Below are positions 1 to 64,000 of a stretch of 64,000 bases of DNA, piece by piece; positions within the stretch are counted from its first letter, which is position 1; the number at the start of each line of letters is the position of its first letter. Both the position numbers and the translations under genes were made by a program. The notes below the pieces were generated by a model. The model saw nothing but the letters and a program-made list of their open reading frames with translations. It was not told the DNA's origin and ran no database searches. Where the stretch lies: assembly GCA_023701005.1 (NCBI GenBank), contig JAMPXW010000001.1, positions 207,843 to 271,842 of the forward strand, in the 5' to 3' direction. Origin of the DNA: Burkholderiales bacterium (GTDB lineage Bacteria > Patescibacteriota > Minisyncoccia > Phycocordibacterales > UBA9973).

Positions 1-597
1 GAATTAATTTTATCTCAGATAGAAAGGGGTAATAAGTTTGTTATAGTCACAGGTGGTGGAAAGATTTGTAGAAAATATCAAACAGTTGCCAAAGAGATAT
101 CATCGCCCTCTAGTGAAGATTTGGATTGGATAGGCATAGCTTCTCTTCGATTGAATGCACAGCTTTTAAGAGTTATATTTAGAGATCATACACATCCTAA
201 GATAATAAAGAATCCTTTAGAAACTATTATTTTTGATAAACCAGTCGTTGTCGGCTCAGCCAATGAACCAGGACACAGTACAGATTGGGATGCGGTGATG
301 ATAGCAAAGAATGTCGGAGCAAAGAAAGTTATAAATTTATCTAACACAGATTATGTTTATGATTCTGATCCAAGGACCAATGAAAATGCAAAAAGAATAG
401 AGAAAATTTCTTGGAACGAATATAGAAAATTAATTCCAGAAGAATGGAACCCAGGATTAAATACTCCTTTCGATCCTATTGCTTCTGAGGTAGCAGAAAA
501 AGAGGGAATTGAAGTTGTGATAATGAATGGTAAGCCGATTCTGAATTTAGCAAATTATTTAGATGGAAAAGATTTTAAAGGAACGATAATTTATTAA
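1..597 (+). CDS. pyrH: UMP kinase (archaeal-type PyrH), 5'-partial; the reading frame is open from base 1
   Basis: The frame-1 translation from position 1 (ELILSQIERGNKFVIVTGGGKICRKYQ...) continues into the 121..597 ORF. It has the amino-acid kinase fold signature VTGGG. Confidence 0.75.
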   Translation, partial: ELILSQIERGNKFVIVTGGGKICRKYQTVAKEISSPSSEDLDWIGIASLRLNAQLLRVIFRDHTHPKIIKNPLETIIFDKPVVVGSANEPGHSTDWDAVMIAKNVGAKKVINLSNTDYVYDSDPRTNENAKRIEKISWNEYRKLIPEEWNPGLNTPFDPIASEVAEKEGIEVVIMNGKPILNLANYLDGKDFKGTIIY

Positions 598-707
598 ATT
601 TTTTAAAATAAACTTTTTTCGGTACGGATTTTTTGAAGCTCAAAAAATCCTGAAATTCTCGGCTCGACAGCCTCGAAACCCCTTCAAAAGTTTATTTTAA
701 AAAATTT
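596..707. repeat. Intergenic palindromic element: a 22-bp perfect terminal inverted repeat (596-617 / 686-707) around a 68-bp core that contains a 9-bp-stem hairpin (623-647) and a GCCTCGA motif
   Basis: aaattttttaaaataaactttt at 596-617 is the exact reverse complement of 686-707. The internal hairpin is ggattttttgaagctcaaaaaatcc. The core contains ctcggctcgacagcctcgaaacccc. Confidence 0.5.
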
Positions 708-717
708 TACAAAAGTT

Positions 718-1485
718 ATGATAATAATAAAAACAAAAGAAGAAATTGAAATATTGAGAGAAGGAGGGAAGCGTTTGGCTACTGTTCTTCATAAAGTTAA
801 AGATATGGTAAAGCCTGGAATTTCTACTTGGGAATTAGATAAATATGCAGAGAAATTAATTAGAGACATGGGTGACTATCCAGCATTTTTGAATTACAAA
901 CCCGAAGGAGCAGATTTTCCTTATCCTGCATCTTTGTGTGTTTCAGTAAATAATGAAGTTGTACATGGTATTCCCAAAAAAGAAAAGATTTTACAAGAAG
1001 GAGATATTGTATCTATTGATCTAGGCTTGCGACACAATGGATTGTATACAGACATGGCCATGACAGTCGGTGTGGGAGAGATAAGCAATGCATCTAAAAA
1101 GCTTTTAAAAACTACTGAGCAGGCTTTGATGGTGGGCATAGAGGCTGCACAATGTGGCAATAAGACTGGAGATATAGGTCATGCGATAGAAGGTTTTGTA
1201 CGTCCTCATAAATACGGTATTGTAGAGGTTTTGTCAGGTCATGGCGTCGGTAAATATATTCATGAAGATCCTTATATACCAAATTTTGGTAAAGCAAACA
1301 CAGGAGTAAAACTCGTGAAGGACATGGTGATAGCTATCGAACCAATGTTGAATAATGGTACCAAGAATGTAGTTGTTGATAATGATGGATATACTTTCCG
1401 TACAGCTGATGGAAAAAGAAGTGCGCATTTTGAACATACTATTTTAATTACAGATGGCGAACCTGAAATTTTAACTAAAATTTAA
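718..1485 (+). CDS. map: Methionine aminopeptidase, type I
   Basis: 255-aa translation with the MAP pita-bread fold, including the metal-ligand region FVRPHKYGIVEVLSGHGVGKYIHEDP. Confidence 0.9.
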   Translation: MIIIKTKEEIEILREGGKRLATVLHKVKDMVKPGISTWELDKYAEKLIRDMGDYPAFLNYKPEGADFPYPASLCVSVNNEVVHGIPKKEKILQEGDIVSIDLGLRHNGLYTDMAMTVGVGEISNASKKLLKTTEQALMVGIEAAQCGNKTGDIGHAIEGFVRPHKYGIVEVLSGHGVGKYIHEDPYIPNFGKANTGVKLVKDMVIAIEPMLNNGTKNVVVDNDGYTFRTADGKRSAHFEHTILITDGEPEILTKI

Positions 1486-1526
1486 AAAAATATTTAAAAA
1501 GTAATTCTATAAATTTTTTAAATAGC

Positions 1527-4307
1527 TTGTGTTATAATAAATATATGGAAGGGTCATTTTTAAACGAAATGCCAAAATTTAAAACTCCGGAAGAAGAGTT
1601 AATTTATTTGCGTGAGCATGTTGCTAGAAAAGAACAAGAGTTGAAAGACAATGGACATCATGAACAAGCGAATGAAAATGCTGTAAAACATATCATAGAA
1701 CAATACAAACAAAAACCAGCTGAAGAAATATTGCATAAAGATCATTTATTAAAAAAAGATGATAGGGAAGCTATTGTGTTACAGCTAAAACCAGAACTCC
1801 ATGACACGATAATGGAAGAGCTTTTAGGAGTAGTAATAACAAAGGGTATTAGAAATGCACTATCTGTTGTTGAAAAGATGTCAGACCCTCATATAGATGA
1901 TGATTTCCATAGAATATTGGTTCAATATTTAAAAACGGGGCAGGTTTTTGATTTGAAGGAAGGCACTCCGTTGTATAAATCTTTGAATATGACTCTTTTT
2001 GAAATTACTCTTCCTCCTCCTAAAGAAGAAGGAGATAAAGTGAAAGGTTTTAAAGAATTTATAGGCGCAATGGAGCAATTTTATGCTGGCATGAATTCTA
2101 TTTCAGAAGGAAAGAATAATGAAAAAGAAAATTATTTTACTTTAGAAGTTGCTTTAAGTAATGCTTCAGATGAAGTTGTGGTTTTTGCTGCAATACTAAA
2201 CAAACATGTTTCTTTATTTGAAAAACAAGTTCTTTCTTTTTATCATGATGCAAAAGTTCATGAAGTGAAAGATGATTATAATATTTTCAATGAGAAGGGA
2301 GGTTCTGCTGGGGCTTATGCTAGTTTCTCTGAGAGACCACTTTTACCCATAAAGACATATGATCAAATAGATCATGATCCGATGAATATCATTTTGAATG
2401 TTTTTTCTAAGTTGCAGACAGTAGGTGAAGGGGCTGCTATACAGCTAGTAGTAGCACCAGCGGGGGAGAAGTTTATAAATGATTTCCATTTGATTTTAGA
2501 TGATATAAAAAGTGGCACATCTGTCAAACATGCTGCAGATAATTTCTATAAATTTAATAAGGCTTTCTTAAAGGTTTCTAAAGAACTTATTTTTGGTTTC
2601 AAAAAAGAAGATGAAAATAAAAAAGAGAAATATATTCCAGGTAGGCGTGCCGTCGATGAAGGTGCAATAGAAAAGATAACCAATAAGATGAAAAGCTCTA
2701 TAATGAAAGCAAACATAAGAGTCATAACATCTGCAGATACGAAAGACAGGGCAGAAAGCATCTTGCAAGAGATAGAATCTTCCTTCAATCAATTTACAGA
2801 GCCAGCAAGCAATTCTTTCTTTTTTGAAAAATTAAAAGACAATGATTTAAAGAAACTTTTCCACGATTTTTCTTTTCGTATTTTTGCAGATGATAAGATA
2901 CTTCCAATGAATCTAAAAGAGCTATCTTCAGTATTTCATTTTCCTGTGGGCGTCGGCAGTCAACCACAGTTAAAAGAAGCAAAAGCAGGCATCGCCCCAG
3001 CTCCTATGGAGATGAAAAACGAGGGGATAGTGTTAGGAATAAATAGTTATAGAGGTAAAGATACTACAATACAAATGTCTCGAGAAGACAGAATGAGACA
3101 TTTTTATGTCATAGGGCAGACGGGTACAGGTAAAACAAACATAATGTTAAATATGATAACTCAAGATATAAAGAATGGTGATGGTTGTTGTTATATTGAT
3201 CCTCATGGTACAGATATTCAAACTATTTTATCTCGCATTCCTAAAGAACGTATTGATGATGTTATATATTTTGATCCAGCATATACATTGAGACCAATGG
3301 GGCTCAATATGCTCGAATATGATCCAAATTATCCAGAACAGAAAACTTTTGTTGTGAATGAAATGATGGGTATCTTTAATAAACTCTTTGATATGAAAGT
3401 CGGGGGCGGGGCTATGTTTGAACAATATTTTAGAAATAGTGCATTTTTGGTTATGGAAGATCCAGAGTCAGGTTCTACATTACTTGAGATTACTCGTGTT
3501 TTGGCTGATAAAGAATTTAGAGATATGAAATTGGCTAAATGTAAGAATCCTATCATTAAACAATTTTGGATATCAGCAGAGCAAACTTCAGGAGATCAAT
3601 CTTTGGCAAACTTTGTTCCTTATATTTCTTCTAAATTTGATAATTTTATTTCTAACGATATCATGCGTCCAGTTGTTCTACAGCAAAATTCTGTATTTAA
3701 TTTTAGGAAAATAATGGATGAGAAAAAAATTCTTTTAGTAAATCTTTCAAAGGGAAGATTGGGAGATATAAATGCAAATTTGATAGGTTTGGTGCTTGTG
3801 GGGAAGATACAGATGGCGGCTCTTTCTAGAGTAGATATGTTTGGCAAGCCTATGAATGATTTTTATCTTTACATAGATGAGTTTCAAAATGTGACGACTG
3901 ATTCCATCTCATCTATTCTCTCTGAGGCTAGAAAATATAGATTGTCTTTAAACATTGCGCATCAATACATAAGCCAGCTTGAAGAGAATATAAAAAATGC
4001 AGTTTTTGGCAACGTCGGATCTATGGCAGTATTCCGAGTTGGGTCTGAAGATGCTACATTTTTGGAGCCTAAATTTAAACCAACTTTCAGCGCTCAGGAT
4101 ATAACAAAATTGGATAATTATAATGCTTATATGAGTATGCTTGTAAATGGTCAACCTACGAAGCCATTTAACATAAAGACTCTTGCCCCAGAGAGGGGAA
4201 ACGTAGAGATTGTTGAAAATCTAAAACAACTTTCATATCTTAAATATGGACGTGATCGTGATGAAGTAGAAAAAGAAATAATGCTTCGATATTCCACGAT
4301 GCAGTAG
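1527..4307 (+). CDS. Large P-loop ATPase of the VirD4/TraG/TraD (type IV coupling protein, FtsK/HerA) superfamily, with a ~500-aa N-terminal region of unknown function
   Basis: Walker A motif YVIGQTGTGKTN, Walker B motif LYIDEFQNV, and a conserved AHQYISQL motif typical of coupling-protein ATPases. Confidence 0.55.
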   Translation: MCYNKYMEGSFLNEMPKFKTPEEELIYLREHVARKEQELKDNGHHEQANENAVKHIIEQYKQKPAEEILHKDHLLKKDDREAIVLQLKPELHDTIMEELLGVVITKGIRNALSVVEKMSDPHIDDDFHRILVQYLKTGQVFDLKEGTPLYKSLNMTLFEITLPPPKEEGDKVKGFKEFIGAMEQFYAGMNSISEGKNNEKENYFTLEVALSNASDEVVVFAAILNKHVSLFEKQVLSFYHDAKVHEVKDDYNIFNEKGGSAGAYASFSERPLLPIKTYDQIDHDPMNIILNVFSKLQTVGEGAAIQLVVAPAGEKFINDFHLILDDIKSGTSVKHAADNFYKFNKAFLKVSKELIFGFKKEDENKKEKYIPGRRAVDEGAIEKITNKMKSSIMKANIRVITSADTKDRAESILQEIESSFNQFTEPASNSFFFEKLKDNDLKKLFHDFSFRIFADDKILPMNLKELSSVFHFPVGVGSQPQLKEAKAGIAPAPMEMKNEGIVLGINSYRGKDTTIQMSREDRMRHFYVIGQTGTGKTNIMLNMITQDIKNGDGCCYIDPHGTDIQTILSRIPKERIDDVIYFDPAYTLRPMGLNMLEYDPNYPEQKTFVVNEMMGIFNKLFDMKVGGGAMFEQYFRNSAFLVMEDPESGSTLLEITRVLADKEFRDMKLAKCKNPIIKQFWISAEQTSGDQSLANFVPYISSKFDNFISNDIMRPVVLQQNSVFNFRKIMDEKKILLVNLSKGRLGDINANLIGLVLVGKIQMAALSRVDMFGKPMNDFYLYIDEFQNVTTDSISSILSEARKYRLSLNIAHQYISQLEENIKNAVFGNVGSMAVFRVGSEDATFLEPKFKPTFSAQDITKLDNYNAYMSMLVNGQPTKPFNIKTLAPERGNVEIVENLKQLSYLKYGRDRDEVEKEIMLRYSTMQ

Positions 4308-4337
4308 TTTGGAATTTTAGATTAAAGTTGAGTAATT

Positions 4338-4367
4338 TTGAAAAATCTGTTAGGATGGGGTTATTAT
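4338..4367 (+). promoter_or_regulatory. Putative sigma70-type promoter for ndk: -35 TTGAAA at 4338-4343, -10 TATTAT at 4362-4367, 18-bp spacer
   Basis: Hexamers read directly from the sequence, about 22 nt upstream of the ndk start codon. Confidence 0.3.
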
Positions 4368-4389
4368 AATTAGTTAAAATAAAAGTTTT

Positions 4390-4974
4390 ATGAAGCATCC
4401 AAAAGAAGAATTAACATATGTGATGATAAAGCCAGATGGTGTAAGAAAAGGCCTTATCGGAGAGATTATCCGTCGTTTTGAACAACGAGATCTAAAAATT
4501 GTTGCATTGGAAATGTTCCAGCCTACTCACGAACAGATCGATAATCATTATCCAAAAAATCCAGAATGGATAACAAGGCTAGGCGAGAAAACAAAGACAA
4601 CTTATGAGAAATATGGATATGACTTAGTCGCTGATTTTGATACAGATGATACATCAAAAATTGGACCAGAAGTAAGAAAATGGTTGGTTAGCTATATGGT
4701 TAGTTCTCCTTTGGTTAAAATGGTTGTTCAAGGAGTTCATTCAGTAGATGTCGTTCGTAAGATTGCAGGTGATACTATGCCTTATAAAGCAGATATGGGT
4801 ACTATTCGTGGAGATTTTTCTATTGATTCTCCTGCGCTTGCTAATAAAGAAAAAAGAGCTGTTATGAATGTTATTCATTGTTCAGAAACACCAGAAGAAG
4901 CAGCACACGAGATAAAACATTGGTTTGGTGATGTGGAGATCTATTCATACAAACGTTTCGGAGTAGACGAATAA
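4390..4974 (+). CDS. ndk: Nucleoside diphosphate kinase (long form with internal insertion)
   Basis: The N-terminal VMIKPDGVRKGLIGEIIRRFEQRDLKIVALEM and the C-terminal HCSETPEEAAHEIKHWFGD are diagnostic NDK blocks. Confidence 0.8.
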   Translation: MKHPKEELTYVMIKPDGVRKGLIGEIIRRFEQRDLKIVALEMFQPTHEQIDNHYPKNPEWITRLGEKTKTTYEKYGYDLVADFDTDDTSKIGPEVRKWLVSYMVSSPLVKMVVQGVHSVDVVRKIAGDTMPYKADMGTIRGDFSIDSPALANKEKRAVMNVIHCSETPEEAAHEIKHWFGDVEIYSYKRFGVDE

Positions 4975-4988
4975 AAAATATTTAGAAT

Positions 4989-5016
4989 AAAATCCCCGAA
5001 GAGGGGATTTTATTTT
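4989..5016 (+). terminator. Rho-independent terminator after ndk
   Basis: Hairpin atccccgaagaggggat followed by ttttatttt. Confidence 0.6.
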
Positions 5017-5198
5017 GGAAAATAATTCAAAAACAAAAAAAATGTCTCGTCTAGTTGCAGGTCTGTCTATCTTTGCTATACTTTTAGTAGGGTTATTTCC
5101 AATTATTACCTAGAACACTATTTTATGGGAGCCTCGATCGAATAAGACCTTGGTCCTATACGTCTGGTACCCACTTAGCTTTAAGCTATGGTAATATA

Positions 5199-5645
5199 TT
5201 GGAAATAACCCTAAGAAAGAGTCTCCATTTTGTGGGGATTTTTTCTTTTATAGGCTATAATATTTGTATGGATTATAAAAAACTTTTGAAATATTCTGCT
5301 GTACTTATATTTTCTATATTTTTGATGAATTATTTAGCTTTGCGTTTTCATTGGTATTTTTCTATTTGGTATTTTGATATGTTAATGCATTTTTTGGGTG
5401 GTATTTGGCTTGGTTTTATTTCTATATACTTATTTAACTTTGATTCTGGTTCTAAAAAATCGTTTTTTAACATAATAGTAGCAGTATTTGTTGTTGGTGT
5501 AGGCTGGGAAATATTTGAAATAGTAGTTAATGCTTATACGACTGAAAACGCTTTTAATTTTTTAGACACAATTTCTGATTTATTTTTTGATACTGCTGGT
5601 GGTGTCTTTGCTTTGCTTTATTTCTTGAAAAAGAATTCTTGTTAA
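5199..5645 (+). CDS. Small polytopic membrane protein, VanZ-like; the real start may be the internal Met at 5271
   Basis: Hydrophobic throughout. The C-terminal block GWEIFEIVVNAYTTENAFNFLDTISDLFFDTAGG resembles the VanZ family signature. Confidence 0.4.
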   Translation: MEITLRKSLHFVGIFSFIGYNICMDYKKLLKYSAVLIFSIFLMNYLALRFHWYFSIWYFDMLMHFLGGIWLGFISIYLFNFDSGSKKSFFNIIVAVFVVGVGWEIFEIVVNAYTTENAFNFLDTISDLFFDTAGGVFALLYFLKKNSC

Positions 5646-5711
5646 ATAAAAATATGTTGCCTAATATTGCTTTAGTTTTGTAAAACTTTCTTGCCAGTGT
5701 ATAATTGAACC

Positions 5712-7076
5712 ATGGCAGGAGTAGCAAAAATAACATTTTGTGGAGGTACAGGTTCGGTCACAGGAGCGAACTTTCTTTTTGAAGTGGATGGTAAAAAAAT
5801 ATTGATAGATTGTGGACTTACTCAAGGTAGTGAATTAGCAGATGAGGCTAATTGGGCTCCTTTTTTGTATGACCCAAAAGAAATAGATATTCTTTTTATT
5901 ACTCATTCTCACATAGACCACATAGGTAGAATTCCAAAATTAATAAATGAAGGCTTTGTTGGTAAAATATATTCTACTAAACCTACACGATCTTTGACGG
6001 GTCCTATGCTTGAGGATACCGCTGGTATTTTGTCTAAGAATAAACAATTAAATTTGGCAAAAATCTATACAGAAGAAAATATAAATAAAGCTTTTACACA
6101 ATGGATTTCATTTGATTATTATGAAAAAGTAAAAATTACAGAGAACTTAGAATTTTCTTTTAAAAATGCAGGACATATTTTAGGTTCTGCTATGATAGAG
6201 TTTGTATATAATGGAAAGAAAATTCTTTTTACTGGAGATCTTGGTAATTCTCCATCTCCATTGCTCCCTGATACTGACAAAATAACAGATGCTGATTATC
6301 TAATAATGGAGAGTGTCTATGGAGACAGAAATCATGAATCTAGAAATGATAGAAAGCGCATGTTGGAAAAAGTGATAGAAGATAATTATAAAAGAAAGGG
6401 AACATTAATAATCCCTACTTTTTCTTTGGAGCGTTCTCAAGAACTTTTATTTGAGTTGAATGATTTGGTAGAAAACAATCGTATACCTGTGATGCCAATT
6501 TTCTTTGATTCACCGTTGGCTATTCGTTTAACTGAAATTTTTAAACAATTTAGAACTTACTTTAATGAAGTAGCACAAAAAGCATTATCAGAAGACAAGC
6601 ATTTGTTTGATTTTCCGGGACTTCATTCCACTTTAAAGTCAGAAGAATCAAAATTAATTAACGAAGCACCAAACCCAAAGATAGTTATTGCTGGCTCAGG
6701 AATGTCTTCTGGTGGACGCATTGTACACCATGAGAGACATTTTTTGCCTGATCCGAATAACACTATTTTACTCACAGGTTATCAATCATTAGGAACGATG
6801 GGGCGTTTGATTCAAGAAGGAGTAAAGACAGTTCATATCTCCGGAGAAGAGGTGAGTGTGCGTGCTCATGTAGAAACTATTTTGGGATATTCAGGACATA
6901 AAGATGGAGATGGTTTATTAAATTTTGTGAATGACATGCAAGACAATGTGAAAAAAGTTTTTGTTGTTATGGGTGAACCAAAATCAGCGATGTTTTTAGT
7001 TCAAAGGATTAGAGACAATCTTGGAGTCGATGCTTATGCCCCCGCACAAGGGGATAGTGTTTTACTTTATTTCTGA
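5712..7076 (+). CDS. MBL-fold / beta-CASP family metallo-hydrolase (RNase J / CPSF-like RNA-processing nuclease)
   Basis: HxHxDH motif (THSHIDHIG) with downstream beta-CASP-type D and H residues; 454 aa. Confidence 0.65.
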   Translation: MAGVAKITFCGGTGSVTGANFLFEVDGKKILIDCGLTQGSELADEANWAPFLYDPKEIDILFITHSHIDHIGRIPKLINEGFVGKIYSTKPTRSLTGPMLEDTAGILSKNKQLNLAKIYTEENINKAFTQWISFDYYEKVKITENLEFSFKNAGHILGSAMIEFVYNGKKILFTGDLGNSPSPLLPDTDKITDADYLIMESVYGDRNHESRNDRKRMLEKVIEDNYKRKGTLIIPTFSLERSQELLFELNDLVENNRIPVMPIFFDSPLAIRLTEIFKQFRTYFNEVAQKALSEDKHLFDFPGLHSTLKSEESKLINEAPNPKIVIAGSGMSSGGRIVHHERHFLPDPNNTILLTGYQSLGTMGRLIQEGVKTVHISGEEVSVRAHVETILGYSGHKDGDGLLNFVNDMQDNVKKVFVVMGEPKSAMFLVQRIRDNLGVDAYAPAQGDSVLLYF

Positions 7077-7088
7077 TAGAATACAACA

Positions 7089-7688
7089 ATGGAAAATAAT
7101 AATTCATTACATTCAAATAATAAACATGCACATGATCAGATAAAGATCTGTGTTTCTGGTGCAGCTGATACAGGGCATTGTGGTATTGGGACGTTAGACA
7201 AAGCACAAGAATTAGGACGTGAGATAGCGAGGCAAGGGGCAGTGCTCGTGACCGGGGCGACTACTGGTTTTCCTTTCTGGGCAGCCAAAGGTGCTAAAGA
7301 AGCTGGGGGTGTCTCTGTAGGTTTTTCTCCTGCATCTTCAGAAAAAGAGCATGTTGAGACTTATAAATTACCATTAGATTATATGGATTTGATCGTTTAC
7401 ACGGGATTTGGCTATCCTGGTAGAGATCTTTTGCTTACTCGTTCTTCTGACGCTGTGATGTTTGGTTGTGGGAGAATAGGAACTATTCATGAATTCACAG
7501 TAGCTTTCGAAGATAATAAAGTTATTGGTGTGTTGCAAGGTCCTTGGGAGATGAGTGAACAAATAAAAGAAATGATAGAGAAAGGGCATCGACCAAATGA
7601 GAAAATTATTTTTGGCGATAATGAAAAGAAATTGGTTGAAGATGTTATAGCAATGGTTAAAAAATATAAAATAGACGAACATAAATAA
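7089..7688 (+). CDS. TIGR00725/LOG-like Rossmann-fold protein
   Basis: Blocks ICVSGAADTGHCG ... AVLVTGATTG ... GGVSVGFSP ... YTGFGYPGRD ... GRIGTIHEF match the LOG/SLOG (DprA-like) nucleotide-binding fold. Confidence 0.5.
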   Translation: MENNNSLHSNNKHAHDQIKICVSGAADTGHCGIGTLDKAQELGREIARQGAVLVTGATTGFPFWAAKGAKEAGGVSVGFSPASSEKEHVETYKLPLDYMDLIVYTGFGYPGRDLLLTRSSDAVMFGCGRIGTIHEFTVAFEDNKVIGVLQGPWEMSEQIKEMIEKGHRPNEKIIFGDNEKKLVEDVIAMVKKYKIDEHK

Positions 7689-7692
7689 AACT

Positions 7693-7722
7693 AAAAATCC
7701 CCCAATGGGGGATTTTTAGTTT
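7693..7722. terminator. Bidirectional rho-independent terminator between the convergent 7089..7688 gene and rplT
   Basis: Stem atccccc/gggggat with A-run and T-run flanks (aaaaatcccccaatgggggatttttagtttt). Confidence 0.6.
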
Positions 7723-7726
7723 TAGA

Positions 7727-8071
7727 TTATTTTACGTTTTCTAAGATTCTAGCAAATACTTCTGGATTATTTTCTGCTAAGTCAGATAAGATTTTTCTGT
7801 CAAGTAGTATATCTTTCTTTTTTAAAGCATCAATAAATTTTGAATAAGACATTCCGAGTACTCGTGTACCAGCGTTTATCTTTATGTTCCACAAAGTTCT
7901 GTTGTGTGATTTCTTGTCTTTTCTGTGGGCAAAAGAATAATTACCAGCATGAAGCAATGCTTCTTTTGCTTGACGTTCTTTTGTACTTCTTCCGTGTCTA
8001 AAACCTTTTGTTTGTTTGAGAACACTTCTTCTTCTCTTTAATGCATGTACTCCCTTTTTTACTCTTGTCAT
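7727..8071 (-). CDS. rplT: 50S ribosomal protein L20
   Basis: MTRVKKGVHALKRRRSVLKQTKGFRHGRS... is canonical L20. It is the last gene of the infC-rpmI-rplT operon. Confidence 0.9.
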   Translation of the reverse strand: MTRVKKGVHALKRRRSVLKQTKGFRHGRSTKERQAKEALLHAGNYSFAHRKDKKSHNRTLWNIKINAGTRVLGMSYSKFIDALKKKDILLDRKILSDLAENNPEVFARILENVK

Positions 8072-8108
8072 AAATTAATTACGGTTATTTTTCTTATAAA
8101 CTTAAAAT

Positions 8109-8303
8109 TTAGCTAAAAGGCAATAAATGACTTTTAGGTTTATTTTTTATTGTGAAAGTTTGACCAGTTTTTCCAGCTAATTGAGTAGTGCGTGATTGTT
8201 TAGCATTGAAATGGTTGAATCCTGGCTTACGAGAAAGTATCTTACCATTTTTGGTAAGTTTTAATCTCTTTGAATATGATTTGTTTGTTTTCATTCCTTT
8301 CAT
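8109..8303 (-). CDS. rpmI: 50S ribosomal protein L35
   Basis: MKGMKTNKSYSKRLKLTKNGKILSRKPGFNHF... is canonical L35. Confidence 0.85.
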   Translation of the reverse strand: MKGMKTNKSYSKRLKLTKNGKILSRKPGFNHFNAKQSRTTQLAGKTGQTFTIKNKPKSHLLPFS

Positions 8304-8341
8304 AAATTTTGTATTGCACTAAGCTTATATTATTTTATTAA

Positions 8342-8848
8342 TTATTTTGCTTTCTCTATCGTCGTGACTAAACCTTTTGGACCCCTTTTGTATGCATCAG
8401 ATATTTTATATTCTTCTGTAATCAAATGAAGCACTCTGTCCAATCTTTCTTTTAAAAACTTTTCATCCATATACTTTGTACGTCCAGCAAGGAAAAGTTC
8501 CACTTTTATTCTATGTCCTTCCTTGAGCCATTTGGATGCTGTTTTTGCTTTAAGTCCTAAATCATGATCTCCCGTACCTATCTTTATCTGGATTGATTTT
8601 GTTTCTGTAGCCTTAGAACCAGCCTTAGCCTTTTTTAATTTCTTGCTAATCTCGTATTGATACTTTCCAAAATCCATTATCTTTGCGATAGGGGGATTAG
8701 CATTTGGAGACACTTCAATCAGATCTAAACCCTTATTTTGGGCTAGCTCTAAAGCATCTTTTATACTTAAAACACCTAGATTTTGACCTTCACTATCAAT
8801 AACACGAAGTTCTTTAGCTCGTATTTGGTTGTTTATTCTTTCACGCAA
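8342..8848 (-). CDS. infC: Translation initiation factor IF-3
   Basis: ELRVIDSEGQNLGVLSIKDALELAQNKGLDLIEVSPNANPPIAKIMDFGKYQYE is the IF3 N- and C-domain signature. Confidence 0.9.
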   Translation of the reverse strand: MRERINNQIRAKELRVIDSEGQNLGVLSIKDALELAQNKGLDLIEVSPNANPPIAKIMDFGKYQYEISKKLKKAKAGSKATETKSIQIKIGTGDHDLGLKAKTASKWLKEGHRIKVELFLAGRTKYMDEKFLKERLDRVLHLITEEYKISDAYKRGPKGLVTTIEKAK

Positions 8849-8894
8849 TTTATATATTTAAAGCTTAAACTAGTCAAAGTTTAGCCTATTTTTA

Positions 8895-10206
8895 CTATAA
8901 AGTCAACTTAGCTTCGTTAAATAAGCTTTCTATGGTATCTTCATCTTCAGCTTCACCAAAAAGCCTTATAATAGGTTCAGTATTTGAAGGTCTTAGATGG
9001 ATCCATGAATTATTATCAAAATCAAGGCGCAGGCCATCTTGTTCATCTATTTTTGCAGTTGGAAATTTCGATTTTAATTTTATATATATGTCATTTAGAT
9101 TTGTGTCTTTTATAGACCATTTGTCTTTTTTTATAAAATATTTTGGCAATAGAGATATAGCTTCACTTATGGTTTGGTTTCTTTCAGCTAGAAGTTCTAA
9201 AACAAGAGAGAGACCTACAAAGCTATCACGAGCAGTATTTATAGTAGGGTAGATGACTCCACCATTACCTTCTCCTCCAATAATCGCATTGTTTTTTAAA
9301 ATTGCTTCTACGACGTAACCTTCTCCTACTTTAGAAAGAAAACATTTACTACTATATTTTTCTGCTATGTGTTTAGACATTTGAGAGGTTGAAAGATTCG
9401 TGACTATAGATTTTCCAGGATTTTTAGATAGAATATTTTCAACAGACAAAGCTAAAGAATATTCTTCTAAAATAACTTCTCCTTTTTCATTTACGATTAC
9501 CAATCTATCTGCGTCTGGGTCATGCACAAAACCCAAGTCAGCTTTTGAATCTTTTACTAAATTTGCAATATCTTGCAGATTTTCTTTTAATGGTTCTGGT
9601 TTATGAGAAAATTTTCCATTTGGGATATTATTTAGTGGAATTAATTCTACTCCAAGTTTCTCAAAGATGTATGGATACATTACACAAGCAGAAGCATTTA
9701 TCATATCTACTGCTATTTTAAATTTCTTAGCATTTATAGCTGTCACATTTATGTGTTCTAAAATTTTGTCTATATGTTCTTTTGGGAAATTAGGAATGGT
9801 CATAATATTTTTTTATTTTTTCTACTTCTTCTTTAATAGTAAAGAGAGCCTCTTTGTTTACAAATTTTAATCCATTGTATTCTATCGGATTATGTGAAGC
9901 TGTGATTATAATTCCTCCATCATAATTATTATTCCTAACGGAAAAGAGTACAGTCGGGGTAGGTAACACATCTCCATCTATCGCATTTATCCCAATATTT
10001 TGTAATTCTTCCAGTATTATTTTTTTTATTTCAGGGCCACTTTCTCTGCCATCTCTTCCTATTAGAATAGTGGGGGAATCTTTGCCAGATTCTTCTTTTG
10101 TAAAATATCCAAAAGCTCTGGCATATTTTGATACGATGTCTTTTGTTAAAGTTTCGCCCCAGATTCCTCTATATCCAGAGACATTTAATTCAGGTTTTAA
10201 TGGCAT
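8895..10206 (-). pseudogene. Phosphohexomutase (GlmM/ManB family) split into two overlapping frames. Domain I is 9790..10206 and domains II-IV are 8895..9803. The frame change lies within about 9793-9815, at or near an A7 run
   Basis: N-terminal ORF contains the active-site segment GIIITASHNP. C-terminal ORF continues with the sugar-binding and C-terminal domains. The two frames overlap by 14 nt. Confidence 0.55.
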
Positions 10207-10279
10207 CTTTCCATTTTAACATAAAAGAATTTGTATAAGAAAACTTTTTATCATCCATTTTAGATGCTAATATGTATTT

Positions 10280-10726
10280 ATGGCTAATTATGCAGAAAAC
10301 CGAAAAATATACTTTAATTACGAGATTATAGAGAAATACGAGGCAGGTATTGAACTTTTGGGTATTGAAGTAAAGTCTGTGAGGAAAGGTAGGATGTCTT
10401 TAGATGGGGCTTTTGTGATAATAAGAGGGGAAGAAGCATTTTTGATAAATGCCAATATTCCAGCTTATCAGCAAAATAATACTCCCAAAGATTATGATCC
10501 ACTTAGAAATAAGAAACTTTTACTCACTAAAAAAGAATTAAATATTTTGATAGGAAGTGAGAAAAACAAGAGTTTGACAATAGTTCCAATTTCAGTGTAT
10601 AATAAAAATAGAAAAATTAAAGTAGAAATTGCTTTAGTTAAAGGAAAGAAAAATTATGATAAACGTGAGTCTATCAAAAAACGTGAGACAGATCGCGAAG
10701 TGAGAAGAGAGTATAAAGGACGTTGA
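10280..10726 (+). CDS. smpB: SsrA-binding protein
   Basis: IEKYEAGIELLGIEVKSVRKGRMSLDGAFVIIRGEEAFLINANIPAYQQ is canonical SmpB. Confidence 0.9.
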   Translation: MANYAENRKIYFNYEIIEKYEAGIELLGIEVKSVRKGRMSLDGAFVIIRGEEAFLINANIPAYQQNNTPKDYDPLRNKKLLLTKKELNILIGSEKNKSLTIVPISVYNKNRKIKVEIALVKGKKNYDKRESIKKRETDREVRREYKGR

Positions 10727-10794
10727 TAATAAGAATAGCTGGTCCCGAAAAATGGCTTTGCCATTTCGGGACTCGCAAAAGAATGGGCTTGCCG

Positions 10795-10820
10795 CGAGAT
10801 GCGGTGGAGCCGCATTTTTC
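10795..10820 (+). terminator. Short terminator-like hairpin plus T-run after smpB, immediately 5' of the tmRNA
   Basis: atgcggtggagccgcat followed by ttttc. Confidence 0.35.
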
Positions 10821-10822
10821 GC

Positions 10823-11220
10823 GGGGATGTCAGGCATAGACGAAAGGCCTAATGTCTAAGATGCATGTCGAGTACGGACGTAATCTCGTAAAAATTCGTT
10901 CAAATGTTAATTGCAAAATTGACTTCTAAAGCTAAAGAATTAGCTTCTCCATACTTCGGTATGAAGGACTTTTCTTTCGCTCCAGCTTTCGCGTAAGCCA
11001 AGGTTGGTGTCTTACTTATAGACTTCCGATATATAAGATAAGGCATAATATTATCGGGATAGGGAAGAAGGAGCTTCGACTTTTTCTAGAAAAACAAAGA
11101 AGATCGATTAAGAATATTTCATTCGCTTAAGAATTTTTAATCTAAAACAAAAAGCGTTTTACACATGTAGACTTCTTTACAGAAACCTTTTGCACCGGGG
11201 TTCAATTCCCCGCATCTCCA
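10823..11220 (+). ncRNA. ssrA: tmRNA (SsrA), about 398 nt, directly downstream of smpB
   Basis: 5' GGGGATG pairs with 3' CATCTCC plus discriminator A. The 3' T-arm is CGGGGTTCAATTCCCCG. The tRNA-like 5' element TAGACGAAAGG is present. An internal tag frame beginning near 10931 encodes ...AKELASPYFGMKDFSFAPAFA and stops at TAA 10994-10996. Confidence 0.7.
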
Positions 11221-11320
11221 CAAAAATAAAAAATATAATGATTATATTTTTGTAGGACCCCGACGGAGGAGGGGTGTAAGAATTTTAATTTTTAGGTTTT
11301 TTGTGCTATGATACTGAATC

Positions 11321-13252
11321 ATGGATCTTAATTTTTTAAACCAAAAAGAACAAGGAAATAAGAAAAATAAAGGTAGAAAAGGCAAAGAAAATCCAAAATT
11401 TTCAGGTAGTGTTTTGGGCGCTATTTTGATTTTTATGACCATTACAGCTCTTTATCTAATGATAGCTGGTAATTCAAACAAAACCACAGAGATTTCAATT
11501 TCTGAATTAGCTAAAAATGTATCTTCTCTTGAAGTGAAAAATATTTTAGTTGAAGGAGAGAAGCTCACTGTCACATATAAAAATGATGATGTTAAGACTT
11601 CTAAAAAAGAAACAGAATCTTCTCTTACACAAACTTTATTTAATTACGGAGTAACAAAAGAAGCTTTAGCTTTAACAGACATCCAAGTAAAGAATGAAAG
11701 TGGTTTTTGGTATTGGATTCTTAATATAATGCCATTTCTTTTGCCGATAATTTTTATTGTTTTTTTCTTTTGGTATTTATCTAGACAAGTAAAAGGTTCA
11801 AGTATGCAAGCCTTTTCTTTTGGGCAATCAAAAGCACGTATCACTGATCCTAATGATAAAAATAATAAAGTGACCTTCAAAGATGTCGCAGGCTGTAAAG
11901 AAGCAAAAGAAGAATTGAAAGAAATTGTAGATTTCTTAAAGAACCCTAAAAAGTTTTTAGATATTGGTGCGAGAATACCGAAAGGAGTTATCTTAACAGG
12001 CGCACCAGGCACAGGAAAGACTTTGCTTGCGAGGGCTGTAGCTGGAGAAGCAGGCGTGCCATTTTTCCATTTATCTGGTTCAGAATTTGTTGAAATGTTT
12101 GTTGGTGTCGGAGCATCTCGTGTACGCGATTTATTTAAAATGGCTAAAAAAGCCGCACCTGCCATCATCTTTATGGATGAGATAGATGCTATCGGCCGTA
12201 CTCGTGGAGGTGGTTTTGGAGGTGGTAATGATGAAAGAGAACAGACATTAAACCAAATTCTTGTTGAGATGGATGGATTTGAACCGAATGAGAAAGTCAT
12301 CGTTATGGCTGCCACAAACAGACCAGATGTTTTAGATCCAGCTCTTATTCGTCCAGGTAGATTTGATAGAAAAGTTTTACTTGATCTCCCAGATCGTGTC
12401 GATCGAGAAGAAATATTAAATATACATGCTGTACAAAAACCATTGGCAGAGGATGTGAATTTGAAATTAATTGCAGAGAGAACTCCTGGATTTTCAGGTG
12501 CAGATTTATTTTCTCTAATGAATGAAGGTGCAATTTTAGCTGCTCGCGAAAATAGAAAAAAAGTTTTTCAATTTGACTTAATCCGTGCTATTGAGAAAGT
12601 AATGTTAGGCCCCGAAAGAAAGAGTCATTTGCTTTCTAAAAAAGAAAAAGAAATTACTGCTTATCATGAAGCGGGGCATGCATTGGTGGCTTCCGTGCTT
12701 CCATTTGCTGATCCTGTGCACAAAGTTTCTATTATAGCTCGTGGCAATGCAGGGGGGTATACTTTGAAATTACCATTAGAAGAGAGGAAGCTTCAATCAA
12801 AGAGAGAATTCATTGATGATATTGCCATGTCTTTGGGTGGATATGTAGCTGAGAAAATGATTTTTGGGGATATAACTACAGGGCCTTCGAGTGATTTACA
12901 AGTAGCGACAAATCTTGCTCGAGCTATGGTAACACGTTGGGGCATGTCTGATTTGATTGGCCCTGTAGCTTTGGGTGGAGATGGAGGAAAATTAAGTTGG
13001 GGCGAAAGCAGAGAAGATGGATATTCTGAAACAATCTCAACCAAGGTAGATTCTGAAGTTTCGAGGATTATAAATGATGGAATAAAATCAGCAGAGAAAG
13101 TTTTGAATGAACATAGAAAAGCATTAGATGCTATTGCATTTAAACTTATTGAAGTTGAAACCCTAGAACAGGATGAATACAATAAGATAATCATTGCAAA
13201 TGGTATAATGCCAAAAACAAATGAAGAGGCAAAACTAGAGATAAAAAGTTAA
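11321..13252 (+). CDS. ftsH: ATP-dependent zinc metalloprotease FtsH
   Basis: N-terminal transmembrane segments, AAA Walker A motif [23 protein letters not shown], second region of homology, and the HEAGHAL zinc motif. Confidence 0.95.
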
Positions 13253-13263
13253 AAGCTTGTATA

Positions 13264-13323
13264 AAAATACGAACCAGTATATACTTAACTAGTAATTACT
13301 AATCAATGGTTCGTATTTTTTTA
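13264..13323 (+). terminator. Structured hairpin (stem atacgaacca/tggttcgtat, loop carrying two small palindromes) followed by a T7 run, after ftsH
   Basis: Read directly from sequence. The long loop makes this a non-canonical terminator. Confidence 0.4.
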
Positions 13324-13979
13324 TGGCAAGAAAAAAAGATAAACAAAAAGCTATAGTTATGCGTCAGAAAGGAATGAGTTATAGTCAAATTGAAGAGAAA
13401 ATTAAAGTAAGTAAAAGTACTCTAAGTGAGTGGCTTCGCGATATGCCATTATCAGAAAAAAGAATCAGAGAACTACGTGCTGATAGTCCTATTCGTATTG
13501 AAAGGTATAGAAATACAATGAAAGCAAAAAAAGATACTCGGTTAGAAGAGGTTTATAAAAAAGTATCTAAAGATATAAATAAACTTTCAAAAAGGGATTT
13601 ATTTTTAGCAGGATTGTTTTTATATTGGGGAGAAGGTACAAAAGCACAAAATTCTTTAGTTGCAATTACAAATACTAATCCCGCTATGGTTAAGTTTTTC
13701 ATAAAGTGGTTAGAATTGTTTGGGATAAGAAGTAAAGATTTAAAAGTTAAAATACATTTATATTCTGATATGGATACGAAGGCAGGTCTTGATTTTTGGT
13801 CAAAAGAGCTTAAAATACCCTTAAGTCAGTTTTATAAGCCATATATTAAAAAAACTAATTTAAAATCTATAACATATAAAAATGGCTTTGGAAAAGGGAC
13901 TTGTAGTGTTATATTAGGAAGTAGGGATTTATGGGAATATATAATGATGGCGTTAAGGTATATTTCAAAAATTAGTTAA
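13323..13979 (+). CDS. HTH-domain protein of unknown function, with a possible LAGLIDADG-like motif (LFLAGLFLYWGEG); located immediately 5' of a tRNA gene
   Basis: N-terminal resolvase-like HTH (GMSYSQIEEKIKVSKSTLSEWL). The central motif is followed by a beta-strand-like pattern. No confident family assignment. Confidence 0.35.
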   Translation: MARKKDKQKAIVMRQKGMSYSQIEEKIKVSKSTLSEWLRDMPLSEKRIRELRADSPIRIERYRNTMKAKKDTRLEEVYKKVSKDINKLSKRDLFLAGLFLYWGEGTKAQNSLVAITNTNPAMVKFFIKWLELFGIRSKDLKVKIHLYSDMDTKAGLDFWSKELKIPLSQFYKPYIKKTNLKSITYKNGFGKGTCSVILGSRDLWEYIMMALRYISKIS

Positions 13980-13988
13980 TAAAGATAT

Positions 13989-14061
13989 CCGCACTTAGCT
14001 CAGTTGGTAGAGCAATCCGCTTATACCGGATCGGTCCTTGGTTCGAGTCCAAGAGTGCGGA
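13989..14061 (+). tRNA. tRNA-Ile with anticodon UAU (reads AUA), 73 nt, no encoded CCA
   Basis: Acceptor CCGCACT/AGTGCGG, U8, D-stem GCTC/GAGC, anticodon stem ATCCG/CGGAT with loop CTTATAC, T-arm CTTGG-TTCGAGT-CCAAG. Confidence 0.6.
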
Positions 14062-14107
14062 CAATAAATAAAAAGAAGAAAGAGTCACATGGTGCTATAC
14101 TTACTCA

Positions 14108-15481
14108 ATGACTCAAGAAGAAGCACTCACAATAATGAAAACTGGTGCGAATGTTTTTTTGACTGGCGAACCTGGAGCAGGAAAAACTTACACTATAAAT
14201 AAATATGTTGATTATTTACGTCTACATGAAATAAATCATGCTATTACTGCTAGCACGGGAATAGCTGCTACGCATATCGGTGGTATGACGATACATTCGT
14301 GGAGTGGTATTGGTATTAAAGAAAATTTGGATAAATATGATTTAGACAAAATAGCGACTAGTGAATATATATGTCGTCGAGTACGTAAAACCAAAGTTTT
14401 GATAATTGATGAAATCTCTATGCTTCGAGCAGAGACGCTTTCAATGGTAGATCTCGTGTGCCGAGAAATAAAACAGAATAGTGAACCGTTTGGGGGTATT
14501 CAAGTTGTCTTGGTTGGAGATTTTTTTCAACTTCCACCAATTGAAAAAAGGAACGTAGAAGAGCAAAAACAAAATAGTTTATTAGAAGAAAAACGAGAAC
14601 GTTTTGCTTATGAGTCTGATGCCTGGAAACGTTTATCTCCAGTAGTGTGTTATATCAGCGAACAGCATCGTCAGAATGACATAGACTTTTTGGAACTTCT
14701 GTTGGCTATCCGTCATGACGCAGTATTAGATAAACATCGAGGTAAAATTAAATCACGTCACGTTTTAGATAATAAATTTCCAGATAATATCACAAAACTT
14801 TTTTCACATAATTTAAATGTTGACAGAGTAAACGATGAGATGCTTTTGAAAATAGAGGGAGAAAATTTTAAATTTAACATGGACGAAGATGGTTCCTCTC
14901 ATCTTGTAGCTACTCTCAAAAAAGGATGTTTATCTCCGGAAATATTAATTTTGAAAAAGGGTGCAGTTGTGATGTGTACTAAAAATAATCAAAAAGAACA
15001 TTTTGTAAATGGTACCCTTGGTACGGTAGTAGATTTTGATTCTTTCTCAAAACATCCGATCATCAGAACAAAAAATGGTAGAAATATAACAATTTCACCA
15101 ATGGATTGGACGATTGAAGAAAATAATAAAATAAAAGCGAAGATTACTCAAATTCCACTTCGTCTGGCCTGGGCGATGACTGTCCACAAAAGCCAAGGGA
15201 TGAGCATGGATGCTGCTGTGATGGATTTGTCATCTGTTTTTGAATATGGACAAGGTTATGTTGCGCTTTCTCGTGTAAGAAGTCTTGATGGATTGTACCT
15301 TTTAGGATACAATGAACATTCTTTGAAAGTACATCCACAAATATTAAAGCAAGACAGTGTCTTTAAAAAAGAATCAGAAAATGCACAACAGACTTTTTTT
15401 ACTCTCAGTAAAGAAGAAATAAAAAAGATGCATAAAAATTTTGTGCTTGCTCTAGATGGTAAGTGGAAAGAGAGTAAGTAA
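14108..15481 (+). CDS. PIF1/RecD-family (AAA_30) 5'-3' DNA helicase
   Basis: Walker A GEPGAGKT, Walker B LIIDEISM, and the helicase C-terminal region with VHKSQG (motif V-like) and GYVALSRVRS. Confidence 0.7.
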   Translation: MTQEEALTIMKTGANVFLTGEPGAGKTYTINKYVDYLRLHEINHAITASTGIAATHIGGMTIHSWSGIGIKENLDKYDLDKIATSEYICRRVRKTKVLIIDEISMLRAETLSMVDLVCREIKQNSEPFGGIQVVLVGDFFQLPPIEKRNVEEQKQNSLLEEKRERFAYESDAWKRLSPVVCYISEQHRQNDIDFLELLLAIRHDAVLDKHRGKIKSRHVLDNKFPDNITKLFSHNLNVDRVNDEMLLKIEGENFKFNMDEDGSSHLVATLKKGCLSPEILILKKGAVVMCTKNNQKEHFVNGTLGTVVDFDSFSKHPIIRTKNGRNITISPMDWTIEENNKIKAKITQIPLRLAWAMTVHKSQGMSMDAAVMDLSSVFEYGQGYVALSRVRSLDGLYLLGYNEHSLKVHPQILKQDSVFKKESENAQQTFFTLSKEEIKKMHKNFVLALDGKWKESK

Positions 15482-15485
15482 TTTT

Positions 15486-17651
15486 TTACTCAAAATGAAA
15501 TTCTTGAGTTTTTTCTTTTACTTTAGATTTGAGTAGAGGGTATTTGGAAAGTTCTGAATCTTCTTCTATTAAGCGTATGGCTTCAGAGCGAGCAGCTTCT
15601 ACCATTTTTATATTTTTAATAGCTTCCATCCCTAGATCAGAAATACCCCATTGTTTTGTACCACCCAATTCTCCAGCTCCACGTAGAGTCAAATCTAATT
15701 CTGCTAATTCAAAACCATTTTTGGCAGTTTTTAATGCTTTTAATCTTTGAATTGTTTTGTCACTTTTGGCATCCGCAAATACATAACAATAAGCTTGATA
15801 ATTACTTCTGATGACTCTTCCACGCAGTTGATGAAGTTGAGCTAAACCAAATCTTTCTGCTCCCTCTATTATTATCATTGTTGCATTTGGCACATTTACT
15901 CCGACCTCTATAACAGATGTTGCACATAATATATTTATTTTACCTTCTGTAAAATTTTGCATTTCTTTTTCTTTTTTTTCTTTACTCATCTTGCTATGCA
16001 ACACACCTATTTCATATTCCTGAAAGACATCTTTTTTTAAACGTTTAGCTTCAGCTATGGCTGATTTGGCTTGAACAGCCATTTCTTTATTTGGATCTGG
16101 TTCGTCTATTCTTGGACAAATCACATATAATTGTCTACCATTTTTTAATTCCTTTCTTATTTCTTCATAAGTTTCTTCGCGTTTGTCAGGGGTTATTATT
16201 TCTGTGATTATTTGTTTTCTTCCTTTAGGCATTTCTGAGAGCAAAGAGAGATCGAGATCTCCATATATTGTAAGTGCAAGTGTGCGGGGAATAGGAGTAG
16301 CTGTCATCGAAAGTAAATGTGGGGCAATGTTGTCTTTACGAACCAATTTTCGTCTTTGGGCTGTTCCGAATCTATGTTGTTCATCTATCACGACTAGTGC
16401 TAGGTTTTTGAATTTAACAGTTTTTTGTATGAGAGCATGCGTGCCTATTAAAATCGGAATTATGCCTTCAGCGGTCCATTTTAGAAGTTGTGTACGAGAA
16501 ATATCTGTCCATCCTGATGGATTTACTTTAGAAGGGAATTTGCGACAGCCGCTACCTGTGATGAGCCCTATGTTTATTGGTAAATGTTTGAAATATTTTA
16601 TAAAAGATTCGAAATGTTGAGTTGCCAATATTTCTGTTGGAGCCATGTATGCAACTTGTAAATTTCCGAAACCTTTTCCTTGGGGAGTCTGTACCACAGT
16701 GGTGTATGCAGCTGTGGCTGCTACAGCTGTTTTTCCACTACCGACATCACCTTCTAGGAGTCTAGACATTGGAAAGTTCTTACCCATATCATCTAAAATA
16801 GTTTGGATGGATTTCTTTTGAGAATCTGTAGGTTCAAAAGGGAAGCGTTTTACGAATTCATCTTTTTCTTTTATGTTTGTTTTTATTTGAAAAGATTTGT
16901 TTTTTCTATATTCTATTTTGTCGTGTTGGCGTTCTAATTGGATACAAAATACTTCTTCGAAAGCGAATCTTTTTCTTGCAGATTCAGCATCTTTTTTGTT
17001 TTTTGGTGAATGTATCCAAAATAATGCTGATTTAATAGAAGGTAAATGATATTTCTCAAGTATTTCTTTTGGTATATAGTCTTTTATATTATCTAATGTT
17101 TTATCTTTTATGATTTCTAAAATTTTATGATAAAACCACTTAGAAGTTATACCACGAGTTTCAACATAAACAGGAAAACCAAAGACCTCACTTTCTTTTT
17201 TCTTTTCGAAATTAAATAAATTATCATGTATATCAATCGGCATTGAATTTACTTTCTTAAATTCAGGATTAGCTAAATATTTACCTCTTTTGTTTTCCAT
17301 TACTTTTCCTGTGAGTTCTACGAATTGTCCTGAGCGAATCATTTTAGCAATGTATGCTTGATTAAACCAGACAACTTTTATTTTTCCAGTTTCATCTATT
17401 ATTTCTCCTTGTGCTCTTAATATTTTGCTTTTATATCCTCGTTTAATATCAGGACTCCAAAATTTTCCATAGACTGTTGCAAATTCTCCAGCTACTAACT
17501 GGCTAATAGGTTTTATCTCACTAATATGAGAATACCGAACAGGAAAATGAAAAAGTAGATCAGCAACAGAAAAAAGTTTTAACTTATTTAAAGCTTTTTT
17601 CTGATTTATATCTAGACGAAATATATTTTCTAATCTGTCAGATAATTTCAT
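15486..17651 (-). CDS. recG: ATP-dependent DNA helicase RecG
   Basis: N-terminal wedge domain, DVGSGKT Walker A, DEQHRFG DEAH-box motif, and the TRG motif region; 721 aa. Confidence 0.9.
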   Translation of the reverse strand: MKLSDRLENIFRLDINQKKALNKLKLFSVADLLFHFPVRYSHISEIKPISQLVAGEFATVYGKFWSPDIKRGYKSKILRAQGEIIDETGKIKVVWFNQAYIAKMIRSGQFVELTGKVMENKRGKYLANPEFKKVNSMPIDIHDNLFNFEKKKESEVFGFPVYVETRGITSKWFYHKILEIIKDKTLDNIKDYIPKEILEKYHLPSIKSALFWIHSPKNKKDAESARKRFAFEEVFCIQLERQHDKIEYRKNKSFQIKTNIKEKDEFVKRFPFEPTDSQKKSIQTILDDMGKNFPMSRLLEGDVGSGKTAVAATAAYTTVVQTPQGKGFGNLQVAYMAPTEILATQHFESFIKYFKHLPINIGLITGSGCRKFPSKVNPSGWTDISRTQLLKWTAEGIIPILIGTHALIQKTVKFKNLALVVIDEQHRFGTAQRRKLVRKDNIAPHLLSMTATPIPRTLALTIYGDLDLSLLSEMPKGRKQIITEIITPDKREETYEEIRKELKNGRQLYVICPRIDEPDPNKEMAVQAKSAIAEAKRLKKDVFQEYEIGVLHSKMSKEKKEKEMQNFTEGKINILCATSVIEVGVNVPNATMIIIEGAERFGLAQLHQLRGRVIRSNYQAYCYVFADAKSDKTIQRLKALKTAKNGFELAELDLTLRGAGELGGTKQWGISDLGMEAIKNIKMVEAARSEAIRLIEEDSELSKYPLLKSKVKEKTQEFHFE

Positions 17652-17654
17652 GTG

Positions 17655-17741
17655 CGGAGGTGGTGAGATTCGAACTCACGGTTCCGATTAGGGAACGGCG
17701 GTTTAGTAAACCGCTACCTTAAGCCACTCGGTCACACCTCC
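17655..17741 (-). tRNA. Type-II (long variable arm) tRNA with discriminator G73, Ser-like, but the anticodon loop TTACTAA gives an apparent anticodon ACU
   Basis: Minus-strand sequence GGAGGTG-TG-ACC...GGT-A-GCGGT-TTACTAA-ACCGC-(18-nt variable arm)-GTGAG-TTCGAAT-CTCAC-CACCTCC-G. It abuts the recG start codon. Confidence 0.55.
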
Positions 17742-17810
17742 TTTCACAAAAAGAGTATATCAGAAAAATGGAAAAAAGATAAGAATATGCTAAAGTAAAT
17801 AAGTAAAAAA

Positions 17811-17902
17811 GGAGCTGTGTCGGAGCGGTCTAACGTACGACTTTGCTAAAGTCGCAGAGGCTTTAAAACCTCTCGGGAGTTCGAATCTCCCCAGCTCCGC
17901 CA
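17811..17902 (+). tRNA. tRNA-Ser (GCU), type II, CCA encoded
   Basis: Acceptor GGAGCTG/CAGCTCC, anticodon stem CGACT/AGTCG with loop TTGCTAA, long variable arm, T-arm GGGAG-TTCGAAT-CTCCC, discriminator G, then CCA. Confidence 0.75.
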
Positions 17903-17998
17903 GAAAATTCGAAAAGTAGTGACAAAACCCTTTAATTTGTGCTACATTTTCAAACTGAAAATTGTTAGAATGTAATAACCCTAAAGGGATTCAAACTT

Positions 17999-18571
17999 AT
18001 GGATTCAGACATTAAAAATCAGATCTTAAAACTTGTCGAAGAAATTACTCCAACTGATGATTTTGAGCGTGAACAAATCGATGATACGATCCTGTGGATT
18101 AAAAGCGGAGCAAAATTGTTTCGTATCCAAAAGCCAGACATTCCTCCAAAACATCTGGTTTCATATTTCATTATCTTTGATCCGAAGATAAACAAAATAC
18201 TTCTCATTGACCACATAAAGGCACAGCTATGGCTTCCGGCCGGTGGACATGTAGAGCCGAACGAACATCCAAAAACAACGGCTGAAAGAGAAGTTGTTGA
18301 GGAGTTAAATACTCAAGCCGAGTTCCTATATGACGGAATATTTTTCCTTACGCAAGCTGTTACCGTAGGTTTGACGGCAGGACATACGGATGTAAGTCTG
18401 TGGTATGTACTTAAAGGTGATTCAAAAATTACTCTCCAATATGATCCTGGAGAATTTAACGGCTACAAATGGTTTAGTCCCGAGGAAATCCTAGATACAC
18501 CGATTGAAAAACTCGATCCACATCTTCATCGGTTTGTGAAAAAATGGATTAAGTATTCCGACACCTCGTAA
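17999..18571 (+). CDS. NUDIX hydrolase
   Basis: Nudix box GGHVEPNEHPKTTAEREVVEELN. Confidence 0.75.
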   Translation: MDSDIKNQILKLVEEITPTDDFEREQIDDTILWIKSGAKLFRIQKPDIPPKHLVSYFIIFDPKINKILLIDHIKAQLWLPAGGHVEPNEHPKTTAEREVVEELNTQAEFLYDGIFFLTQAVTVGLTAGHTDVSLWYVLKGDSKITLQYDPGEFNGYKWFSPEEILDTPIEKLDPHLHRFVKKWIKYSDTS

Positions 18572-18639
18572 ATCGCTTAGAGAAACTTCGCCGAGACAAT
18601 CTTGGGGATAAGCTACGTTTTGGCTGGAGAGATTTATAA

Positions 18640-18903
18640 GAAAATATCTGTATTTACTTCTCTAGGTATAGCTTTTTTGTTTACAAGCATAGTCAGCTTG
18701 TTGATATCTTTTTCTCTTGGTTATTTTAAATTATATATTGCTAATATAATGCGACATTGGCTGGATTAGTGGAGATATCTTATCCCATCTTTATAGCTAT
18801 TTTTAGTTATTTGTTGTTAAAAGAAAAAATAACCATTACGACATTTGTTGGGGGAATTATAGTTTTTATTGGAATATCTATAGTTTATTATTTCAATCGT
18901 TAA
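18640..18903 (+). pseudogene. Remnant of an EamA/DMT-family transporter (two frame-shifted fragments, no start codon)
   Basis: One frame gives ISVFTSLGIAFLFTSIVSLLISFSLGYFKLYIANIMRHWLD*. Another gives LAGLVEISYPIFIAIFSYLLLKEKITITTFVGGIIVFIGISIVYYFNR*, a typical EamA C-terminal repeat. Confidence 0.4.
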
Positions 18904-18997
18904 ATATTTTTGTTAAGAATCTTTTTATTTTATAGGTATGATATACTTATGTTTAGATTTATAGTACATTTTAACATCATAAAGGAGATTGTAATCA

Positions 18998-19759
18998 ATG
19001 AGTGCTTGGATTAAGTCTTTTCGTTTATTTGGTTGTTTCCTTATGGTTTCCTTAACCATAATGAGCTTTGTTTTTGCTAGGATAAATATATTTTGGGAAG
19101 CAGTTATCGCAGTATTTTTTATTACTAGTGCAACAATGCTCCAAAATGATTGGCGTGATAGGTTCCATGATATCCATAAGGATAAAATGCTTGCCTTTCA
19201 ACAACCAAGAAAATTTTTTGCATTGTTATTAATATTTTGGTTGATAAGTTGGACCTTGATAGGTTTTATTGTTGCCCTTAACCTGAATATTGGTATTGTG
19301 CTAATTATTTTTACAGTTGTAGGGATCGTATATTCAGAAACCCGCATGATTCCGTTTATACCAATTGTTCTTGTTTCGTTTGCTTCAGCAGGTCCAGTGA
19401 TCTTTCCACTTGTTATGGGTGCAAATTCTGGGAAACTTTTTCTATTATTTTTTTCAACGGTATTTATTGTCTTTGCTAGAGAGATAATAAAAGACTTAGA
19501 CGATGAGCAAATTGATAATGGCTACAAATGGACAATTCCGCTTGCGTTTGGAGAACAACGTGCAAGAATACTTACTGCTATAATTATTATTGTGTGGTTT
19601 GTTCTTGTTGTAAAAATTTCATTGATGCTTTTATTAGTAATTCCTTTTGTGGTTATTGTTTTAGTTGCACTCATTTGTGGGGCTAAGCCACTTATGGTTA
19701 AAAGATATCTTAACATGGTAATGGTTCTTGTTATTTTTTTGCTCATTATTTTCGAGTAA
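18998..19759 (+). CDS. UbiA-family prenyltransferase (membrane)
   Basis: NDWRDRFHD matches the UbiA NDxxDxxxD motif, with a second Asp-rich motif KDLDDEQID and about 8 transmembrane segments. Confidence 0.65.
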   Translation: MSAWIKSFRLFGCFLMVSLTIMSFVFARINIFWEAVIAVFFITSATMLQNDWRDRFHDIHKDKMLAFQQPRKFFALLLIFWLISWTLIGFIVALNLNIGIVLIIFTVVGIVYSETRMIPFIPIVLVSFASAGPVIFPLVMGANSGKLFLLFFSTVFIVFAREIIKDLDDEQIDNGYKWTIPLAFGEQRARILTAIIIIVWFVLVVKISLMLLLVIPFVVIVLVALICGAKPLMVKRYLNMVMVLVIFLLIIFE

Positions 19760-19790
19760 AGAGGTCTTGTTATAAGCAGGACCTCTTTTT
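19759..19790 (+). terminator. Rho-independent terminator after the UbiA-family gene
   Basis: agaggtcttg...caggacctct stem followed by ttttt. Confidence 0.55.
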
Positions 19791-19824
19791 GAAAAAAGTT
19801 TATAATCTATGATACAATTTATTA

Positions 19825-20265
19825 GTGGAATTAAAAGAAATAAAATCTTCGGATATAAAATTATTAAATAAAGCTACTGATTTGATTTCTAAATATTCGT
19901 GGGGGCATGATTACCCCGTAAGACCCATTGATGAGATTTTGAGAGCAGATTATCGAATTGGAGCGATGATTGCTGATGAACTTGTGGGTTTTGGGACAGT
20001 TGGTTTTGGTTTTGGTCCTGATAAATTAGACAATGATCAATTATGGATTGCTCACGCAGTAGTTCTTCCTAAATTTCGCCAGCAGGGTATTTTTAGAGAA
20101 ATTTTTAATGCACAGTTATCTTATGCCAAGAATAAAAATAAGCGTATAATGACTTGCACAGACAATCAAATAATAATTAATTTTTTATTAAAAAATGGCT
20201 GGAAAGAATTACGACAAACCATAGATGAATCAGGCAAAGCTTCTAAGGTTTTTGAATATAAATAA
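19825..20265 (+). CDS. GNAT-family N-acetyltransferase
   Basis: Acetyl-CoA binding motif A region RQQGIFREIFNAQLSYAK. Confidence 0.7.
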   Translation: MELKEIKSSDIKLLNKATDLISKYSWGHDYPVRPIDEILRADYRIGAMIADELVGFGTVGFGFGPDKLDNDQLWIAHAVVLPKFRQQGIFREIFNAQLSYAKNKNKRIMTCTDNQIIINFLLKNGWKELRQTIDESGKASKVFEYK

Positions 20266-20294
20266 AATAATATTATGAATAAAATTAAAATTAT

Positions 20295-20687
20295 ATGCCA
20301 TTAGGAATTCGACACATTGAAATATTGGTTTCAAATTTACAAAAATCTATTGATTTTTATTCTGGAATTTTTATTTTGATTGGTTGGGAACAGGTTGATG
20401 TGAATAGTTTTAAATATGAAGATACAAAAATTTACTTTAAAGAGACAATTTTATCAAAAAGAAATATAGAAGATAAACAAAGAAAAATTTTAGGTCCTAG
20501 GCATTTATGTTTTAATGCAAACAATAGAAAGATGGTAGATAGTGTAGGTGAGTATCTTAATAGTGGATCTTTTAAAATAATTCGTGGTCCTTTGGAAGTT
20601 TTTGACGAGTATCATCCAACTGGAGGATACTATGCTGTTGATTTTTATGATCCGGATGGATTTATATTAGAAGTTTCATGTAATTGA
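20295..20687 (+). CDS. VOC / glyoxalase-family protein
   Basis: The IRHIEILVSNLQKSIDFYS ... GYYAVDFYDPDGFILEV beta-alpha-beta-beta-beta pattern. Confidence 0.65.
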   Translation: MPLGIRHIEILVSNLQKSIDFYSGIFILIGWEQVDVNSFKYEDTKIYFKETILSKRNIEDKQRKILGPRHLCFNANNRKMVDSVGEYLNSGSFKIIRGPLEVFDEYHPTGGYYAVDFYDPDGFILEVSCN

Positions 20688-20762
20688 GATATAGATGATT
20701 TAATTGACAATTTATGTATATAGGAATATGGTTTAAATGAATCCACAGGGAAGGAGTACTTT

Positions 20763-20960
20763 ATGAGGAAAATCACATTTTTCCATACTGGAGACGAAAA
20801 GAGTCGGGAAATAGAAAAATTCTTGCAAGAGAAAAGAATTTCTTTTACGACTATCTTTACTGATAACATTGTTCCGGTTCTTTTTTTGTTCTCTATTGTA
20901 GGTTGCTTAATAGAGTTAAAAGGGGATCAAATTTATCAGTTTTTTGAATTTTTGAATTAA
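20763..20960 (+). CDS. Small hypothetical protein; strong SD (GGAAGGAG) upstream
   Basis: 65-aa ORF with a good ribosome-binding site; no recognisable family. Confidence 0.35.
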   Translation: MRKITFFHTGDEKSREIEKFLQEKRISFTTIFTDNIVPVLFLFSIVGCLIELKGDQIYQFFEFLN

Positions 20961-20963
20961 AAA

Positions 20964-20996
20964 GGGGTGGACAAATAAAGTCCACCCAATTTTTAT
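20964..20996. terminator. Rho-independent terminator
   Basis: gggtggacaaataaagtccaccc followed by aatttttat. Confidence 0.55.
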
Positions 20997-21196
20997 AAGA
21001 TCAGTTTCTTTCCTTTTTTCCTTTCCCTTATTTTTTTGGAGATTAAAAAAAAGGCAAAAATCATTGCTAACCCCGCATTGAAACAAGCAATGATTGACAC
21101 CATAATTAAATTATCTTCTATAATGGCTAACTTTTTAAGGACCATTATAAATAGAATCCCCACCGTGTCCACGATTAAAAATTGTTTAATCATCAT
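20993..21196 (-). CDS. Small hydrophobic membrane protein (hypothetical)
   Basis: 67-aa ORF with two predicted transmembrane segments and a basic C-terminus. Confidence 0.25.
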   Translation of the reverse strand: MMIKQFLIVDTVGILFIMVLKKLAIIEDNLIMVSIIACFNAGLAMIFAFFLISKKIRERKKGKKLIL

Positions 21197-21306
21197 CCTT
21201 TCCTCGCTTATTGTTGTACATTTCTTTATAGTTATATTGAACTTTTGTAATTTTTTGTCAGTTGCGTAGACTTGATTTATAAATATTAAGAATTAGTTAT
21301 TATAGT

Positions 21307-22278
21307 TTATTCTAAAATTAGTTTTTTGAATTCTTCTACCATGGGGACTTGTTCTGGGTCAGAGCCATATCCTATCGCAGTATAGTATGCAGTAAAATCA
21401 GCCAATAAAAGTGCTGAAAAACATTTCTCCCAAATTTCTTTCTCATCTTCTAACTCTATTGTTTCAACGCTGAGATTTCTATCTTTATATAATTTTTCTA
21501 ATACCTCCATCCTTTTTATTATTTTAGGATTATCATTTTTGTCTTTTAGAATAATAAAGTAAAATTTACTACTTAATTCTTTCGTTAGATTGTTCATATC
21601 AAAGCCTGTCATTTCGTTGTGATTTAACTCGGGCAACACATTACAAAAAGCAGGTATTTTGCCTGTTTCATTTAATTTTATTTTCCAAATATATGCGAGA
21701 GATGTATTTTTGTTGGATGTATAAATAACAGGTACAAAGTTTTTAATCTTCTCAGCCAATGCCTTACCTTTTTCTTCAAAAGATTTAGGATTTAAATTAT
21801 TTTCTAAAGTAGTTAATTGTTTTAAATCATTCTCAACTTTCATTATTTTTAAGAAAGCTTTTGTGAAGAGCCCTAAGGCCATGCGTGGTTGGATGCCAGT
21901 ATTTGGTAATTCTATGTATGGAGTGTTGTTTTCTTTTGCTAAAGATAATAATTTTCCACCAGCTGTGATGATGGATATATTCAAATTTTTATCTTTTGCT
22001 TCATTGTATGCAGTGATCACTTCTTCTGTATTTCCTGAATAAGAACTTAAAATAATTGTTTTGTTTTTTAATTCTTCTGAATTAAGTTTTGGCAAACAAT
22101 AATCACGTTCTATCAGAATATCGATTTCTGGTTTACATGTTTTTATTAAAAGGGGAGCGAGAACAGACCCTCCCATACCTATCACTATAAAACTAGATTT
22201 TTCTTCTAATTTATCAGCATTTACAATTTCTGGCTTATATGAGAATTGCTTATTAAAATTTATTATTGATTCATACAT
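21307..22278 (-). CDS. Bifunctional phosphoglucose/phosphomannose isomerase (SIS domain, archaeal-type PGI/PMI)
   Basis: SIS domain features IVIGMGGSVLAP and IILSSYSGNTEEVI; size and layout match the PGI/PMI family. Confidence 0.65.
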   Translation of the reverse strand: MYESIINFNKQFSYKPEIVNADKLEEKSSFIVIGMGGSVLAPLLIKTCKPEIDILIERDYCLPKLNSEELKNKTIILSSYSGNTEEVITAYNEAKDKNLNISIITAGGKLLSLAKENNTPYIELPNTGIQPRMALGLFTKAFLKIMKVENDLKQLTTLENNLNPKSFEEKGKALAEKIKNFVPVIYTSNKNTSLAYIWKIKLNETGKIPAFCNVLPELNHNEMTGFDMNNLTKELSSKFYFIILKDKNDNPKIIKRMEVLEKLYKDRNLSVETIELEDEKEIWEKCFSALLLADFTAYYTAIGYGSDPEQVPMVEEFKKLILE

Positions 22279-22287
22279 TTTTTTATT

Positions 22288-22896
22288 TTAACATTTTTTT
22301 AATTTATTATATATATATGAAAATACGGTTGGCAGGAAAGATAAGATAATTATCGCTAAAATTATTGGCAATAAGTATTTATCAATATTTGGTATCTGTT
22401 GTCCTAAGAAATATCCTAATAGAGTCAATCCAGCTCCCCATATTAAACCGCCGATCACATTATAAGTGACGAAAGTCGCATAATGCATTTTACCTACACC
22501 AGCCAAGATTGGAATGAAAGTACGGACGACAGGTAAGAAGCGTGCCATAACGACAGCTTTTTTGCCATGTTTGTTGTAGAAATTTTCTGCATCCACAATA
22601 TATTTCTTTTTAAAGAAAAAAGAATCATCTTTGGTAAATATTTTAGGTCCTATTTTCATTCCAAACAAATAGCCTATTTGATCACCCAAGATAGCGGCGA
22701 TAGATATACCTAGTACCAATAAAATAATATTAAAATATCCCTGTGATGCTAAAAGTCCTGCTGTGAATAATAAAGAATCTCCCGGTAAGAAAAATCCAAA
22801 AAATAATCCTGATTCAGCAAAGATTATTAGGGATACTCCAACATATCCGATAGTAGTTATCAGTGCTGGTAAATCTATGTTTAATAAAAAATCCAT
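22288..22896 (-). CDS. DedA / SNARE-associated family membrane protein
   Basis: FLPGDSLLFTAGLLASQGYFN and ...ARFLPVVRTFIPILAGVGKM are DedA signatures. Confidence 0.75.
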   Translation of the reverse strand: MDFLLNIDLPALITTIGYVGVSLIIFAESGLFFGFFLPGDSLLFTAGLLASQGYFNIILLVLGISIAAILGDQIGYLFGMKIGPKIFTKDDSFFFKKKYIVDAENFYNKHGKKAVVMARFLPVVRTFIPILAGVGKMHYATFVTYNVIGGLIWGAGLTLLGYFLGQQIPNIDKYLLPIILAIIILSFLPTVFSYIYNKLKKC

Positions 22897-22899
22897 GAT

Positions 22900-23712
22900 C
22901 TATTTTAAAGCGTCTTCGATTTTTTGTTTGACTGTTGTTAGTGATTCAGCTCCTTCTATAGTACTTACAACTTTACCATTTTTTAAGATATATCCTTTCG
23001 GAGTTCCAGATACACCAGATTTATTTGCTTCGTCTCTTGATAAAGACACTGTCTCATTATATTTATTACTATCTAGACATTGGTCAAATGCTGCAGTTTC
23101 TAAACCTAAAGTTTTGGCAAAAGATTTTAAATTAGTATCTGAAAAGTTTCCTTTGTTTTCTCCTTTTTGATTGGAATATAAGTAATCATGAAATTCCCAG
23201 AATTTATTTTGATCTCCTGCACACAAAGCTGCCTCAGAAGCTTGATTTGATTCTTCTCCTAAGAAAGGAAAATCTCTATAGACAAATAATACTTTTCCAT
23301 TCTTTACATAATTATTTATTATTTCAGGCATGAAGGGTGTCCATGTTGGATCTTTTTGTTTCAAATAGTTTATTACTTCTTCGTTTGTGCCATTGACTGC
23401 TCCACAGAAAGGACATTGATAATCTTCATACAGAATGAGTGCAACTTTGGCTTTAGAATCACCCAGAGTTTTATCTTCTTTTGTAATAGGTTGTAAAGAT
23501 GCTATTGGAATAGCTTTATTATCAGAGTTGTTATTTTTAGGGGATAGAGAAGAAAAATATATTGCTCCTGCTATTAATACTCCAGCTATGACTATAGCCA
23601 TCGGCATGGATAATTTTGATGTTTCTTTTTTTATTTCTGGTTCCATAATTTTTGAAAAATAATTTTTAATATCTTTATTATATATTATTCTAATAAATAC
23701 AGACATTGACAA
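22900..23712 (-). CDS. DsbA-like thiol:disulfide oxidoreductase with N-terminal membrane anchor
   Basis: CxxC active site (YQCPFCGA) within a thioredoxin fold. Confidence 0.7.
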   Translation of the reverse strand: MSMSVFIRIIYNKDIKNYFSKIMEPEIKKETSKLSMPMAIVIAGVLIAGAIYFSSLSPKNNNSDNKAIPIASLQPITKEDKTLGDSKAKVALILYEDYQCPFCGAVNGTNEEVINYLKQKDPTWTPFMPEIINNYVKNGKVLFVYRDFPFLGEESNQASEAALCAGDQNKFWEFHDYLYSNQKGENKGNFSDTNLKSFAKTLGLETAAFDQCLDSNKYNETVSLSRDEANKSGVSGTPKGYILKNGKVVSTIEGAESLTTVKQKIEDALK

Positions 23713-23779
23713 AACCTATCTTTTGGTCTAAAATAAATACAGAAAATACATTCATAAAATAAATATAAGTGAGGAAAAA

Positions 23780-24118
23780 ATGCAAAAGTTATTAACTGAT
23801 TTAAAAGAAATCTTAATAAAGAATGGTTCTGAGGTATTAGAAGGTTCTTTTTCTTCAAGTCTTTCTTTTGATGAAATTTTAGAAACTCCATCAAAAAGAT
23901 ATAAAAAAACTGAAGTTAGATTAAGATTTTCTTCTGGAGTAGAATCACTTGGTTCAATCATCGGGAATTTGGATGAATTTATTTCAGAGCCAGAAATCGA
24001 TTTGGAATTAGAAGGGCGTGTTTGGTCTTTTTCGATTGATGATTTACTATTTCATCTAAAATTTCTTAAATCACAAAAATACAAAGAAACTTGTGGTAGT
24101 TTAATTGTAAGGATTTGA
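23780..24118 (+). CDS. Hypothetical protein
   Basis: 112-aa ORF followed by a terminator; no family recognised. Confidence 0.35.
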   Translation: MQKLLTDLKEILIKNGSEVLEGSFSSSLSFDEILETPSKRYKKTEVRLRFSSGVESLGSIIGNLDEFISEPEIDLELEGRVWSFSIDDLLFHLKFLKSQKYKETCGSLIVRI

Positions 24119-24123
24119 ATAGG

Positions 24124-24156
24124 GAAGGCTGGTAAATTTACCAGCCTTTTTATTTT
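24124..24156. terminator. Bidirectional terminator between the 23780 gene and proA
   Basis: aggctggtaaatttaccagcct followed by ttttatttt. Confidence 0.6.
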
Positions 24157-25406
24157 CTTATATTGTATTTACCAGTGACGATCCATTTATATGTAGTCAT
24201 TTCATTTGGACCCATTGGTCCACGAGCATGAATTTTGTTTGTAGATATTCCTATTTCAGAACCAAGCCCAAAAACAGCTCCATCAGAGAATCTAGTAGAG
24301 GCATTTACATATACCACAGCAGCATCTATCTCATTTAAGAATCTTTTAGCATTTTTATTATTTTCTGTGAGTATTGCTTCGGAATGTTTCGAAGAATGTA
24401 TATTTATAAATTTTATTGCTTCATCAATATTTGAAACAGTTTTTATAGACATTTTTAAACTTAAAAATTCACACCCGAAGTCAGAATTTTTTGCAATTTT
24501 TAAAAGCTCTTTAGGATAGATATCTTTAAGAATTTTATAGCTTTCTTTGTCTGCAAATATTTCTACTTTTTTATTTATTAATAGTTTTGCAACCTTAGGT
24601 AAAAATTCTTTTGTTATTTTTTCATTCACAATGAGAGTATCTAATGCATTGCATACACTAGGACGTTGTGTTTTCGCATTGAAAATAATTTCAGCGGAAG
24701 AGTCTAGTAAAGCTTTTTCATCTACATATGTATGACAAACTCCTGCACCCGTCTCTATTACAGGAACTTTTGCATTTTCTCTAATAAATTTTATGAGCCT
24801 ACTACTTCCACGGGGGATTATGACATCAATGAAGCCAATAGCTTCAATCATATCTAGTGCAGAATCTTTAATGTTTGGATCAATGAACTGTACTATTTCA
24901 GGATTTGCTTTAGAAATTTGTAGAGCATTTTTGATTAATTTATGAAGAATTATATAGCTTTCTCTTGCTTCTTTTCCTCCTTTTAATACAGCCACATTGC
25001 CTGATTTAATACATATAGAAGCGACATCAGTCGTCACATTTGGTCTTGATTCATAAATGATACCTATTACTCCTATAGGTACTCTTTGTTTGCATATTTT
25101 TAATCCAGATCTTTCTCTACATTCGAAAATTTCTCCTAAGGGATCTTTCATCTTTATTAAATTTTTTATTTCCTCTATCATTCCGTTGATTCTATTTTCA
25201 TTCAACAAAAGACGATCATACATAGGATCATTTTTAGAGAGTTTTTGTAAATCTTTTAAATTAGCTTTTGTTATTTCTTTTTTATTTTTTTCTAATTCTG
25301 TTATTAAATTTTTTAGAATTAAGTTTCTTTGTGAATGAGAAAGGAGAGGGGCTGAGGCGGAGGCTTTTTTTGCATTATTTAATTGTTTAGAAATATTTGT
25401 TTGCAT
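24150..25406 (-). CDS. proA: Gamma-glutamyl phosphate reductase (glutamate-5-semialdehyde dehydrogenase)
   Basis: 418-aa ALDH-fold protein with the catalytic Cys region AVFGLGSE...C... Operon context with proB and proC. Confidence 0.85.
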   Translation of the reverse strand: MQTNISKQLNNAKKASASAPLLSHSQRNLILKNLITELEKNKKEITKANLKDLQKLSKNDPMYDRLLLNENRINGMIEEIKNLIKMKDPLGEIFECRERSGLKICKQRVPIGVIGIIYESRPNVTTDVASICIKSGNVAVLKGGKEARESYIILHKLIKNALQISKANPEIVQFIDPNIKDSALDMIEAIGFIDVIIPRGSSRLIKFIRENAKVPVIETGAGVCHTYVDEKALLDSSAEIIFNAKTQRPSVCNALDTLIVNEKITKEFLPKVAKLLINKKVEIFADKESYKILKDIYPKELLKIAKNSDFGCEFLSLKMSIKTVSNIDEAIKFINIHSSKHSEAILTENNKNAKRFLNEIDAAVVYVNASTRFSDGAVFGLGSEIGISTNKIHARGPMGPNEMTTYKWIVTGKYNIRK

Positions 25407-25407
25407 A

Positions 25408-26154
25408 TTATTTACCTAATTCTTTTGCTTTTTTATAAGCAGCAGATACAGCAGTAGAAATTATCTTTTCTAAATTTTTGTTTTTAAAAGTTTTCAATGC
25501 AGCTTCTGTCGTTCCACCCTTTGATGCTATTTTGTTTATTAAAATTGAATAATCTTCATTCTTGCCCAATAACGCTCCTGCCATAAAAGTCTTTTTTATT
25601 AATTGTGTACTTTCTTTTTTTGTAAAACCTAAGCTGATTGATGTTTTTATCAAACTTTCTGCCAAAAAGAAAAAGTAAGCAGGACCACTTCCTGATAGGG
25701 CGGTGACTTTGTCTAAAGCATCTTCATTTTTTACTTCAAAATTTTCAGTTATTTTATTTATGAAGTCTTGTGCTTTTTTCTTCTCAATATTAGATAAGCC
25801 TTCTTTTTTCCAGGCAGCTATGCCTTCTCCGACAGACAAGCCTAGATTTGGCATCATTCTGATTATTTTTTTATGGCTGGAAAGCTTTTTTATTTTATCT
25901 ATTGTAAATCCTGCCATGATAGAAACTATGATAGAGTTTTTGTTTATTTTATATTTTTTCAATTCTTCTATCGCTTTTTTAGCATCTTGTGGTTTTACAG
26001 CAAGGATTATGAAATCAGATTTTTCTATGTTTGTTAGATTTTTATTATCTATGTCTACAGTAGATATTTTTATATTTTTATCATTCTTCAATAGAGCATT
26101 TGCTATTGCTTTACCCATTGTTCCAAAACCGATGATTGTTATATTTGTTTGCAT
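25408..26154 (-). CDS. proC: Pyrroline-5-carboxylate reductase
   Basis: N-terminal Rossmann motif IGFGTMGKAI and the P5CR dimerisation domain. Confidence 0.85.
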   Translation of the reverse strand: MQTNITIIGFGTMGKAIANALLKNDKNIKISTVDIDNKNLTNIEKSDFIILAVKPQDAKKAIEELKKYKINKNSIIVSIMAGFTIDKIKKLSSHKKIIRMMPNLGLSVGEGIAAWKKEGLSNIEKKKAQDFINKITENFEVKNEDALDKVTALSGSGPAYFFFLAESLIKTSISLGFTKKESTQLIKKTFMAGALLGKNEDYSILINKIASKGGTTEAALKTFKNKNLEKIISTAVSAAYKKAKELGK

Positions 26155-26165
26155 GTTTTTAAAAA

Positions 26166-26912
26166 TTAATTTTCAAATTTTGTTCCAGGAAAATTTTTGT
26201 TTAATGCTTTTATTATTATATCTTTTTCTTTTCCATTCCCGATCAATGTCTCTACTCCATTTTGGGTAGCATATTTAGCGGCTTGTATTTTTGATATCAT
26301 TCCGCCTGACCCTAAATCTGATTTTTGAGGAGAACAAAGATTTTCAATTTTTTTATTAATATTTTTTACTTCTTTGATAAGTTTAGCATTTTTGTCATTA
26401 TCTGGATTGCAAGTATAAAGTCCATCTTGGTTGGTCAATATTATGAGTTTATCTGCCTTTAGTCCCACTGCAACTTTGGCGCTGAGGGCATCGTTGTCTC
26501 CGATTGTTAAATCTTCTGTTTTCATCACATCGTTTTCATTTATGATGGGCAATATCTTGTGAGCCATCATAGCTTTTATGTTTGAGACGAAGTTTTGGAA
26601 ACGTTCTTTGTTTGTAAAATCATCACTTAAAATAAGTATTTGTCCGATTGATAATTTGTATTTTTGAGCTTCACGATAATAATCGTGTATCAAGATGGGT
26701 TGACCTATAGCAGCAGCTATCTTTTTTTGGTGTGGGTTTTTAGAAGGGGATTTAGGTAAACCTGCTCCGACAGCACCAGAAGATACTAGCACTACTTCGT
26801 GTTTTTTGTTCATAAGAAATGCGATCTCTTTTATAAGTTTAGATATTTTCTTTTGATCAAGCCCATTCTTTCCAGCAATGACCTGAGTCCCAACTTTTAT
26901 AACTATTCTCAT
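26166..26912 (-). CDS. proB: Glutamate 5-kinase (kinase domain only, no PUA domain)
   Basis: IVIKVGTQVIAGKNGLD ... VLVSSGAVGAG amino-acid kinase motifs. Confidence 0.85.
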   Translation of the reverse strand: MRIVIKVGTQVIAGKNGLDQKKISKLIKEIAFLMNKKHEVVLVSSGAVGAGLPKSPSKNPHQKKIAAAIGQPILIHDYYREAQKYKLSIGQILILSDDFTNKERFQNFVSNIKAMMAHKILPIINENDVMKTEDLTIGDNDALSAKVAVGLKADKLIILTNQDGLYTCNPDNDKNAKLIKEVKNINKKIENLCSPQKSDLGSGGMISKIQAAKYATQNGVETLIGNGKEKDIIIKALNKNFPGTKFEN

Positions 26913-27033
26913 ATTTTTATCTTATATGAATTGGGGGCATATTACTAGGTTTGACAAAAGTACTTAATAATGATACAATGTGTATTGGTTTAGCTAATTG
27001 AAAATAAAATAAATAAAACCTTAAGGAGGTAAT

Positions 27034-27540
27034 ATGTTAGTGGATTTAATAATTGGTTTATGTGGTGGATTAATTGCTCTTGTAAAAGGTTATGAGTGGA
27101 ATTCTATTATAGTATTCTTTGCTGCTTTTGTTCTTGATATTGATATAGTGATAAATGAATTTTATCGTATCTTTATTAAGAAGGAAAAAAAATTTGGTAT
27201 TGAGAATTTTCTCGATGAATATTCTTATACACACAAATTTATTTTTCATCTTCCTCTTGTTGCTCTTCCTATTGTTTTTGTTTCTGGATTGTTTTACAAA
27301 GATGCCATGTTCGGTTTTCTTGTATTTTTGATGGTATTTTATCATTTATTTCATGACACTGTAGACAAAAATTTTGATGGAGTAAGTTGGCTTTGGCCAC
27401 TTAGTAAATCCGTATTTAAATTGCGAGCTAATGTTGTAGAAATAAAAAGCAGAGATCATTTATTTGAAGAAGCAATGGAAATGGAAGTAAAAAATCCAAG
27501 AAACACTAAGAGTATTTTAAAGGATAATTCAATAACTTAA
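27034..27540 (+). CDS. Membrane protein, possibly a DUF457/YdjM-like membrane-bound metal-dependent hydrolase
   Basis: Hydrophobic, with an HLFHDT motif; low-confidence family guess. Confidence 0.35.
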   Translation: MLVDLIIGLCGGLIALVKGYEWNSIIVFFAAFVLDIDIVINEFYRIFIKKEKKFGIENFLDEYSYTHKFIFHLPLVALPIVFVSGLFYKDAMFGFLVFLMVFYHLFHDTVDKNFDGVSWLWPLSKSVFKLRANVVEIKSRDHLFEEAMEMEVKNPRNTKSILKDNSIT

Positions 27541-27554
27541 TTTATAAAAGTGAG

Positions 27555-27749
27555 GTGTTTACGAAACCTGAAATTAGATTTATCTTAGTGGTTATGTTTG
27601 TGTTTGGGATTTTAGCCATTTGGGCTGCTCGTAAAATTCCCAAAGAAATGAAAGCAAATAAAACACAAATGCTCATGATAAGAATTTTTATATTCTTATT
27701 TTATTTATGTTCGATGGGCATGTTTGTTAGTTTTATTTTTGATGGATGA
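27555..27749 (+). CDS. Small membrane protein (hypothetical)
   Basis: 64 aa with two transmembrane helices. Confidence 0.3.
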   Translation: MFTKPEIRFILVVMFVFGILAIWAARKIPKEMKANKTQMLMIRIFIFLFYLCSMGMFVSFIFDG

Positions 27750-27753
27750 TTTT

Positions 27754-27782
27754 AACCGGACGCCTGGCGTCCGGTTTTTTAA
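27754..27782. terminator. Bidirectional rho-independent terminator
   Basis: ccggacgcctggcgtccgg followed by tttttt. Confidence 0.65.
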
Positions 27783-28432
27783 TGGGCGAGGGTGAAGGCG
27801 ATTATTTTTCTTGCCCCGAAAGATTTTAGAGTTTTTTTAGCCTCAGACAGTGTAGCTCCTGTCGTGAGTACATCATCTATCAAGATGATGTTTTTATTTT
27901 TTATCATTTCTCTGTTTGTCACTGAAAAAGAATCAGTTAGGTTTTTTAATCTATTATGACGATCTTTTATATTTGCTTGGTGTTCTGTTTCTTTCGTTTT
28001 TATTAAAATATTTTTCCATAATTTAAAATTATTTTTTTCTTTATCTATTTTAATTAATTCTAAACAAATTAACTCTGCTTGGTTGTATCCGCGTTCCCTT
28101 TGTCTTTTCTTTGAGAGGGGAATAGGAATAAGAATTGGCTCTGTAAAATTAGACATCATTCTCAATTCTGACAATTCTTCTATTATTTTCCCATATAGAA
28201 CCTCCGCATATATTTTAGCTAGGTTCCTTTTACTTTTGTATTTTAAAAGCCAAATAGATTTTTTGATAGCTGTATGACGATAATCAAACAATGGAAATAT
28301 CCAAGTAGCACTTTCTCTTTCGGCAGAAGGAGAGCTCAAAAGACAATCCACACATAGGTTTGATCCTCTCTTTTTACATGAAATGCAATTCACAGGGAAA
28401 ATCACATCCAATATGGTGTCTAATATTGTCAT
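27779..28432 (-). CDS. comF: ComF-family protein (competence; phosphoribosyltransferase fold with N-terminal zinc finger)
   Basis: Double-CxxC N-terminus (CISCKKRGSNLCVDC) and the PRTase motif IILIDDVLTTGATL. Confidence 0.7.
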   Translation of the reverse strand: MTILDTILDVIFPVNCISCKKRGSNLCVDCLLSSPSAERESATWIFPLFDYRHTAIKKSIWLLKYKSKRNLAKIYAEVLYGKIIEELSELRMMSNFTEPILIPIPLSKKRQRERGYNQAELICLELIKIDKEKNNFKLWKNILIKTKETEHQANIKDRHNRLKNLTDSFSVTNREMIKNKNIILIDDVLTTGATLSEAKKTLKSFGARKIIAFTLAH

Positions 28433-28465
28433 CTATGTTATAATTATAAGCATAATTTAACCAAA

Positions 28466-29593
28466 ATGAACAATCCATTAAAAGATTTTTTTTCAAAATT
28501 GAATATTACAAAAGTTGGAGATGGAGATAGTGCTGTAGGTATTGATATCGGTTCTTCTGCCATAAAGGTAGTTGAAATAAAAAAGAGAAGTGGTAAGGCT
28601 GTTTTGGAAACTTATGGATCTATATCTCTTGGTTCTTATGCAGAGATGGAGCCTGGCCATGTTACAAATTTACCTATAGATAAGATAGTGGAAGCATTAA
28701 AGGAAGTTTTAAAACAATCAGGAGTTTCTACTTATTCTTCTGCTTTTTCTATCCCAGTGCAATCAAGCTTAATATTTACTATTACTCTTCCTCCAAATAT
28801 AAAAGAAAATGAAATCCCAGCTATCATATCTACAGAAGCTCGTAAGTATATCCCATTACCCATCACAGAGGTTTCTTTGGATTATTTCCCTTTACCTCAA
28901 AAAGAAGCTTCTTTTGAAGAGATGAATGATCCAGAATTGGGAGTAAATCAAAATGAAAAAAAAGAAGTTTTGGTTGTAGCTATTCAAAATGATGCAGTTT
29001 CAAAATGTCGTTCTGTTTCTTCTATGTGTAATTTAGAGGCTGGATTTTTTGAAATTGAAATTTTTTCATCAGTGAGATCAAATTTTGAACATGAATTATC
29101 TTTAGTTCTTTTAATGGATTTTGGAGCATCTACTACAAAATTGTCTTTAGTTGAGTTTGGTATGGTCAAAGCTCATCACACGATAAATCGCGGAGGTGCA
29201 GACATTTCTAATTCTATAGCTCAATCCTTGAATATTTCTTTTTCTAAAGCAGAAGAAATGAAAAAAGATTTTGGTCTTTTTGGCAATCCAGAGGAAAAAC
29301 AATTAGCAGATATTATAAAAACCCATACAGATTATATCTTTTCTGAGACTAACAATGTATTGTTGGGCTATGAAAAGAAATATAATAAGACTATTAGTAA
29401 GGTTATATTTACAGGAGGAGGCTCTCTTTTGAAAGGTTTGACAGAAGTAGCGTCAAATAATTTTAGAGCAGAGATAAAAACAGGACATCCTTTTTCTAAA
29501 GTTGGCGCTCCAGCATTTTTGGAGAAAGTTCTTGAGACTACAGGCCCAGAGTTTGCTGTTGCTTTAGGTTTAGCCTTGCGAAAATTGCAATAA
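28466..29593 (+). CDS. pilM: Type IV pilus assembly protein PilM (actin-like ATPase)
   Basis: GIDIGSSAIKVVE phosphate-1 motif; actin/FtsA fold; first gene of a pilMNO-type cluster. Confidence 0.8.
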   Translation: MNNPLKDFFSKLNITKVGDGDSAVGIDIGSSAIKVVEIKKRSGKAVLETYGSISLGSYAEMEPGHVTNLPIDKIVEALKEVLKQSGVSTYSSAFSIPVQSSLIFTITLPPNIKENEIPAIISTEARKYIPLPITEVSLDYFPLPQKEASFEEMNDPELGVNQNEKKEVLVVAIQNDAVSKCRSVSSMCNLEAGFFEIEIFSSVRSNFEHELSLVLLMDFGASTTKLSLVEFGMVKAHHTINRGGADISNSIAQSLNISFSKAEEMKKDFGLFGNPEEKQLADIIKTHTDYIFSETNNVLLGYEKKYNKTISKVIFTGGGSLLKGLTEVASNNFRAEIKTGHPFSKVGAPAFLEKVLETTGPEFAVALGLALRKLQ

Positions 29594-29615
29594 ATGAGAT
29601 AATAGAATATATAAA

Positions 29616-30224
29616 ATGGATCAAAATTTTCAAACATCTTTTATACCAAAGAAACCGATGATCGAAGAGCGGGCTATTCCATCACAACCTGTGAGTCTTT
29701 TCACAATAATATCTATTTTTATATTTTTTACTGTAGTCATAGGTACTGGAGCTTTGTATTTTTATAATGGAATACTTTCTAAGGATATAATAAAAATGGA
29801 AAGTGATTTAAACTTAGCGAAAGATCGTTTTGAACCGTCAAAAATAATTCAATTACAAGTTTTAGACAAGAGGTTGAGTGCTGCTAGTGAAATTTTATCT
29901 AAACACATTGCTATTTCTCCTATTTTTAAAGCACTTCAAGATATCACTATGAAAACCGTTAGATATACAAAATTTGAATATCAAATAGAAGAGGGGAAGG
30001 GTGAGAAGATTTTAGTTAAAATGAGTGGCACAGCTGTGGGTTATAAGTCTGTCGCTTTACAATCTGATCTTTTTGCTAAGAATAAATATTTTATTGATCC
30101 AGTCTTTTCTAATTTAATGCTCGATGATAAAGGTAATGTAGTTTTTGATTTAGAATTCTCAGTTGATAGAGCTTTCATTGATTATAAAAAAGTGATTGAG
30201 GTTAATGCAGAAGTATTAAATTAA
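29616..30224 (+). CDS. pilN: PilN-like pilus assembly protein (single N-terminal transmembrane helix)
   Basis: Position after pilM, one TM segment, coiled-coil periplasmic region. Confidence 0.5.
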   Translation: MDQNFQTSFIPKKPMIEERAIPSQPVSLFTIISIFIFFTVVIGTGALYFYNGILSKDIIKMESDLNLAKDRFEPSKIIQLQVLDKRLSAASEILSKHIAISPIFKALQDITMKTVRYTKFEYQIEEGKGEKILVKMSGTAVGYKSVALQSDLFAKNKYFIDPVFSNLMLDDKGNVVFDLEFSVDRAFIDYKKVIEVNAEVLN

Positions 30225-30229
30225 AATTT

Positions 30230-30817
30230 ATGTCAAGATTTATTTTACCAACAATTTTAATAGGAATAGCAATATCAGGTTTTTTTATTCTGACTAAACC
30301 AACTTATGAAAATATAACTTCTGCAAGAGAACAGATAGCTTCTTATGATGAAGCATTGGCTAATTCTAAAGCACTTGAAGCAGAACGCGACAAACTTACC
30401 CAAAAATCTAATTCTTTTAAGGAAGAAGAGCTAGCAAGATTACATAAACTTTTACCAGATAATGTAGATAATATACGTTTAATATTAGAGATAGAAAAAA
30501 TTGCAGCTCCATACGGGATGGTCTTGAAAGATGTAAAATATGATACTACTAAAAAAGATTCTACCGAAACAAATCAGATTTACAATCAGGAAAATCCTAC
30601 CTTAAACAAAGATTATGGTATTTGGGATTTAGAATTTTCAACTCAAGCCACTTATAATAATTTTGTTTCTTTTATAAAAGACTTAGAAAATAATTTGAGA
30701 ATAGTAGATATTTCTTCAGTACAATTTGCTGCAAGTGGTAATACTGGCCTTAACCCTGCATTGCCAGAGGCTTTTAAATATACTTTTAGAATTAAAACTT
30801 ATTGGTTAAAAAATTAA
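30230..30817 (+). CDS. pilO: PilO-like pilus assembly protein
   Basis: Position, N-terminal TM segment plus coiled coil (ANSKALEAERDKLTQKSN...). Confidence 0.45.
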   Translation: MSRFILPTILIGIAISGFFILTKPTYENITSAREQIASYDEALANSKALEAERDKLTQKSNSFKEEELARLHKLLPDNVDNIRLILEIEKIAAPYGMVLKDVKYDTTKKDSTETNQIYNQENPTLNKDYGIWDLEFSTQATYNNFVSFIKDLENNLRIVDISSVQFAASGNTGLNPALPEAFKYTFRIKTYWLKN

Positions 30818-30818
30818 A

Positions 30819-31280
30819 ATGACACCCAAAATAAAAAACATAATATTATTTACTTTAATAGCAGCAGCACTGATTTTGGTGTATGTCTTTTTTATTAAAA
30901 AAGATGCGACAGAAGAAGAGAGCCTAGTTTCTTCTACGGAAAGTGACATAGTTTCGACCGATACATTAAATCAAAATTCAGAAATTGCACAGAATTTACT
31001 TTCAGTGTTGTTGGGTGTAAAAAATATTAAGTTAGAAGATAGTATTTTTTCAGAAAAGTCATTTTTAAATTTGCGTGATTCTAGCATCATTCTCAACTCG
31101 ACAGGGGACGAAGGGAGAATTAATCCTTTTGCTCCTATTGGATATGAAAATCTTGTTTCTCCTCTTCCTGGTATCGGCAGTACGACTCCTGCAATTTCAG
31201 GTACGGCACCTTCTCTAGAAACAAATGAAGAAAAAACGAATAAGACAAATGTCCCAGCAAATACGAAAACAGCTAATTAA
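30819..31280 (+). CDS. Hypothetical membrane-anchored protein with Ser/Thr-rich C-terminus (PilP-position gene)
   Basis: Translationally coupled to the pilO-like gene; no motif support. Confidence 0.3.
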   Translation: MTPKIKNIILFTLIAAALILVYVFFIKKDATEEESLVSSTESDIVSTDTLNQNSEIAQNLLSVLLGVKNIKLEDSIFSEKSFLNLRDSSIILNSTGDEGRINPFAPIGYENLVSPLPGIGSTTPAISGTAPSLETNEEKTNKTNVPANTKTAN

Positions 31281-31283
31281 ATT

Positions 31284-33035
31284 ATGAGTTTTTTAGAAGA
31301 ATTAGTTAAAAATCAGTTAATAGACAAAACTCAAATAGATGAGATAAAAAATATCGCCAAGGAAAAACATAATGGCAATATAGATGAAGCATTAATTGAG
31401 TTTGGAGTACCAGAAGATAAATCTCTTTTAGTTAAAGGGAGTTATTTGCAGATGCCTGTTAAAAAAGTAGATACTAAAGAATTTTCTTTCGATGTTTTAA
31501 AATATATTCCTGAAGATGCAGCGAAACATTATCATTTTGTTCCGTTGGAATTAAAAGAAGGTGTTTTGGAGATTGGTATAACAGATGGAGAAGATTCACA
31601 AGCCCTTGATGCTTTACAATTTATTTCTGCCAAGATAGGAATTCCATTTAAGATTTTTTTGATTTCAGATTCAGATTATAAAACTATTATTGATACATAC
31701 AGAGGTATTTCTGTACAGGTAGAAGAAGCGCTAAATCAATTAAATGAGGATGAGACAGCGAATACTAAGAGTGCAAATGAATCGAATAATCTCAATAAAG
31801 AGATAAAGAACATAAAGTCAAATGAAGAAGTGAAAATAGTAGAGGATGCTCCTGTTATAAAAATAGTTGCTGTCATATTGCGTAATGCTATAGAAAGTAA
31901 TGCCTCAGATATCCATATAGAAAATATTGGAGAGAAAGTGAAGGTACGTTTTCGAGTGGATGGAAGTCTTCATACTACAATAGTATTACCACCGAATGTC
32001 TATAATGGCATCGTGGCTCGTGTGAAGATATTGGCCAAGCTTCGCTTGGATGAAAAGAGGAAACCACAAGATGGATCTTTTAGTACTAATTTAGATGGAC
32101 ACAAGATTGATTTTCGTGTTTCTACTATGCCTGCTTATTATGGTGAAAAAGTAGTTATTCGTATTTTGGATGCGGAAAAAGGGGTAAAACCATTAGATCA
32201 ACTTGGTTTATCAAAAAGAAATCTTGAAATGATAAGAGAAGCTATAAAAAAACCTTACGGTCTTATTTTGATTACTGGACCTACTGGTTCTGGTAAATCT
32301 ACAACATTATATTCGATGATGAATGAACTTGATAAAGAAACTAGTAATATCGTTTCTTTGGAAGACCCAGTTGAATATCATATGCCTGATATAAACCAAT
32401 CTCAGATGATGCCAGAAATAGGATATACTTTTGCTTCGGGTTTGCGTTCCATACTTCGTCAAGACCCAGATGTCATCATGGTAGGAGAAATTCGTGATAA
32501 AGAAACGGCACAGCTTGCTATTCAAGCAGCTTTGACTGGGCACCTTGTTTTATCTACCTTGCATACCAATAGTGCTATTGGGGCAGTGCCTCGCTTGGTA
32601 GATATGGGAGTGGATCCTTATCTTATAGCACCTACACTTATTTTATCAGTAGCTCAACGTCTAGCGAGGATGGCTTATCCAACTTCTAGGAAACTAGTAC
32701 CGATGGATCCTAGTATAAAACTTCAAATTGAAGATGAATTAAAAGATTTACCGGAAGAATTTAGAAAAGAGATAGTAATAAAAGATCAAATGTATGATAT
32801 TGTCCCTTCTCCTGAATGTCCTTCAGGCACAAAAGGGCGTATTGCTATTTTTGAAATGTTTAAAGTTGGTAAAGAAATGCAGAATATTATTTTGAAAAGT
32901 CCAGTTGATTCTGAAATATACAAAGTAGCTAGAAAAGATGGAATGCTTCTCATGAGAGAAGACGCAATGCTTAAAGCCTTAGATGGCATTATTCCATATA
33001 AAGAAGTTTTCAATTTTGTGAATGATAATGATTAA
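31284..33035 (+). CDS. pilB: Type IV pilus assembly ATPase PilB (GspE family)
   Basis: N1 domain, Walker A LITGPTGSGKSTT, Asp box, Walker B VIMVGEIRD, His box, and the tetracysteine-type segment. Confidence 0.9.
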   Translation: MSFLEELVKNQLIDKTQIDEIKNIAKEKHNGNIDEALIEFGVPEDKSLLVKGSYLQMPVKKVDTKEFSFDVLKYIPEDAAKHYHFVPLELKEGVLEIGITDGEDSQALDALQFISAKIGIPFKIFLISDSDYKTIIDTYRGISVQVEEALNQLNEDETANTKSANESNNLNKEIKNIKSNEEVKIVEDAPVIKIVAVILRNAIESNASDIHIENIGEKVKVRFRVDGSLHTTIVLPPNVYNGIVARVKILAKLRLDEKRKPQDGSFSTNLDGHKIDFRVSTMPAYYGEKVVIRILDAEKGVKPLDQLGLSKRNLEMIREAIKKPYGLILITGPTGSGKSTTLYSMMNELDKETSNIVSLEDPVEYHMPDINQSQMMPEIGYTFASGLRSILRQDPDVIMVGEIRDKETAQLAIQAALTGHLVLSTLHTNSAIGAVPRLVDMGVDPYLIAPTLILSVAQRLARMAYPTSRKLVPMDPSIKLQIEDELKDLPEEFRKEIVIKDQMYDIVPSPECPSGTKGRIAIFEMFKVGKEMQNIILKSPVDSEIYKVARKDGMLLMREDAMLKALDGIIPYKEVFNFVNDND

Positions 33036-33096
33036 AAAAGTTGTCCACAAAAAACTATTATTAATAAATAAATTGTAATATAATAAATTTAGATAT

Positions 33097-33492
33097 ATGG
33101 AAGGAGATAAAAGAAAAATTTTGATAGTTGATGATGATACATTCCTTTTGGATATGTATGCATTTAAGTTTAGCCAACATAATTTTGAAGTTTATACAGC
33201 TCCAAATGGTTTGCAGGCTATAGAAAAATTAAAAGACGGGCTTAAGCCAGACATTATTTTGATGGATATTATTATGCCAGATATGGATGGTTTTGAGATG
33301 TTGGAAAACATAAATAAAGATAATTTGTCTCCAAATTCCACAAAAATAATTTTATCTAATAAGAGTGAACAAGCAGATATCGATAGAGGCAATGGCCTAG
33401 GTGCTTCTGGCTATATAGTAAAAGCAAATTCTACTCCACAAGAAGTCATCGAACAAGTAGTACAAATCTTATCAAAGAAAGTTGCAAATTAA
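33097..33492 (+). CDS. Single-domain response regulator (CheY-like receiver; PilH-like position)
   Basis: ILIVDDD...D...PDIILMDIIMP...K receiver signature. Confidence 0.7.
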   Translation: MEGDKRKILIVDDDTFLLDMYAFKFSQHNFEVYTAPNGLQAIEKLKDGLKPDIILMDIIMPDMDGFEMLENINKDNLSPNSTKIILSNKSEQADIDRGNGLGASGYIVKANSTPQEVIEQVVQILSKKVAN

Positions 33493-33522
33493 CAATAAAT
33501 ATAAGTTAACACTACATAAATT

Positions 33523-34581
33523 ATGGACTATAAAAAAAAGTTTGAAGATCTTATTTTGACAGTAATCCACCAAGGTGGGTCAGATCTTCATTTGGGTGTA
33601 GGTAAAGTTCCAGCCATACGTGTAGCTGGAGAACTTATTTTCCTTGTAAAAAATCCTGTTTTAACAAAAGAAGATGTATTGGGTATTTTGGGAGAAATTT
33701 TAGATAAAACAAAATTAAATAAATTCATTGAAGAACAGGAAATTGATTTTTCTTATGACTATCGAGGAGAAGCTCGTCTTCGAGGTAATGCATTTTTTCA
33801 AAAAGGTTTGATAAGTGTTGCCTTAAGACTTGTCCCTCAAGTCAAATCAATTTCGGAATTGCATCTACCTCCGATCATTTCAGAATTAGCTCGCAAAAAG
33901 CAAGGTTTCTTTTTGGTTGTGGGTCCTGTAGGGCAAGGTAAATCTACTACTCTTTCAGCCATGGTGAATCTGATAAATAATGAACAAACAAAACATATCG
34001 TGACGATTGAAGATCCTATTGAATATGTTTTCACTCCAAATAAATCTATTATAGATCAACGTGAAGTGGGTATTGATACGAAAGATTTTTATACTGCACT
34101 GAAATCAGTTTTTAGAGAGGATGTGAATGTTATCATGATAGGAGAGATGCGTAATCCTGAAACTATTTCTGCTGCTGTGACAGCTGCTGAGACGGGACAT
34201 CTAGTACTTTCTACTTTGCACACAAATAATGCTTCACAAACCATAGACAGAATTATAGATTCTTTCCCAGGAGCACAACAAGATCAAATTCGTTTACAGC
34301 TGGCCTCTAGTTTGTTGGGAATATTTTCTCAAAGATTGATTCCTAGAATATCTGGGGGGCTTATTCCTGCTTATGAATTATTATTGAACAACAATGCTGT
34401 TTCAAATTTGATAAGAGAAAAACGTACGAAAGAAATTGATGTAGTTATAGAGACGGGAATGGAATCTGGAATGATTGATTTGAATCATTCATTGATAGAG
34501 CTGGTGAGAGCGGGAGAGATTACAATAGAAAATGCATATCAATTTTCTCTTAATCCAAAAGGGCTTGAGCGCATATTATAA
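33523..34581 (+). CDS. pilT: Twitching-motility retraction ATPase PilT
   Basis: Walker A VVGPVGQGKSTT, Walker B VIMIGEMRN, and the PilT-specific AIRNLIRE-like motif AVSNLIREKR. Confidence 0.85.
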   Translation: MDYKKKFEDLILTVIHQGGSDLHLGVGKVPAIRVAGELIFLVKNPVLTKEDVLGILGEILDKTKLNKFIEEQEIDFSYDYRGEARLRGNAFFQKGLISVALRLVPQVKSISELHLPPIISELARKKQGFFLVVGPVGQGKSTTLSAMVNLINNEQTKHIVTIEDPIEYVFTPNKSIIDQREVGIDTKDFYTALKSVFREDVNVIMIGEMRNPETISAAVTAAETGHLVLSTLHTNNASQTIDRIIDSFPGAQQDQIRLQLASSLLGIFSQRLIPRISGGLIPAYELLLNNNAVSNLIREKRTKEIDVVIETGMESGMIDLNHSLIELVRAGEITIENAYQFSLNPKGLERIL

Positions 34582-34624
34582 TACTTTATGACTTTATAAA
34601 CTTTTAACTTTATGACTTATTGCA

Positions 34625-35827
34625 ATGTTATTTAAATATAAAGCAGTAGATGAAAAAGGAATAAATAAAGAAGGAGAAATCGATGCAGCAAATCGTGATG
34701 TTGCTATCAGTGGTCTTCAGAGAAGGGGATTGATTGTCATTTCTATTAAGGATGAAGGAGAGAAAAAAAGTTTTTTATCTTTTGGAGGTAAAATTCCAAT
34801 GAAAGATGTTGTGATTCTTTCTCGTCAGATTTCAACTTTATTTGAAGCTCAAGTATCTGCACTAAAGGCATTTACAATGCTTGCATCTAACGCAGAAAAT
34901 AAATTATTAGCAAAGAAACTTACAATAATAAGTGATGATTTGCAGGCAGGTATATCTATTTCTGGTGCTTTGGCTAAACATCCAGAAGTTTTTTCTAATT
35001 TTTATGTGAACATGGTAAAGGTTGGAGAAGAAACTGGTAAATTAAATGAAACTTTTGATCACTTGGCAAATTATTTAAATCGTCAATATGCTCTTACAGC
35101 TAAAACAAAGAATGCTCTTATTTATCCAGCGTTTGTTATTTTTACATTTTTTGTAGTTATGGGATTGATGTTTGTAGTCGTTATACCTAAACTTTCTGCT
35201 ATTATTCTTGATTCCGGACAAGAACCTCCAATATATACAAAGATTGTTATAGCTCTTTCAAATTTCTTTGTTGATTATGGTTTTCTTGTAATTATATTTT
35301 TAATATTATCAGGGATCTGGGCATGGAGACTTTCAGCAACAGAAAAAGGAAAAGAATATATAGACAAAATGAGGCTTTCTATACCAGCAGTAGGTAATCT
35401 ATACAAGAAACTTTATCTTTCAAGAATAGCAGACAATATGGATACGATGCTTAGCTCTGGTATCCCTATCGTTAGAGCCATAGACATAACCTCAGATGTT
35501 GTCGGTAGTAGGGTGTATCAAGAAGTTTTAAAAAAGGTTGCTGACGGAGTAAAATCAGGGTTATCTTTTTCTGCTGCTTTTGAAAGACACAAAGAACAAG
35601 TTCCTGGTATTATGGTGCAGATGGTGAAAGTCGGGGAAGAGACGGGTTCTTTGGGTAAGATTTTAAAGACTTTGGCAGATTTTTATAAAAGAGAAGTGGA
35701 TGATGCTGTGGACACATTGGTTGGACTTATTGAGCCAGTAATGATAGTCGTTTTGGGCTTGGGGGTTGGTGTTCTTTTGGTTTCTGTATTAATGCCGATT
35801 TACAATTTGGCAGGAGGGATACAATAG
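34625..35827 (+). CDS. pilC: Type IV pilus platform protein PilC (GspF family)
   Basis: Two GspF repeats, each with a conserved Gx5Gx4L block. Confidence 0.85.
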   Translation: MLFKYKAVDEKGINKEGEIDAANRDVAISGLQRRGLIVISIKDEGEKKSFLSFGGKIPMKDVVILSRQISTLFEAQVSALKAFTMLASNAENKLLAKKLTIISDDLQAGISISGALAKHPEVFSNFYVNMVKVGEETGKLNETFDHLANYLNRQYALTAKTKNALIYPAFVIFTFFVVMGLMFVVVIPKLSAIILDSGQEPPIYTKIVIALSNFFVDYGFLVIIFLILSGIWAWRLSATEKGKEYIDKMRLSIPAVGNLYKKLYLSRIADNMDTMLSSGIPIVRAIDITSDVVGSRVYQEVLKKVADGVKSGLSFSAAFERHKEQVPGIMVQMVKVGEETGSLGKILKTLADFYKREVDDAVDTLVGLIEPVMIVVLGLGVGVLLVSVLMPIYNLAGGIQ

Positions 35828-35992
35828 ATAGGATGTGGATAACTTTTTTGCATATATATAATGATAAAAGTTATAATATAGGTATTAAAATAAAGTCGAA
35901 AATCTTCATTTAGAAGAATGAAGAAAAAATTATTAGTTTCCGCCAAGCGCGGACGAGCTTTAGCTCGAAATATTATTAGTAAGAAAAAAATT

Positions 35993-36448
35993 ATGAAGAA
36001 TTTTAAAAAAGGTTTTACATTGATTGAATTGTTGGTTGTTGTTGCAATCATCGGTATTTTGGCATCAGTTGTTTTGGCATCATTAAATAGTGCTAGAACA
36101 AAAGGAGCAGATGCTGCTATCAAAGCAAACTTAGCAAACATTCGTGCACAAGCTGAAATTTTATATGATACAGATTCAAATTATGCTAATGTATGTACAA
36201 ATACTACAGTAGCAGCTGCAATTAATTCAGCAAAGACTTCTGCTGGTATTACTGCTGCAACAGTTACAACTTTAGCTACAGCAGGAACAGCTACTACAGC
36301 TGTTTGTCACGTAGCAGCAGACAATGCTTCTTGGGCAGCTGAAGTTCCATTGAAGTCTTCAAGCGCAAATAGTTGGTGTGTAGATAGTACAGGTGCTTCT
36401 ATGCAACTCACAGGATATCTTGGCGCTAGTGACGTAACTTGTAATTAA
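35993..36448 (+). CDS. Type IV major pilin paralog 1 (prepilin with a 7-aa leader, MKNFKKG|FTLIELL)
   Basis: Class III signal (G-FTLIELLVVVAIIG) with Glu at +5. The ORF-track start at 35918 is probably too far upstream. Confidence 0.7.
   Translation: MKNFKKGFTLIELLVVVAIIGILASVVLASLNSARTKGADAAIKANLANIRAQAEILYDTDSNYANVCTNTTVAAAINSAKTSAGITAATVTTLATAGTATTAVCHVAADNASWAAEVPLKSSSANSWCVDSTGASMQLTGYLGASDVTCN
36023..36124. repeat. 102-bp block 100% identical to 36636..36737 (pilin paralogs 1 and 2), inside a region of roughly 170 bp with more limited flanking similarity
   Basis: Direct comparison of the two pilin 5' regions. Confidence 0.85.
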
Positions 36449-36563
36449 TATATATTTATATACAAAAAAACTACCCTGCTTGGGGTAGTTTTTTTGTTTT
36501 TATATGTGATATAATAAATATAGAAATGGGGCCGATTTATTAATATATTATTAAGTTAATTTT

Positions 36564-37109
36564 ATGAAGAATTTATCAAAAAGTTTCAAGCAAGGTTCCG
36601 CCTCGGCTTGCCGAAGACGAGACGGGTTTACGTTAATTGAATTGTTGGTTGTTGTTGCAATCATCGGTATTTTGGCATCAGTTGTTTTGGCATCATTAAA
36701 TAGTGCTAGAACAAAAGGAGCAGATGCTGCTATCAAATCTAATTTAGCAAATATGCGTGCGCAAAGTGAAATTTTGTATGACAAGAATGGGAGGTATGAT
36801 ATAGATACGACGGCGACAACAGTTGCGGCTGCTGCATGTACAAATACAGCCAATAGTCTTTTTGCTGATCCAACTATATGGGGTCAAGTTAACAGTGCTT
36901 TGTCTTCTTCTGGTGGTTTGGATTCATGTATGGTTGGGCCATCAGCGGATTCATGGGCAGTCGTAGTGCAAATGAAACAAAATCCAAATACGGAAGCATG
37001 GTGTGTAGATAGCTCTGGTGCTTCAAAAAAAGAAACTCTTGATGGTTCTCCCATTCAAACTGAATTAAATGCTCTTGTTACTGATGGAATAATAGCTAAG
37101 TGTGATTAA
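36564..37109 (+). CDS. Type IV pilin paralog 2 with an extended 21-aa leader carrying a 10-codon GC-rich insert (SASACRRRDG)
   Basis: MKNLSKSFKQG-SASACRRRDG-FTLIELLVVVAIIG. Identical to paralog 3 except for the 30-nt insertion ttccgcctcggcttgccgaagacgagacgg. Confidence 0.7.
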   Translation: MKNLSKSFKQGSASACRRRDGFTLIELLVVVAIIGILASVVLASLNSARTKGADAAIKSNLANMRAQSEILYDKNGRYDIDTTATTVAAAACTNTANSLFADPTIWGQVNSALSSSGGLDSCMVGPSADSWAVVVQMKQNPNTEAWCVDSSGASKKETLDGSPIQTELNALVTDGIIAKCD

Positions 37110-37127
37110 TATTAAAAATTATTTATT

Positions 37128-37652
37128 ATGAAGAATTTATCAAAAAGTTTCAAGCGAGGTTTTACGTTAATCGAATTGTTGGTTGTTGTTGCTATCATCG
37201 CCATTTTGGTTGCGGTGATTATGGCGTCGACTACGGAATCTAGAAATAGGGGGGCAGATGCAGGTATAAAAACGAATCTTAATACCATAAAAGGAGCAGC
37301 AGAATTGTTTTATGTTAATCCTTTAACGGTCGCACCTACAAAGCCTGCTTTTTCTTTTGGTAGTGATATTAGTGGGAATTGTCCTTCTTATAGCGCTAGT
37401 TCGAACGTTATGTTTCAAAGAGATAAAAACATAGCTGATGCTATTGCAGAAGCCACCAAGAGATCTAGTGTAAATTATGCTTTTTGTGATGCGAATGCTA
37501 CAAACTGGGCTGTTGGTGTCGTTTTGAAGACTGATGCTAAATCTGCTTGGTGTGTTGATAGTTCTAACGCTTCTAAGAAGGTTACTCGTGTTGCTAATGG
37601 CGCAATGGTCATAAGTGATGTCATCGACACAGCCACTCATTTGTGTAAATAG
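37128..37652 (+). CDS. Type IV pilin paralog 3 (11-aa leader, MKNLSKSFKRG|FTLIELL)
   Basis: Class III signal peptide; divergent C-terminal domain with a Cys pair. Confidence 0.7.
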   Translation: MKNLSKSFKRGFTLIELLVVVAIIAILVAVIMASTTESRNRGADAGIKTNLNTIKGAAELFYVNPLTVAPTKPAFSFGSDISGNCPSYSASSNVMFQRDKNIADAIAEATKRSSVNYAFCDANATNWAVGVVLKTDAKSAWCVDSSNASKKVTRVANGAMVISDVIDTATHLCK

Positions 37653-37668
37653 TTATTAATATAAAATT

Positions 37669-38448
37669 ATGACTTTTTCTCTTGCAATAATTTTTTTTGG
37701 ATTGGGTTTAATAATAGGAAGTTTTTTGAATGTTGTTATATTTAGATTTAATACACAACGTTCATTTGGGGGCAGGAGTGGATGTATGGTTTGTCAAAAG
37801 AAACTTTCTTGGTATGAGCTTTTCCCAGTTTTTAGTTTTATTTTCTTGAGAGGGAGATGCAAGGGTTGTAAAACAAAAATTTCCATTCAATATCCTATAG
37901 TAGAATTATTATCTGGATTTATATTCTTATCAATATTTTTGAAGTTTCAAGATGTTTTCTATTTTGACACTTTGAATTTTACTATATCTTATGCATATTA
38001 TGTGGCTATTTTTTCTATGTTTCTCGTTATTGCAGTTTATGATTATAAACATAAAATAATACCAGATATTTTCTCAATTTTTTTGGGAGTAATAACTTTC
38101 ATAGGTTTATTTCTATTTGAAGATTTTGCTTTTTCTCCGCATATTCCATCCTTGTTGCAATTTTTATCTGGGATATTCTTAGCATTACCTTTTGCTTTTA
38201 TTTGGCTTATTTCTAAAGGAACTTGGATGGGCTTGGGTGATGCGAAGCTTTCTCTCAGCTTGGGGTGGCTTTTGGGGTACGGAATGTTACTCTCAGCGGG
38301 GGTTTTGGCTTTTTGGTCTGGAGCTATTGTGGGAATATTTCTTTTACTTTTTTCAAAAAAATATGGAATAAAAAGTGAAATACCTTTTGCCCCATTTTTA
38401 GTTTTAGGAGTTTTTCTTTCGTTCATTTTCGAATTAAGATTTTTTTAG
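37669..38448 (+). CDS. pilD: Prepilin peptidase (A24 family) PilD
   Basis: N-terminal tetra-Cys (CMVCQKK...CKGCK), catalytic Asp pair in a polytopic membrane protein, and a GDAKL motif. Confidence 0.85.
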   Translation: MTFSLAIIFFGLGLIIGSFLNVVIFRFNTQRSFGGRSGCMVCQKKLSWYELFPVFSFIFLRGRCKGCKTKISIQYPIVELLSGFIFLSIFLKFQDVFYFDTLNFTISYAYYVAIFSMFLVIAVYDYKHKIIPDIFSIFLGVITFIGLFLFEDFAFSPHIPSLLQFLSGIFLALPFAFIWLISKGTWMGLGDAKLSLSLGWLLGYGMLLSAGVLAFWSGAIVGIFLLLFSKKYGIKSEIPFAPFLVLGVFLSFIFELRFF

Positions 38449-38472
38449 ACCAGAGTCATCGTTAAAATTAAA

Positions 38473-39138
38473 ATGCTTTCTTTTTTTAAAAAAATAAATT
38501 TTTATAAGCTAAAAATTAAGAGTTATAGCTTAAACAAAGGCATGACTTATGTTGAACTTATTGTAGTTTTGAGTATTTTTTCTGTTATGACATCAATTGT
38601 TCTTTTTGATTATAATAAGTTCGAAGAAAAAATAGACATAAAAATTTTGGCGAATGACATAGCTCTTAAGATAATAGAAGCCCAGAAATCTTCTGTTTCT
38701 GGTAAATTGCCTCCAGTAGCACAACAAGCAAGTATAAGTGATGAGTGGAAGCCATCTTATGGTTTGTATGTCGATTCTTCTTTAACCAATAATAAAAAAC
38801 TTGTTTATTTTAGTGATTTGTTGCCCCAAAATAGTGCTTATGATCCTTCTGTGTGTTCTGGAGCGGGAGAGTGTTTAGATAGTGTGACTATAACGAAAGG
38901 TAATTATATTTCGCGTATCGATAGTTATATAGGGTCTACCCTTAATCAACAAATAACAAGACCTTTGTCCATCACATTTAAAAGGCCAGGATCAAATGCG
39001 GTTTTTGCTATTACTAATCCAGATAGTTCAATTTCTATATTAAATGGTTTTGATTATGTTCAGATCACAATAACTTCTGTATCGGGTGTAAATTCTTATA
39101 TTAAAATATATAATTCTGGAAGAGTTCAAATAAATTAA
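38473..39138 (+). CDS. Minor pilin / pseudopilin (prepilin-type N-terminus KG|MTYVELIVVLSIF)
   Basis: Class III signal with Glu at +5. Confidence 0.5.
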   Translation: MLSFFKKINFYKLKIKSYSLNKGMTYVELIVVLSIFSVMTSIVLFDYNKFEEKIDIKILANDIALKIIEAQKSSVSGKLPPVAQQASISDEWKPSYGLYVDSSLTNNKKLVYFSDLLPQNSAYDPSVCSGAGECLDSVTITKGNYISRIDSYIGSTLNQQITRPLSITFKRPGSNAVFAITNPDSSISILNGFDYVQITITSVSGVNSYIKIYNSGRVQIN

Positions 39139-39146
39139 TTATAAAA

Positions 39147-39677
39147 ATGCAAAATAAAGTAAAAAATAAAAACAATAGTGGTTATACGATAATAGAAACA
39201 ATGATAGCGATATCACTTTTTCTCATTGTTGTCATGATAGGTATGGGTTCATTATTAAACACGACCCTTATCCATGGAAAATCACAGGACATGCGCTCAA
39301 TAGTAGACAATTTAAGTTTTATTATGGAAGATATTTCTAGAAATGTTAGGACAGGATATGATTTTGCTGGGGGAGGAAATATAATTTCTTTTACTTCTTC
39401 AAATGGAGCAGCATGGAGTTACAAAATCGAAGGATCTAATTTAAGTAAATCAATTGATGGTGGTACAAATTGGACACAGTTGAATTCTGGTGAAATAACT
39501 TTTAAGAATGGTTCAGGTTTTTCTTTGACAGGAGTTCTTCCTCCTCCAGGAGACACATTGCAACCACTAATAACAGTTAGATTGGTTGGAGAAATTATTT
39601 CAAAGGATAATATTTCTACTCCTTTTTCTTTACAAACATCGATATCTCAAAGATTGGCAGACATAGTAACACCTTAA
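39147..39677 (+). CDS. Minor pilin / pseudopilin (SG|YTIIETMIAISLFL)
   Basis: Class III signal with Glu at +5. Confidence 0.55.
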   Translation: MQNKVKNKNNSGYTIIETMIAISLFLIVVMIGMGSLLNTTLIHGKSQDMRSIVDNLSFIMEDISRNVRTGYDFAGGGNIISFTSSNGAAWSYKIEGSNLSKSIDGGTNWTQLNSGEITFKNGSGFSLTGVLPPPGDTLQPLITVRLVGEIISKDNISTPFSLQTSISQRLADIVTP

Positions 39678-39684
39678 AATATTT

Positions 39685-40223
39685 ATGATAAATAATTTTA
39701 AAAAAATAAATAAAGGTGGAGGATTTACTTTGGTGGAAACATTGGTAGCTATTTCGGTTTTTTCTTTTGCAGTTTTAGGATTGATGTCTGTCTTATCGAA
39801 TGGAATTACTGATATTGGTTATGCAAAAAAGAAAACTGTTGCTGTTTATTTAGCACAAGAGGGTGTGGAATATATAAGAAATATGAGAGATAATTATATC
39901 TTTTTTGGAGGGAATCCAGGCTGGAATAATTTTAAAGCGCAACTAGCTTCATGTAATGCTGGGAGTGAGTGTGGTTTTAGTACGACTAATCCGATTGTTG
40001 TTAATTCTTGTACATCTAATCCAAGTGTTTGTAAAATATATTTAAACAATGGTGATTATAATACTAATTCCAGTGGAAATGATTCTGGATTTTCTCGTAA
40101 AATATGGATGGAAGTAATAGAATCTAGTCGAGAAGTTAAGATTTTCTCACAGGTTTCTTGGACGCAAGGTTCTGGAACTTATAAGATAATTTTGTCAGAA
40201 AATTTATTTAATTGGACTGAATA

Positions 40224-40224
<1 letters not shown>
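39685..40224 (+). CDS. Minor pilin / pseudopilin (GG|FTLVETLVAISVF)
   Basis: Class III signal with Glu at +5; Cys-rich C-terminal half. Confidence 0.55.
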
Positions 40225-42769
<2,545 letters not shown>

Positions 42770-42775
42770 AATTCC

Positions 42776-43309
42776 ATGGAAAAATTAGGAAATAAATTTA
42801 GAACTTTTGTTATTTTTGCTGGATGTCTGTTATTCAGACTATTACCTTTGAGAGCACCGAATGTTGAGCCCATAATGGCTTCTATAATGCCCCTAGGACG
42901 TAAAAATGGCCCTTTGCAAGGCTTTTTGTTTGGATTCTTGAGTATTGTGGTGTATGACTCTCTGACTAATTTTGGGTATTGGACTTTTACCACAGGCATC
43001 GCTTATGGCTTGATAGGCGTGGCTTCTTTTTTCTATTTTAACAAATTTAAAACATCCTTATTCAATTTCGCTTTCTTTGCTTTTTTTGCCACTATATTTT
43101 TTGATTTAGTTACTGGAGTTTTACTAGCTCCATTTTTTGGACAAAATATTTACAATGCTTTTGTGATGCAAATTCCTTTTACCTTGCTTCATTTGGCAGG
43201 CAATATAGGCTTTGCTCTTACTTTGAGTCCTTTAATAAACAAATGGCTTTTGTTTGAAGATCCTTTGTTGGTAAAAAATAGTTCTTCTTTGGTAGAAGTA
43301 AAAATTTAA
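42776..43309 (+). CDS. Polytopic membrane protein, possibly an ECF-transporter S-component-like protein
   Basis: About 5-6 transmembrane segments; family guess is weak. Confidence 0.35.
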   Translation: MEKLGNKFRTFVIFAGCLLFRLLPLRAPNVEPIMASIMPLGRKNGPLQGFLFGFLSIVVYDSLTNFGYWTFTTGIAYGLIGVASFFYFNKFKTSLFNFAFFAFFATIFFDLVTGVLLAPFFGQNIYNAFVMQIPFTLLHLAGNIGFALTLSPLINKWLLFEDPLLVKNSSSLVEVKI

Positions 43310-43324
43310 TAGTATTTTAAATTT

Positions 43325-43412
43325 GGAGGCGTCGCATAGCGGTCTAGTGCGCAGACCTGGAAAGTCTGTGTGGGGAAACCCACCGAGAGTTCGAATCTCT
43401 CCGCCTCCGCCA
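43325..43412 (+). tRNA. tRNA-Ser (GGA), type II, CCA encoded
   Basis: Acceptor GGAGGCG/CGCCTCC, anticodon stem CAGAC/GTCTG with loop CTGGAAA, long variable arm, T-arm GAGAG-TTCGAAT-CTCTC, discriminator G plus CCA. Confidence 0.8.
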
Positions 43413-43416
43413 AATT

Positions 43417-44220
43417 GTGAAAAAGATAATCAAGAAAATAATCCTGTTAAACAAAAAAGAAGGGGAGACTCCTTTAGAAGCTTTAGAGAATTTTCGTGAT
43501 AAAAATCCTCAATATTTAAGTGTGCCTATGACTTATGCTGGAAGGTTAGATCCTATGGCCAGTGGGGTTCTTTTGATATTAGCTGGAGAAGAAACAAAAA
43601 ATAAGGAGAAATATTTGAACAAAGATAAAGAATATGAATTTGAAGTTTTGTTTGGTTTTAGTACTGATACTTTTGATATTTTAGGAAAAATTTCCGCTAG
43701 GCAAGACCTAGCGGAGAGCAAAGAAGTAAATGTAAAAGAATTAGAGAAAGAGATAAAAAAGAATATAAAAAATTTTGTTGGTGAAAGTATACAAAAATAT
43801 CCGATGTATTCTTCTAAAACAGTAAAAGGTAAACCATTATTTATGTATGCTAGAAATGGAGAAGATGTGGAGATCCCAGAGAGAAAGATTTTTATATATA
43901 AACTAAAATTAGAAAAAATAAGAATGATCGATAATAAAAAATTATTTAAAAATATAGAAAAAAGAATAAAAAAAGTTAAAGGGCCCGCCTCGACTCGCGG
44001 AGAGTCGACGCGAGGCGGGGATTTTAGGCAAAAAGAAATTTTAAAGATATGGGAAAATAATTTGAAGTTTAAAGATTTTAGATTTAAAAAGTTTTATATA
44101 GCTAAATTGAAAGTTAAATGTAGTAGTGGTACATATGTTAGGAATATTGCATATTCTTTGGGTAAAAAGTTAAATATTCCATCTTTGGCTTTTTCAATAA
44201 AAAGAACGAAAATATGTTAA
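43417..44220 (+). CDS. truB: tRNA pseudouridine synthase (TruB-like) carrying an in-frame 12-aa GC-rich insert (PASTRGESTRGG)
   Basis: Catalytic motif AGRLDPMASGVLLILAG (the pseudouridine-synthase catalytic Asp). Confidence 0.7.
   Translation: MKKIIKKIILLNKKEGETPLEALENFRDKNPQYLSVPMTYAGRLDPMASGVLLILAGEETKNKEKYLNKDKEYEFEVLFGFSTDTFDILGKISARQDLAESKEVNVKELEKEIKKNIKNFVGESIQKYPMYSSKTVKGKPLFMYARNGEDVEIPERKIFIYKLKLEKIRMIDNKKLFKNIEKRIKKVKGPASTRGESTRGGDFRQKEILKIWENNLKFKDFRFKKFYIAKLKVKCSSGTYVRNIAYSLGKKLNIPSLAFSIKRTKIC
43981..44020. repeat. 40-nt GC-rich imperfect palindrome (gggcccgcctcgactcgcggagagtcgacgcgaggcgggg) lying in-frame inside truB
   Basis: cccgcctcg pairs with cgaggcggg; inner cgactc pairs with gagtcg. 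About 80% GC in an AT-rich gene. Confidence 0.7.
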
Positions 44221-44264
44221 AATTAGGGTGAGTCGTTTTATCAATCTTAATAGATTAAAAAAAT

Positions 44265-44660
44265 ATGAAAGGATATAATTCAAACATAGAAAAAGAGACA
44301 TTAGAAAATACAAATTTTAGAAAAGTTTTGTATACAGGGAAACATAGCCAATTAGTTTTGATGAGTTTAAAACCAAATGAAGAGATCGGCATGGAAATTC
44401 ATACAGACAATGATCAATTTTTTCGTTTTGAAAAAGGAGAAGGTAAATGCATCATTGATGGTAATGAATATATATTAGGGGATGGTTCTGTGATTGTCGT
44501 TCCTTCTGGTGCAGAGCATAACATTATAAATACTTCTAGCACAGAAGATTTGAAACTTTATACGATATATTCTCCAGCACATCACAAAGATGGTTTAGTA
44601 AAAGCTACAAAAGAAGAAGCAGAAAATGGCCCAGAATTTGATGGTGTGACAACTGAATAA
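44265..44660 (+). CDS. Cupin-domain protein
   Basis: Cupin motifs G(x)5HxH-like (GMEIHTDNDQFF) and GxxxxVPxGxxH (VIVVPSGAEHNI). Confidence 0.65.
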   Translation: MKGYNSNIEKETLENTNFRKVLYTGKHSQLVLMSLKPNEEIGMEIHTDNDQFFRFEKGEGKCIIDGNEYILGDGSVIVVPSGAEHNIINTSSTEDLKLYTIYSPAHHKDGLVKATKEEAENGPEFDGVTTE

Positions 44661-44853
44661 AAGGAAATCCCTACTAAGAATCAATTTTTATAAAGCAATC
44701 TATCTGGCAAAGCTTTGCCAGCGAGCTGCTCGTTACTCAAGAAAATAATAAATGGATTACCATTTTTATTTTCTAAGTTCCTGCGCAAGGCTTTCTAAAA
44801 ATTATTCTTAATAGAGATTTATTATTTAATTTTTTCTAGAGTATAATATAAGC

Positions 44854-47802
44854 ATGTCGGCTGAAGCTTTCGAACAAGAATATAAGAAGCTTAATAAGGC
44901 TCAAAAAGAGGCTGTCGATAATATTGATGGCCCTGTGATGGTTGTAGCAGGCCCTGGAACAGGCAAAACTCAAATTTTAGCATTAAGAATAGGTAATATT
45001 TTGAAAAATACTGACGTAGGAGCAGATAGTATTTTGTGTTTAACTTTTACGAATTCGGCAGTGCATGCCATGAGAGATAGGTTGTATAAATATATAGGCA
45101 ATACAGCTTCGAAAGTTCAAGTCTTAACATTTCATAAATTTTCAGCAGAAATAATTGAGGAATTTTATTCAGTAATTGGCTTTGATACATTGCCAAGAAT
45201 TTTGGAAGACACAGAAGGTATATCGATCTGTGATCAGATTTTAAGAGAGAATGATTGGAAATATCTTCGTCCAAGAAATGATGTCGGTAGATATTTTAAA
45301 GAATTAAAATCTTTAATATCTTTATTAAAGAGAGAAAGAATGACACCAGAAGAATTCTTAAAAGAAATTGAGAATGAAATTTTAGATATCAAAAAAAGCC
45401 CAGGCAGTATTTCTACAAGAGGTGAGAGTAAGGGGAAGATGAAAAAAGAATTTTTAACTAAGATTGAAAGTCTGGAACGAACGAAAGAGACTGTTTTATT
45501 TTATGAATTATATGAAAAGAAAAAAAGAGAAGATTATCTTTTAGATTATGATGATAGTATCAAATACGCTTTAGAAATAATAGAAAATAGCGAGGAGGCC
45601 AGAGCTAGTATTTGCGAAAAATACTTGTATGTTTTGATTGATGAACATCAAGATTCTAGTGGTGTTCAAAATGATTTATTGAAAGCTATTTGGCAAAAAG
45701 AAGAAAAACCAAATATTTTTGCAGTGGGGGATGATCGCCAGCTGATATATGCTTTTGGTGGTGCAAAGATGTCACATTTTGAAGAATTTAAGACGATGTT
45801 TGGTAAAACAAAAATCATCTTTTTGACAGACAATTACAGGTCAACGCAAAACATTTTAAATACAGCGGATTCATTGCTCTCAAGTTCTTTTTCAGAAGAG
45901 AAACTTTTAGCCACAATAAAAGATAGTCATAATCTTAGATTAGTCGAAGCTGATTATCCACGAGATGAAATATTGGCTTGTGGTATAGAGATAAAAGATA
46001 AATTAAAAAATAATAAAATAGATTTAAATAGCTGTGCGGTACTTGTCCCCAAGAATAGACAAGTAATATCAGCTATAAAGATTTTAAAAGATTTAGGAAT
46101 AAAGGTTTCATCAATGCAAAACTTATCTTTATTTGATACTGATGAATTCGAAACCATATTAAGGATTTTAAAAATTTGCATAAATAGTCATGATGCATCT
46201 TCTTTATCTCTTAGTATTCTTGATCCAGTTGCCAAGATTCCTGTATTGTCCGCTCATGAATATTTGCATAGCAAACATGGCAAAGATATTAATTTGAAAG
46301 ATATTTTATTTGAACAGAATGATCTTTTTGGTAAATATGGTGAGATAAAAGCTTGGGCAGACAAATTAAAAGATCTAGTTTCTGCTTCTGTTAATTTAGA
46401 TATTTATAGTTTGGTACAAACAATAGGAGATGAAGTTTTAATAAAAACGGCAACAAATCATGATGAGCTTATTCGTAGAATAGAAGTGATAAGAAGTATG
46501 CTTCATTTAGCTTTATCATTTTCAGAAAAAAATAAAAAAGGGAATAAAGATTCATTGGTTGAATATATATCGTTTATAGAAAGATTGCGTATTTATGGTG
46601 AGGATGTACCACTTTCTTTGTTTGAGGGTGATGAAGGAGTAAAGGTCATGACACTTCATGCTTCTAAAGGTCTAGAGTTTGATTTTGTTTGGATCGCTCA
46701 CATGGACGAGAATGGATTAATGAAAGGCAAGCGTAGAAATTTTAAATTGCCAGAGTCTGTAGCTATGAAGATAGAAGAAAAAGACGAACTAGGGGCAAAG
46801 AGAGAGCTTTATGTAGCGATAACTAGAGCAAAAAGATTTTGTAATATATCATATTCAAGATTTTCTTATACTGGACAAAATCAAGAATTAGCTAAAATCA
46901 TATCTGATTTATTAATCTCAACCGAGAATGTTTTTGAAAAATCTTTAGCCAAAGATACCGAGAATAAACTCTTAGAGCATGACCCAAAAGTTTATGTAGC
47001 TTCTAGCCAAGTTAAAGATGAAATGAATGTTTTAGAAAAATTGATAAAGATAGTTTCAAAACAGTATGTAGATATTAATGTTTCTGTTTCAATGCTCAAT
47101 AACTTTTTTGAATGCCCACGTAAATGGTATTTTAGAAATTTATTAAAGTTACCGGAGCCTAAGAGTGAAAGTTTGGAATTTGGTAATGCTGTGCATGGAG
47201 CTATAGATAAAATATTGAAATTAAAAGATATTCCTACAAAAAAGGAAATAGAAAAGATTGTTGATGGAGATAAAGAAGTGATGAGAATAGTCACCAAGTG
47301 GGTAGAAGATAGATTGCCTAATATAAGTAAAAAAAGAGAAAACGAAAAAAGTATTTCTGTCCACTATAAAGAATTTTCATATTTAAATATTTACGGCAAG
47401 ATAGATTTGATAGAAGAATTAGAAAATAATATTTTGCGTGTTGTTGATTTTAAGACCGGCAATCCTCGCAAAAAGAATGACATAGAAAAGATGGATGAAG
47501 AGGGAAGGATGAGTGATTATATGAGGCAACTTTCCATGTATTCTTTTCTCTTGCAAGAGAGTAGAAAACAAATAAATGTTAAAGAATCTTGTTTGGAATT
47601 TTTGGAAGCTAAAGATAAAAAAGAAAGCATTTATACAACTTGTATAGATCAAGAAAAAGTAAAACTTTTAATTAAGGATATTAAAGATTATGACGATTTG
47701 GTAAAGACTGGAGGATGGATAGATAGACCATGTAATTTTAATTCTTATGGCAAAGCAAACGTTGAATGTCAGTACTGCAAGATGGCAGAGATTTACAAAT
47801 AA
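44854..47802 (+). CDS. UvrD/PcrA-family helicase fused to a C-terminal PD-(D/E)XK (Cas4/AddB-like) nuclease domain with a Cys cluster
   Basis: Walker A GPGTGKTQIL, helicase motifs (LIDEHQD, YRST, VMTLHASKGLEFD, ELYVAITRAK). The C-terminus has CPRKWYF...DFKTG...YSFLL and C-x-C-x2-C, consistent with an Fe-S RecB-type nuclease. Confidence 0.7.
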   Translation: MSAEAFEQEYKKLNKAQKEAVDNIDGPVMVVAGPGTGKTQILALRIGNILKNTDVGADSILCLTFTNSAVHAMRDRLYKYIGNTASKVQVLTFHKFSAEIIEEFYSVIGFDTLPRILEDTEGISICDQILRENDWKYLRPRNDVGRYFKELKSLISLLKRERMTPEEFLKEIENEILDIKKSPGSISTRGESKGKMKKEFLTKIESLERTKETVLFYELYEKKKREDYLLDYDDSIKYALEIIENSEEARASICEKYLYVLIDEHQDSSGVQNDLLKAIWQKEEKPNIFAVGDDRQLIYAFGGAKMSHFEEFKTMFGKTKIIFLTDNYRSTQNILNTADSLLSSSFSEEKLLATIKDSHNLRLVEADYPRDEILACGIEIKDKLKNNKIDLNSCAVLVPKNRQVISAIKILKDLGIKVSSMQNLSLFDTDEFETILRILKICINSHDASSLSLSILDPVAKIPVLSAHEYLHSKHGKDINLKDILFEQNDLFGKYGEIKAWADKLKDLVSASVNLDIYSLVQTIGDEVLIKTATNHDELIRRIEVIRSMLHLALSFSEKNKKGNKDSLVEYISFIERLRIYGEDVPLSLFEGDEGVKVMTLHASKGLEFDFVWIAHMDENGLMKGKRRNFKLPESVAMKIEEKDELGAKRELYVAITRAKRFCNISYSRFSYTGQNQELAKIISDLLISTENVFEKSLAKDTENKLLEHDPKVYVASSQVKDEMNVLEKLIKIVSKQYVDINVSVSMLNNFFECPRKWYFRNLLKLPEPKSESLEFGNAVHGAIDKILKLKDIPTKKEIEKIVDGDKEVMRIVTKWVEDRLPNISKKRENEKSISVHYKEFSYLNIYGKIDLIEELENNILRVVDFKTGNPRKKNDIEKMDEEGRMSDYMRQLSMYSFLLQESRKQINVKESCLEFLEAKDKKESIYTTCIDQEKVKLLIKDIKDYDDLVKTGGWIDRPCNFNSYGKANVECQYCKMAEIYK

Positions 47803-47917
47803 TTAGAATTTTGGGCCGTTATCTAACCAGCCGAAATAGAAACCTAATATTAGTAGAATTATGATTAATATGGCTAAAATCCAATGTTTTTTTAGCATAT
47901 TAATAGTATAGCAAATA

Positions 47918-48664
47918 TTGGGAAAAAGTTCTTTTTGTGATATATTTTCATTAATGGATAAAGAGACAAAAAAAGGAAAAGAACACCCGCTTTCTTTGGT
48001 TGTAAATGAAGCAGTAAAGATTTTTACTGATTTGGGTTTTGAGGTGGCTACTGGTCCAGAGCTAGAAGATGAATGGCATAATTTTGACGCTCTAAATTTC
48101 CCGAAAGATCATCCTGCTCGTGACATGCAAGATACTTTTTTTATTAAAAACAAGCCAGGATATGTATTACGTACTCATACATCAAATACACAAATTCATT
48201 TTATGGAAAAATTTGTTAAAGATGGTAAAAATCCACCATTCGCGATAATCGTTCCTGGAAAAGTTTTCAGAAATGAAGCAACGGATTCAGGGCATGAAAT
48301 GCAATTTTATCAACTTGAAGGCTTAATGATAGGTGCTAACATAAGCGTAGCTCACATGAAAGGAATTTTACTTGAATTCTTTAAAAGGTTTTTAGGAAAA
48401 GATGTAGAAATCAGATTACGTCCTAGTTTCTTTCCTTTTGTTGAGCCGGGATTTGAAGTAGATGTAAAACATGGAGACAAATGGATGGAGCTCTTGGGCG
48501 CTGGTATGGTTCATCCAAAAGTTTTAGAAAATTGTGGCATTGATTCTAAAAATTATCAAGGTTTTGCTTTTGGTTTTGGTCTTGATCGTATGGCAATGAT
48601 AAAATTTGGAATTCCAGATATTCGTCTTTTTTATCAAGGAGATTTAAGATTCAATCAATTTTAA
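47918..48664 (+). CDS. pheS: Phenylalanine-tRNA ligase alpha subunit (catalytic core only, 248 aa)
   Basis: Class II aaRS motifs: FPKDHPARDMQDTFF (motif 1), FRNE (motif 2), GFAFGFGLDRMAM (motif 3). Confidence 0.85.
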   Translation: MGKSSFCDIFSLMDKETKKGKEHPLSLVVNEAVKIFTDLGFEVATGPELEDEWHNFDALNFPKDHPARDMQDTFFIKNKPGYVLRTHTSNTQIHFMEKFVKDGKNPPFAIIVPGKVFRNEATDSGHEMQFYQLEGLMIGANISVAHMKGILLEFFKRFLGKDVEIRLRPSFFPFVEPGFEVDVKHGDKWMELLGAGMVHPKVLENCGIDSKNYQGFAFGFGLDRMAMIKFGIPDIRLFYQGDLRFNQF

Positions 48665-48668
48665 TTTT

Positions 48669-50504
48669 ATGAAAATTTCTTATAATTGGCTTAAGTGGTA
48701 TATTCCAGATGTTCCTAAACCAGAAGAATTAGTAAATCTTTTTACTTTTCATGTTTGTGAAGTTGAAAGTTTTGACAAAACGGCGGATGGTGATTTTATT
48801 TTTGATATAAAAATTTTACCAGATAGAGCACATGATTTACTCAGTCATTTTGGAGTGGCTCGGGAGATCTCTTCTTTACTTGATATTCAATTTATTGATC
48901 CAATTTTGAAGTATAAAAATCCACCATCAAAAGAGACTCAATTAATTATAGATGTTCAGTCTGAAAAATGTCGTCGCTATGTAGGTAGAATCGTTCGAAA
49001 TATAAAAATAGGTCCTAGTCCAGATTGGGTAGTAAAACATTTAGAATCAATAGGACAAAGAAGTATTAATAACATGGTAGATGCAGCTAATTTGGTAATG
49101 TATAATTGTGGACAACCCACGCATGTTTTTGATTTAAATAAGATGAATCAAGGTCTAATAGTAAGACAAGCAGAAGATGGTGAAGATATTACAACGTTAG
49201 ACAATAAAGAATTAAAACTAAAAACTTCAGATCTAGTAATTGCAGATTATTCTAAAGCTCTTGCTATTGCTGGTATAAAAGGAGGGAAGATAGCAGAGGT
49301 TGATAGTGAAACCACAGATGTTGTTTTAGAGGTTGCTAATTTTGATCCTACTTCTGTACGTAAAACTGCCCAAGCTTTAAATATTTTTACGGACGCAAAA
49401 AAACGTTTTGAGAATGATTTATCTCCAGAGTTATGTGATCGTGCTATGTTAGAATTTTCTGCTTTGATTTTAGAAATGTGTCCGGAGGCATCCTTTGAAG
49501 ATATTGTAGATATTTATCCAAAAAAACAAGAAATTAGAGAAGTATCTTTTAGTCTGAGAAAAATATCAAAAATTTTAGGTGTAGAAGTTTCTTTAGAAGA
49601 GATAAAAGATATTTTGCGAAGATATAATTTTGAATATATAGAAGATGGTGAGTTTATAAAAATAAAAATACCATTCATGCGATTTGATCTGAACATAGAA
49701 GAAGACATAGCAGAAGAAATAGGCAGAATAATGGGGTATGATAAAGTAAAGCCAAAAATTCCTGAAATAAAATTTACACCCAAGAGTAATACAATATATG
49801 AGAAGATTGTTTTTGTTAGGAATAAATTTTTGAATGATGGATATTCAGAAGTTATGACTTATGTATTTAGAGATAAAGGAGAAGTGGAAGTCCTTGCTTC
49901 TGCTTCAGATAAAAAGTTTTTAAGAACTAATCTCACTGACGGGCTTAAAGAGAGTTTAAAATTAAACCAACTTAATTCTCCCTTGCTTGAAATGAGTGAA
50001 ATAAAAATTTTTGAAATCGGAACTGTCTTTAAGAAAACTGGTGAAGAAATGCATGTTGCTTATGCAGATAAAAAAGAAATAAAAGAAATGAAATTAGAAG
50101 AATTTTGTTTTAATTCTCCTCTTGAGGAGTACCCAAAGGGGGAGGTGAAGTATTTCCACCCCGGCACAAGTGCCACCCCTCAAGAGGGGAATAAATTTAA
50201 ACCTTGGTCAATATATCCTTTCATCTCTCGTGATGTAGCTGTTTGGGTACCTGAGAGAGAAGATCCTTTAATATTAAAAAAATTGCTTATAGATAATGCC
50301 ACAGATCTTTTGATAAAAGAACCTTATTTGTTTGATTCATTTACAAAACCTGCCTCGACGCAAGGCGAGGATGGAAAAACTTCTTATGCTTTTAGGCTTG
50401 TTTTTCAGTCGTATGAAAGAACTTTAAAAGATGAAGAAATAAATGAAATTATGACTAATATAACCAATAAAATCAAGGAGAAAAATGATTGGCAGGTTAG
50501 GTAA
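48669..50504 (+). CDS. pheT: Phenylalanine-tRNA ligase beta subunit (short form), with two GC-rich palindromic patches lying in-frame within it
   Basis: B3/B4 domain (NNMVDAANLVMYNCGQPTHVFD), B5 domain and a C-terminal FDX-ACB-like domain; 611 aa. Confidence 0.85.
   Translation: MKISYNWLKWYIPDVPKPEELVNLFTFHVCEVESFDKTADGDFIFDIKILPDRAHDLLSHFGVAREISSLLDIQFIDPILKYKNPPSKETQLIIDVQSEKCRRYVGRIVRNIKIGPSPDWVVKHLESIGQRSINNMVDAANLVMYNCGQPTHVFDLNKMNQGLIVRQAEDGEDITTLDNKELKLKTSDLVIADYSKALAIAGIKGGKIAEVDSETTDVVLEVANFDPTSVRKTAQALNIFTDAKKRFENDLSPELCDRAMLEFSALILEMCPEASFEDIVDIYPKKQEIREVSFSLRKISKILGVEVSLEEIKDILRRYNFEYIEDGEFIKIKIPFMRFDLNIEEDIAEEIGRIMGYDKVKPKIPEIKFTPKSNTIYEKIVFVRNKFLNDGYSEVMTYVFRDKGEVEVLASASDKKFLRTNLTDGLKESLKLNQLNSPLLEMSEIKIFEIGTVFKKTGEEMHVAYADKKEIKEMKLEEFCFNSPLEEYPKGEVKYFHPGTSATPQEGNKFKPWSIYPFISRDVAVWVPEREDPLILKKLLIDNATDLLIKEPYLFDSFTKPASTQGEDGKTSYAFRLVFQSYERTLKDEEINEIMTNITNKIKEKNDWQVR
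50116..50189. repeat. GC-rich cluster of four short hairpins/palindromes inside pheT (ctcctcttgaggag ... ggtgaagtatttccacc ... ggcacaagtgcc ... cccctcaagagggg). The outer pair forms a 10-bp inverted repeat
   Basis: Read directly from sequence. Encodes ...EEYPKGEVKYFHPGTSATPQEGNK.... Confidence 0.55.
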
Positions 50505-50519
50505 TTTCTGATATAATTA

Positions 50520-52601
50520 TTGTATATGGCAAAAGAAAAAGAACAAGAAAAAGGTGCCGGGAAAGGGCATCATTATGATGCTAGTGATATTTCTGTTTTG
50601 GAAGGTCTTGATCCAGTACGTCGTCGTCCTGGAATGTATATTGGTACTACAGGCATAGATGGTTTGCATCATTTGATTTGGGAAATTTTTGATAACTCTC
50701 GTGATGAAGCGATGGGAGGTTTTTGTAATAATATAGAGATTGTTCTTTTGCCTCAAAATCGTATTCGTGTAGCTGACAATGGTAGAGGTATCCCCGTTGA
50801 TATTCATAAAAAAACAAAAGTGTCTGCATTGGAAACAGTTATGACAACTCTTCATGCAGGAGGTAAATTCGGAGGAGAAGGATATAAAGTTTCTGGAGGT
50901 TTGCATGGAGTAGGTGCTTCTGTAGTTAATGCACTTTCTATTTATTGTAAAGCAGAAGTTCATAAAGATGGTGGTAAATATCTTCAAGAATATTCTCAAG
51001 GTAAAAAGAAATCTGCTGTAAAGAAAGTTTCTTCTTCAAAGTTAAATGGAACTATTATAACTTTTCAACCAGATGAAGAAATATTTAAAGATATTAAATT
51101 TGACTTGAACACTGTAGTGAGTCATATTCGTCAGCAAGCTTATTTAGTGAAAGGGCTAAAGATTTTGATAATAGATGCTAGGGGATACGAAGGCAAGATA
51201 GATGATTCAGATATTTTTTATTTTAAAGAATTAGGATTAGAACTTCCTTCTACTTCTTTTTATTTTGAAGGAGGATTAACTTCTCTTGTTAAATATTACA
51301 ATAAATTCCAGAAGCCTTTACATAGCAGTATTTTTTACATTGAAAAAGAAGTTGATGGTGTTGGAGTTGAAATAGCTCTCCAATATGTTGATGATATCGT
51401 GGATAGAATAATTCCTTTTGCAAACAACATATACACTCCAGAAGGAGGCACACATGTCACAGGATTCAAGACGACTCTCACTCGTACTTTGAATACATAC
51501 TGTAAGAAGAATGAAATGATGAAAGAGTCTGAAGGAGGTTTTACTGGAGACGATGTTTTGGAAGGTTTGACTTGTGTTATTTCTGTTAAACTTCGTGAGA
51601 TACAATTTGAGGGACAAACTAAAGCAAAACTAGGTTCTGTAGAAGCACAAGGTGCTGTGGGAACTGTGTTTGGGGAAGCTTTTGCTGCGTTTTTAGAAGA
51701 AAATCCAGATGAAGCAAAAGCTATAATTAACAAGTCTATTTTAGCGTTAAAAGCTCGTAAGGCAGCTAAGGCAGCCAAGGATTCAGTTCTTCGCAAGGGT
51801 GCTCTTGAAGGCATGACTCTTCCAGGTAAATTAGCTGATTGTCAAAGTAAGAGTGCAGAAGAATCAGAATTGTTTTTGGTGGAGGGAGACTCTGCGGGTG
51901 GTTCCGCTAAACAAGGGAGAGACAGACGTACACAAGCCATACTTCCACTTCGTGGAAAGATTCTGAATGTTGAACGTGCTCGTATCGATAAAATGCTTGC
52001 TTCTAAAGAAGTGAGAGCTCTCGTCATAGCTATGGGTACTTCTATCGGAGATACTTTCGATTTAGAAAAGATGCGATATCATAAAATAATTATTGCGACA
52101 GATGCCGATGTCGATGGAGCTCACATACGTACTCTTCTTTTGACTCTTTTCTATAGATATTTTAGACAAGTAGTAGATGCTGGATATATTTATATTGCTC
52201 AACCACCACTTTATAAAATAAAAAGAGGTAAAGAAATAAATTATGCATATTCAGATGAAGAAAAAATAAAAATAATCGGCAAAGATACAGATGTAAGCGA
52301 GATAGAAGCAGTCGAAGATTCTGCTAATGTTGAAAATGAAGAAGAAGCAGAAGATTCTGAAGCAGAAACAAAAAAGAAAATGAATAAAGTGCATATTCAG
52401 CGTTACAAAGGTCTCGGAGAAATGAATCCAGAAGAACTTTGGGAAACGACGATGGATCCAGCTAAAAGAGTTTTAAAGAAAGTAAATATAGAAGATGCAG
52501 AAGAGGCAAATAAAGTTTTTGAAATTCTCATGGGCTCTGAGGTTCCTCCTAGAAAATCTTTCATTCAATCAAATGCAAAATTAGCAGAAATTGATATCTA
52601 A
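50520..52601 (+). CDS. gyrB: DNA gyrase subunit B
   Basis: GHKL ATPase motifs (EIFDNSRDEA, GLHGVGASVVNA), Toprim EGDSAGGSAKQGRDR, and the C-terminal PLRGKILNVE region. Confidence 0.9.
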   Translation: MYMAKEKEQEKGAGKGHHYDASDISVLEGLDPVRRRPGMYIGTTGIDGLHHLIWEIFDNSRDEAMGGFCNNIEIVLLPQNRIRVADNGRGIPVDIHKKTKVSALETVMTTLHAGGKFGGEGYKVSGGLHGVGASVVNALSIYCKAEVHKDGGKYLQEYSQGKKKSAVKKVSSSKLNGTIITFQPDEEIFKDIKFDLNTVVSHIRQQAYLVKGLKILIIDARGYEGKIDDSDIFYFKELGLELPSTSFYFEGGLTSLVKYYNKFQKPLHSSIFYIEKEVDGVGVEIALQYVDDIVDRIIPFANNIYTPEGGTHVTGFKTTLTRTLNTYCKKNEMMKESEGGFTGDDVLEGLTCVISVKLREIQFEGQTKAKLGSVEAQGAVGTVFGEAFAAFLEENPDEAKAIINKSILALKARKAAKAAKDSVLRKGALEGMTLPGKLADCQSKSAEESELFLVEGDSAGGSAKQGRDRRTQAILPLRGKILNVERARIDKMLASKEVRALVIAMGTSIGDTFDLEKMRYHKIIIATDADVDGAHIRTLLLTLFYRYFRQVVDAGYIYIAQPPLYKIKRGKEINYAYSDEEKIKIIGKDTDVSEIEAVEDSANVENEEEAEDSEAETKKKMNKVHIQRYKGLGEMNPEELWETTMDPAKRVLKKVNIEDAEEANKVFEILMGSEVPPRKSFIQSNAKLAEIDI

Positions 52602-53043
52602 TAAATTTATGAGTGAAGGATTGCAAAAATTAGATAAATCACAAATTGAAAAAGGGTTTGAAGCCTTGACTAATAAATTTACTGATATATTTAATAGACC
52701 ACTACCCGATGACCCTGAAAAAAGAAAAATTGTTATTTCGCTTGATAAAGCTTTTGAAGACTTTTTACAATATAAAATTAGTGAACACATAGGAGAAGTT
52801 TTAGATATACCCGATGAGGTTATTTTCAATATCATTGGAAATGCTTTTTCTATTAAACCTTGTGAATCTTTTAAAGAAGTTTTTTCGGTTCTTAGATTAG
52901 GGGCATATGGTGAAATAGGAGATAGCTATAAAGATGGTGATATTGAAAGAATTGGAAAAGATAAATGGAAAATAAGAGATATAAATGTTTTTAAAAAATT
53001 AGAAAAAGCATTAAAAAACAGCTACATAGAAGCAACACGTTAA
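52591..53043 (+). CDS. Hypothetical protein (overlaps the gyrB stop codon; probable start is MSEGLQKL at 52609)
   Basis: 150-aa ORF with no recognised family. Confidence 0.35.
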   Translation: MISNKFMSEGLQKLDKSQIEKGFEALTNKFTDIFNRPLPDDPEKRKIVISLDKAFEDFLQYKISEHIGEVLDIPDEVIFNIIGNAFSIKPCESFKEVFSVLRLGAYGEIGDSYKDGDIERIGKDKWKIRDINVFKKLEKALKNSYIEATR

Positions 53044-53082
53044 TTTTTTTAATTACAGAAGCCTTGATTTATGAGTTAACAT

Positions 53083-53385
53083 ATGTTAACCTATATATAT
53101 ATGTCTAAAAATAAAGATATTTTAGTGAAAAAGACAAAAAACTATTATTCTACACCAGAAGTAGCCAAGCTTCTTGGGGTCTCTCGTGTAGCCATTTTTA
53201 AGAAAATTAGAAATGGACAAATACATGCTGAAAAAATTGGCAGAAACTATATTATTCCAAGAGAAGAATATGAAACTATTGTGGGTCTTTTTGTGCCAGA
53301 ATATAGAAAAAGAGATATAGAAAATACAGTTGATCGTGTAGTCAAAAAATATGGTTCAGTATTGCGTAAACTTGGGAAAGAATAA
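53083..53385 (+). CDS. Excisionase/MerR-type HTH DNA-binding protein; candidate antitoxin for the downstream Doc/Fic gene
   Basis: PEVAKLLGVSRVAIFKKIRNGQIHAEKIGRNYIIPREE is a winged-HTH of the excisionase family. Confidence 0.5.
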   Translation: MLTYIYMSKNKDILVKKTKNYYSTPEVAKLLGVSRVAIFKKIRNGQIHAEKIGRNYIIPREEYETIVGLFVPEYRKRDIENTVDRVVKKYGSVLRKLGKE

Positions 53386-53390
53386 ATTTT

Positions 53391-53834
53391 ATGGCGCGGA
53401 AAATAATCAAACGCATAAAATTAGCAGATGTAGAATATATTGCTTTTCAATTAGCAAAAAAATTTTTAGAATGGGATGAACCAATTCCAGATTTTGATAC
53501 TCGTTTTCCAGATAAATTAGAAAGTTGTATTGAAACACCATTTCAAACGTTTGATAAAAAAAGTTTATATAAAGGTCTTGTAGAAAAATCGGCAATACTT
53601 TTTTATTTAATGAATAAAAATCATCCATTCCAAAATGGAAATAAAAGAATCGCAGTCACCACTTTGATGTTTTTTCTGATAGAAAATAGTAAATGGCTTT
53701 CAGTTTCTAATCACGATTTTTATGAATTTGCTCGTGAGGTCGCAGGAAGTAGAGCAGAAGATAAGGATGATATTATGATAATCATACGTTCATTTATTAA
53801 AGAAAACCTTGAAGAATTTGACTCAGCAAAATAA
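53391..53834 (+). CDS. Fic/Doc-family protein (Doc-like toxin)
   Basis: HPFQNGNKRIAVTTLMFFL matches the Fic/Doc core motif HxFx(D/N)(G/A)NKR; 147 aa, Doc-sized. Confidence 0.65.
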   Translation: MARKIIKRIKLADVEYIAFQLAKKFLEWDEPIPDFDTRFPDKLESCIETPFQTFDKKSLYKGLVEKSAILFYLMNKNHPFQNGNKRIAVTTLMFFLIENSKWLSVSNHDFYEFAREVAGSRAEDKDDIMIIIRSFIKENLEEFDSAK

Positions 53835-53839
53835 TATTT

Positions 53840-54298
53840 ATGGAAATAAGCGAAATTACAAAACAATATTGGACGAAAGAAGATTGGGAAAATCTAGAAA
53901 AAGTAGAATCAGCAGGTGATTTATATATTATTGCTCAAGATGTTATTTCTCGTATGCCAAAGCCCTTTGTGCAAGTTTGTGGTCCTATTGCTACAGGGGG
54001 ATTAGGTTCTTTGGATGCAAATTTGAATCTTTTTAATGAAACTATAAAAGAGTTACAAAATGAAGGATTGAGTGTTTTTGATCAAATGCCATTTGAAGAT
54101 TCAATGCAAAGATTAAAGAAGAAAATCACTTCTAAAAGTGAAGTGGTGACAACTATTTTGACAGATTTTTATTATCCAATTTTTGAGTCTGGATTAATTT
54201 CCGCGTTTTATTTTATTCCTGGATGGGAGACATCTTTTGGAGCAAAATGCGAACATGAAAAAGCAAAAGAGCTTGGCATAAAAATAGTTTATTTGTAG
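53840..54298 (+). CDS. Hypothetical protein, possibly a nucleoside 2-deoxyribosyltransferase-like/DUF4406-type fold
   Basis: VQVCGPIATGG...LSVFDQMP pattern. Weak assignment. Confidence 0.3.
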   Translation: MEISEITKQYWTKEDWENLEKVESAGDLYIIAQDVISRMPKPFVQVCGPIATGGLGSLDANLNLFNETIKELQNEGLSVFDQMPFEDSMQRLKKKITSKSEVVTTILTDFYYPIFESGLISAFYFIPGWETSFGAKCEHEKAKELGIKIVYL

Positions 54299-54299
54299 A

Positions 54300-56051
54300 T
54301 TATTTCTTTTCTTTTATCTCTTCTGTGAGTTTTGAGAGAAGTTCTTCTTTTGTCATTTGACCAAGTGGCCCAGCATCACGAGATTCTATAGTGACTTTAT
54401 TTGCTTCTATTTCCTTGTCACCAATTACTATCCAATAAGGTATTTTGTTATTTTTTGCATCGCGTACTTTTCCTCCGAGATTTGATTCTTCGTCATCTAG
54501 CTCTACGCGGATGTTATTTTCTTTTAATAAATTATAAACTTCTTTTGCATATTCGTTATGATTGGTCCTTACAGGGATTATTTTAACTTGAACTGGAGAA
54601 AGCCAAAGAGGGAATACACCAGCATAATGTTCTATCATCACACCCATAAATCTTTCGAATGATCCAAATATTGCAACATGGAGAACTACTACTCGATGTT
54701 TTTTTCCATCTTCTCCGGTGTAATTCATATCAAAATTTTCTGGTTGATTAAAATCAAGTTGTATTGTGGTAAGTTGCCATTGTCTACCTATAGAATCTTT
54801 TACTTTTATATCTATTTTAGGACCATAAAAAGCTGCTTCTCCTTCTTCGACACTATATTGAAGGTTCATTTTTTTTGCAGATTGGATCAATATGTTTTCA
54901 GCTTTTTCCCATACTTCATCGCTTCCAAAATATTTTTTCTTATTTTTTGGATCTCTGATAGAAATTTCAATTTTGTAATCTTTAAAATTAAATATTTTGT
55001 AAACTTTTTGCATTAACTCAAAAATCATTTCTATTTCAGATTCAATTTGGTCGGTTCTTATAAAATGATGTGTATCATCTTGGGTTAAATTTTTTACACG
55101 TAAAAGACCAGAAAGCTCACCACTCTTTTCATTACGATATACTGTTGTATTCTCTGCGATACGTAGAGGTAAATCACGGTAACTGTGTGGTTCAGCATTA
55201 TATATTTCAAAATGATGAGGACAATTCATTGCTTTCATGACGAATTCTTCGCCGTTTTCATCTGTCATCGTTGGCATCATTGCATCATATTTACCCATAT
55301 GTCCACTTCTTATATAAAGTTCCTTTTTTGCTATGTGTGGTATCGTGACAAAAGAATACCCTAAATTTTCTTTCTCTTTTCTTATAAAGTTTTCTAGTTG
55401 AGTTCTTATGATATTGCCTTTAGGTAAATACATTGGTAATCCTTTGCCTACTAGCTCAGAGATTGTGAATAATCCCATTTCTTTTCCAATTTTTTTGTGG
55501 TCTCTTTTTAATGCTTCTTCTCTTTGTAATAAATATGTATCGAGTTCTTCTTTTGTTTCAAATGCTAAGCCATATATACGTGTGAGCATTTTATTTTTTT
55601 CATCTCCACGCCAATATGCCCCAGCGACACGATCGAGTTTGAAAGAAAGGGGATCAATGTTTAAAGCAGGATTTTCTAAATGCCCTCCTCGACATAAATC
55701 AGTAAAACCTCCACAAGTATATGTAGTTATTTTTTCTCCACGATCTGCTATTTCATTAATGAGTTCTATCTTATATTCATTTTTGAATAAATTCAAAGCA
55801 TCTTCTTTATTTAGTTCTTTTTGTTCCCATTCCGTCCATTTTGGAAGTTCTTTTCGCATTGTGTCTTCAATCTTTTTAAGATCGCTATCAGATATTTTTT
55901 CATCTCCGAAATCTATATCATAATAGAATCCATTTTCAACAGAAGGCCCTAATGTTAGTTTGATTTTATCAAACTTATATATTTTACCTACTGCGGCTGC
56001 TAATAAGTGAGCCAATGTATGTCTTAAATTATGCAATTTATCGTTTTCCAT
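54300..56051 (-). CDS. thrS: Threonine-tRNA ligase (lacks the N-terminal TGS/editing domains)
   Basis: Class II motifs (YRDLPLRIAENTTVYRNEKSGELSGLLRVKNLTQDDTHHF), zinc-ligand residues and the anticodon-binding domain. Confidence 0.9.
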   Translation of the reverse strand: MENDKLHNLRHTLAHLLAAAVGKIYKFDKIKLTLGPSVENGFYYDIDFGDEKISDSDLKKIEDTMRKELPKWTEWEQKELNKEDALNLFKNEYKIELINEIADRGEKITTYTCGGFTDLCRGGHLENPALNIDPLSFKLDRVAGAYWRGDEKNKMLTRIYGLAFETKEELDTYLLQREEALKRDHKKIGKEMGLFTISELVGKGLPMYLPKGNIIRTQLENFIRKEKENLGYSFVTIPHIAKKELYIRSGHMGKYDAMMPTMTDENGEEFVMKAMNCPHHFEIYNAEPHSYRDLPLRIAENTTVYRNEKSGELSGLLRVKNLTQDDTHHFIRTDQIESEIEMIFELMQKVYKIFNFKDYKIEISIRDPKNKKKYFGSDEVWEKAENILIQSAKKMNLQYSVEEGEAAFYGPKIDIKVKDSIGRQWQLTTIQLDFNQPENFDMNYTGEDGKKHRVVVLHVAIFGSFERFMGVMIEHYAGVFPLWLSPVQVKIIPVRTNHNEYAKEVYNLLKENNIRVELDDEESNLGGKVRDAKNNKIPYWIVIGDKEIEANKVTIESRDAGPLGQMTKEELLSKLTEEIKEKK

Positions 56052-56059
56052 ATTTTTAT

Positions 56060-56275
56060 ATATTATTAATAAAATTAAAATCGCCCCGACAAAAATGAAA
56101 AAGTCTCATTTTTGTCGGGGCGAGTCTAGTTCGCGGTTCCACCCAACTTTGTTCTTTTTGTTTATAGATTAGCCTTTACGGTCCTATTTTTATAGGATTA
56201 TGGTTGGTAGCCATAACAATCTCTATTCCCCTAAGAATATCATTTTTTTGATAAAAGTACAATAATTTTGCATTT
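56060..56275 (-). promoter_or_regulatory. T-box riboswitch leader for thrS (minus strand)
   Basis: The minus strand carries the T-box consensus GGGTGGAACCGCG (plus-strand 56132-56144). It is followed by a 16-bp terminator hairpin (plus 56082-56122) and a U-run, then thrS. An upstream stem I region carries a candidate ACC (Thr) specifier in ggctACCaacc. Confidence 0.55.
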
Positions 56276-56305
56276 CTTATGGAATATGCTACTATAGGTT
56301 ACATT

Positions 56306-56530
56306 ATGGTAGTACGAATGAGACATACAAAATCACATACGAAAAACCGACGTTCTCACCACGCATTGGAGAGTACGAGTTTTGCTAAATGTGAAAATTG
56401 TAAGAGTTTAAAGCGACGTCATACGGTTTGTTCCTCTTGTGGATTTTATCGTGGGATGAAAGTTTTAGATTTAGTAAAAAAGATAGAAAAGAAGCAAAAG
56501 AAAGAAAAGGCGGCTCAAGCAAAGAGCTAG
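56306..56530 (+). CDS. rpmF: 50S ribosomal protein L32
   Basis: RHTKSHTKNRRSHHAL ... CENCKSLKRRHTVCSSCGFYRG is the L32 zinc-ribbon. The ORF-track start at 56279 is probably too early. Confidence 0.8.
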   Translation: MVVRMRHTKSHTKNRRSHHALESTSFAKCENCKSLKRRHTVCSSCGFYRGMKVLDLVKKIEKKQKKEKAAQAKS

Positions 56531-56613
56531 TTTATAAAGTAGAAAGTAGAAAGTGAAAAGTAATTCATTTTTTCTAACTTTATAGACTTTAAGAACTTTA
56601 TAACTTTACACTT

Positions 56614-57585
56614 ATGGCTAACAGGCACCTTTCAAGATCAATAGTACTTCAGACACTTTTCGAGTGGGATTTTATGTCTGCCACAGAAAAATCTAGCGCC
56701 TGGGACGATAAAAAAATAAAAGAAGCTTTAAATAGAAATCTTAAGGAGTTTGCTCCTGGACTTGAGGATGATGTTTTTGTCATTTCTTTAGTTGATTCGA
56801 TTTTAAAAAAATGTGATGTTATTGACGAGATAATAACAAAAGCAGCTCCAGATTGGCCTTTAGATAAAATATCAGTTGTTGATAGAAATATATTGAGAAT
56901 TGGCTTATCAGAGCTTTTGTTTGGAGATAGAAATGAAGTTCCTCCTAAGGTTGCTATCAATGAAGCCATCGAATTGGCAAAAACTTTTGGTGGTGAAAAT
57001 TCTGGTAAATTTGTAAATGGAGTTCTCGGTGCTGTATATAAAGAAATAGGAGAGCCAGGTAAAGAACAAGTAAGTAAAAAAAAGAAAGAAGAAGAGCCTC
57101 TAGATATTACAAAACTTCCAGTAGAAAAATTAGGTGGTGCTTTGATTTATGCAAAGAAACCAGCCTCGACTAGTACGAGTCTAGGCGGGGGGAATAATAT
57201 TTTATTTGCATTAGTTCATGATGTGTTTGGATATTGGACTTTATCAAAAGGAAAGATAGGAGATACAGAAGAAACAAAAGGAGAAACTACAGAAGAAGGA
57301 ACAATAAGAAAAATAAAAGAAGAAATTGGTTTGGATATAACAATAAAAGAAAAGATAGGAGAAAATGAATATGTTGCTACTCATCCAGAAAAAGGGAAGA
57401 CTTTGAAAAAGGTGACATATTTCTTGGCAGAAAGTGAATATAGAGAAATTCAATTGGGAGAATCTGGTGGTTTGGATAATGCAAAATGGTTTCAACTTTC
57501 TGAGATTCCAGAACTTCGTATTTACAATGATATTATTCCACTTGTCACAAAGGCCATAGAAATATTGAGCAAAAAAGAAATTTAG
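56614..57585 (+). CDS. nusB: NusB antitermination factor fused to a C-terminal NUDIX hydrolase domain, with an in-frame GC-rich insert ([11 protein letters not shown]) in the NUDIX domain
   Basis: N-terminus [20 protein letters not shown]...[26 protein letters not shown] is NusB. C-terminus [28 protein letters not shown] is a Nudix box. Confidence 0.7.
57160..57192. repeat. GC-rich GCCTCGAC-family element in-frame inside the nusB-NUDIX gene (ccagcctcgactagtacgagtctaggcgggggg)
   Basis: Shares the 5' core cc-n-gcctcgac with the truB and pheT copies. Confidence 0.6.
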
Positions 57586-57611
57586 ATTATAAAGTTTAAT
57601 ACATAAAGAAA

Positions 57612-58307
57612 ATGATACAGTTTTCAGATTTTGAAAAAAATACAAAAATAGTTTTTAAAGATAAGAATTTATTAAAACAAGCTTTCATTCATCGATCATA
57701 CATCAATGAGAATGCAGGTTCTTTTTTGTCACACAATGAACGTTTAGAATTTTTAGGGGATGCTGTATTGGAATTAGTCGTGACAGATTTTTTATATAAA
57801 AAATATCCAAATTACACAGAAGGAGAATTGACAGCTATTAGATCTGCTTTAGTAAATGCAATAATAATTTCAGAAGTTGCTTTGAAGGTAGGAATGAATG
57901 ATTATTTGCTTTTATCTAAAGGTGAATCGAAAGATAATGGTAAAGCAAGACAATATATTTTGGCAAATACATATGAAGCTTTTGTCGGAGCTGTTTATCT
58001 AGATCAAGGATATGATGTTGTGAATAAATTTATAACCACTAGTCTATTGCCACATACAGACGAGATAGTCTCCAAAAAGCTTTGGCGAGATGCAAAGAGT
58101 CTAGTTCAAGAAAAAGCTCAGGAATTTGTACAAGTTACTCCTTTATATAAAGTTTTGCATGAATCAGGCCCTGACCATGACAAACATTTTACTGTCGGTA
58201 TCTTTTTTGGACAGAGCTTGATAGCTGAAGGAAAAGGTAAATCTAAACAAGAAGCAGAACAGAAAGCAGCAGAAATGGCATTAAAAATAAAAAATTGGAT
58301 GGAATAA
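57612..58307 (+). CDS. rnc: Ribonuclease III
   Basis: RNase III signature ERLEFLGDAVLELVVTDFLY plus a C-terminal dsRBD. Confidence 0.9.
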   Translation: MIQFSDFEKNTKIVFKDKNLLKQAFIHRSYINENAGSFLSHNERLEFLGDAVLELVVTDFLYKKYPNYTEGELTAIRSALVNAIIISEVALKVGMNDYLLLSKGESKDNGKARQYILANTYEAFVGAVYLDQGYDVVNKFITTSLLPHTDEIVSKKLWRDAKSLVQEKAQEFVQVTPLYKVLHESGPDHDKHFTVGIFFGQSLIAEGKGKSKQEAEQKAAEMALKIKNWME

Positions 58308-58310
58308 AAT

Positions 58311-60548
58311 ATGAGATTAAAGAACCTCGAAATAAATGGTTTTAAATCTTTCGCGAAAAAAACTGTTTTAGAGTTTCAACATCCTGTCGTATCTATTGTG
58401 GGTCCAAATGGATCAGGTAAATCAAATGTAGTAGAAGCATTGCGTTTTGTTCTAGGAGAACAGTCCATGAAATCAATGCGTGGCTCACAAGGAGCGGATT
58501 TGATATTTAAAGGTTCAAAGAATTTACCAAAGAGTTCTAGGGCCAGCGTGACTATATATTTTGATAATTCTGATAATGTTTTCAAATTATCGAATGAAAC
58601 TGGAGAGAATTTAAATTTAAATTACGATGTGATATCTATTTCTCGTGAAGTTTTTTCTGATGGTTTAAATAAATATATTTTAAATGGGTCAGAGGTTAGA
58701 TTGAAAGATATAAATAATTTATTGTCATCTGTTAATATTGGTTCTTCTGGACATCACATAATCTCACAAGGAGAGGCAGATAGGATTTTGAATGCATCGC
58801 CAAAAGATAGGAGAGAGATGGTAGAAGATGCTCTCGGTTTGAAAATATATCAATATAAAATAAAAGAAGCAGGACGCAAGCTAGAGAGAACAGCAAATAA
58901 TATGAAAGAAGTTTCTCTTTTGCGTCGCGAGAATGCTCCACATTTAAATTTCTTAAGGAAACAAGTTGATAAATTTGAAAAAGCGAAAGAAATGCAAGTT
59001 AGCTTGTTGTCTTTGTATAATGAGTATTTGAAAAAAGAAAGTATCTATTTAGAAAATGAAAAACAAAATCTTTCGAATGAAAAGAACAAAATAGTTGCTG
59101 AATTAGAAAGCATAAAAGATAAGATAGAAAGTGTAGAAGAAGAAAACATAATAGAAAGTGAAAAAGAAAAACAATTGAAAGATTTAGAAAGAAAGGTAAA
59201 CGAGATTCGTCACGTAAAGGGTGAAATAGAACGAAAATTGGGAAGAATAGAGGGAATGATAGAAATGGAAGAAAGGAGAGAGAAGAAGGCTCCAGCAATT
59301 GTTGTAAAAAATCCCGAAGAAATAAAAGCAATTTTTGATGAGATTGCTGAAGAAATAGAAGTGGCTATTGTTGAAGAAAATGTTTCTGAGATTAAGTTCA
59401 TTCTTTTGAGAATAAAAGATGTTTTGCAAAAATTTAATCAGACAGAAGAAAAGACAGAGAATCATTCCATCAATTCAGAAATTTTGGAGTTGAAAAATGA
59501 TCAACAAAGGATCTTGTCTGAAATGCAAAATATTACCAACGAAGAGAATAAGATTTTTGAGAGCATTCAGGTTTTGAGAGGTCAAATAAGAGAAGAGAAA
59601 GAAATTTTACATACAAAAGAGAAAGAGAGGTTTAATTTTAGAGTTAGAAACCAAGAATTAACTTCTCATTTAGAAATAATTTCAGTAAAAGAATACAACT
59701 TATCCAAACAACAAGAATCATTTGAAAACGAATTGAGGGAGGGGTCTATACTTATTGGAAATGATATTTTGAATTATAAAAATTTCGAGGCTTCTTTGGA
59801 AGTGGATCGTGGGCTTCAAGAAGAATTAAAAAGAAAAATTGAACGTATAAAAATAAAATTAGAAGATGTTGGTTTAGGAGGAGGGGCTGATGTTTTGAAA
59901 GAATATGAAGAAGTGTCTCAAAGAGATAGTTTTTTGGCTAAAGAGATGGAAGATTTAGCTAAGAGCATAGAATCACTACGTTTGTTGATAGCAGACTTGA
60001 AAGAGAAAATAGATATAGAATTTAAAGAAGGTATCAAAAAAATAAATATAGAATTTAGTAAATTCTTTTCTCTGATGTTTGGAGGAGGGGAGGGATATTT
60101 ATCAGTAGTTACAGAAAATAAAAAGAAAAAAAATAACGAAGAATCCTTCGAAACCACTCGGGATGATTCTGGTGAATCAGATATAATATTTGAACAGGGT
60201 ATAGAAATAAATGTGACTCTTCCTCATAAAAAGGTGAAAGAATTGAATGCTCTTTCAGGAGGAGAAAGATCTCTTACTTCTATTGCTCTTTTGTTTGCGA
60301 TGTCTCAAGTAAATCCACCACCATTCTTAGTTTTAGATGAGACAGATGCGGCTTTAGATGAAGCAAACTCACGAAAATATGGAGATATGTTAGAAAAACT
60401 TTCTCATCATTCTCAGCTTGTCGTTGTCACACACAACAGAGAGACGATGTCTCGAGCAGGTATTTTGTATGGGGTTACAGTCGGAGCTGACGGTGCCTCA
60501 AAACTTCTTTCAGTAAAACTAGATGAAGCAAAAGCGATTGCAAAATAA
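58311..60548 (+). CDS. smc: SMC-family chromosome segregation ATPase (short form, 745 aa)
   Basis: N-terminal Walker A GPNGSGKSN, long coiled coil, C-terminal signature LSGGERSLTSIALLFAM, and Walker B/D-loop FLVLDETDAALD. Confidence 0.8.
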   Translation: MRLKNLEINGFKSFAKKTVLEFQHPVVSIVGPNGSGKSNVVEALRFVLGEQSMKSMRGSQGADLIFKGSKNLPKSSRASVTIYFDNSDNVFKLSNETGENLNLNYDVISISREVFSDGLNKYILNGSEVRLKDINNLLSSVNIGSSGHHIISQGEADRILNASPKDRREMVEDALGLKIYQYKIKEAGRKLERTANNMKEVSLLRRENAPHLNFLRKQVDKFEKAKEMQVSLLSLYNEYLKKESIYLENEKQNLSNEKNKIVAELESIKDKIESVEEENIIESEKEKQLKDLERKVNEIRHVKGEIERKLGRIEGMIEMEERREKKAPAIVVKNPEEIKAIFDEIAEEIEVAIVEENVSEIKFILLRIKDVLQKFNQTEEKTENHSINSEILELKNDQQRILSEMQNITNEENKIFESIQVLRGQIREEKEILHTKEKERFNFRVRNQELTSHLEIISVKEYNLSKQQESFENELREGSILIGNDILNYKNFEASLEVDRGLQEELKRKIERIKIKLEDVGLGGGADVLKEYEEVSQRDSFLAKEMEDLAKSIESLRLLIADLKEKIDIEFKEGIKKINIEFSKFFSLMFGGGEGYLSVVTENKKKKNNEESFETTRDDSGESDIIFEQGIEINVTLPHKKVKELNALSGGERSLTSIALLFAMSQVNPPPFLVLDETDAALDEANSRKYGDMLEKLSHHSQLVVVTHNRETMSRAGILYGVTVGADGASKLLSVKLDEAKAIAK

Positions 60549-60582
60549 TAAATTTGACTTTCTTTGTCAAGAGATGTAATCT

Positions 60583-60612
60583 AAAAACTAGTTAAATAAA
60601 CTAGTTTTTTTA
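60583..60612 (+). terminator. Rho-independent terminator after smc
   Basis: aaaactagttaaataaactagtttt followed by tttt. Confidence 0.6.
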
Positions 60613-60627
60613 CAAATTAAAAATCAA

Positions 60628-61038
60628 ATGAGGTGCCTCATGGAAATTAATTCAGCGAGAATTCTCGTAGTAGATGATGTTGCAGCTTGCACTGCAATCA
60701 TCATGAAAATTTTAAAAGAAAATTCTTTTAAAAATGTTATATCCGCTTCTAATGGTGTAGATGCTATTAGCTTATGTGCTAATTCTGAGTTTGATTTAGT
60801 ACTAATTGGTCCAGGACGTTCGGTATTAAATAGTTTTGAAACCATCGGCACGATAAGAGACATACCAATACCTCTTTTTAAAAAAATCCCTATCATTGCG
60901 ATGATAAAAGATGAAAAAGATTCAAAAGAAGAAGTTTTATTTGCAGGAGCAACAGACGTTATTTTAAAGCCTATAAAAAAAGAAGATCTTGTAGGCATAT
61001 TAAAAAAATATTTAGAAAAGGAACCTAAGGAAGATTAA
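60628..61038 (+). CDS. Orphan single-domain response regulator (CheY-like receiver)
   Basis: ILVVDDVAACTAIIMKILKE...DLVLIG...K receiver pattern. Confidence 0.65.
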   Translation: MRCLMEINSARILVVDDVAACTAIIMKILKENSFKNVISASNGVDAISLCANSEFDLVLIGPGRSVLNSFETIGTIRDIPIPLFKKIPIIAMIKDEKDSKEEVLFAGATDVILKPIKKEDLVGILKKYLEKEPKED

Positions 61039-61039
61039 C

Positions 61040-61095
61040 TTGGCTCGGTGTGTTTTATGACGCACCGAGCCTTTTTTATTTAAATTTTAATTTTT
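61040..61095. repeat. Left copy of a 56-bp direct repeat; it contains a terminator hairpin (ggctcggtgtgttttatgacgcaccgagcc plus T-run). The right copy is 62065..62120, with 42 nt identical and then 2 mismatches
   Basis: Direct comparison of the two copies in the sequence. Confidence 0.85.
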
Positions 61096-61112
61096 ATAAG
61101 ATATATAATTAT

Positions 61113-61142
61113 CCCCATATACGCCATAGCGTATATGGGGAT
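61113..61142. repeat. Perfect 12-bp-stem palindrome ccccatatacgc-cata-gcgtatatgggg, upstream of the cas2-like gene. A degenerate second copy is at 61557..61586
   Basis: Read from sequence. The second copy is cctcatatcagccatggcgtatacgggg. Confidence 0.7.
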
Positions 61143-61161
61143 TGAGTGATATTATTTATAT

Positions 61162-61548
61162 ATGAGTTTTAAAAGAAAATTATATTATAGAGGAATGGAA
61201 GTGAATTCTTTTGGTATCCCAATTTTTTCACAAGGCAGAAAGAGTCGTTCAAAGATGAAAAACAGAAAGAGAACTTTTTATAATATTGCTTTTTATTCTC
61301 CTTTTAATAAAGATTCTTCAAAAAATTTAATCGTAATGTACGATATTCCTTCTGATAAGAAAAAAGAAAGAGATTGGTTTCGCAGACAATTGATAAAATT
61401 TAATTATATTATGATTCAAAAAAGCGTTTGGGTGGGCCCCTCTCCATTGCCAAAAGATTTTTTAGATTATTTAAAAGAGATAAAGATAGGGGATAACTTT
61501 AAAACATTTAAATTAGCTAAATCTTATACTAATTTTAAAAAAGTTTAA
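61162..61548 (+). CDS. cas2: Cas2-family protein (type-II-like) with an approximately 50-aa N-terminal extension; solo, no cas1/cas9/array in the window
   Basis: NLIVMYDIPSDKKKERDWFRRQLIKFNYIMIQKSVWVG aligns with the S. pyogenes Cas2 core [38 protein letters not shown] (alignment done from memory). Confidence 0.5.
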   Translation: MSFKRKLYYRGMEVNSFGIPIFSQGRKSRSKMKNRKRTFYNIAFYSPFNKDSSKNLIVMYDIPSDKKKERDWFRRQLIKFNYIMIQKSVWVGPSPLPKDFLDYLKEIKIGDNFKTFKLAKSYTNFKKV

Positions 61549-61683
61549 TAATTTAAACTTCCTCATATCAGCCATGGCGTATACGGGGAAGAAGAGATAT
61601 AAACATACAAAACTTGACATGTAAAGAGAGAGAGTATTCTGAGTTAAATTTGTACAAATAAATTTAACTAATTTGAGGTTAGT

Positions 61684-62013
61684 ATGGCCTTATCTGCAAA
61701 TGAACGTGAAGAAGAGTTCGAAAAAGTTCTTCTTATGGGTATTGGATTGCCTTGTCCAAAAAATATGCCTATTAAAGAACTTTCAAAAAAATCCCTTGAG
61801 ATGATAGATAAATTACTATTATCAATGCAAGAGATATTTGATGTTTCTCCTGATAAAGGTGAACAAGTTCGGTTGGCATTTATTATTAGGCAACTTCAAG
61901 AGTTCAAAAAAGAAATAGAAAAAAATGAGTTTTTTGTTTACCTTAGATTTTCTTATTTGGCTGCTTTAAGCCAAGGAATTATGGTATATAAAAGAGAATT
62001 TAAGTTAATCTAA
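61684..62013 (+). CDS. Hypothetical 109-aa protein inside the cassette
   Basis: ORF only; acidic N-terminus; no family recognised. Confidence 0.3.
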   Translation: MALSANEREEEFEKVLLMGIGLPCPKNMPIKELSKKSLEMIDKLLLSMQEIFDVSPDKGEQVRLAFIIRQLQEFKKEIEKNEFFVYLRFSYLAALSQGIMVYKREFKLI

Positions 62014-62064
62014 AGGATTTCATTAAACTTTTTAAAATTGCAGAAGAAATTTTGGATGTTTGAT

Positions 62065-62120
62065 TTGGCTCGGTGTGTTTTATGACGCACCGAGCCTTTT
62101 TTATTTGAATTTTAGTTTTT
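62065..62120. repeat. Right copy of the 56-bp direct repeat and terminator hairpin. Its distal end encodes the last five codons of the convergent 62101..63990 gene
   Basis: Identical to 61040-61081, then near-identical. Confidence 0.85.
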
Positions 62121-63990
62121 CTTCTTTGCCGTTTATTATTTTTTCTATTTTAAATAATTTGTTTAATTTAGAAATATTTTTCTTTACTGTCATACCACCA
62201 TCTTTGTCTAATTTAATCTCAACTATCATACCCTCCATTGTGTTTTTAGAAAAACCTTGGTCAAAGATAAAATTACCGAGTGAATACATAATATAGCCGT
62301 CTTTGTAAATTTCTGTATCTTCTACAACATGAGGATGATGTCCGACAACTATTTTTGCTCCAGAATCGATAGCTTTATGAGCTAGATATTCTTGTCTTTT
62401 GTTGTGTATTGTCTTGTATTCATCTCCAAAATGAAATGATACTATTAAATGATCTACTAATTTAGATGCATTATTTATTATTTCTTCAAAACGAGGGTTG
62501 TTTGCTAATAGTATTCCGGCACTTTCTTCTGTTGCTTTCATCCAGTTTGGCCCTACATCTGAGAACCCTAGATATCCTATTTTGATACCATATTTTTCTA
62601 TGATTACAGGCCTTTCTGCTTCTGTATTATTTATACCTCCTCCAGTATAAAATATTTCATTTTCTTCTAAACGAGATAGTGTGTCAGCGAAAGCTTCTCT
62701 TTTCCAATCTCCCATATGATTGTTTGCAACAGACATTATATCAAAACCTGCTCCTTTTATAGCTGGTATTACTGAAGGATCCATCCTAAATGAATATAAA
62801 TTACGCATGTCTTTTCCTTTATCTGAGGCGGGTCCTTCTAAATTGGCAAAAGATATATCTGATTTTTTTAATAATGTTAATTTTTCAAACAAAAAAGAAA
62901 AGTCCCCGTTAAAGTTTTTATTCACAGAGCTTTCTACCCCTCGATCGAGCATCATATCTCCGACAAAAGTTAGATTTACATAATCTTGATCATAAATTAT
63001 AGGAAGATCTGTTCTTTCTTTTACCCAAGCTACACTCGCATCAGATGCTCCTCCATAATAAATATTTTTATTTAAATATTTTAAAATATTTTCTACATCT
63101 TTTAATCTATCTTTACTTCTTAAAAGAGAGATAGAGATGTGGCGTGTGCCCGTCTTTGAAAGGGGAAGAGAGAAAGTAGATATGACCGTTTGTAAGGCAG
63201 GATATGTAAAACCGCTTTTACCTCCAGTATAATTTTCCTTACGTAAAAATTGACTTATATTAAACCATGTATGTTTTTTTTCTGAATAATTGCGTTTTGT
63301 TGTTATTTCAAATATGTCTGGATTTTTTAATTTTATATAGCCAGCTAATTTGAACATATCTAAAGCTGTTGATTGATTGTTTGCTGAGAGACCACTAGGG
63401 TCTTCAAAAGATGTCTTTTCTAAATTTAATTTTAAAGAGTTTTGATTCATTCTTTTTATAAAAATATTTCTATCGAAATATTGAGCGATGGCTTCAGCTG
63501 CGTCATTACTAGATTCTAAGAGTAGGGGGTATATCAAAGTAGAAATTTTTATTTTTTCATTTATTTTTAAATTTCCATTATTTCCACTGGTTGTTAATAT
63601 TTTTTGGGAAATCTTCACAGTATCATCTGTATTCATTAATTCTTTAGCTGTTAACGCAGTCATGAGCTTGGAGACAGAAGCTAATGGGAATCTCATATCT
63701 TCATTTTTTTTCAAAATTATTTCTCCTGTATCTAGGTCTCCTACGACATAGGCTTCTGCACTTACTGTAGGTTTTAAATATTGATCTTTCGCAAAATAGG
63801 CCAATTGAGGAATATTCTCTTCTGTGTAAATAGGGTAGCCTTCGATGGCTAATGCTTTATTTTCGGCATTTGTTGTTATTGTTTTAAAATTTATATTTTT
63901 AATTAAAAAAGAAGCCAAAAAGATACCAATAATTATGGAGGATATTATTAAAGTTGTTATTTTTATTTTTTTACTTAATTCAAATTTCAT
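62101..63990 (-). CDS. Fusion of a D-alanyl-D-alanine carboxypeptidase (peptidase S11, PBP5-like) with a C-terminal CapA/PgsA-like metallophosphoesterase domain; N-terminal membrane anchor
   Basis: SxxK motif ASVSKLMTA in the N-terminal half. The C-terminal half (FVGDMMLDRGV ... GNHMGDW ... GHHPHV) matches the CapA (PGA_cap) calcineurin-like family. Confidence 0.65.
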   Translation of the reverse strand: MKFELSKKIKITTLIISSIIIGIFLASFLIKNINFKTITTNAENKALAIEGYPIYTEENIPQLAYFAKDQYLKPTVSAEAYVVGDLDTGEIILKKNEDMRFPLASVSKLMTALTAKELMNTDDTVKISQKILTTSGNNGNLKINEKIKISTLIYPLLLESSNDAAEAIAQYFDRNIFIKRMNQNSLKLNLEKTSFEDPSGLSANNQSTALDMFKLAGYIKLKNPDIFEITTKRNYSEKKHTWFNISQFLRKENYTGGKSGFTYPALQTVISTFSLPLSKTGTRHISISLLRSKDRLKDVENILKYLNKNIYYGGASDASVAWVKERTDLPIIYDQDYVNLTFVGDMMLDRGVESSVNKNFNGDFSFLFEKLTLLKKSDISFANLEGPASDKGKDMRNLYSFRMDPSVIPAIKGAGFDIMSVANNHMGDWKREAFADTLSRLEENEIFYTGGGINNTEAERPVIIEKYGIKIGYLGFSDVGPNWMKATEESAGILLANNPRFEEIINNASKLVDHLIVSFHFGDEYKTIHNKRQEYLAHKAIDSGAKIVVGHHPHVVEDTEIYKDGYIMYSLGNFIFDQGFSKNTMEGMIVEIKLDKDGGMTVKKNISKLNKLFKIEKIINGKEEKLKFK

Positions 63991-64000
63991 ACTAATACGT

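Follow-up and report, generated by a model that had tools for sequence, protein, structure and literature searches.

Cas2 as part of the integrase binds DNA and is not known to do so with sequence specificity, and RNase activity has been reported for Cas2 as well as for VapD proteins. The controller (C) proteins of restriction-modification systems (C.PvuII, C.AhdI) are small helix-turn-helix dimers whose own gene is leaderless and directly preceded by a palindromic operator; their tandem operators are found exclusively on this upstream side, and the target of their control is a neighboring nuclease gene. A Cas2-like domain (PF20803) is located in the center of PaaX, whose Pfam description is that of a dimeric repressor of palindromic operators.

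The 64-kb window, i.e. the whole stretch of 64,000 nt that was analyzed, contains a Cas2-family gene between two palindromes, hereafter termed the module. It is surrounded by the genes for SMC, a stand-alone receiver domain, ORF109 and a DacA-CapA fusion protein (Table 1). With C proteins it would share the small protein, the upstream palindromic site, the leaderless gene and a likely autoregulatory logic, but the fold is different, a second site is located downstream and a fixed partner gene is missing. The best joint explanation of our data, which we consider probable, is a resident Cas2-fold module that binds its own flanking sites and regulates itself, combined with a young, lineage-specific duplication of a terminator next to it.

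Table 1. Position of the module, its neighboring genes and the duplicated terminator in the window
Feature	Position	Strand	Remarks
SMC gene	58311..60548	+	PF02463 at 5e-58; conserved left neighbor of the module in the clade
Orphan stand-alone receiver-domain gene, 132 aa	60640..61038	+	PF00072 at 4e-13
Left repeat copy	61029-61095		End of the receiver gene (final codons, stop), hairpin 61042-61071, T-run, fossil of the last 5 dacA/capA codons plus stop
Upstream palindrome pal1, ATCCCCATATACGCCATAGCGTATATGGGGAT	61111..61142		Center between 61126 and 61127; PWM 30.7 bits; proposed operator over the -35 region
Extended -10 box, TGATATTAT	61147..61155	+	6 nt before ATG
Cas2-family gene, 128 aa	61162..61548	+	PF20803, PF09827 and TIGR01573 matches
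Downstream palindrome pal2, CTTCCTCATATCAGCCATGGCGTATACGGGGAAG	61558..61591		Center between 61574 and 61575; PWM 25.6 bits; asymmetric 'TCAGCC' variant
ORF109 promoter-like region (TTGACA ... TATTCT)	61614..61640	+	Read from sequence and alignment; conserved in L011 and L102
ORF109, 109 aa	61684..62013	+	Occupies the 'ORFx' slot, of variable content, that separates pal2 from dacA/capA
Right repeat copy	62054-62120		Hairpin 62067-62096, T-run, genuine last dacA/capA codons and stop
DacA (Peptidase_S11)-CapA (PGA_cap) fusion gene	62101..63990	-	PF09587 at 4e-69, PF00768 at 1e-34; conserved right neighbor, synteny in relatives

A Cas2-like family without CRISPR

The original prediction of an orphan Cas2-family gene was borne out by the profile searches and the genomic context. 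Among the Pfam families PF20803 scores highest (49.1 bits, E = 6e-13, cut-off 24), and the protein also exceeds the curated thresholds of the Cas2 models PF09827 (30.9 bits, 3e-7, cut-off 23.8) and TIGR01573 (30.6 bits, cut-off 24.5). PADLOC matched generic Cas2 models only (3e-8), PHROGs returned nothing for the segment, and the protein contains no Pfam domain beyond the Cas2-type matches. The AF2 model of the monomer has a pLDDT of only 59, and for this reason just its fold class was used. The top Foldseek matches of this low-confidence model are all Cas2 chains, including DNA-bound Cas1-Cas2 (probability 0.96-1.0, E ~0.03), and the PaaX structure PDB 8a39 is also among the fold matches. As in Cas2, strand beta-1 ends with a conserved Asp and the predicted fold is ferredoxin-like. 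Across sets of 47 and 49 sequences Y60 and D61 are never replaced, R70, W72 and R75 are further invariant residues, and a basic N-terminal extension of about 50 residues is conserved. We found 1809 homologues in Nomurabacteria/Paceibacterota, many of which are 70-90% identical; an exact look-up of the longest-ORF versions of the Cas2-like and the receiver proteins found neither on record.

The comparison of the related loci is based on 75 full-length genes drawn from 80 species-representative loci. Neither cas1, another cas gene nor a CRISPR array is located near the gene, either in the window or in the 75 related loci, and the 64-kb window lacks any regularly spaced repeat family. Recurrent neighbors in the 75 loci are rpsL/rpsG/fusA, folD/PAP2/secD and SMC/RNase III, but clustering of the neighbors revealed no conserved partner gene. 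Searches of IMG/VR viral contigs, phage records and plasmids yielded no member of the family. Apart from the missing CRISPR context, the module differs from Cas2 by the N-terminal extension, the paired cognate palindromes, the leaderless gene with an operator-like site and a conservation of the gene to the degree of housekeeping genes. With PaaX it shares the central Cas2-like domain, but the N-terminal winged-helix and the C-terminal domains are missing (TIGR02277, 17.1 bits versus a cut-off of 264.55), and the Cas2-like core itself appears to read the DNA via residue 64.

These differences are relevant for annotation. Public records list the protein as 'CRISPR-associated endonuclease Cas2', JGI designates some members as 'DNA-binding transcriptional regulator PaaX', and thousands of Paceibacterota genes currently carry one of these two names. 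As far as we know, CRISPR is almost never present in Paceibacterota. Our analysis suggests that the genes named in this way are neither CRISPR Cas2 nor PaaX; they look like a family of their own, with recognition of a particular palindromic DNA site by the Cas2 fold itself. A full-text search of the literature retrieved no description of this Cas2-like family. The module thus appears to be a widespread, undescribed element of ultra-small (CPR) bacteria, whose Cas2-fold protein would bind two flanking palindromic sites.

Palindromic sites and their coupling to the protein

The two related palindromes of the original prediction were recovered in the window, and they are representatives of a family of 20-34 bp of the form ...ACGCCATGGCGT... 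/ ...ATATACGCCATGGCGTATAT.... The palindrome is present on both flanks of the gene in 67 of the 75 full-length homologous genes from Paceibacterota; a homologous site is located upstream in 70 and downstream in 69 of them. PWM matches are found almost exclusively beside family genes: 129 of the 135 matches of at least 20 bits in 769 kb of scanned DNA are located within 160 nt of a family gene. A search for further copies in the 64-kb window identified only pal1 and pal2, and the next best match reaches 12.8 bits. The outer arms of the two sites are more similar within a locus (70% identity) than between loci (45%). The combination of a small gene with imperfect palindromes, and the presence of a few site-gene arrays, is reminiscent of REP/RAYT, IS200/IS605 and integron attC elements. 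However, the module lacks a HUH/Y1 or IntI domain and its dyad symmetry runs through the would-be loop positions. Moreover, its palindromes are not dispersed like those of REP/RAYT and IS200/IS605, with only 6 of 135 matches away from a family gene.

The upstream site has a fixed position with respect to the promoter of the gene. A TATAAT box (at least five of six positions) is found at an offset of 22-23 from the center of this site in 87% of the loci, with the ATG another 6-9 nt downstream. The location of the -10 box only 6 nt before the start codon in the window implies a leaderless mRNA. No such box follows the downstream site, which abuts or overlaps the stop codon of the gene. The palindromic site at a fixed position over the promoter agrees with an autoregulated DNA-binding protein. 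Given that the gene's -35 region is covered by the upstream site, autorepression is the most likely mode of action, i.e. a Cas2-fold dimer would repress the transcription of its own gene. The downstream site may serve as a boundary, a roadblock or a second operator. The spacing between pal1 and pal2 ranges from 398 to 566 nt without significant helical phasing (Rayleigh p ~0.33), and a DNA loop between the sites is therefore not specifically supported.

The palindromes might alternatively act as RNA, namely as terminator, stabilizer or processing hairpins that are possibly cut by a Cas2-like RNase. This explanation would be in line with the reported RNase activities of Cas2 and VapD, and the RNA of pal1 indeed folds well (-23.7 kcal/mol, z = -6.5). 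The asymmetric half-site TCAGCC, which is located on the gene-5' side in 48 sites and mirror-oriented in about three, is strand-oriented relative to the gene; a strictly symmetric binder would not account for this bias. However, the -10 box between pal1 and the ATG places pal1 outside of the gene's own transcript, and the common downstream variant breaks the stem, so that pal2 forms only a weak hairpin (-12.1 kcal/mol, z = -2.3) that is not followed by a U-run. Rfam contains no family that matches the palindromes or the repeat described below. The dyad symmetry is furthermore maintained at positions +-2, which would be in the loop of any hairpin: 92 sites have C..G and 22 have T..A at these positions compared with seven mixed ones (Fisher p = 4e-17). 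This symmetric covariation favors duplex DNA rather than a hairpin as the recognized form, and we regard a function of the palindromes as RNA as very unlikely.

The protein is coupled to its site via residue 64, which is located beside the invariant Cas2 Asp and covaries with the center of the site. All 17 proteins with an acidic residue (D/E) at this position are associated with a center other than C..G, and a CCATGG center is found in 46 of 50 cases with H, S, Q, N, A or F. In a tree calculated with column 64 masked, at least 10 switches of the residue and at least 14 switches of the center are required, and 63 of 67 tips are concordant, a value that was not attained in any of 20000 simulations. 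Position +-8 of the site shows its best covariation with residues 29-46. Protein and site have accordingly co-evolved, both with respect to residue 64 and to the arms that are matched within a locus. The most likely interpretation of these sequence patterns is that the Cas2-like protein binds duplex DNA as a two-fold symmetric dimer. Recognition of the site center would fall to the loop following the invariant Tyr60-Asp61, and that of the outer positions to the basic N-terminal arms. A nuclease or nicking activity at the site center is possible, yet putative only.

If confirmed, this binding would represent the first sequence-specific mode of DNA recognition by the Cas2 fold. It would follow a simple specificity code, with His/Ser at residue 64 specifying CCATGG and Asp/Glu specifying CTATAG. 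Protein and site would form a compact natural pair of repressor and operator, and they would add a new data point on roles of Cas2-like proteins outside of, or prior to, CRISPR, and on the pairing of Cas2 with palindromic repeats. A cellular role is not obvious for a protein whose detectable sites are located only around the gene that encodes it. A more far-reaching scenario is a chromosomal cassette of CPR bacteria, whose Cas2-fold protein recognizes and perhaps nicks its cognate palindromes via the Asp-adjacent loop, moves itself, turns over neighboring small genes and leaves long, hairpin-containing target duplications behind. We consider it quite improbable; if true, it would resemble the duplication of the repeat during CRISPR spacer integration, without Cas1, and suggest that the association of Cas2 with palindromic repeats is ancestral.

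The duplicated terminator and the history of the locus

The direct repeat that brackets the module and ORF109 had been predicted with a length of 56 bp (42 identical positions followed by 14 with two mismatches). Our analysis confirmed it at these positions and showed that its real extent is slightly longer, namely 67 nt with an identity of 91%. The exact core of 42 nt (61040-61081 and 62065-62106) is flanked by 11 nt with four mismatches on its left and 14 nt with two mismatches on its right; the right-hand variants are A/A in the copy next to pal1 and G/G in the copy next to dacA/capA. The window contains two copies of the 30-nt hairpin GGCTCGGTGTGTTTTATGACGCACCGAGCC compared with zero copies expected from 100 shuffles. 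No second intergenic repeat of this kind is present in the 64-kb window. Among 241 million metagenome records the terminator hairpin had 11 matches, all of them chance hits in unrelated contigs of high G+C content, and no copy from a close relative. A match of the L20-leader family of Rfam over the left terminator is likewise regarded as a chance hit (E = 0.069, 26 bits versus a gathering score of 58.7).

Both copies exhibit the characteristics of an intrinsic (Rho-independent) terminator on the + strand, i.e. a G+C-rich hairpin (-25.1 kcal/mol, z ~ -8) followed by the U-run UUUUUUAUUU; the left copy is hence placed, as originally proposed, to terminate the receiver gene. The additional assumption of a bidirectional terminator holds for the + strand only: the hairpin also folds on the - strand (-20.1 kcal/mol), but a U-run is absent there, and the repeat is therefore a canonical terminator exclusively for + strand genes. 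The predicted overlap of the right copy with the last codons of DacA-CapA was verified (EKLKFK*), and the left copy contains a fossil of the same gene end (KLKFK*). The terminator region has thus been duplicated together with the last dacA/capA codons. The repeat would accordingly represent a duplication of the ORF109/dacA-capA terminator including the last seven dacA-capA codons, whose left copy would terminate the orphan pseudo-receiver gene and shield the promoter of the module from read-through.

A trivial explanation would be an assembly artefact caused by wrong threading through the 42-nt repeat. The true order would then be receiver gene, terminator and dacA/capA, accompanied by a separate 1025-bp unit in circular or tandem form, or else two strains would have been mixed. 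In the Logan assembly of run SRR23907158, a contig of 1043 nt is 100% identical to positions 61052-62094 and both of its ends lie within the hairpins, and a 16.4-kb contig stops 31 nt past the receiver gene. This k=31 assembly breaks at both copies, so that its graph permits both paths; breaks of this type at an exact repeat of 42 nt also show that the repeat is present in the reads. However, the core is shorter than a normal read and spanned by the 277-kb MAG contig. In addition, the A/A variant is contiguous with pal1 and the G/G variant with dacA/capA, and the succession of module, ORFx and dacA/capA is the rule in relatives. An artefact is thus extremely improbable.

The original prediction regarded the segment with the Cas2-like gene as cargo that had been inserted into the terminator. 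Some traits of the locus recall att-type integrative elements and the duplication of the repeat on CRISPR spacer integration, namely a direct repeat of tens of nt around about 1 kb of DNA, a fossil of the target 3' end in the left copy, a hairpin within the duplicated unit and the recurrence of the topology in two further loci. The comparison with relatives does not support an inserted cargo. In at least seven of them (L011, L012, L013, L015, L019, L108 and L109) the SMC gene is followed, after 29-110 nt, directly by palindrome, Cas2-like gene and palindrome and then by the convergent dacA/capA gene, and a response regulator is absent. The SMC gene itself is part of the conserved order L32-NusB/NUDIX-RNase III-SMC, and the Cas2-like proteins from the SMC|dacA slot are most closely related to one another. 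In L102-L107, the closest relatives, whose contigs begin inside pal1, the module and an orthologue of ORF109 are located at the dacA/capA junction with about 86% nucleotide identity including the promoter region, and the terminator hairpin is unrelated. The Cas2-like cargo and ORF109 are therefore older than the near-identical repeat. Judging from this synteny, the repeat arose after the module and ORF109 had become resident between SMC and dacA/capA. The expected empty site, consisting of response regulator, a single terminator and dacA/capA, was not found; the relatives carry the cargo without the repeat or the receiver gene.

The distribution of the module nevertheless documents that it is not immobile. 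In L014 and L020 the SMC|dacA junction is empty, with the stop codons of the two genes only 5 nt apart, and the module occupies the thrS-rpmF interval instead. The occupants of the rpsG-fusA slot are polyphyletic and belong to at least four to five unrelated Cas2-like lineages, L088 contains an inverted, truncated pseudogene copy, and some loci exhibit arrays of the type site|gene X|site|Cas2-like|site. On the basis of these comparisons, the family does change its position over evolutionary time. In two further loci a second copy of the downstream junction closely precedes the first palindrome and brackets pal1, gene, pal2 and ORFx: an exact terminator repeat of 34 nt in L071 (rpsG-fusA slot) and a diverged fossil of 38 nt in L015 (score 41 versus 18.6 +- 2.9). 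For this topology, an insertion with a long duplication of the target is no worse an explanation than a terminator copy behind a new gene.

These observations could be united in a small integrative or transposing cassette composed of pal1, the Cas2-like gene, pal2 and ORF109, which was inserted or re-inserted into the terminator behind the receiver gene and duplicated 56-67 nt in an att-like manner, with a recombinase acting in trans or the Cas2-like protein taking part. The sharp ends of the repeat, the dacA/capA fossil in the left copy, the similar brackets in L071 and L015, the empty junctions of L014 and L020 and the repeated occupation of the rpsG-fusA slot all speak in favor of it, as do the inverted copy and the arrays. 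It conflicts, however, with the greater age of module and ORF109, which are found at the same place next to a different terminator in L102-L107, and with the position of SMC directly upstream of pal1 in the seven relatives. The receiver gene, which would have to be the old resident, is the only component without relatives. As had been noted from the outset, an integrase or transposase is missing, and the two ORFs between the repeats, the Cas2-like gene and ORF109, match no recombinase family. The searches of viral contigs, phage records and plasmids gave no family members, a bracket repeat is absent from 69 of 72 loci, and duplications of 34, 38 and 56-67 nt are not expected from a transposase with a fixed stagger. 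Unlike att elements and CRISPR integration, the locus thus has neither a recombinase of its own nor Cas1, and no relative with a single repeat copy at an empty site was found; the empty SMC|dacA junction in L014 and L020 is older. We therefore consider the insertion of such a cassette unlikely.

The duplication might also be old, i.e. a target duplication dating from the time when the module first reached the SMC|dacA junction. In this lineage it would have been kept near-identical by gene conversion or by selection on two terminators, and the receiver gene would have been inserted later, between SMC and the old left copy. The diverged fossil of L015, at the equivalent place but without an extra gene, and the empty sites of the L014/L020 type would agree with such a history, as would the terminator activity predicted for both copies on the + strand. 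However, a dacA/capA fossil directly after the SMC stop codon is present neither in the window nor in L011, L012, L013, L019 and L108, and five SMC-slot relatives other than L015 have spacers of 30-46 nt without a fossil. The hairpin is not even conserved in comparison with L102, so that the exact core of 42 nt would require recent conversion, and the boundaries of the fossils differ (seven codons in the window versus about 12 in L015). Little probability can thus be assigned to an old duplication. For the young, lineage-specific duplication that we prefer, the copy may have originated from a short templated copy behind the new gene or from a duplication with subsequent loss. A local re-insertion of the module plus ORF109 with a long target duplication is possible as well, because the module does move and brackets are found in L071 and L015.

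The gene in front of the left copy is a lineage-specific extra gene that is missing between SMC and pal1 in the seven relatives. It had been proposed to encode a response regulator, and the receiver domain is indeed present, but in a comparison with the CheY sequence a Gly occupies the position of the phospho-acceptor D57, and D12, D13 and K109 are retained. A word-index search (E<1e-3) retrieved the protein itself alone, its best non-self matches are receiver domains of hybrid kinases with 31-35% identity, and no relative above ~35% identity was found among 1.8 billion cluster representatives. The sequence data accordingly indicate an orphan pseudo-receiver. The GC3 value of 0.19 is host-like.

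The duplicated terminator alone is a minor local rearrangement. Lineage-specific small genes and bracket duplications cluster in hot spots at the flanks of the module, and this bears on the gain of genes in very small genomes. The similarity between the promoter regions upstream of the receiver gene and ORF109, a candidate for a shared promoter slot, is not significant (94 of 1000 shuffles score as well), and the window contains no paralogue of either gene. ORF109 is present as predicted and matches no Pfam, NCBIfam or PADLOC family. Its single homologue (71% amino acid identity) occupies the same position in L102-L107, and the ORFx slot of L011-L013 and L015 contains unrelated small ORFs.

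The duplicated terminator and its neighborhood

The features discussed here are compiled in the table. The original observation of a direct repeat at the right end of the window was confirmed, and the repeat is slightly longer than stated: the exact core is followed by 14 nt with two mismatches and preceded by 11 nt with four. The window holds two copies of its 30-nt hairpin, which 100 shuffles never produced. On the plus strand a U-run follows both copies, whose folding energy is -25.1 kcal/mol, whereas the minus-strand hairpin (-20.1 kcal/mol) has none. The right copy indeed encodes the true C-terminus of DacA-CapA (…EKLKFK*), and the left copy contains a fossil of this end (…KLKFK*). Run SRR23907158, assembled independently at k=31, yielded a 1043-nt contig identical to positions 61052-62094, with both ends inside the hairpins, and a 16.4-kb contig that stops 31 nt past the receiver gene; these breaks within both hairpins document the presence of the repeat in the reads. 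No further intergenic repeat of this kind was found within the 64-kb window, so duplicated terminators are not habitual in the source genome.

Features of the window and of loci from related genomes (L numbers) that carry a homologue of the Cas2-like gene
Feature	Location	Description
Direct repeat, left copy	61029-61095	67 nt, 91% identity to right copy
Direct repeat, right copy	62054-62120	67 nt, 91% identity to left copy
Exact repeat core	61040-61081 / 62065-62106	42 nt
SMC, RNase III, NusB/NUDIX		further left of receiver gene
Receiver gene	60640-61038	left neighbor; stand-alone receiver domain
Upstream palindrome (pal1)	61117 (matrix hit)	matrix score 30.7 bits
-10 box TGATATTAT	61147-61155	ATG at 61162
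Cas2-like ORF	61162-61548	PF20803 (PaaX central Cas2-like domain) 6e-13; PF09827 (Cas2) 3e-7; TIGR01573 30.6 bits
Downstream palindrome (pal2)	61565 (matrix hit)	matrix score 25.6 bits
dacA/capA		convergent right neighbor; Peptidase_S11 + PGA_cap fusion
T-box-like leader	56113-56308 (- strand)	thrS-rpmF spacer; motif TTGGGTGGAACCGCGAAC
Terminator hairpin of leader	56081-56123
Pilin-like genes	35918-38448	three tandem paralogs (176, 181, 174 aa)
tRNA-Ile, anticodon TAT	13989-14062	ARAGORN; unusual, putative
tRNA-Ser, anticodon ACT	17654-17741	ARAGORN; unusual, putative
Repeat copies	L071 4910-4943, 5786-5819	terminator
Repeat copies	L015 4882-4919, 5963-6000	dacA/capA end and its fossil
Third-site loci	L030 4300-5340; L040 3718-4860; L056 2728-3740; L031 94-1210; L039 1429-3170	extra gene between sites
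Inverted module	L088 3968-5260	between SMC and dacA/capA
bAvd-like gene, reverse transcriptase	L002/L012 120-1491	PF22296, RVT_1

The receiver gene has a host-like base composition. Its protein carries Gly at the position of the CheY phospho-acceptor Asp57, while the acidic pair and the conserved Lys are retained; this exchange makes the orphan domain a pseudo-receiver, and neither a kinase nor an output domain lies in its vicinity. A word-index search returned no homologue at E<1e-3 except the protein itself, and the best matches when HMMER was run exhaustively against 1.8 billion representatives are receiver domains of hybrid kinases with 31-35% identity. ORF109, the 109-aa ORF after pal2, has no family match. 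Gene content and base composition (32% G+C) of the window are those of Paceibacterota (Nomurabacteria-like), and the source contig looks mis-binned or mislabelled. The public record of identical proteins for P0121 and P0122 belongs to a MAG labelled “Burkholderiales bacterium” (contig of 276,871 nt), all relatives being Paceibacterota/Nomurabacteria, and many of these likewise bear labels such as “uncultured Candidatus Saccharibacteria” or “Gammaproteobacteria”.

Palindromic sites of the Cas2-like module

The palindromes accompany the Cas2-like gene across relatives. Among 75 full-length genes from 80 loci of species-representative genomes, 70 have an upstream site, 69 a downstream site and 67 both. 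A search of 769 kb with a 20-nt weight matrix (cut-off at least 20 bits) found 135 sites, 129 of them no more than 160 nt from a family gene; after pal1 and pal2, the next best score of the window is 12.8 bits. The conserved core reads …T-A-C-G-C-C-A-T-G-G-C-G-T-A…, and the outer arms are more similar within a locus (70% identity) than between loci (45%). Distant family members (41-48% identity) exhibit the same architecture with quite different palindromes. One of the two sites is usually asymmetric, with TCAGCC replacing TACGCC; 48 sites have this variant half toward the 5' end of the gene vs. about three in mirror orientation.

A TATAAT match of at least 5/6 is found at offset 22-23 from the upstream site center in 87% of the loci, with the ATG 6-9 nt further on. 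This fixed spacing suggests that the Cas2-like mRNA is leaderless and that pal1 covers the -35 region; judging from this geometry, binding of the upstream site would result in autorepression of the gene. No promoter is present at a fixed distance from the downstream site, which is located 15-35 nt past the stop codon or, in one subfamily, includes it (…ISAMA*). In about 20 loci (e.g. L021, L022, L024-L027, L030, L031, L033-L035), the downstream palindrome overlaps the gene end, the protein terminating in …ISAMA* or …ISAIA* with the stop TAA inside the site ATATCAGCCATGGCGTAAAT.

Positions +-2 from the dyad covary (C..G 92, T..A 22, mixed 7; Fisher p = 4e-17, not phylogeny-corrected), although they are unable to pair in a hairpin, whose loop would then be only 2 nt long. 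The upstream site lies outside the gene's own transcript, and the frequent downstream variant folds poorly (-12.1 kcal/mol, z = -2.3) and lacks a U-run. Together these properties favor duplex DNA, probably read by a two-fold symmetric protein, over an RNA hairpin.

Sequence and predicted fold place the protein in the Cas2/PaaX_M superfamily. The best Foldseek matches are all Cas2, several of them chains of Cas1-Cas2 complexes bound to DNA, with PaaX among the further hits; the structure model has a beta-hairpin at the N-terminus and a basic, disordered arm ahead of the Cas2-like fold. Conservation within the family is extreme: Y60, D61, R70, W72, R75, Q86, S88, W90, G92, P93 and P95 are invariant. 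Residue 64, located in the loop after Y60-D61-I-P, is D/E in 17/17 proteins whose upstream site has a non-C..G center (CTATAG, CTATCG, CGATAG, one CCATAG) and H, S, Q, N, A or F in 46/50 proteins with CCATGG. An NJ tree of 67 tips, built with the residue-64 column masked, requires at least 10 changes of residue class and at least 14 of site center, with 63 tips concordant; when 10 changes were placed at random 20000 times, concordance never exceeded 55. The outer position +-8 covaries best with residues 29-46, a signal confounded by phylogeny. Paralogues within a genome mostly have different sites (L013/L047; L034/L042/L086; L051/L073; the two L053 modules). This coupling and the paralogue-specific sites provide strong, if indirect, evidence for a Cas2-like dimer on the palindrome, with coinciding two-fold axes and a conserved Asp pair at the dyad.

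The protein differs from CRISPR Cas2 in its context, which lacks cas1 and an array, and from PaaX in its architecture, which lacks the winged helix and the C-terminal domain. Restriction-modification controller proteins offer the closest analogy in presumed function, as small autoregulators with a cognate operator, but differ in fold and in having no second site behind the gene. REP/RAYT, IS200/IS605 and integron systems were rejected, since their hallmark enzymes are missing and the palindromes are not scattered. No description of the family was found in the part of the literature covered, including papers on the CRISPR content of CPR bacteria. The module is a conserved, widespread and, apparently, undescribed use of the Cas2 fold that offers a clear, testable specificity code; the terminator repeat by itself is of low interest.

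Genomic contexts and relative age of the module

The 1809 homologues, many of them 70-90% identical, occur in Nomurabacteria/Paceibacterota; searches of viral contigs, phage genomes and plasmids yielded no family member. Neighbor clustering revealed no conserved partner gene. The module is located between rpsL-rpsG and fusA in 13 loci, between folD and PAP2-secD in 11, between SMC and dacA/capA in seven and in many other slots, nearly always co-directional with its neighbors and in 2-3 copies in some genomes. Within the SMC slot the proteins are most closely related to one another, a pattern indicative of vertical descent; the rpsG-fusA slot harbors at least 4-5 lineages whose nearest relatives are located elsewhere. 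The module is variable on both flanks, and in the rpsG-fusA slot the stretches that change from species to species span 90-650 nt upstream and 150-770 nt downstream. In L088, an inverted module retains both palindromes, the Cas2-like gene has an internal deletion after residue ~71, and dacA/capA is also fragmented in this MAG. Five loci have a third site bracketing an extra gene, e.g. folD|site|gene X|site|Cas2-like|site, a layout resembling a cassette array; gene X is unrelated to the module and differs among genomes (187, 219, 171, 207, 402 aa).

In L014 and L020, the module lies between the thrS leader and rpmF, where the window has an empty spacer; in these two loci, 5 nt separate the stop codon of SMC from that of dacA/capA. 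The leader in the window is T-box-like (Rfam score 25.1 bits vs. a gathering threshold of 93, E = 0.015) and is kept in both loci beside the module. Just upstream of rpmF in one relative (L002/L012), a bAvd-like gene and a reverse transcriptase likely constitute a diversity-generating retroelement.

The nearest genomes with long contigs share the order L32 - NusB/NUDIX - RNase III - SMC - Cas2-like - small ORF - (convergent) DacA/CapA - RNase R, in which the receiver gene is absent. Alignment from the SMC 3' end to the Cas2-like ATG showed that ~520-560 nt of the window, namely the receiver gene and the left terminator copy, are missing in L011, L012, L013, L015 and L019. In L108 and L109, 29 nt separate the SMC stop from pal1 and ~25 nt separate pal2 from the PGA_cap stop; unrelated small ORFs follow pal2 in L011, L012, L013, L015 and L102. 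The sole homologue of ORF109 (71%) occupies the equivalent position in L102-L107, where ~86% nucleotide identity extends from pal1 through the promoter and gene of ORF109 and the terminator hairpin beyond is unrelated. This orthology shows that module and ORF109 resided at the dacA/capA junction before the terminator of the window and its near-identical copy arose. The duplication postulated originally is real, but the Cas2-like cassette is not its inserted cargo at this locus: synteny in the SMC slot and in L102-L107 identifies it as the older resident, and the empty site proposed originally (receiver gene - single terminator - dacA/capA) did not turn up anywhere.

Origin of the repeat

Of the 72 loci compared, the window and L071 alone show the module bracketed by a direct repeat of at least 25 nt. 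In L071 (rpsG - ORF98 - T - pal1 - gene - pal2 - ORF82 - T - fusA), T is an unrelated terminator repeated exactly over 34 nt, and ORF98 and ORF82 are unique to this genome. Between SMC and pal1, where it has no extra gene, L015 harbors a diverged fossil (38 nt) of the end of its dacA/capA gene (GKEKKIIFEK* vs. GKEEKVVFEK*; score 41 vs. 18.6 +- 2.9, reached by 0/500 shuffles). L071 and L015 represent independent duplications of the downstream junction just before pal1, with the topology of the window. In all three, 1-30 nt separate the left copy from pal1 and 10-45 nt separate the stop of the variable small ORF (ORFx) from the right copy, and the bracketed unit is always [pal1 - gene - pal2 - ORFx].

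This topology is the signature expected from insertion with a long target duplication, and the recurrent brackets keep the proposed cassette insertion partly alive; the timing in the window argues against it. The bracketed segment is orthologous in L102 beside another terminator and the repeat copies are 96-100% identical, which points to a later, local event, and the only component without relatives, the receiver gene, lies outside the bracket. A short templated copy of the terminator may have been placed behind the newly gained receiver gene and would have been kept as insulation of the operator-promoter against read-through, or a tandem duplication may have been followed by differential loss. 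These two routes are jointly more probable than a local hop of module and ORF109 across a pre-existing receiver gene that duplicated the terminator.

Two further observations concern other parts of the window. The pilin-like genes encode N-termini of the type IV pilin kind (GFTLIELLVVVAIIGIL), precede a gene for a prepilin-peptidase-like membrane protein and explain the repeat families D1, D4, D6 and D7. The tRNA-Ser(ACT) call is divergently adjoined by a tRNA-Ser(GCT).

Follow-up and report, generated by a model that had tools for sequence, protein, structure and literature searches.

What is a gene for a Cas2-like protein doing among the housekeeping genes of a CPR-type genome? The stretch of DNA analysed here (the window, 64 kb in all) comes from a low-GC genome (~31%), and its content is housekeeping: tRNA synthetases, gyrB, ligase, FtsH, SmpB and type IV pilus genes. 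Within it, an ATG-to-TAA frame on the + strand (61162–61548) encodes 128 aa. A reading made from the sequence only had taken the product for a solo homolog of type II Cas2, and had offered it a role as a toxin or addiction module, perhaps with the 109-aa ORF downstream, or as what is left of a degenerating CRISPR locus. We find that the protein most likely belongs neither to CRISPR-Cas nor to a toxin-antitoxin pair. The description that fits it best is that of a truncated variant, new among PaaX/Cas2-fold regulators, in a very abundant CPR-specific family. The gene is an ordinary member of this large family, and the new feature is the pair of cognate palindromes that flank it.

A Cas2-like domain and its kinship with PaaX

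The Cas2 homology proposed from the sequence is borne out by profiles above their cut-offs and by the fold. Pfam CRISPR_Cas2 (PF09827) matches significantly at E = 3e-7 (30.9 bits, cut-off 23.8; model positions 3–50 of 74), TIGR01573 scores 30.6 bits (cut-off 24.5; model positions 3–40 of 96), and several PADLOC Cas2 and Cas2_II models match with E-values of ~1e-8 to 1e-6. The claimed resemblance to the N-terminal core of SpCas2 was recovered by phmmer, which aligns SpCas2 (5zyf) residues 5–46 to residues 52–90 with E = 0.44, a pairwise value that is not significant alone. The AF2 model of the 128-aa protein has an overall pLDDT of 74, falling to 49–68 (low confidence) in the N-terminal region. 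It contains an N-terminal β-hairpin (residues 7–14), a disordered Lys/Arg-rich stretch (residues 27–37) and a β-α-β-β-α-β Cas2-like domain at residues 54–122 (strands 54–60, 83–86, 89–93 and 113–122; helices 67–79 and 98–106). The top PDB fold matches of this model are type II-A Cas2 structures (5zyf, 5xvp and 8pk1; E ~1e-2, probability 0.98–1.0), the SpCas2 structure among them, and the VapD structure 3ui3 is also matched.

With CRISPR Cas2, and especially with type II-A Cas2, the protein has in common the ferredoxin-like β-α-β-β-α-β fold, the β1-α1-β2 motif (hhhhYDIP...F+..L...G...Q.SVW) and an invariant Asp closing β1. This residue, D61 (in LIVMYDIP), is the counterpart of the metal-binding Asp of Cas2 and is invariant both in 54 family members and in a mixed alignment of the short and long forms described below. 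Nuclease activity is reported for both Cas2 and VapD, and with its invariant D61 this protein may have such activity as well. Unlike Cas2, however, it has neither cas1 nor an array beside it, in the window or in related loci. Its matches to the Cas2 profiles span just β1-α1-β2(-β3), about residues 56–92 or 56–108, and so reach only about the first half of the Cas2 models. It also differs in its 52 N-terminal residues, which descend from a winged helix, and in a gene that carries its own promoter with cognate palindromes.

The absence of CRISPR-Cas from the window, noted in the sequence-only reading, was confirmed by array scans and by PADLOC. No CRISPR-like array was detected in the 64 kb, either by Tandem Repeats Finder or in a k-mer search for arrays, and none was found in 85 related loci, which together with the window amount to ~706 kb. 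When the 65 window ORFs were compared with PADLOC, no strong Cas1 or Cas9 match was among the 25 families listed of 120, and on the same footing the sole Cas-model match was the 61162–61548 ORF. The suggestion of a degenerating locus did not survive. Decay was rejected on the lack of arrays and recurrent cas neighbors in ~706 kb and on the strong purifying selection on a gene with homologs in at least 1,809 clusters and no recurrent neighbors other than housekeeping genes.

The best Pfam family of the protein is not Cas2 but PaaX_M (PF20803), which covers residues 57–119 with E = 6.2e-13 and 49.1 bits (cut-off 24). PaaX combines a winged helix with a dimerisation motif and a C-terminal domain, and it represses its own promoter via steric hindrance of RNA polymerase (PMC9493321). 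In terms of domain families and structures it corresponds to PF07848 + PF20803 + PF08223 and to PDB 8a39 and 3l09, and it is its central Cas2-like domain, the module through which it dimerises, that our protein matches best in Pfam. Assignment specifically to type II Cas2 is thus disfavored, as PaaX_M (E = 6e-13) beats Cas2 (E = 3e-7) and the long relatives of the protein match PaaX 8a39 best.

Homologous clusters number at least 1,809 at 90% identity, with proteins of 115–140 aa that are 67–90% identical. The clusters with a named source are almost all from Nomurabacteria/Paceibacterota (Paceibacteria), and, unlike PaaX, the family is essentially confined to Paceibacteria. Its naming is split. 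NCBI sources use "CRISPR-associated endonuclease Cas2", because the Cas2 profile scores pass the cut-offs, and JGI uses "PaaX", which leaves more than 1,800 clusters labeled Cas2 by some sources and PaaX by others. Cas2 labels in lineages that are largely without CRISPR-Cas can inflate counts of CRISPR and defense genes. Literature searches combining PaaX, Cas2 and CPR turned up no paper describing the family, which we refer to as mini-PaaX.

More distant relatives were collected in an exhaustive search of 50%-identity representatives. Those at 30%–50% identity are mostly 155–200 aa long, with the homologous part at the C-terminus, and their N-termini give weak winged-helix matches. In the AF2 model of one such long form, P0127 (pLDDT 79), helix 1, a recognition helix, a β-hairpin wing and a fourth helix precede the Cas2-like domain. 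The PDB structure that this model matches best is that of E. coli PaaX (8a39), across both domains and 169 alignment columns. The long forms therefore share with PaaX the layout of a winged helix joined to a Cas2-like domain. Alignment of the short form with the long form reveals that helix 1 has been deleted and that ~27 residues, comprising the C-terminal half of the recognition helix and the wing, have been lost, with a Lys/Arg-rich stretch in their place. The β-hairpin element YYKG..V..FG.P is retained. An intact winged helix is accordingly absent from the window's protein in this alignment, and the lack of helix 1, recognition helix and wing sets it apart from PaaX. The basic N-terminal extension of about 50 residues, which had seemed unusual for Cas2, is real: a basic stretch of ~52 aa is conserved throughout the family, and on the alignment it is the remnant of a winged helix.

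Selection has maintained both parts of the protein. Values of dN/dS are 0.06–0.15 for the whole gene, 0.01–0.07 for the Cas2-like domain and 0.18–0.55 for the N-terminal part, so that both are under purifying selection, which is strong overall. The dimerisation domain of the short form is almost invariant, and its N-terminal region keeps the invariant residues Y9, G18, Y40, F44 and F48. Conservation also bears on the start codon. The start at 61162 is backed by residues 1–11, in which Y9 is invariant across the family and K10 and G11 are nearly so, and by the extended -10 box that ends 6 nt ahead of this ATG. One public gene call (P0001, 117 aa) starts at M12 and is rejected, as the conserved Y9, K10 and G11 lie upstream of it.

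The protein ends after the Cas2-like domain, and PaaX_C (PF08223) has no match in it in Pfam. No paa enzymes appear among the 25 Pfam families listed for the window ORFs. In both respects the family is unlike PaaX, having neither the C-terminal ligand-binding domain nor paa genes, and the 128-aa protein is a short-form member of this Paceibacteria-specific mini-PaaX family without the ligand-binding domain. Some genomes have two or three diverged paralogues (43%–67% identity), in one case with two in tandem, and genome MFUG01 holds two short forms (L028 and L036) together with a long form (L080). The 64-kb window contains neither a second paralogue nor a long form. Of the non-CRISPR relatives seen in this analysis, mini-PaaX comes nearest in sequence to type II-A Cas2. 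The family connects short palindromic repeats with the Cas2 fold and with the dimerisation domain of PaaX, and in this way bears on the origin of Cas2.

Flanking palindromes and the promoter

On either side of the gene lies one copy of a ~30-bp dyad-symmetric site with the core TACGC-CATR-GCGTA (TACGC-CATG-GCGTA). The upstream copy, pal1 (61111–61142; ATCCCCATATACGC-CATA-GCGTATATGGGGAT), is the predicted operator. It has perfect arms of 14 nt around a dyad at 61126|61127 and could form an RNA hairpin of -23.7 kcal/mol. The downstream copy, pal2 (61558–61591; CTTCCTCATATCAGC-CATG-GCGTATACGGGGAAG), is an imperfect copy of pal1 whose left half carries the recurrent TCAGC variant. The dyad of pal2 falls 26–27 nt past the stop codon, and the predicted energy of its RNA hairpin is -12.1 kcal/mol. 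Neither is an ordinary intrinsic terminator, given that neither has a + strand T-run and that canonical T-run terminators lie nearby. Rfam yielded nothing at gathering score over the palindromes and intergenic regions.

These palindromes are closely tied to the gene. If a site is defined by GC-NATN-GC at its centre and by pairing at 9 or more of 12 arm positions, 98 palindromes are found in ~600 kb around 79 loci, and 92 of the 98 are within 150 nt of gene ends, a zone that makes up 4.7% of the DNA. Shuffled sequences yield 0–1. In the 64-kb window the two flanking copies are the sole palindromes of this type. Almost all related loci have the same two-palindrome arrangement, and in most of them the second site is at -8 to +35 nt from the stop. 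The downstream copy is tied to the gene's 3' end, with no fixed distance from any downstream promoter. Upstream and downstream copies are alike within a locus, and the arms differ between loci and between paralogues of one genome.

The two arms of the site covary. For 46 upstream sites the covariation score is 0.371 versus 0.168 in shuffles, a value reached by 0/500 of these, and slid controls score at most 0.19. Symmetric variation is seen at ±6 and at ±9 to ±13 from the dyad. Arms can pair without a mismatch over 17–22 nt, and the outer positions vary between close homologs yet stay complementary. Long arms that covary in this way suggest selection for a hairpin or cruciform rather than for a simple operator. 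A bias toward G-U-compatible mismatches on the + strand, 23 versus 9 upstream and 12 versus 8 downstream, is weak. Residues ~30–48 of the protein differ between site classes; this covariation of protein and site is confounded by phylogeny, and we do not rely on it.

The position of pal1 relative to the start of the gene is also constrained. An extended -10 element on the + strand (61147–61155), inferred from a TG at 61147–61148 and TATTAT at 61150–61155, has its hexamer at +24 to +29 relative to the dyad; the start codon at 61162 comes 6 nt past this TG-n-TATTAT box. In nearly all short-form loci, and in at least one long-form locus, TG-n-TATAAT is likewise found at +24 to +29 from the dyad with the ATG ~6–8 nt on, and the spacing from dyad to -10 is constant in most of the 54 related loci with an upstream site. 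A palindrome so placed would be centred on the -35 position, given a dyad-aligned -10 at +24 to +29. A two-hexamer promoter scan did not report the extended -10, and misses this promoter because there is no -35 hexamer. Since the ATG follows 6 nt after the -10 box and no Shine-Dalgarno sequence precedes it, the mRNA is predicted to be leaderless, and probably is. An intrinsic terminator belonging to the upstream response-regulator gene (61042–61078, + strand) precedes pal1, which is therefore probably not transcribed from upstream. Several other loci also have an intrinsic terminator upstream of pal1.

Metagenome contigs were scanned with GCYATRGCGTATATGKGK, and among the matches listed are full family-type palindromes with no mini-PaaX gene within 1–5 kb. 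Such orphan sites lie after ~570-aa zinc-ribbon proteins, near RelE/ParE-type pairs, or as two classes in tandem, and they are often at gene 3' ends, typically just past stop codons or terminators. A few palindromes also occur in frame inside coding sequence: within the mini-PaaX gene of loci L042 and L064, at the exact point where the winged helix was deleted, and in a loop of the RNase HI gene at L080. Distal copies amount to ~1 per 100–200 kb of flanking DNA. In a 598-kb contig with the gene, the pattern was found, among the matches listed, only at the gene.

A probable autoregulator or a possible hairpin-binding protein

On balance we favor, as somewhat probable, a reading in which the product is an autoregulated dimeric DNA-binding protein that forms a self-contained unit with its own palindromes. 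The protein would dimerise through its Cas2-like domain, as Cas2 and PaaX do, and the dimer would bind the palindrome at the -35 position of its own promoter. Once bound, it would occlude RNA polymerase and repress its own gene, as PaaX does at Px (PMC9493321). The dyad-symmetric site overlaps the gene's own promoter, which fits such autorepression and recalls PaaX (PMC9493321). The sites themselves are different: that of PaaX is TGATTC-N27-GAATCA, whereas here a compact 30-bp palindrome is present in two copies flanking the gene. The downstream copy could serve in looping that strengthens repression, could act as a roadblock or 3' hairpin, or could place the variable downstream gene under the same control. 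Counting against this reading is the short form's lack of a recognition helix and a wing, with which DNA is usually read, together with the low model confidence of its N-terminal region. The long complementary arms, the tie of the second copy to the gene's 3' end, the palindromes away from any mini-PaaX gene and the invariant D61 also weigh against it. With the canonical DNA-reading helix lost, contacts would have to come from the retained β-hairpin, the basic arm, or α1 (ERDWFRR) of the Cas2-like domain.

Few regulators are recognisable in CPR bacteria, and the mini-PaaX family is abundant and lineage-specific, with a defined DNA element and promoter geometry. It may offer a tractable entry to transcription control in uncultivated ultra-small bacteria.

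The palindromes allow another interpretation, which we regard as rather unlikely: that the Cas2-fold protein is associated with hairpins, and binds, nicks or processes the palindromes as cruciforms, single-stranded DNA or RNA hairpins. The comparison is with REP elements and RAYT, or with IS200 ends and TnpA, and the palindromes would be semi-mobile and maintained or spread by the protein. In those systems, as here, a small ferredoxin-fold protein is encoded between imperfect palindromes cognate to it, and, as with REP elements, there are extra palindrome copies at the 3' ends of other genes. The arms speak for such a role, being perfect for up to 21–22 nt in the longest cases and accompanied by many compensatory variants, as does the short form itself, which has lost the winged helix and kept the palindromes. 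The orphan copies after stops and terminators, sometimes near toxin-antitoxin pairs, the in-frame copies at L042, L064 and L080, the variable genes adjoining pal2 and the invariance of D61 would also be in keeping with it. The geometry of pal1 is harder to accommodate: it lies between a terminator and a -10 with constant spacing to the promoter, an indication that it acts there as duplex DNA, and a fixed promoter position for the upstream copy is unlike REP/RAYT. Copies are also very few, compared with the tens to hundreds of REP/RAYT: the window has none beyond the flanking two, and the 598-kb contig has them, among the matches listed, at the gene only. The paralogues are old (43%–67% identity) and in conserved slots, with no sign of recent transposition. 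Nor does the protein resemble RAYT or TnpA in its residues. It contains no histidine at all, hence no HUH motif, and there is no catalytic Tyr signature. The G-U bias expected to be informative on RNA hairpins is the weak one given above.

A stronger form of the same idea, which we think distinctly unlikely, holds that the palindromes are a small family of semi-mobile hairpin elements and that the Cas2-fold protein is their cognate binding or processing factor. If true, CPR bacteria would have their own counterpart to REP-RAYT, with a Cas2/PaaX scaffold in the place of the HUH transposase, and a Cas2 homolog and palindromic repeats would be brought together outside CRISPR. It would explain the covarying long arms, the copy at each end of the gene, and the orphan copies at 3' ends and near toxin-antitoxin pairs. 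The in-frame copies, the copy at the junction of winged-helix loss and the hypervariable slot by pal2 would be explained as well.

The loss of DNA-reading elements can be turned around to propose that the short form is an anti-regulator, heterodimerising with full-length winged-helix paralogues and titrating or modifying them, with the paralogue rather than the short form binding the palindromes. We consider this quite improbable. Helix 1 and the recognition helix and wing are indeed gone from a protein whose dimerisation domain is almost unchanged, and MFUG01 carries short and long forms side by side. In that genome, however, the palindrome class of the short forms is distinct from that of the long form. 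Purifying selection on the N-terminal region (dN/dS 0.18–0.55), with its five invariant residues, argues the same way, as does the lack of a long-form paralogue in the window, which covers ~64 kb of the genome.

Genomic slots and neighboring genes

The surroundings of the gene are those of a vertically stable chromosomal gene. Its closest relatives (75%–89% identity) occupy the same slot, after L32, nusB/NUDIX, rnc and smc and before a convergent PGA_cap/peptidase gene. The family as a whole has at least three recurrent slots, all of them within housekeeping operons: after rnc-smc, between rpsG and fusA, and after folD/ftsW-like genes. Among related loci there is no recurrent neighbor other than ribosomal and housekeeping genes.

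Downstream of pal2 the picture is different at each locus. The 109-aa ORF of the window (orf109; 61684–62013, + strand) has no Pfam, NCBIfam or PADLOC family and no homolog in 84 related loci. It occupies a variable slot: the ORF after the gene differs in each syntenic relative, with 109 aa here and 63, 134, 88, 113 or 264 aa elsewhere. There is no conserved adjacent gene that could be a toxin-antitoxin partner, and the suggested toxin or addiction pair with orf109 is made unlikely by its presence in 0/84 related loci at a position that varies. As for the idea that the protein is a solo nuclease of the Cas2/VapD type, serving as toxin or addiction module with or without orf109, or else a last CRISPR-Cas remnant, the Cas2 profiles above cut-offs, the fold in common with VapD/Cas2-like toxins (3ui3), the invariant D61 and the missing CRISPR-Cas context are all compatible with it, but it is very improbable in view of the lack of a conserved partner, a stable position in housekeeping operon slots unlike that of VapD toxins, strong purifying selection, ~706 kb without an array or a recurrent cas neighbor, the absence of IMG/VR relatives and PHROG matches, and a domain architecture and best fold match of the family that point to PaaX. 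An origin in a phage or defense island was likewise rejected, as no relatives were found in IMG/VR viral contigs, PHROG gave no match and PADLOC gave just partial Cas2 matches.

One feature of the window might suggest recent movement. A response-regulator gene at 60628–61038 is found only in this window when compared with related loci, and there is a 67-nt direct repeat made up of the 3' end of this gene plus its terminator. The first copy (61029–61095) and the second (62054–62120, + strand) bracket pal1, the gene, pal2 and orf109. The view of the gene as part of a recently mobile cassette, here one bounded by the 67-nt repeats, does not hold, as close relatives without the repeats or the response regulator keep the gene in the same slot, after rnc-smc and before PGA_cap.

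Sequence turnover around the Cas2-like gene in the window

The open reading frame directly 3' of pal2, the palindrome downstream of the Cas2-like gene (window positions 61558–61591), is not the same in any otherwise syntenic relative. In the window it is orf109 (61684–62013), encoding a soluble protein of 109 aa; at the related loci L001, L002, L006, L007 and L013 its place is taken by membrane-type proteins of 63, 134, 88 or 113 aa, or by a 264-aa methyltransferase-like protein. The position adjoining the palindrome is a hypervariable gene slot. The window also carries a 67-nt direct repeat (61029–61095 and 62054–62120; copies 91% identical, with 42 nt exact), which comprises the final codons of a response-regulator gene and that gene's intrinsic terminator. 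Between the two copies lie the upstream palindrome pal1 (61111–61142), the Cas2-like gene (61162–61548), pal2 and orf109. Because the response-regulator gene (60628–61038) has no counterpart in any related locus, we conclude that the window locus underwent a local insertion or duplication.

Paralogues and palindrome classes

Two short-form paralogues, which lack helix 1 and the recognition helix and wing, stand in tandem ~1.1 kb apart in L047 (1212–1559 and 2689–3078), and each has a separate palindrome class (ATCTACGC-TATA versus ATATACGC-CATG). In L085 and L087 a long-form paralogue, in which a winged helix precedes the Cas2-like domain, occupies the interval from rpsL-rpsG to fusA. It shares this interval with variable ORFs that carry no annotation; one of them matches the RNA polymerase alpha C-terminal domain. 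This region is another variable island within a core operon.

Palindromes within coding sequence

In-frame copies of the palindrome occur within coding sequence at L042:4091, L064:4094 and L080:6803. The first two lie inside the Cas2-like gene itself, where they encode KSEVRHGEL at the exact point where the recognition helix and wing are missing from short forms. The third belongs to an RNase HI gene, where it encodes the loop segment KTHFSHGLN; the corresponding residues of the L077 orthologue are unrelated. Many homologues, including P0050, P0112 and P0061, end in ...SISAMA; their palindrome, TCA GCC ATG GCG TAA, includes the stop codon, and the coding sequence and the downstream site therefore overlap at the 3' end of the gene. 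Upstream of other loci the asymmetric TCAGC half-site appears again, with its orientation unchanged.

Palindromes apart from the Cas2-like gene

Full family-type palindromes with no Cas2-like gene within 1–5 kb were found in metagenome contigs (L108:5128, L116:8662, L120:12885, L130:3249, L136:4110, L113:1676 and L110:10504), usually after a terminator or stop codon and before a small gene. Two of them adjoin RelE/ParE-type toxin-antitoxin pairs, and L110 has tandem palindromes of two different classes. In five contigs (L122:12576, L125:1538, L132:2008, L153:364 and L167:4709) a palindrome immediately follows the stop codon of homologous ~560–595-aa proteins that begin with a CxxC...FYEK...CPxCR zinc-ribbon motif, a recurrent association. 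A further palindrome, ATACGC-TATA-GCGTAT, occurs twice in tandem at L092:2403 (Ga0172376_10000640), beside ORFs for a HolC-like protein and HisS that do not appear CPR-like; its occurrence here may be due to chance, or the motif may extend beyond CPR.
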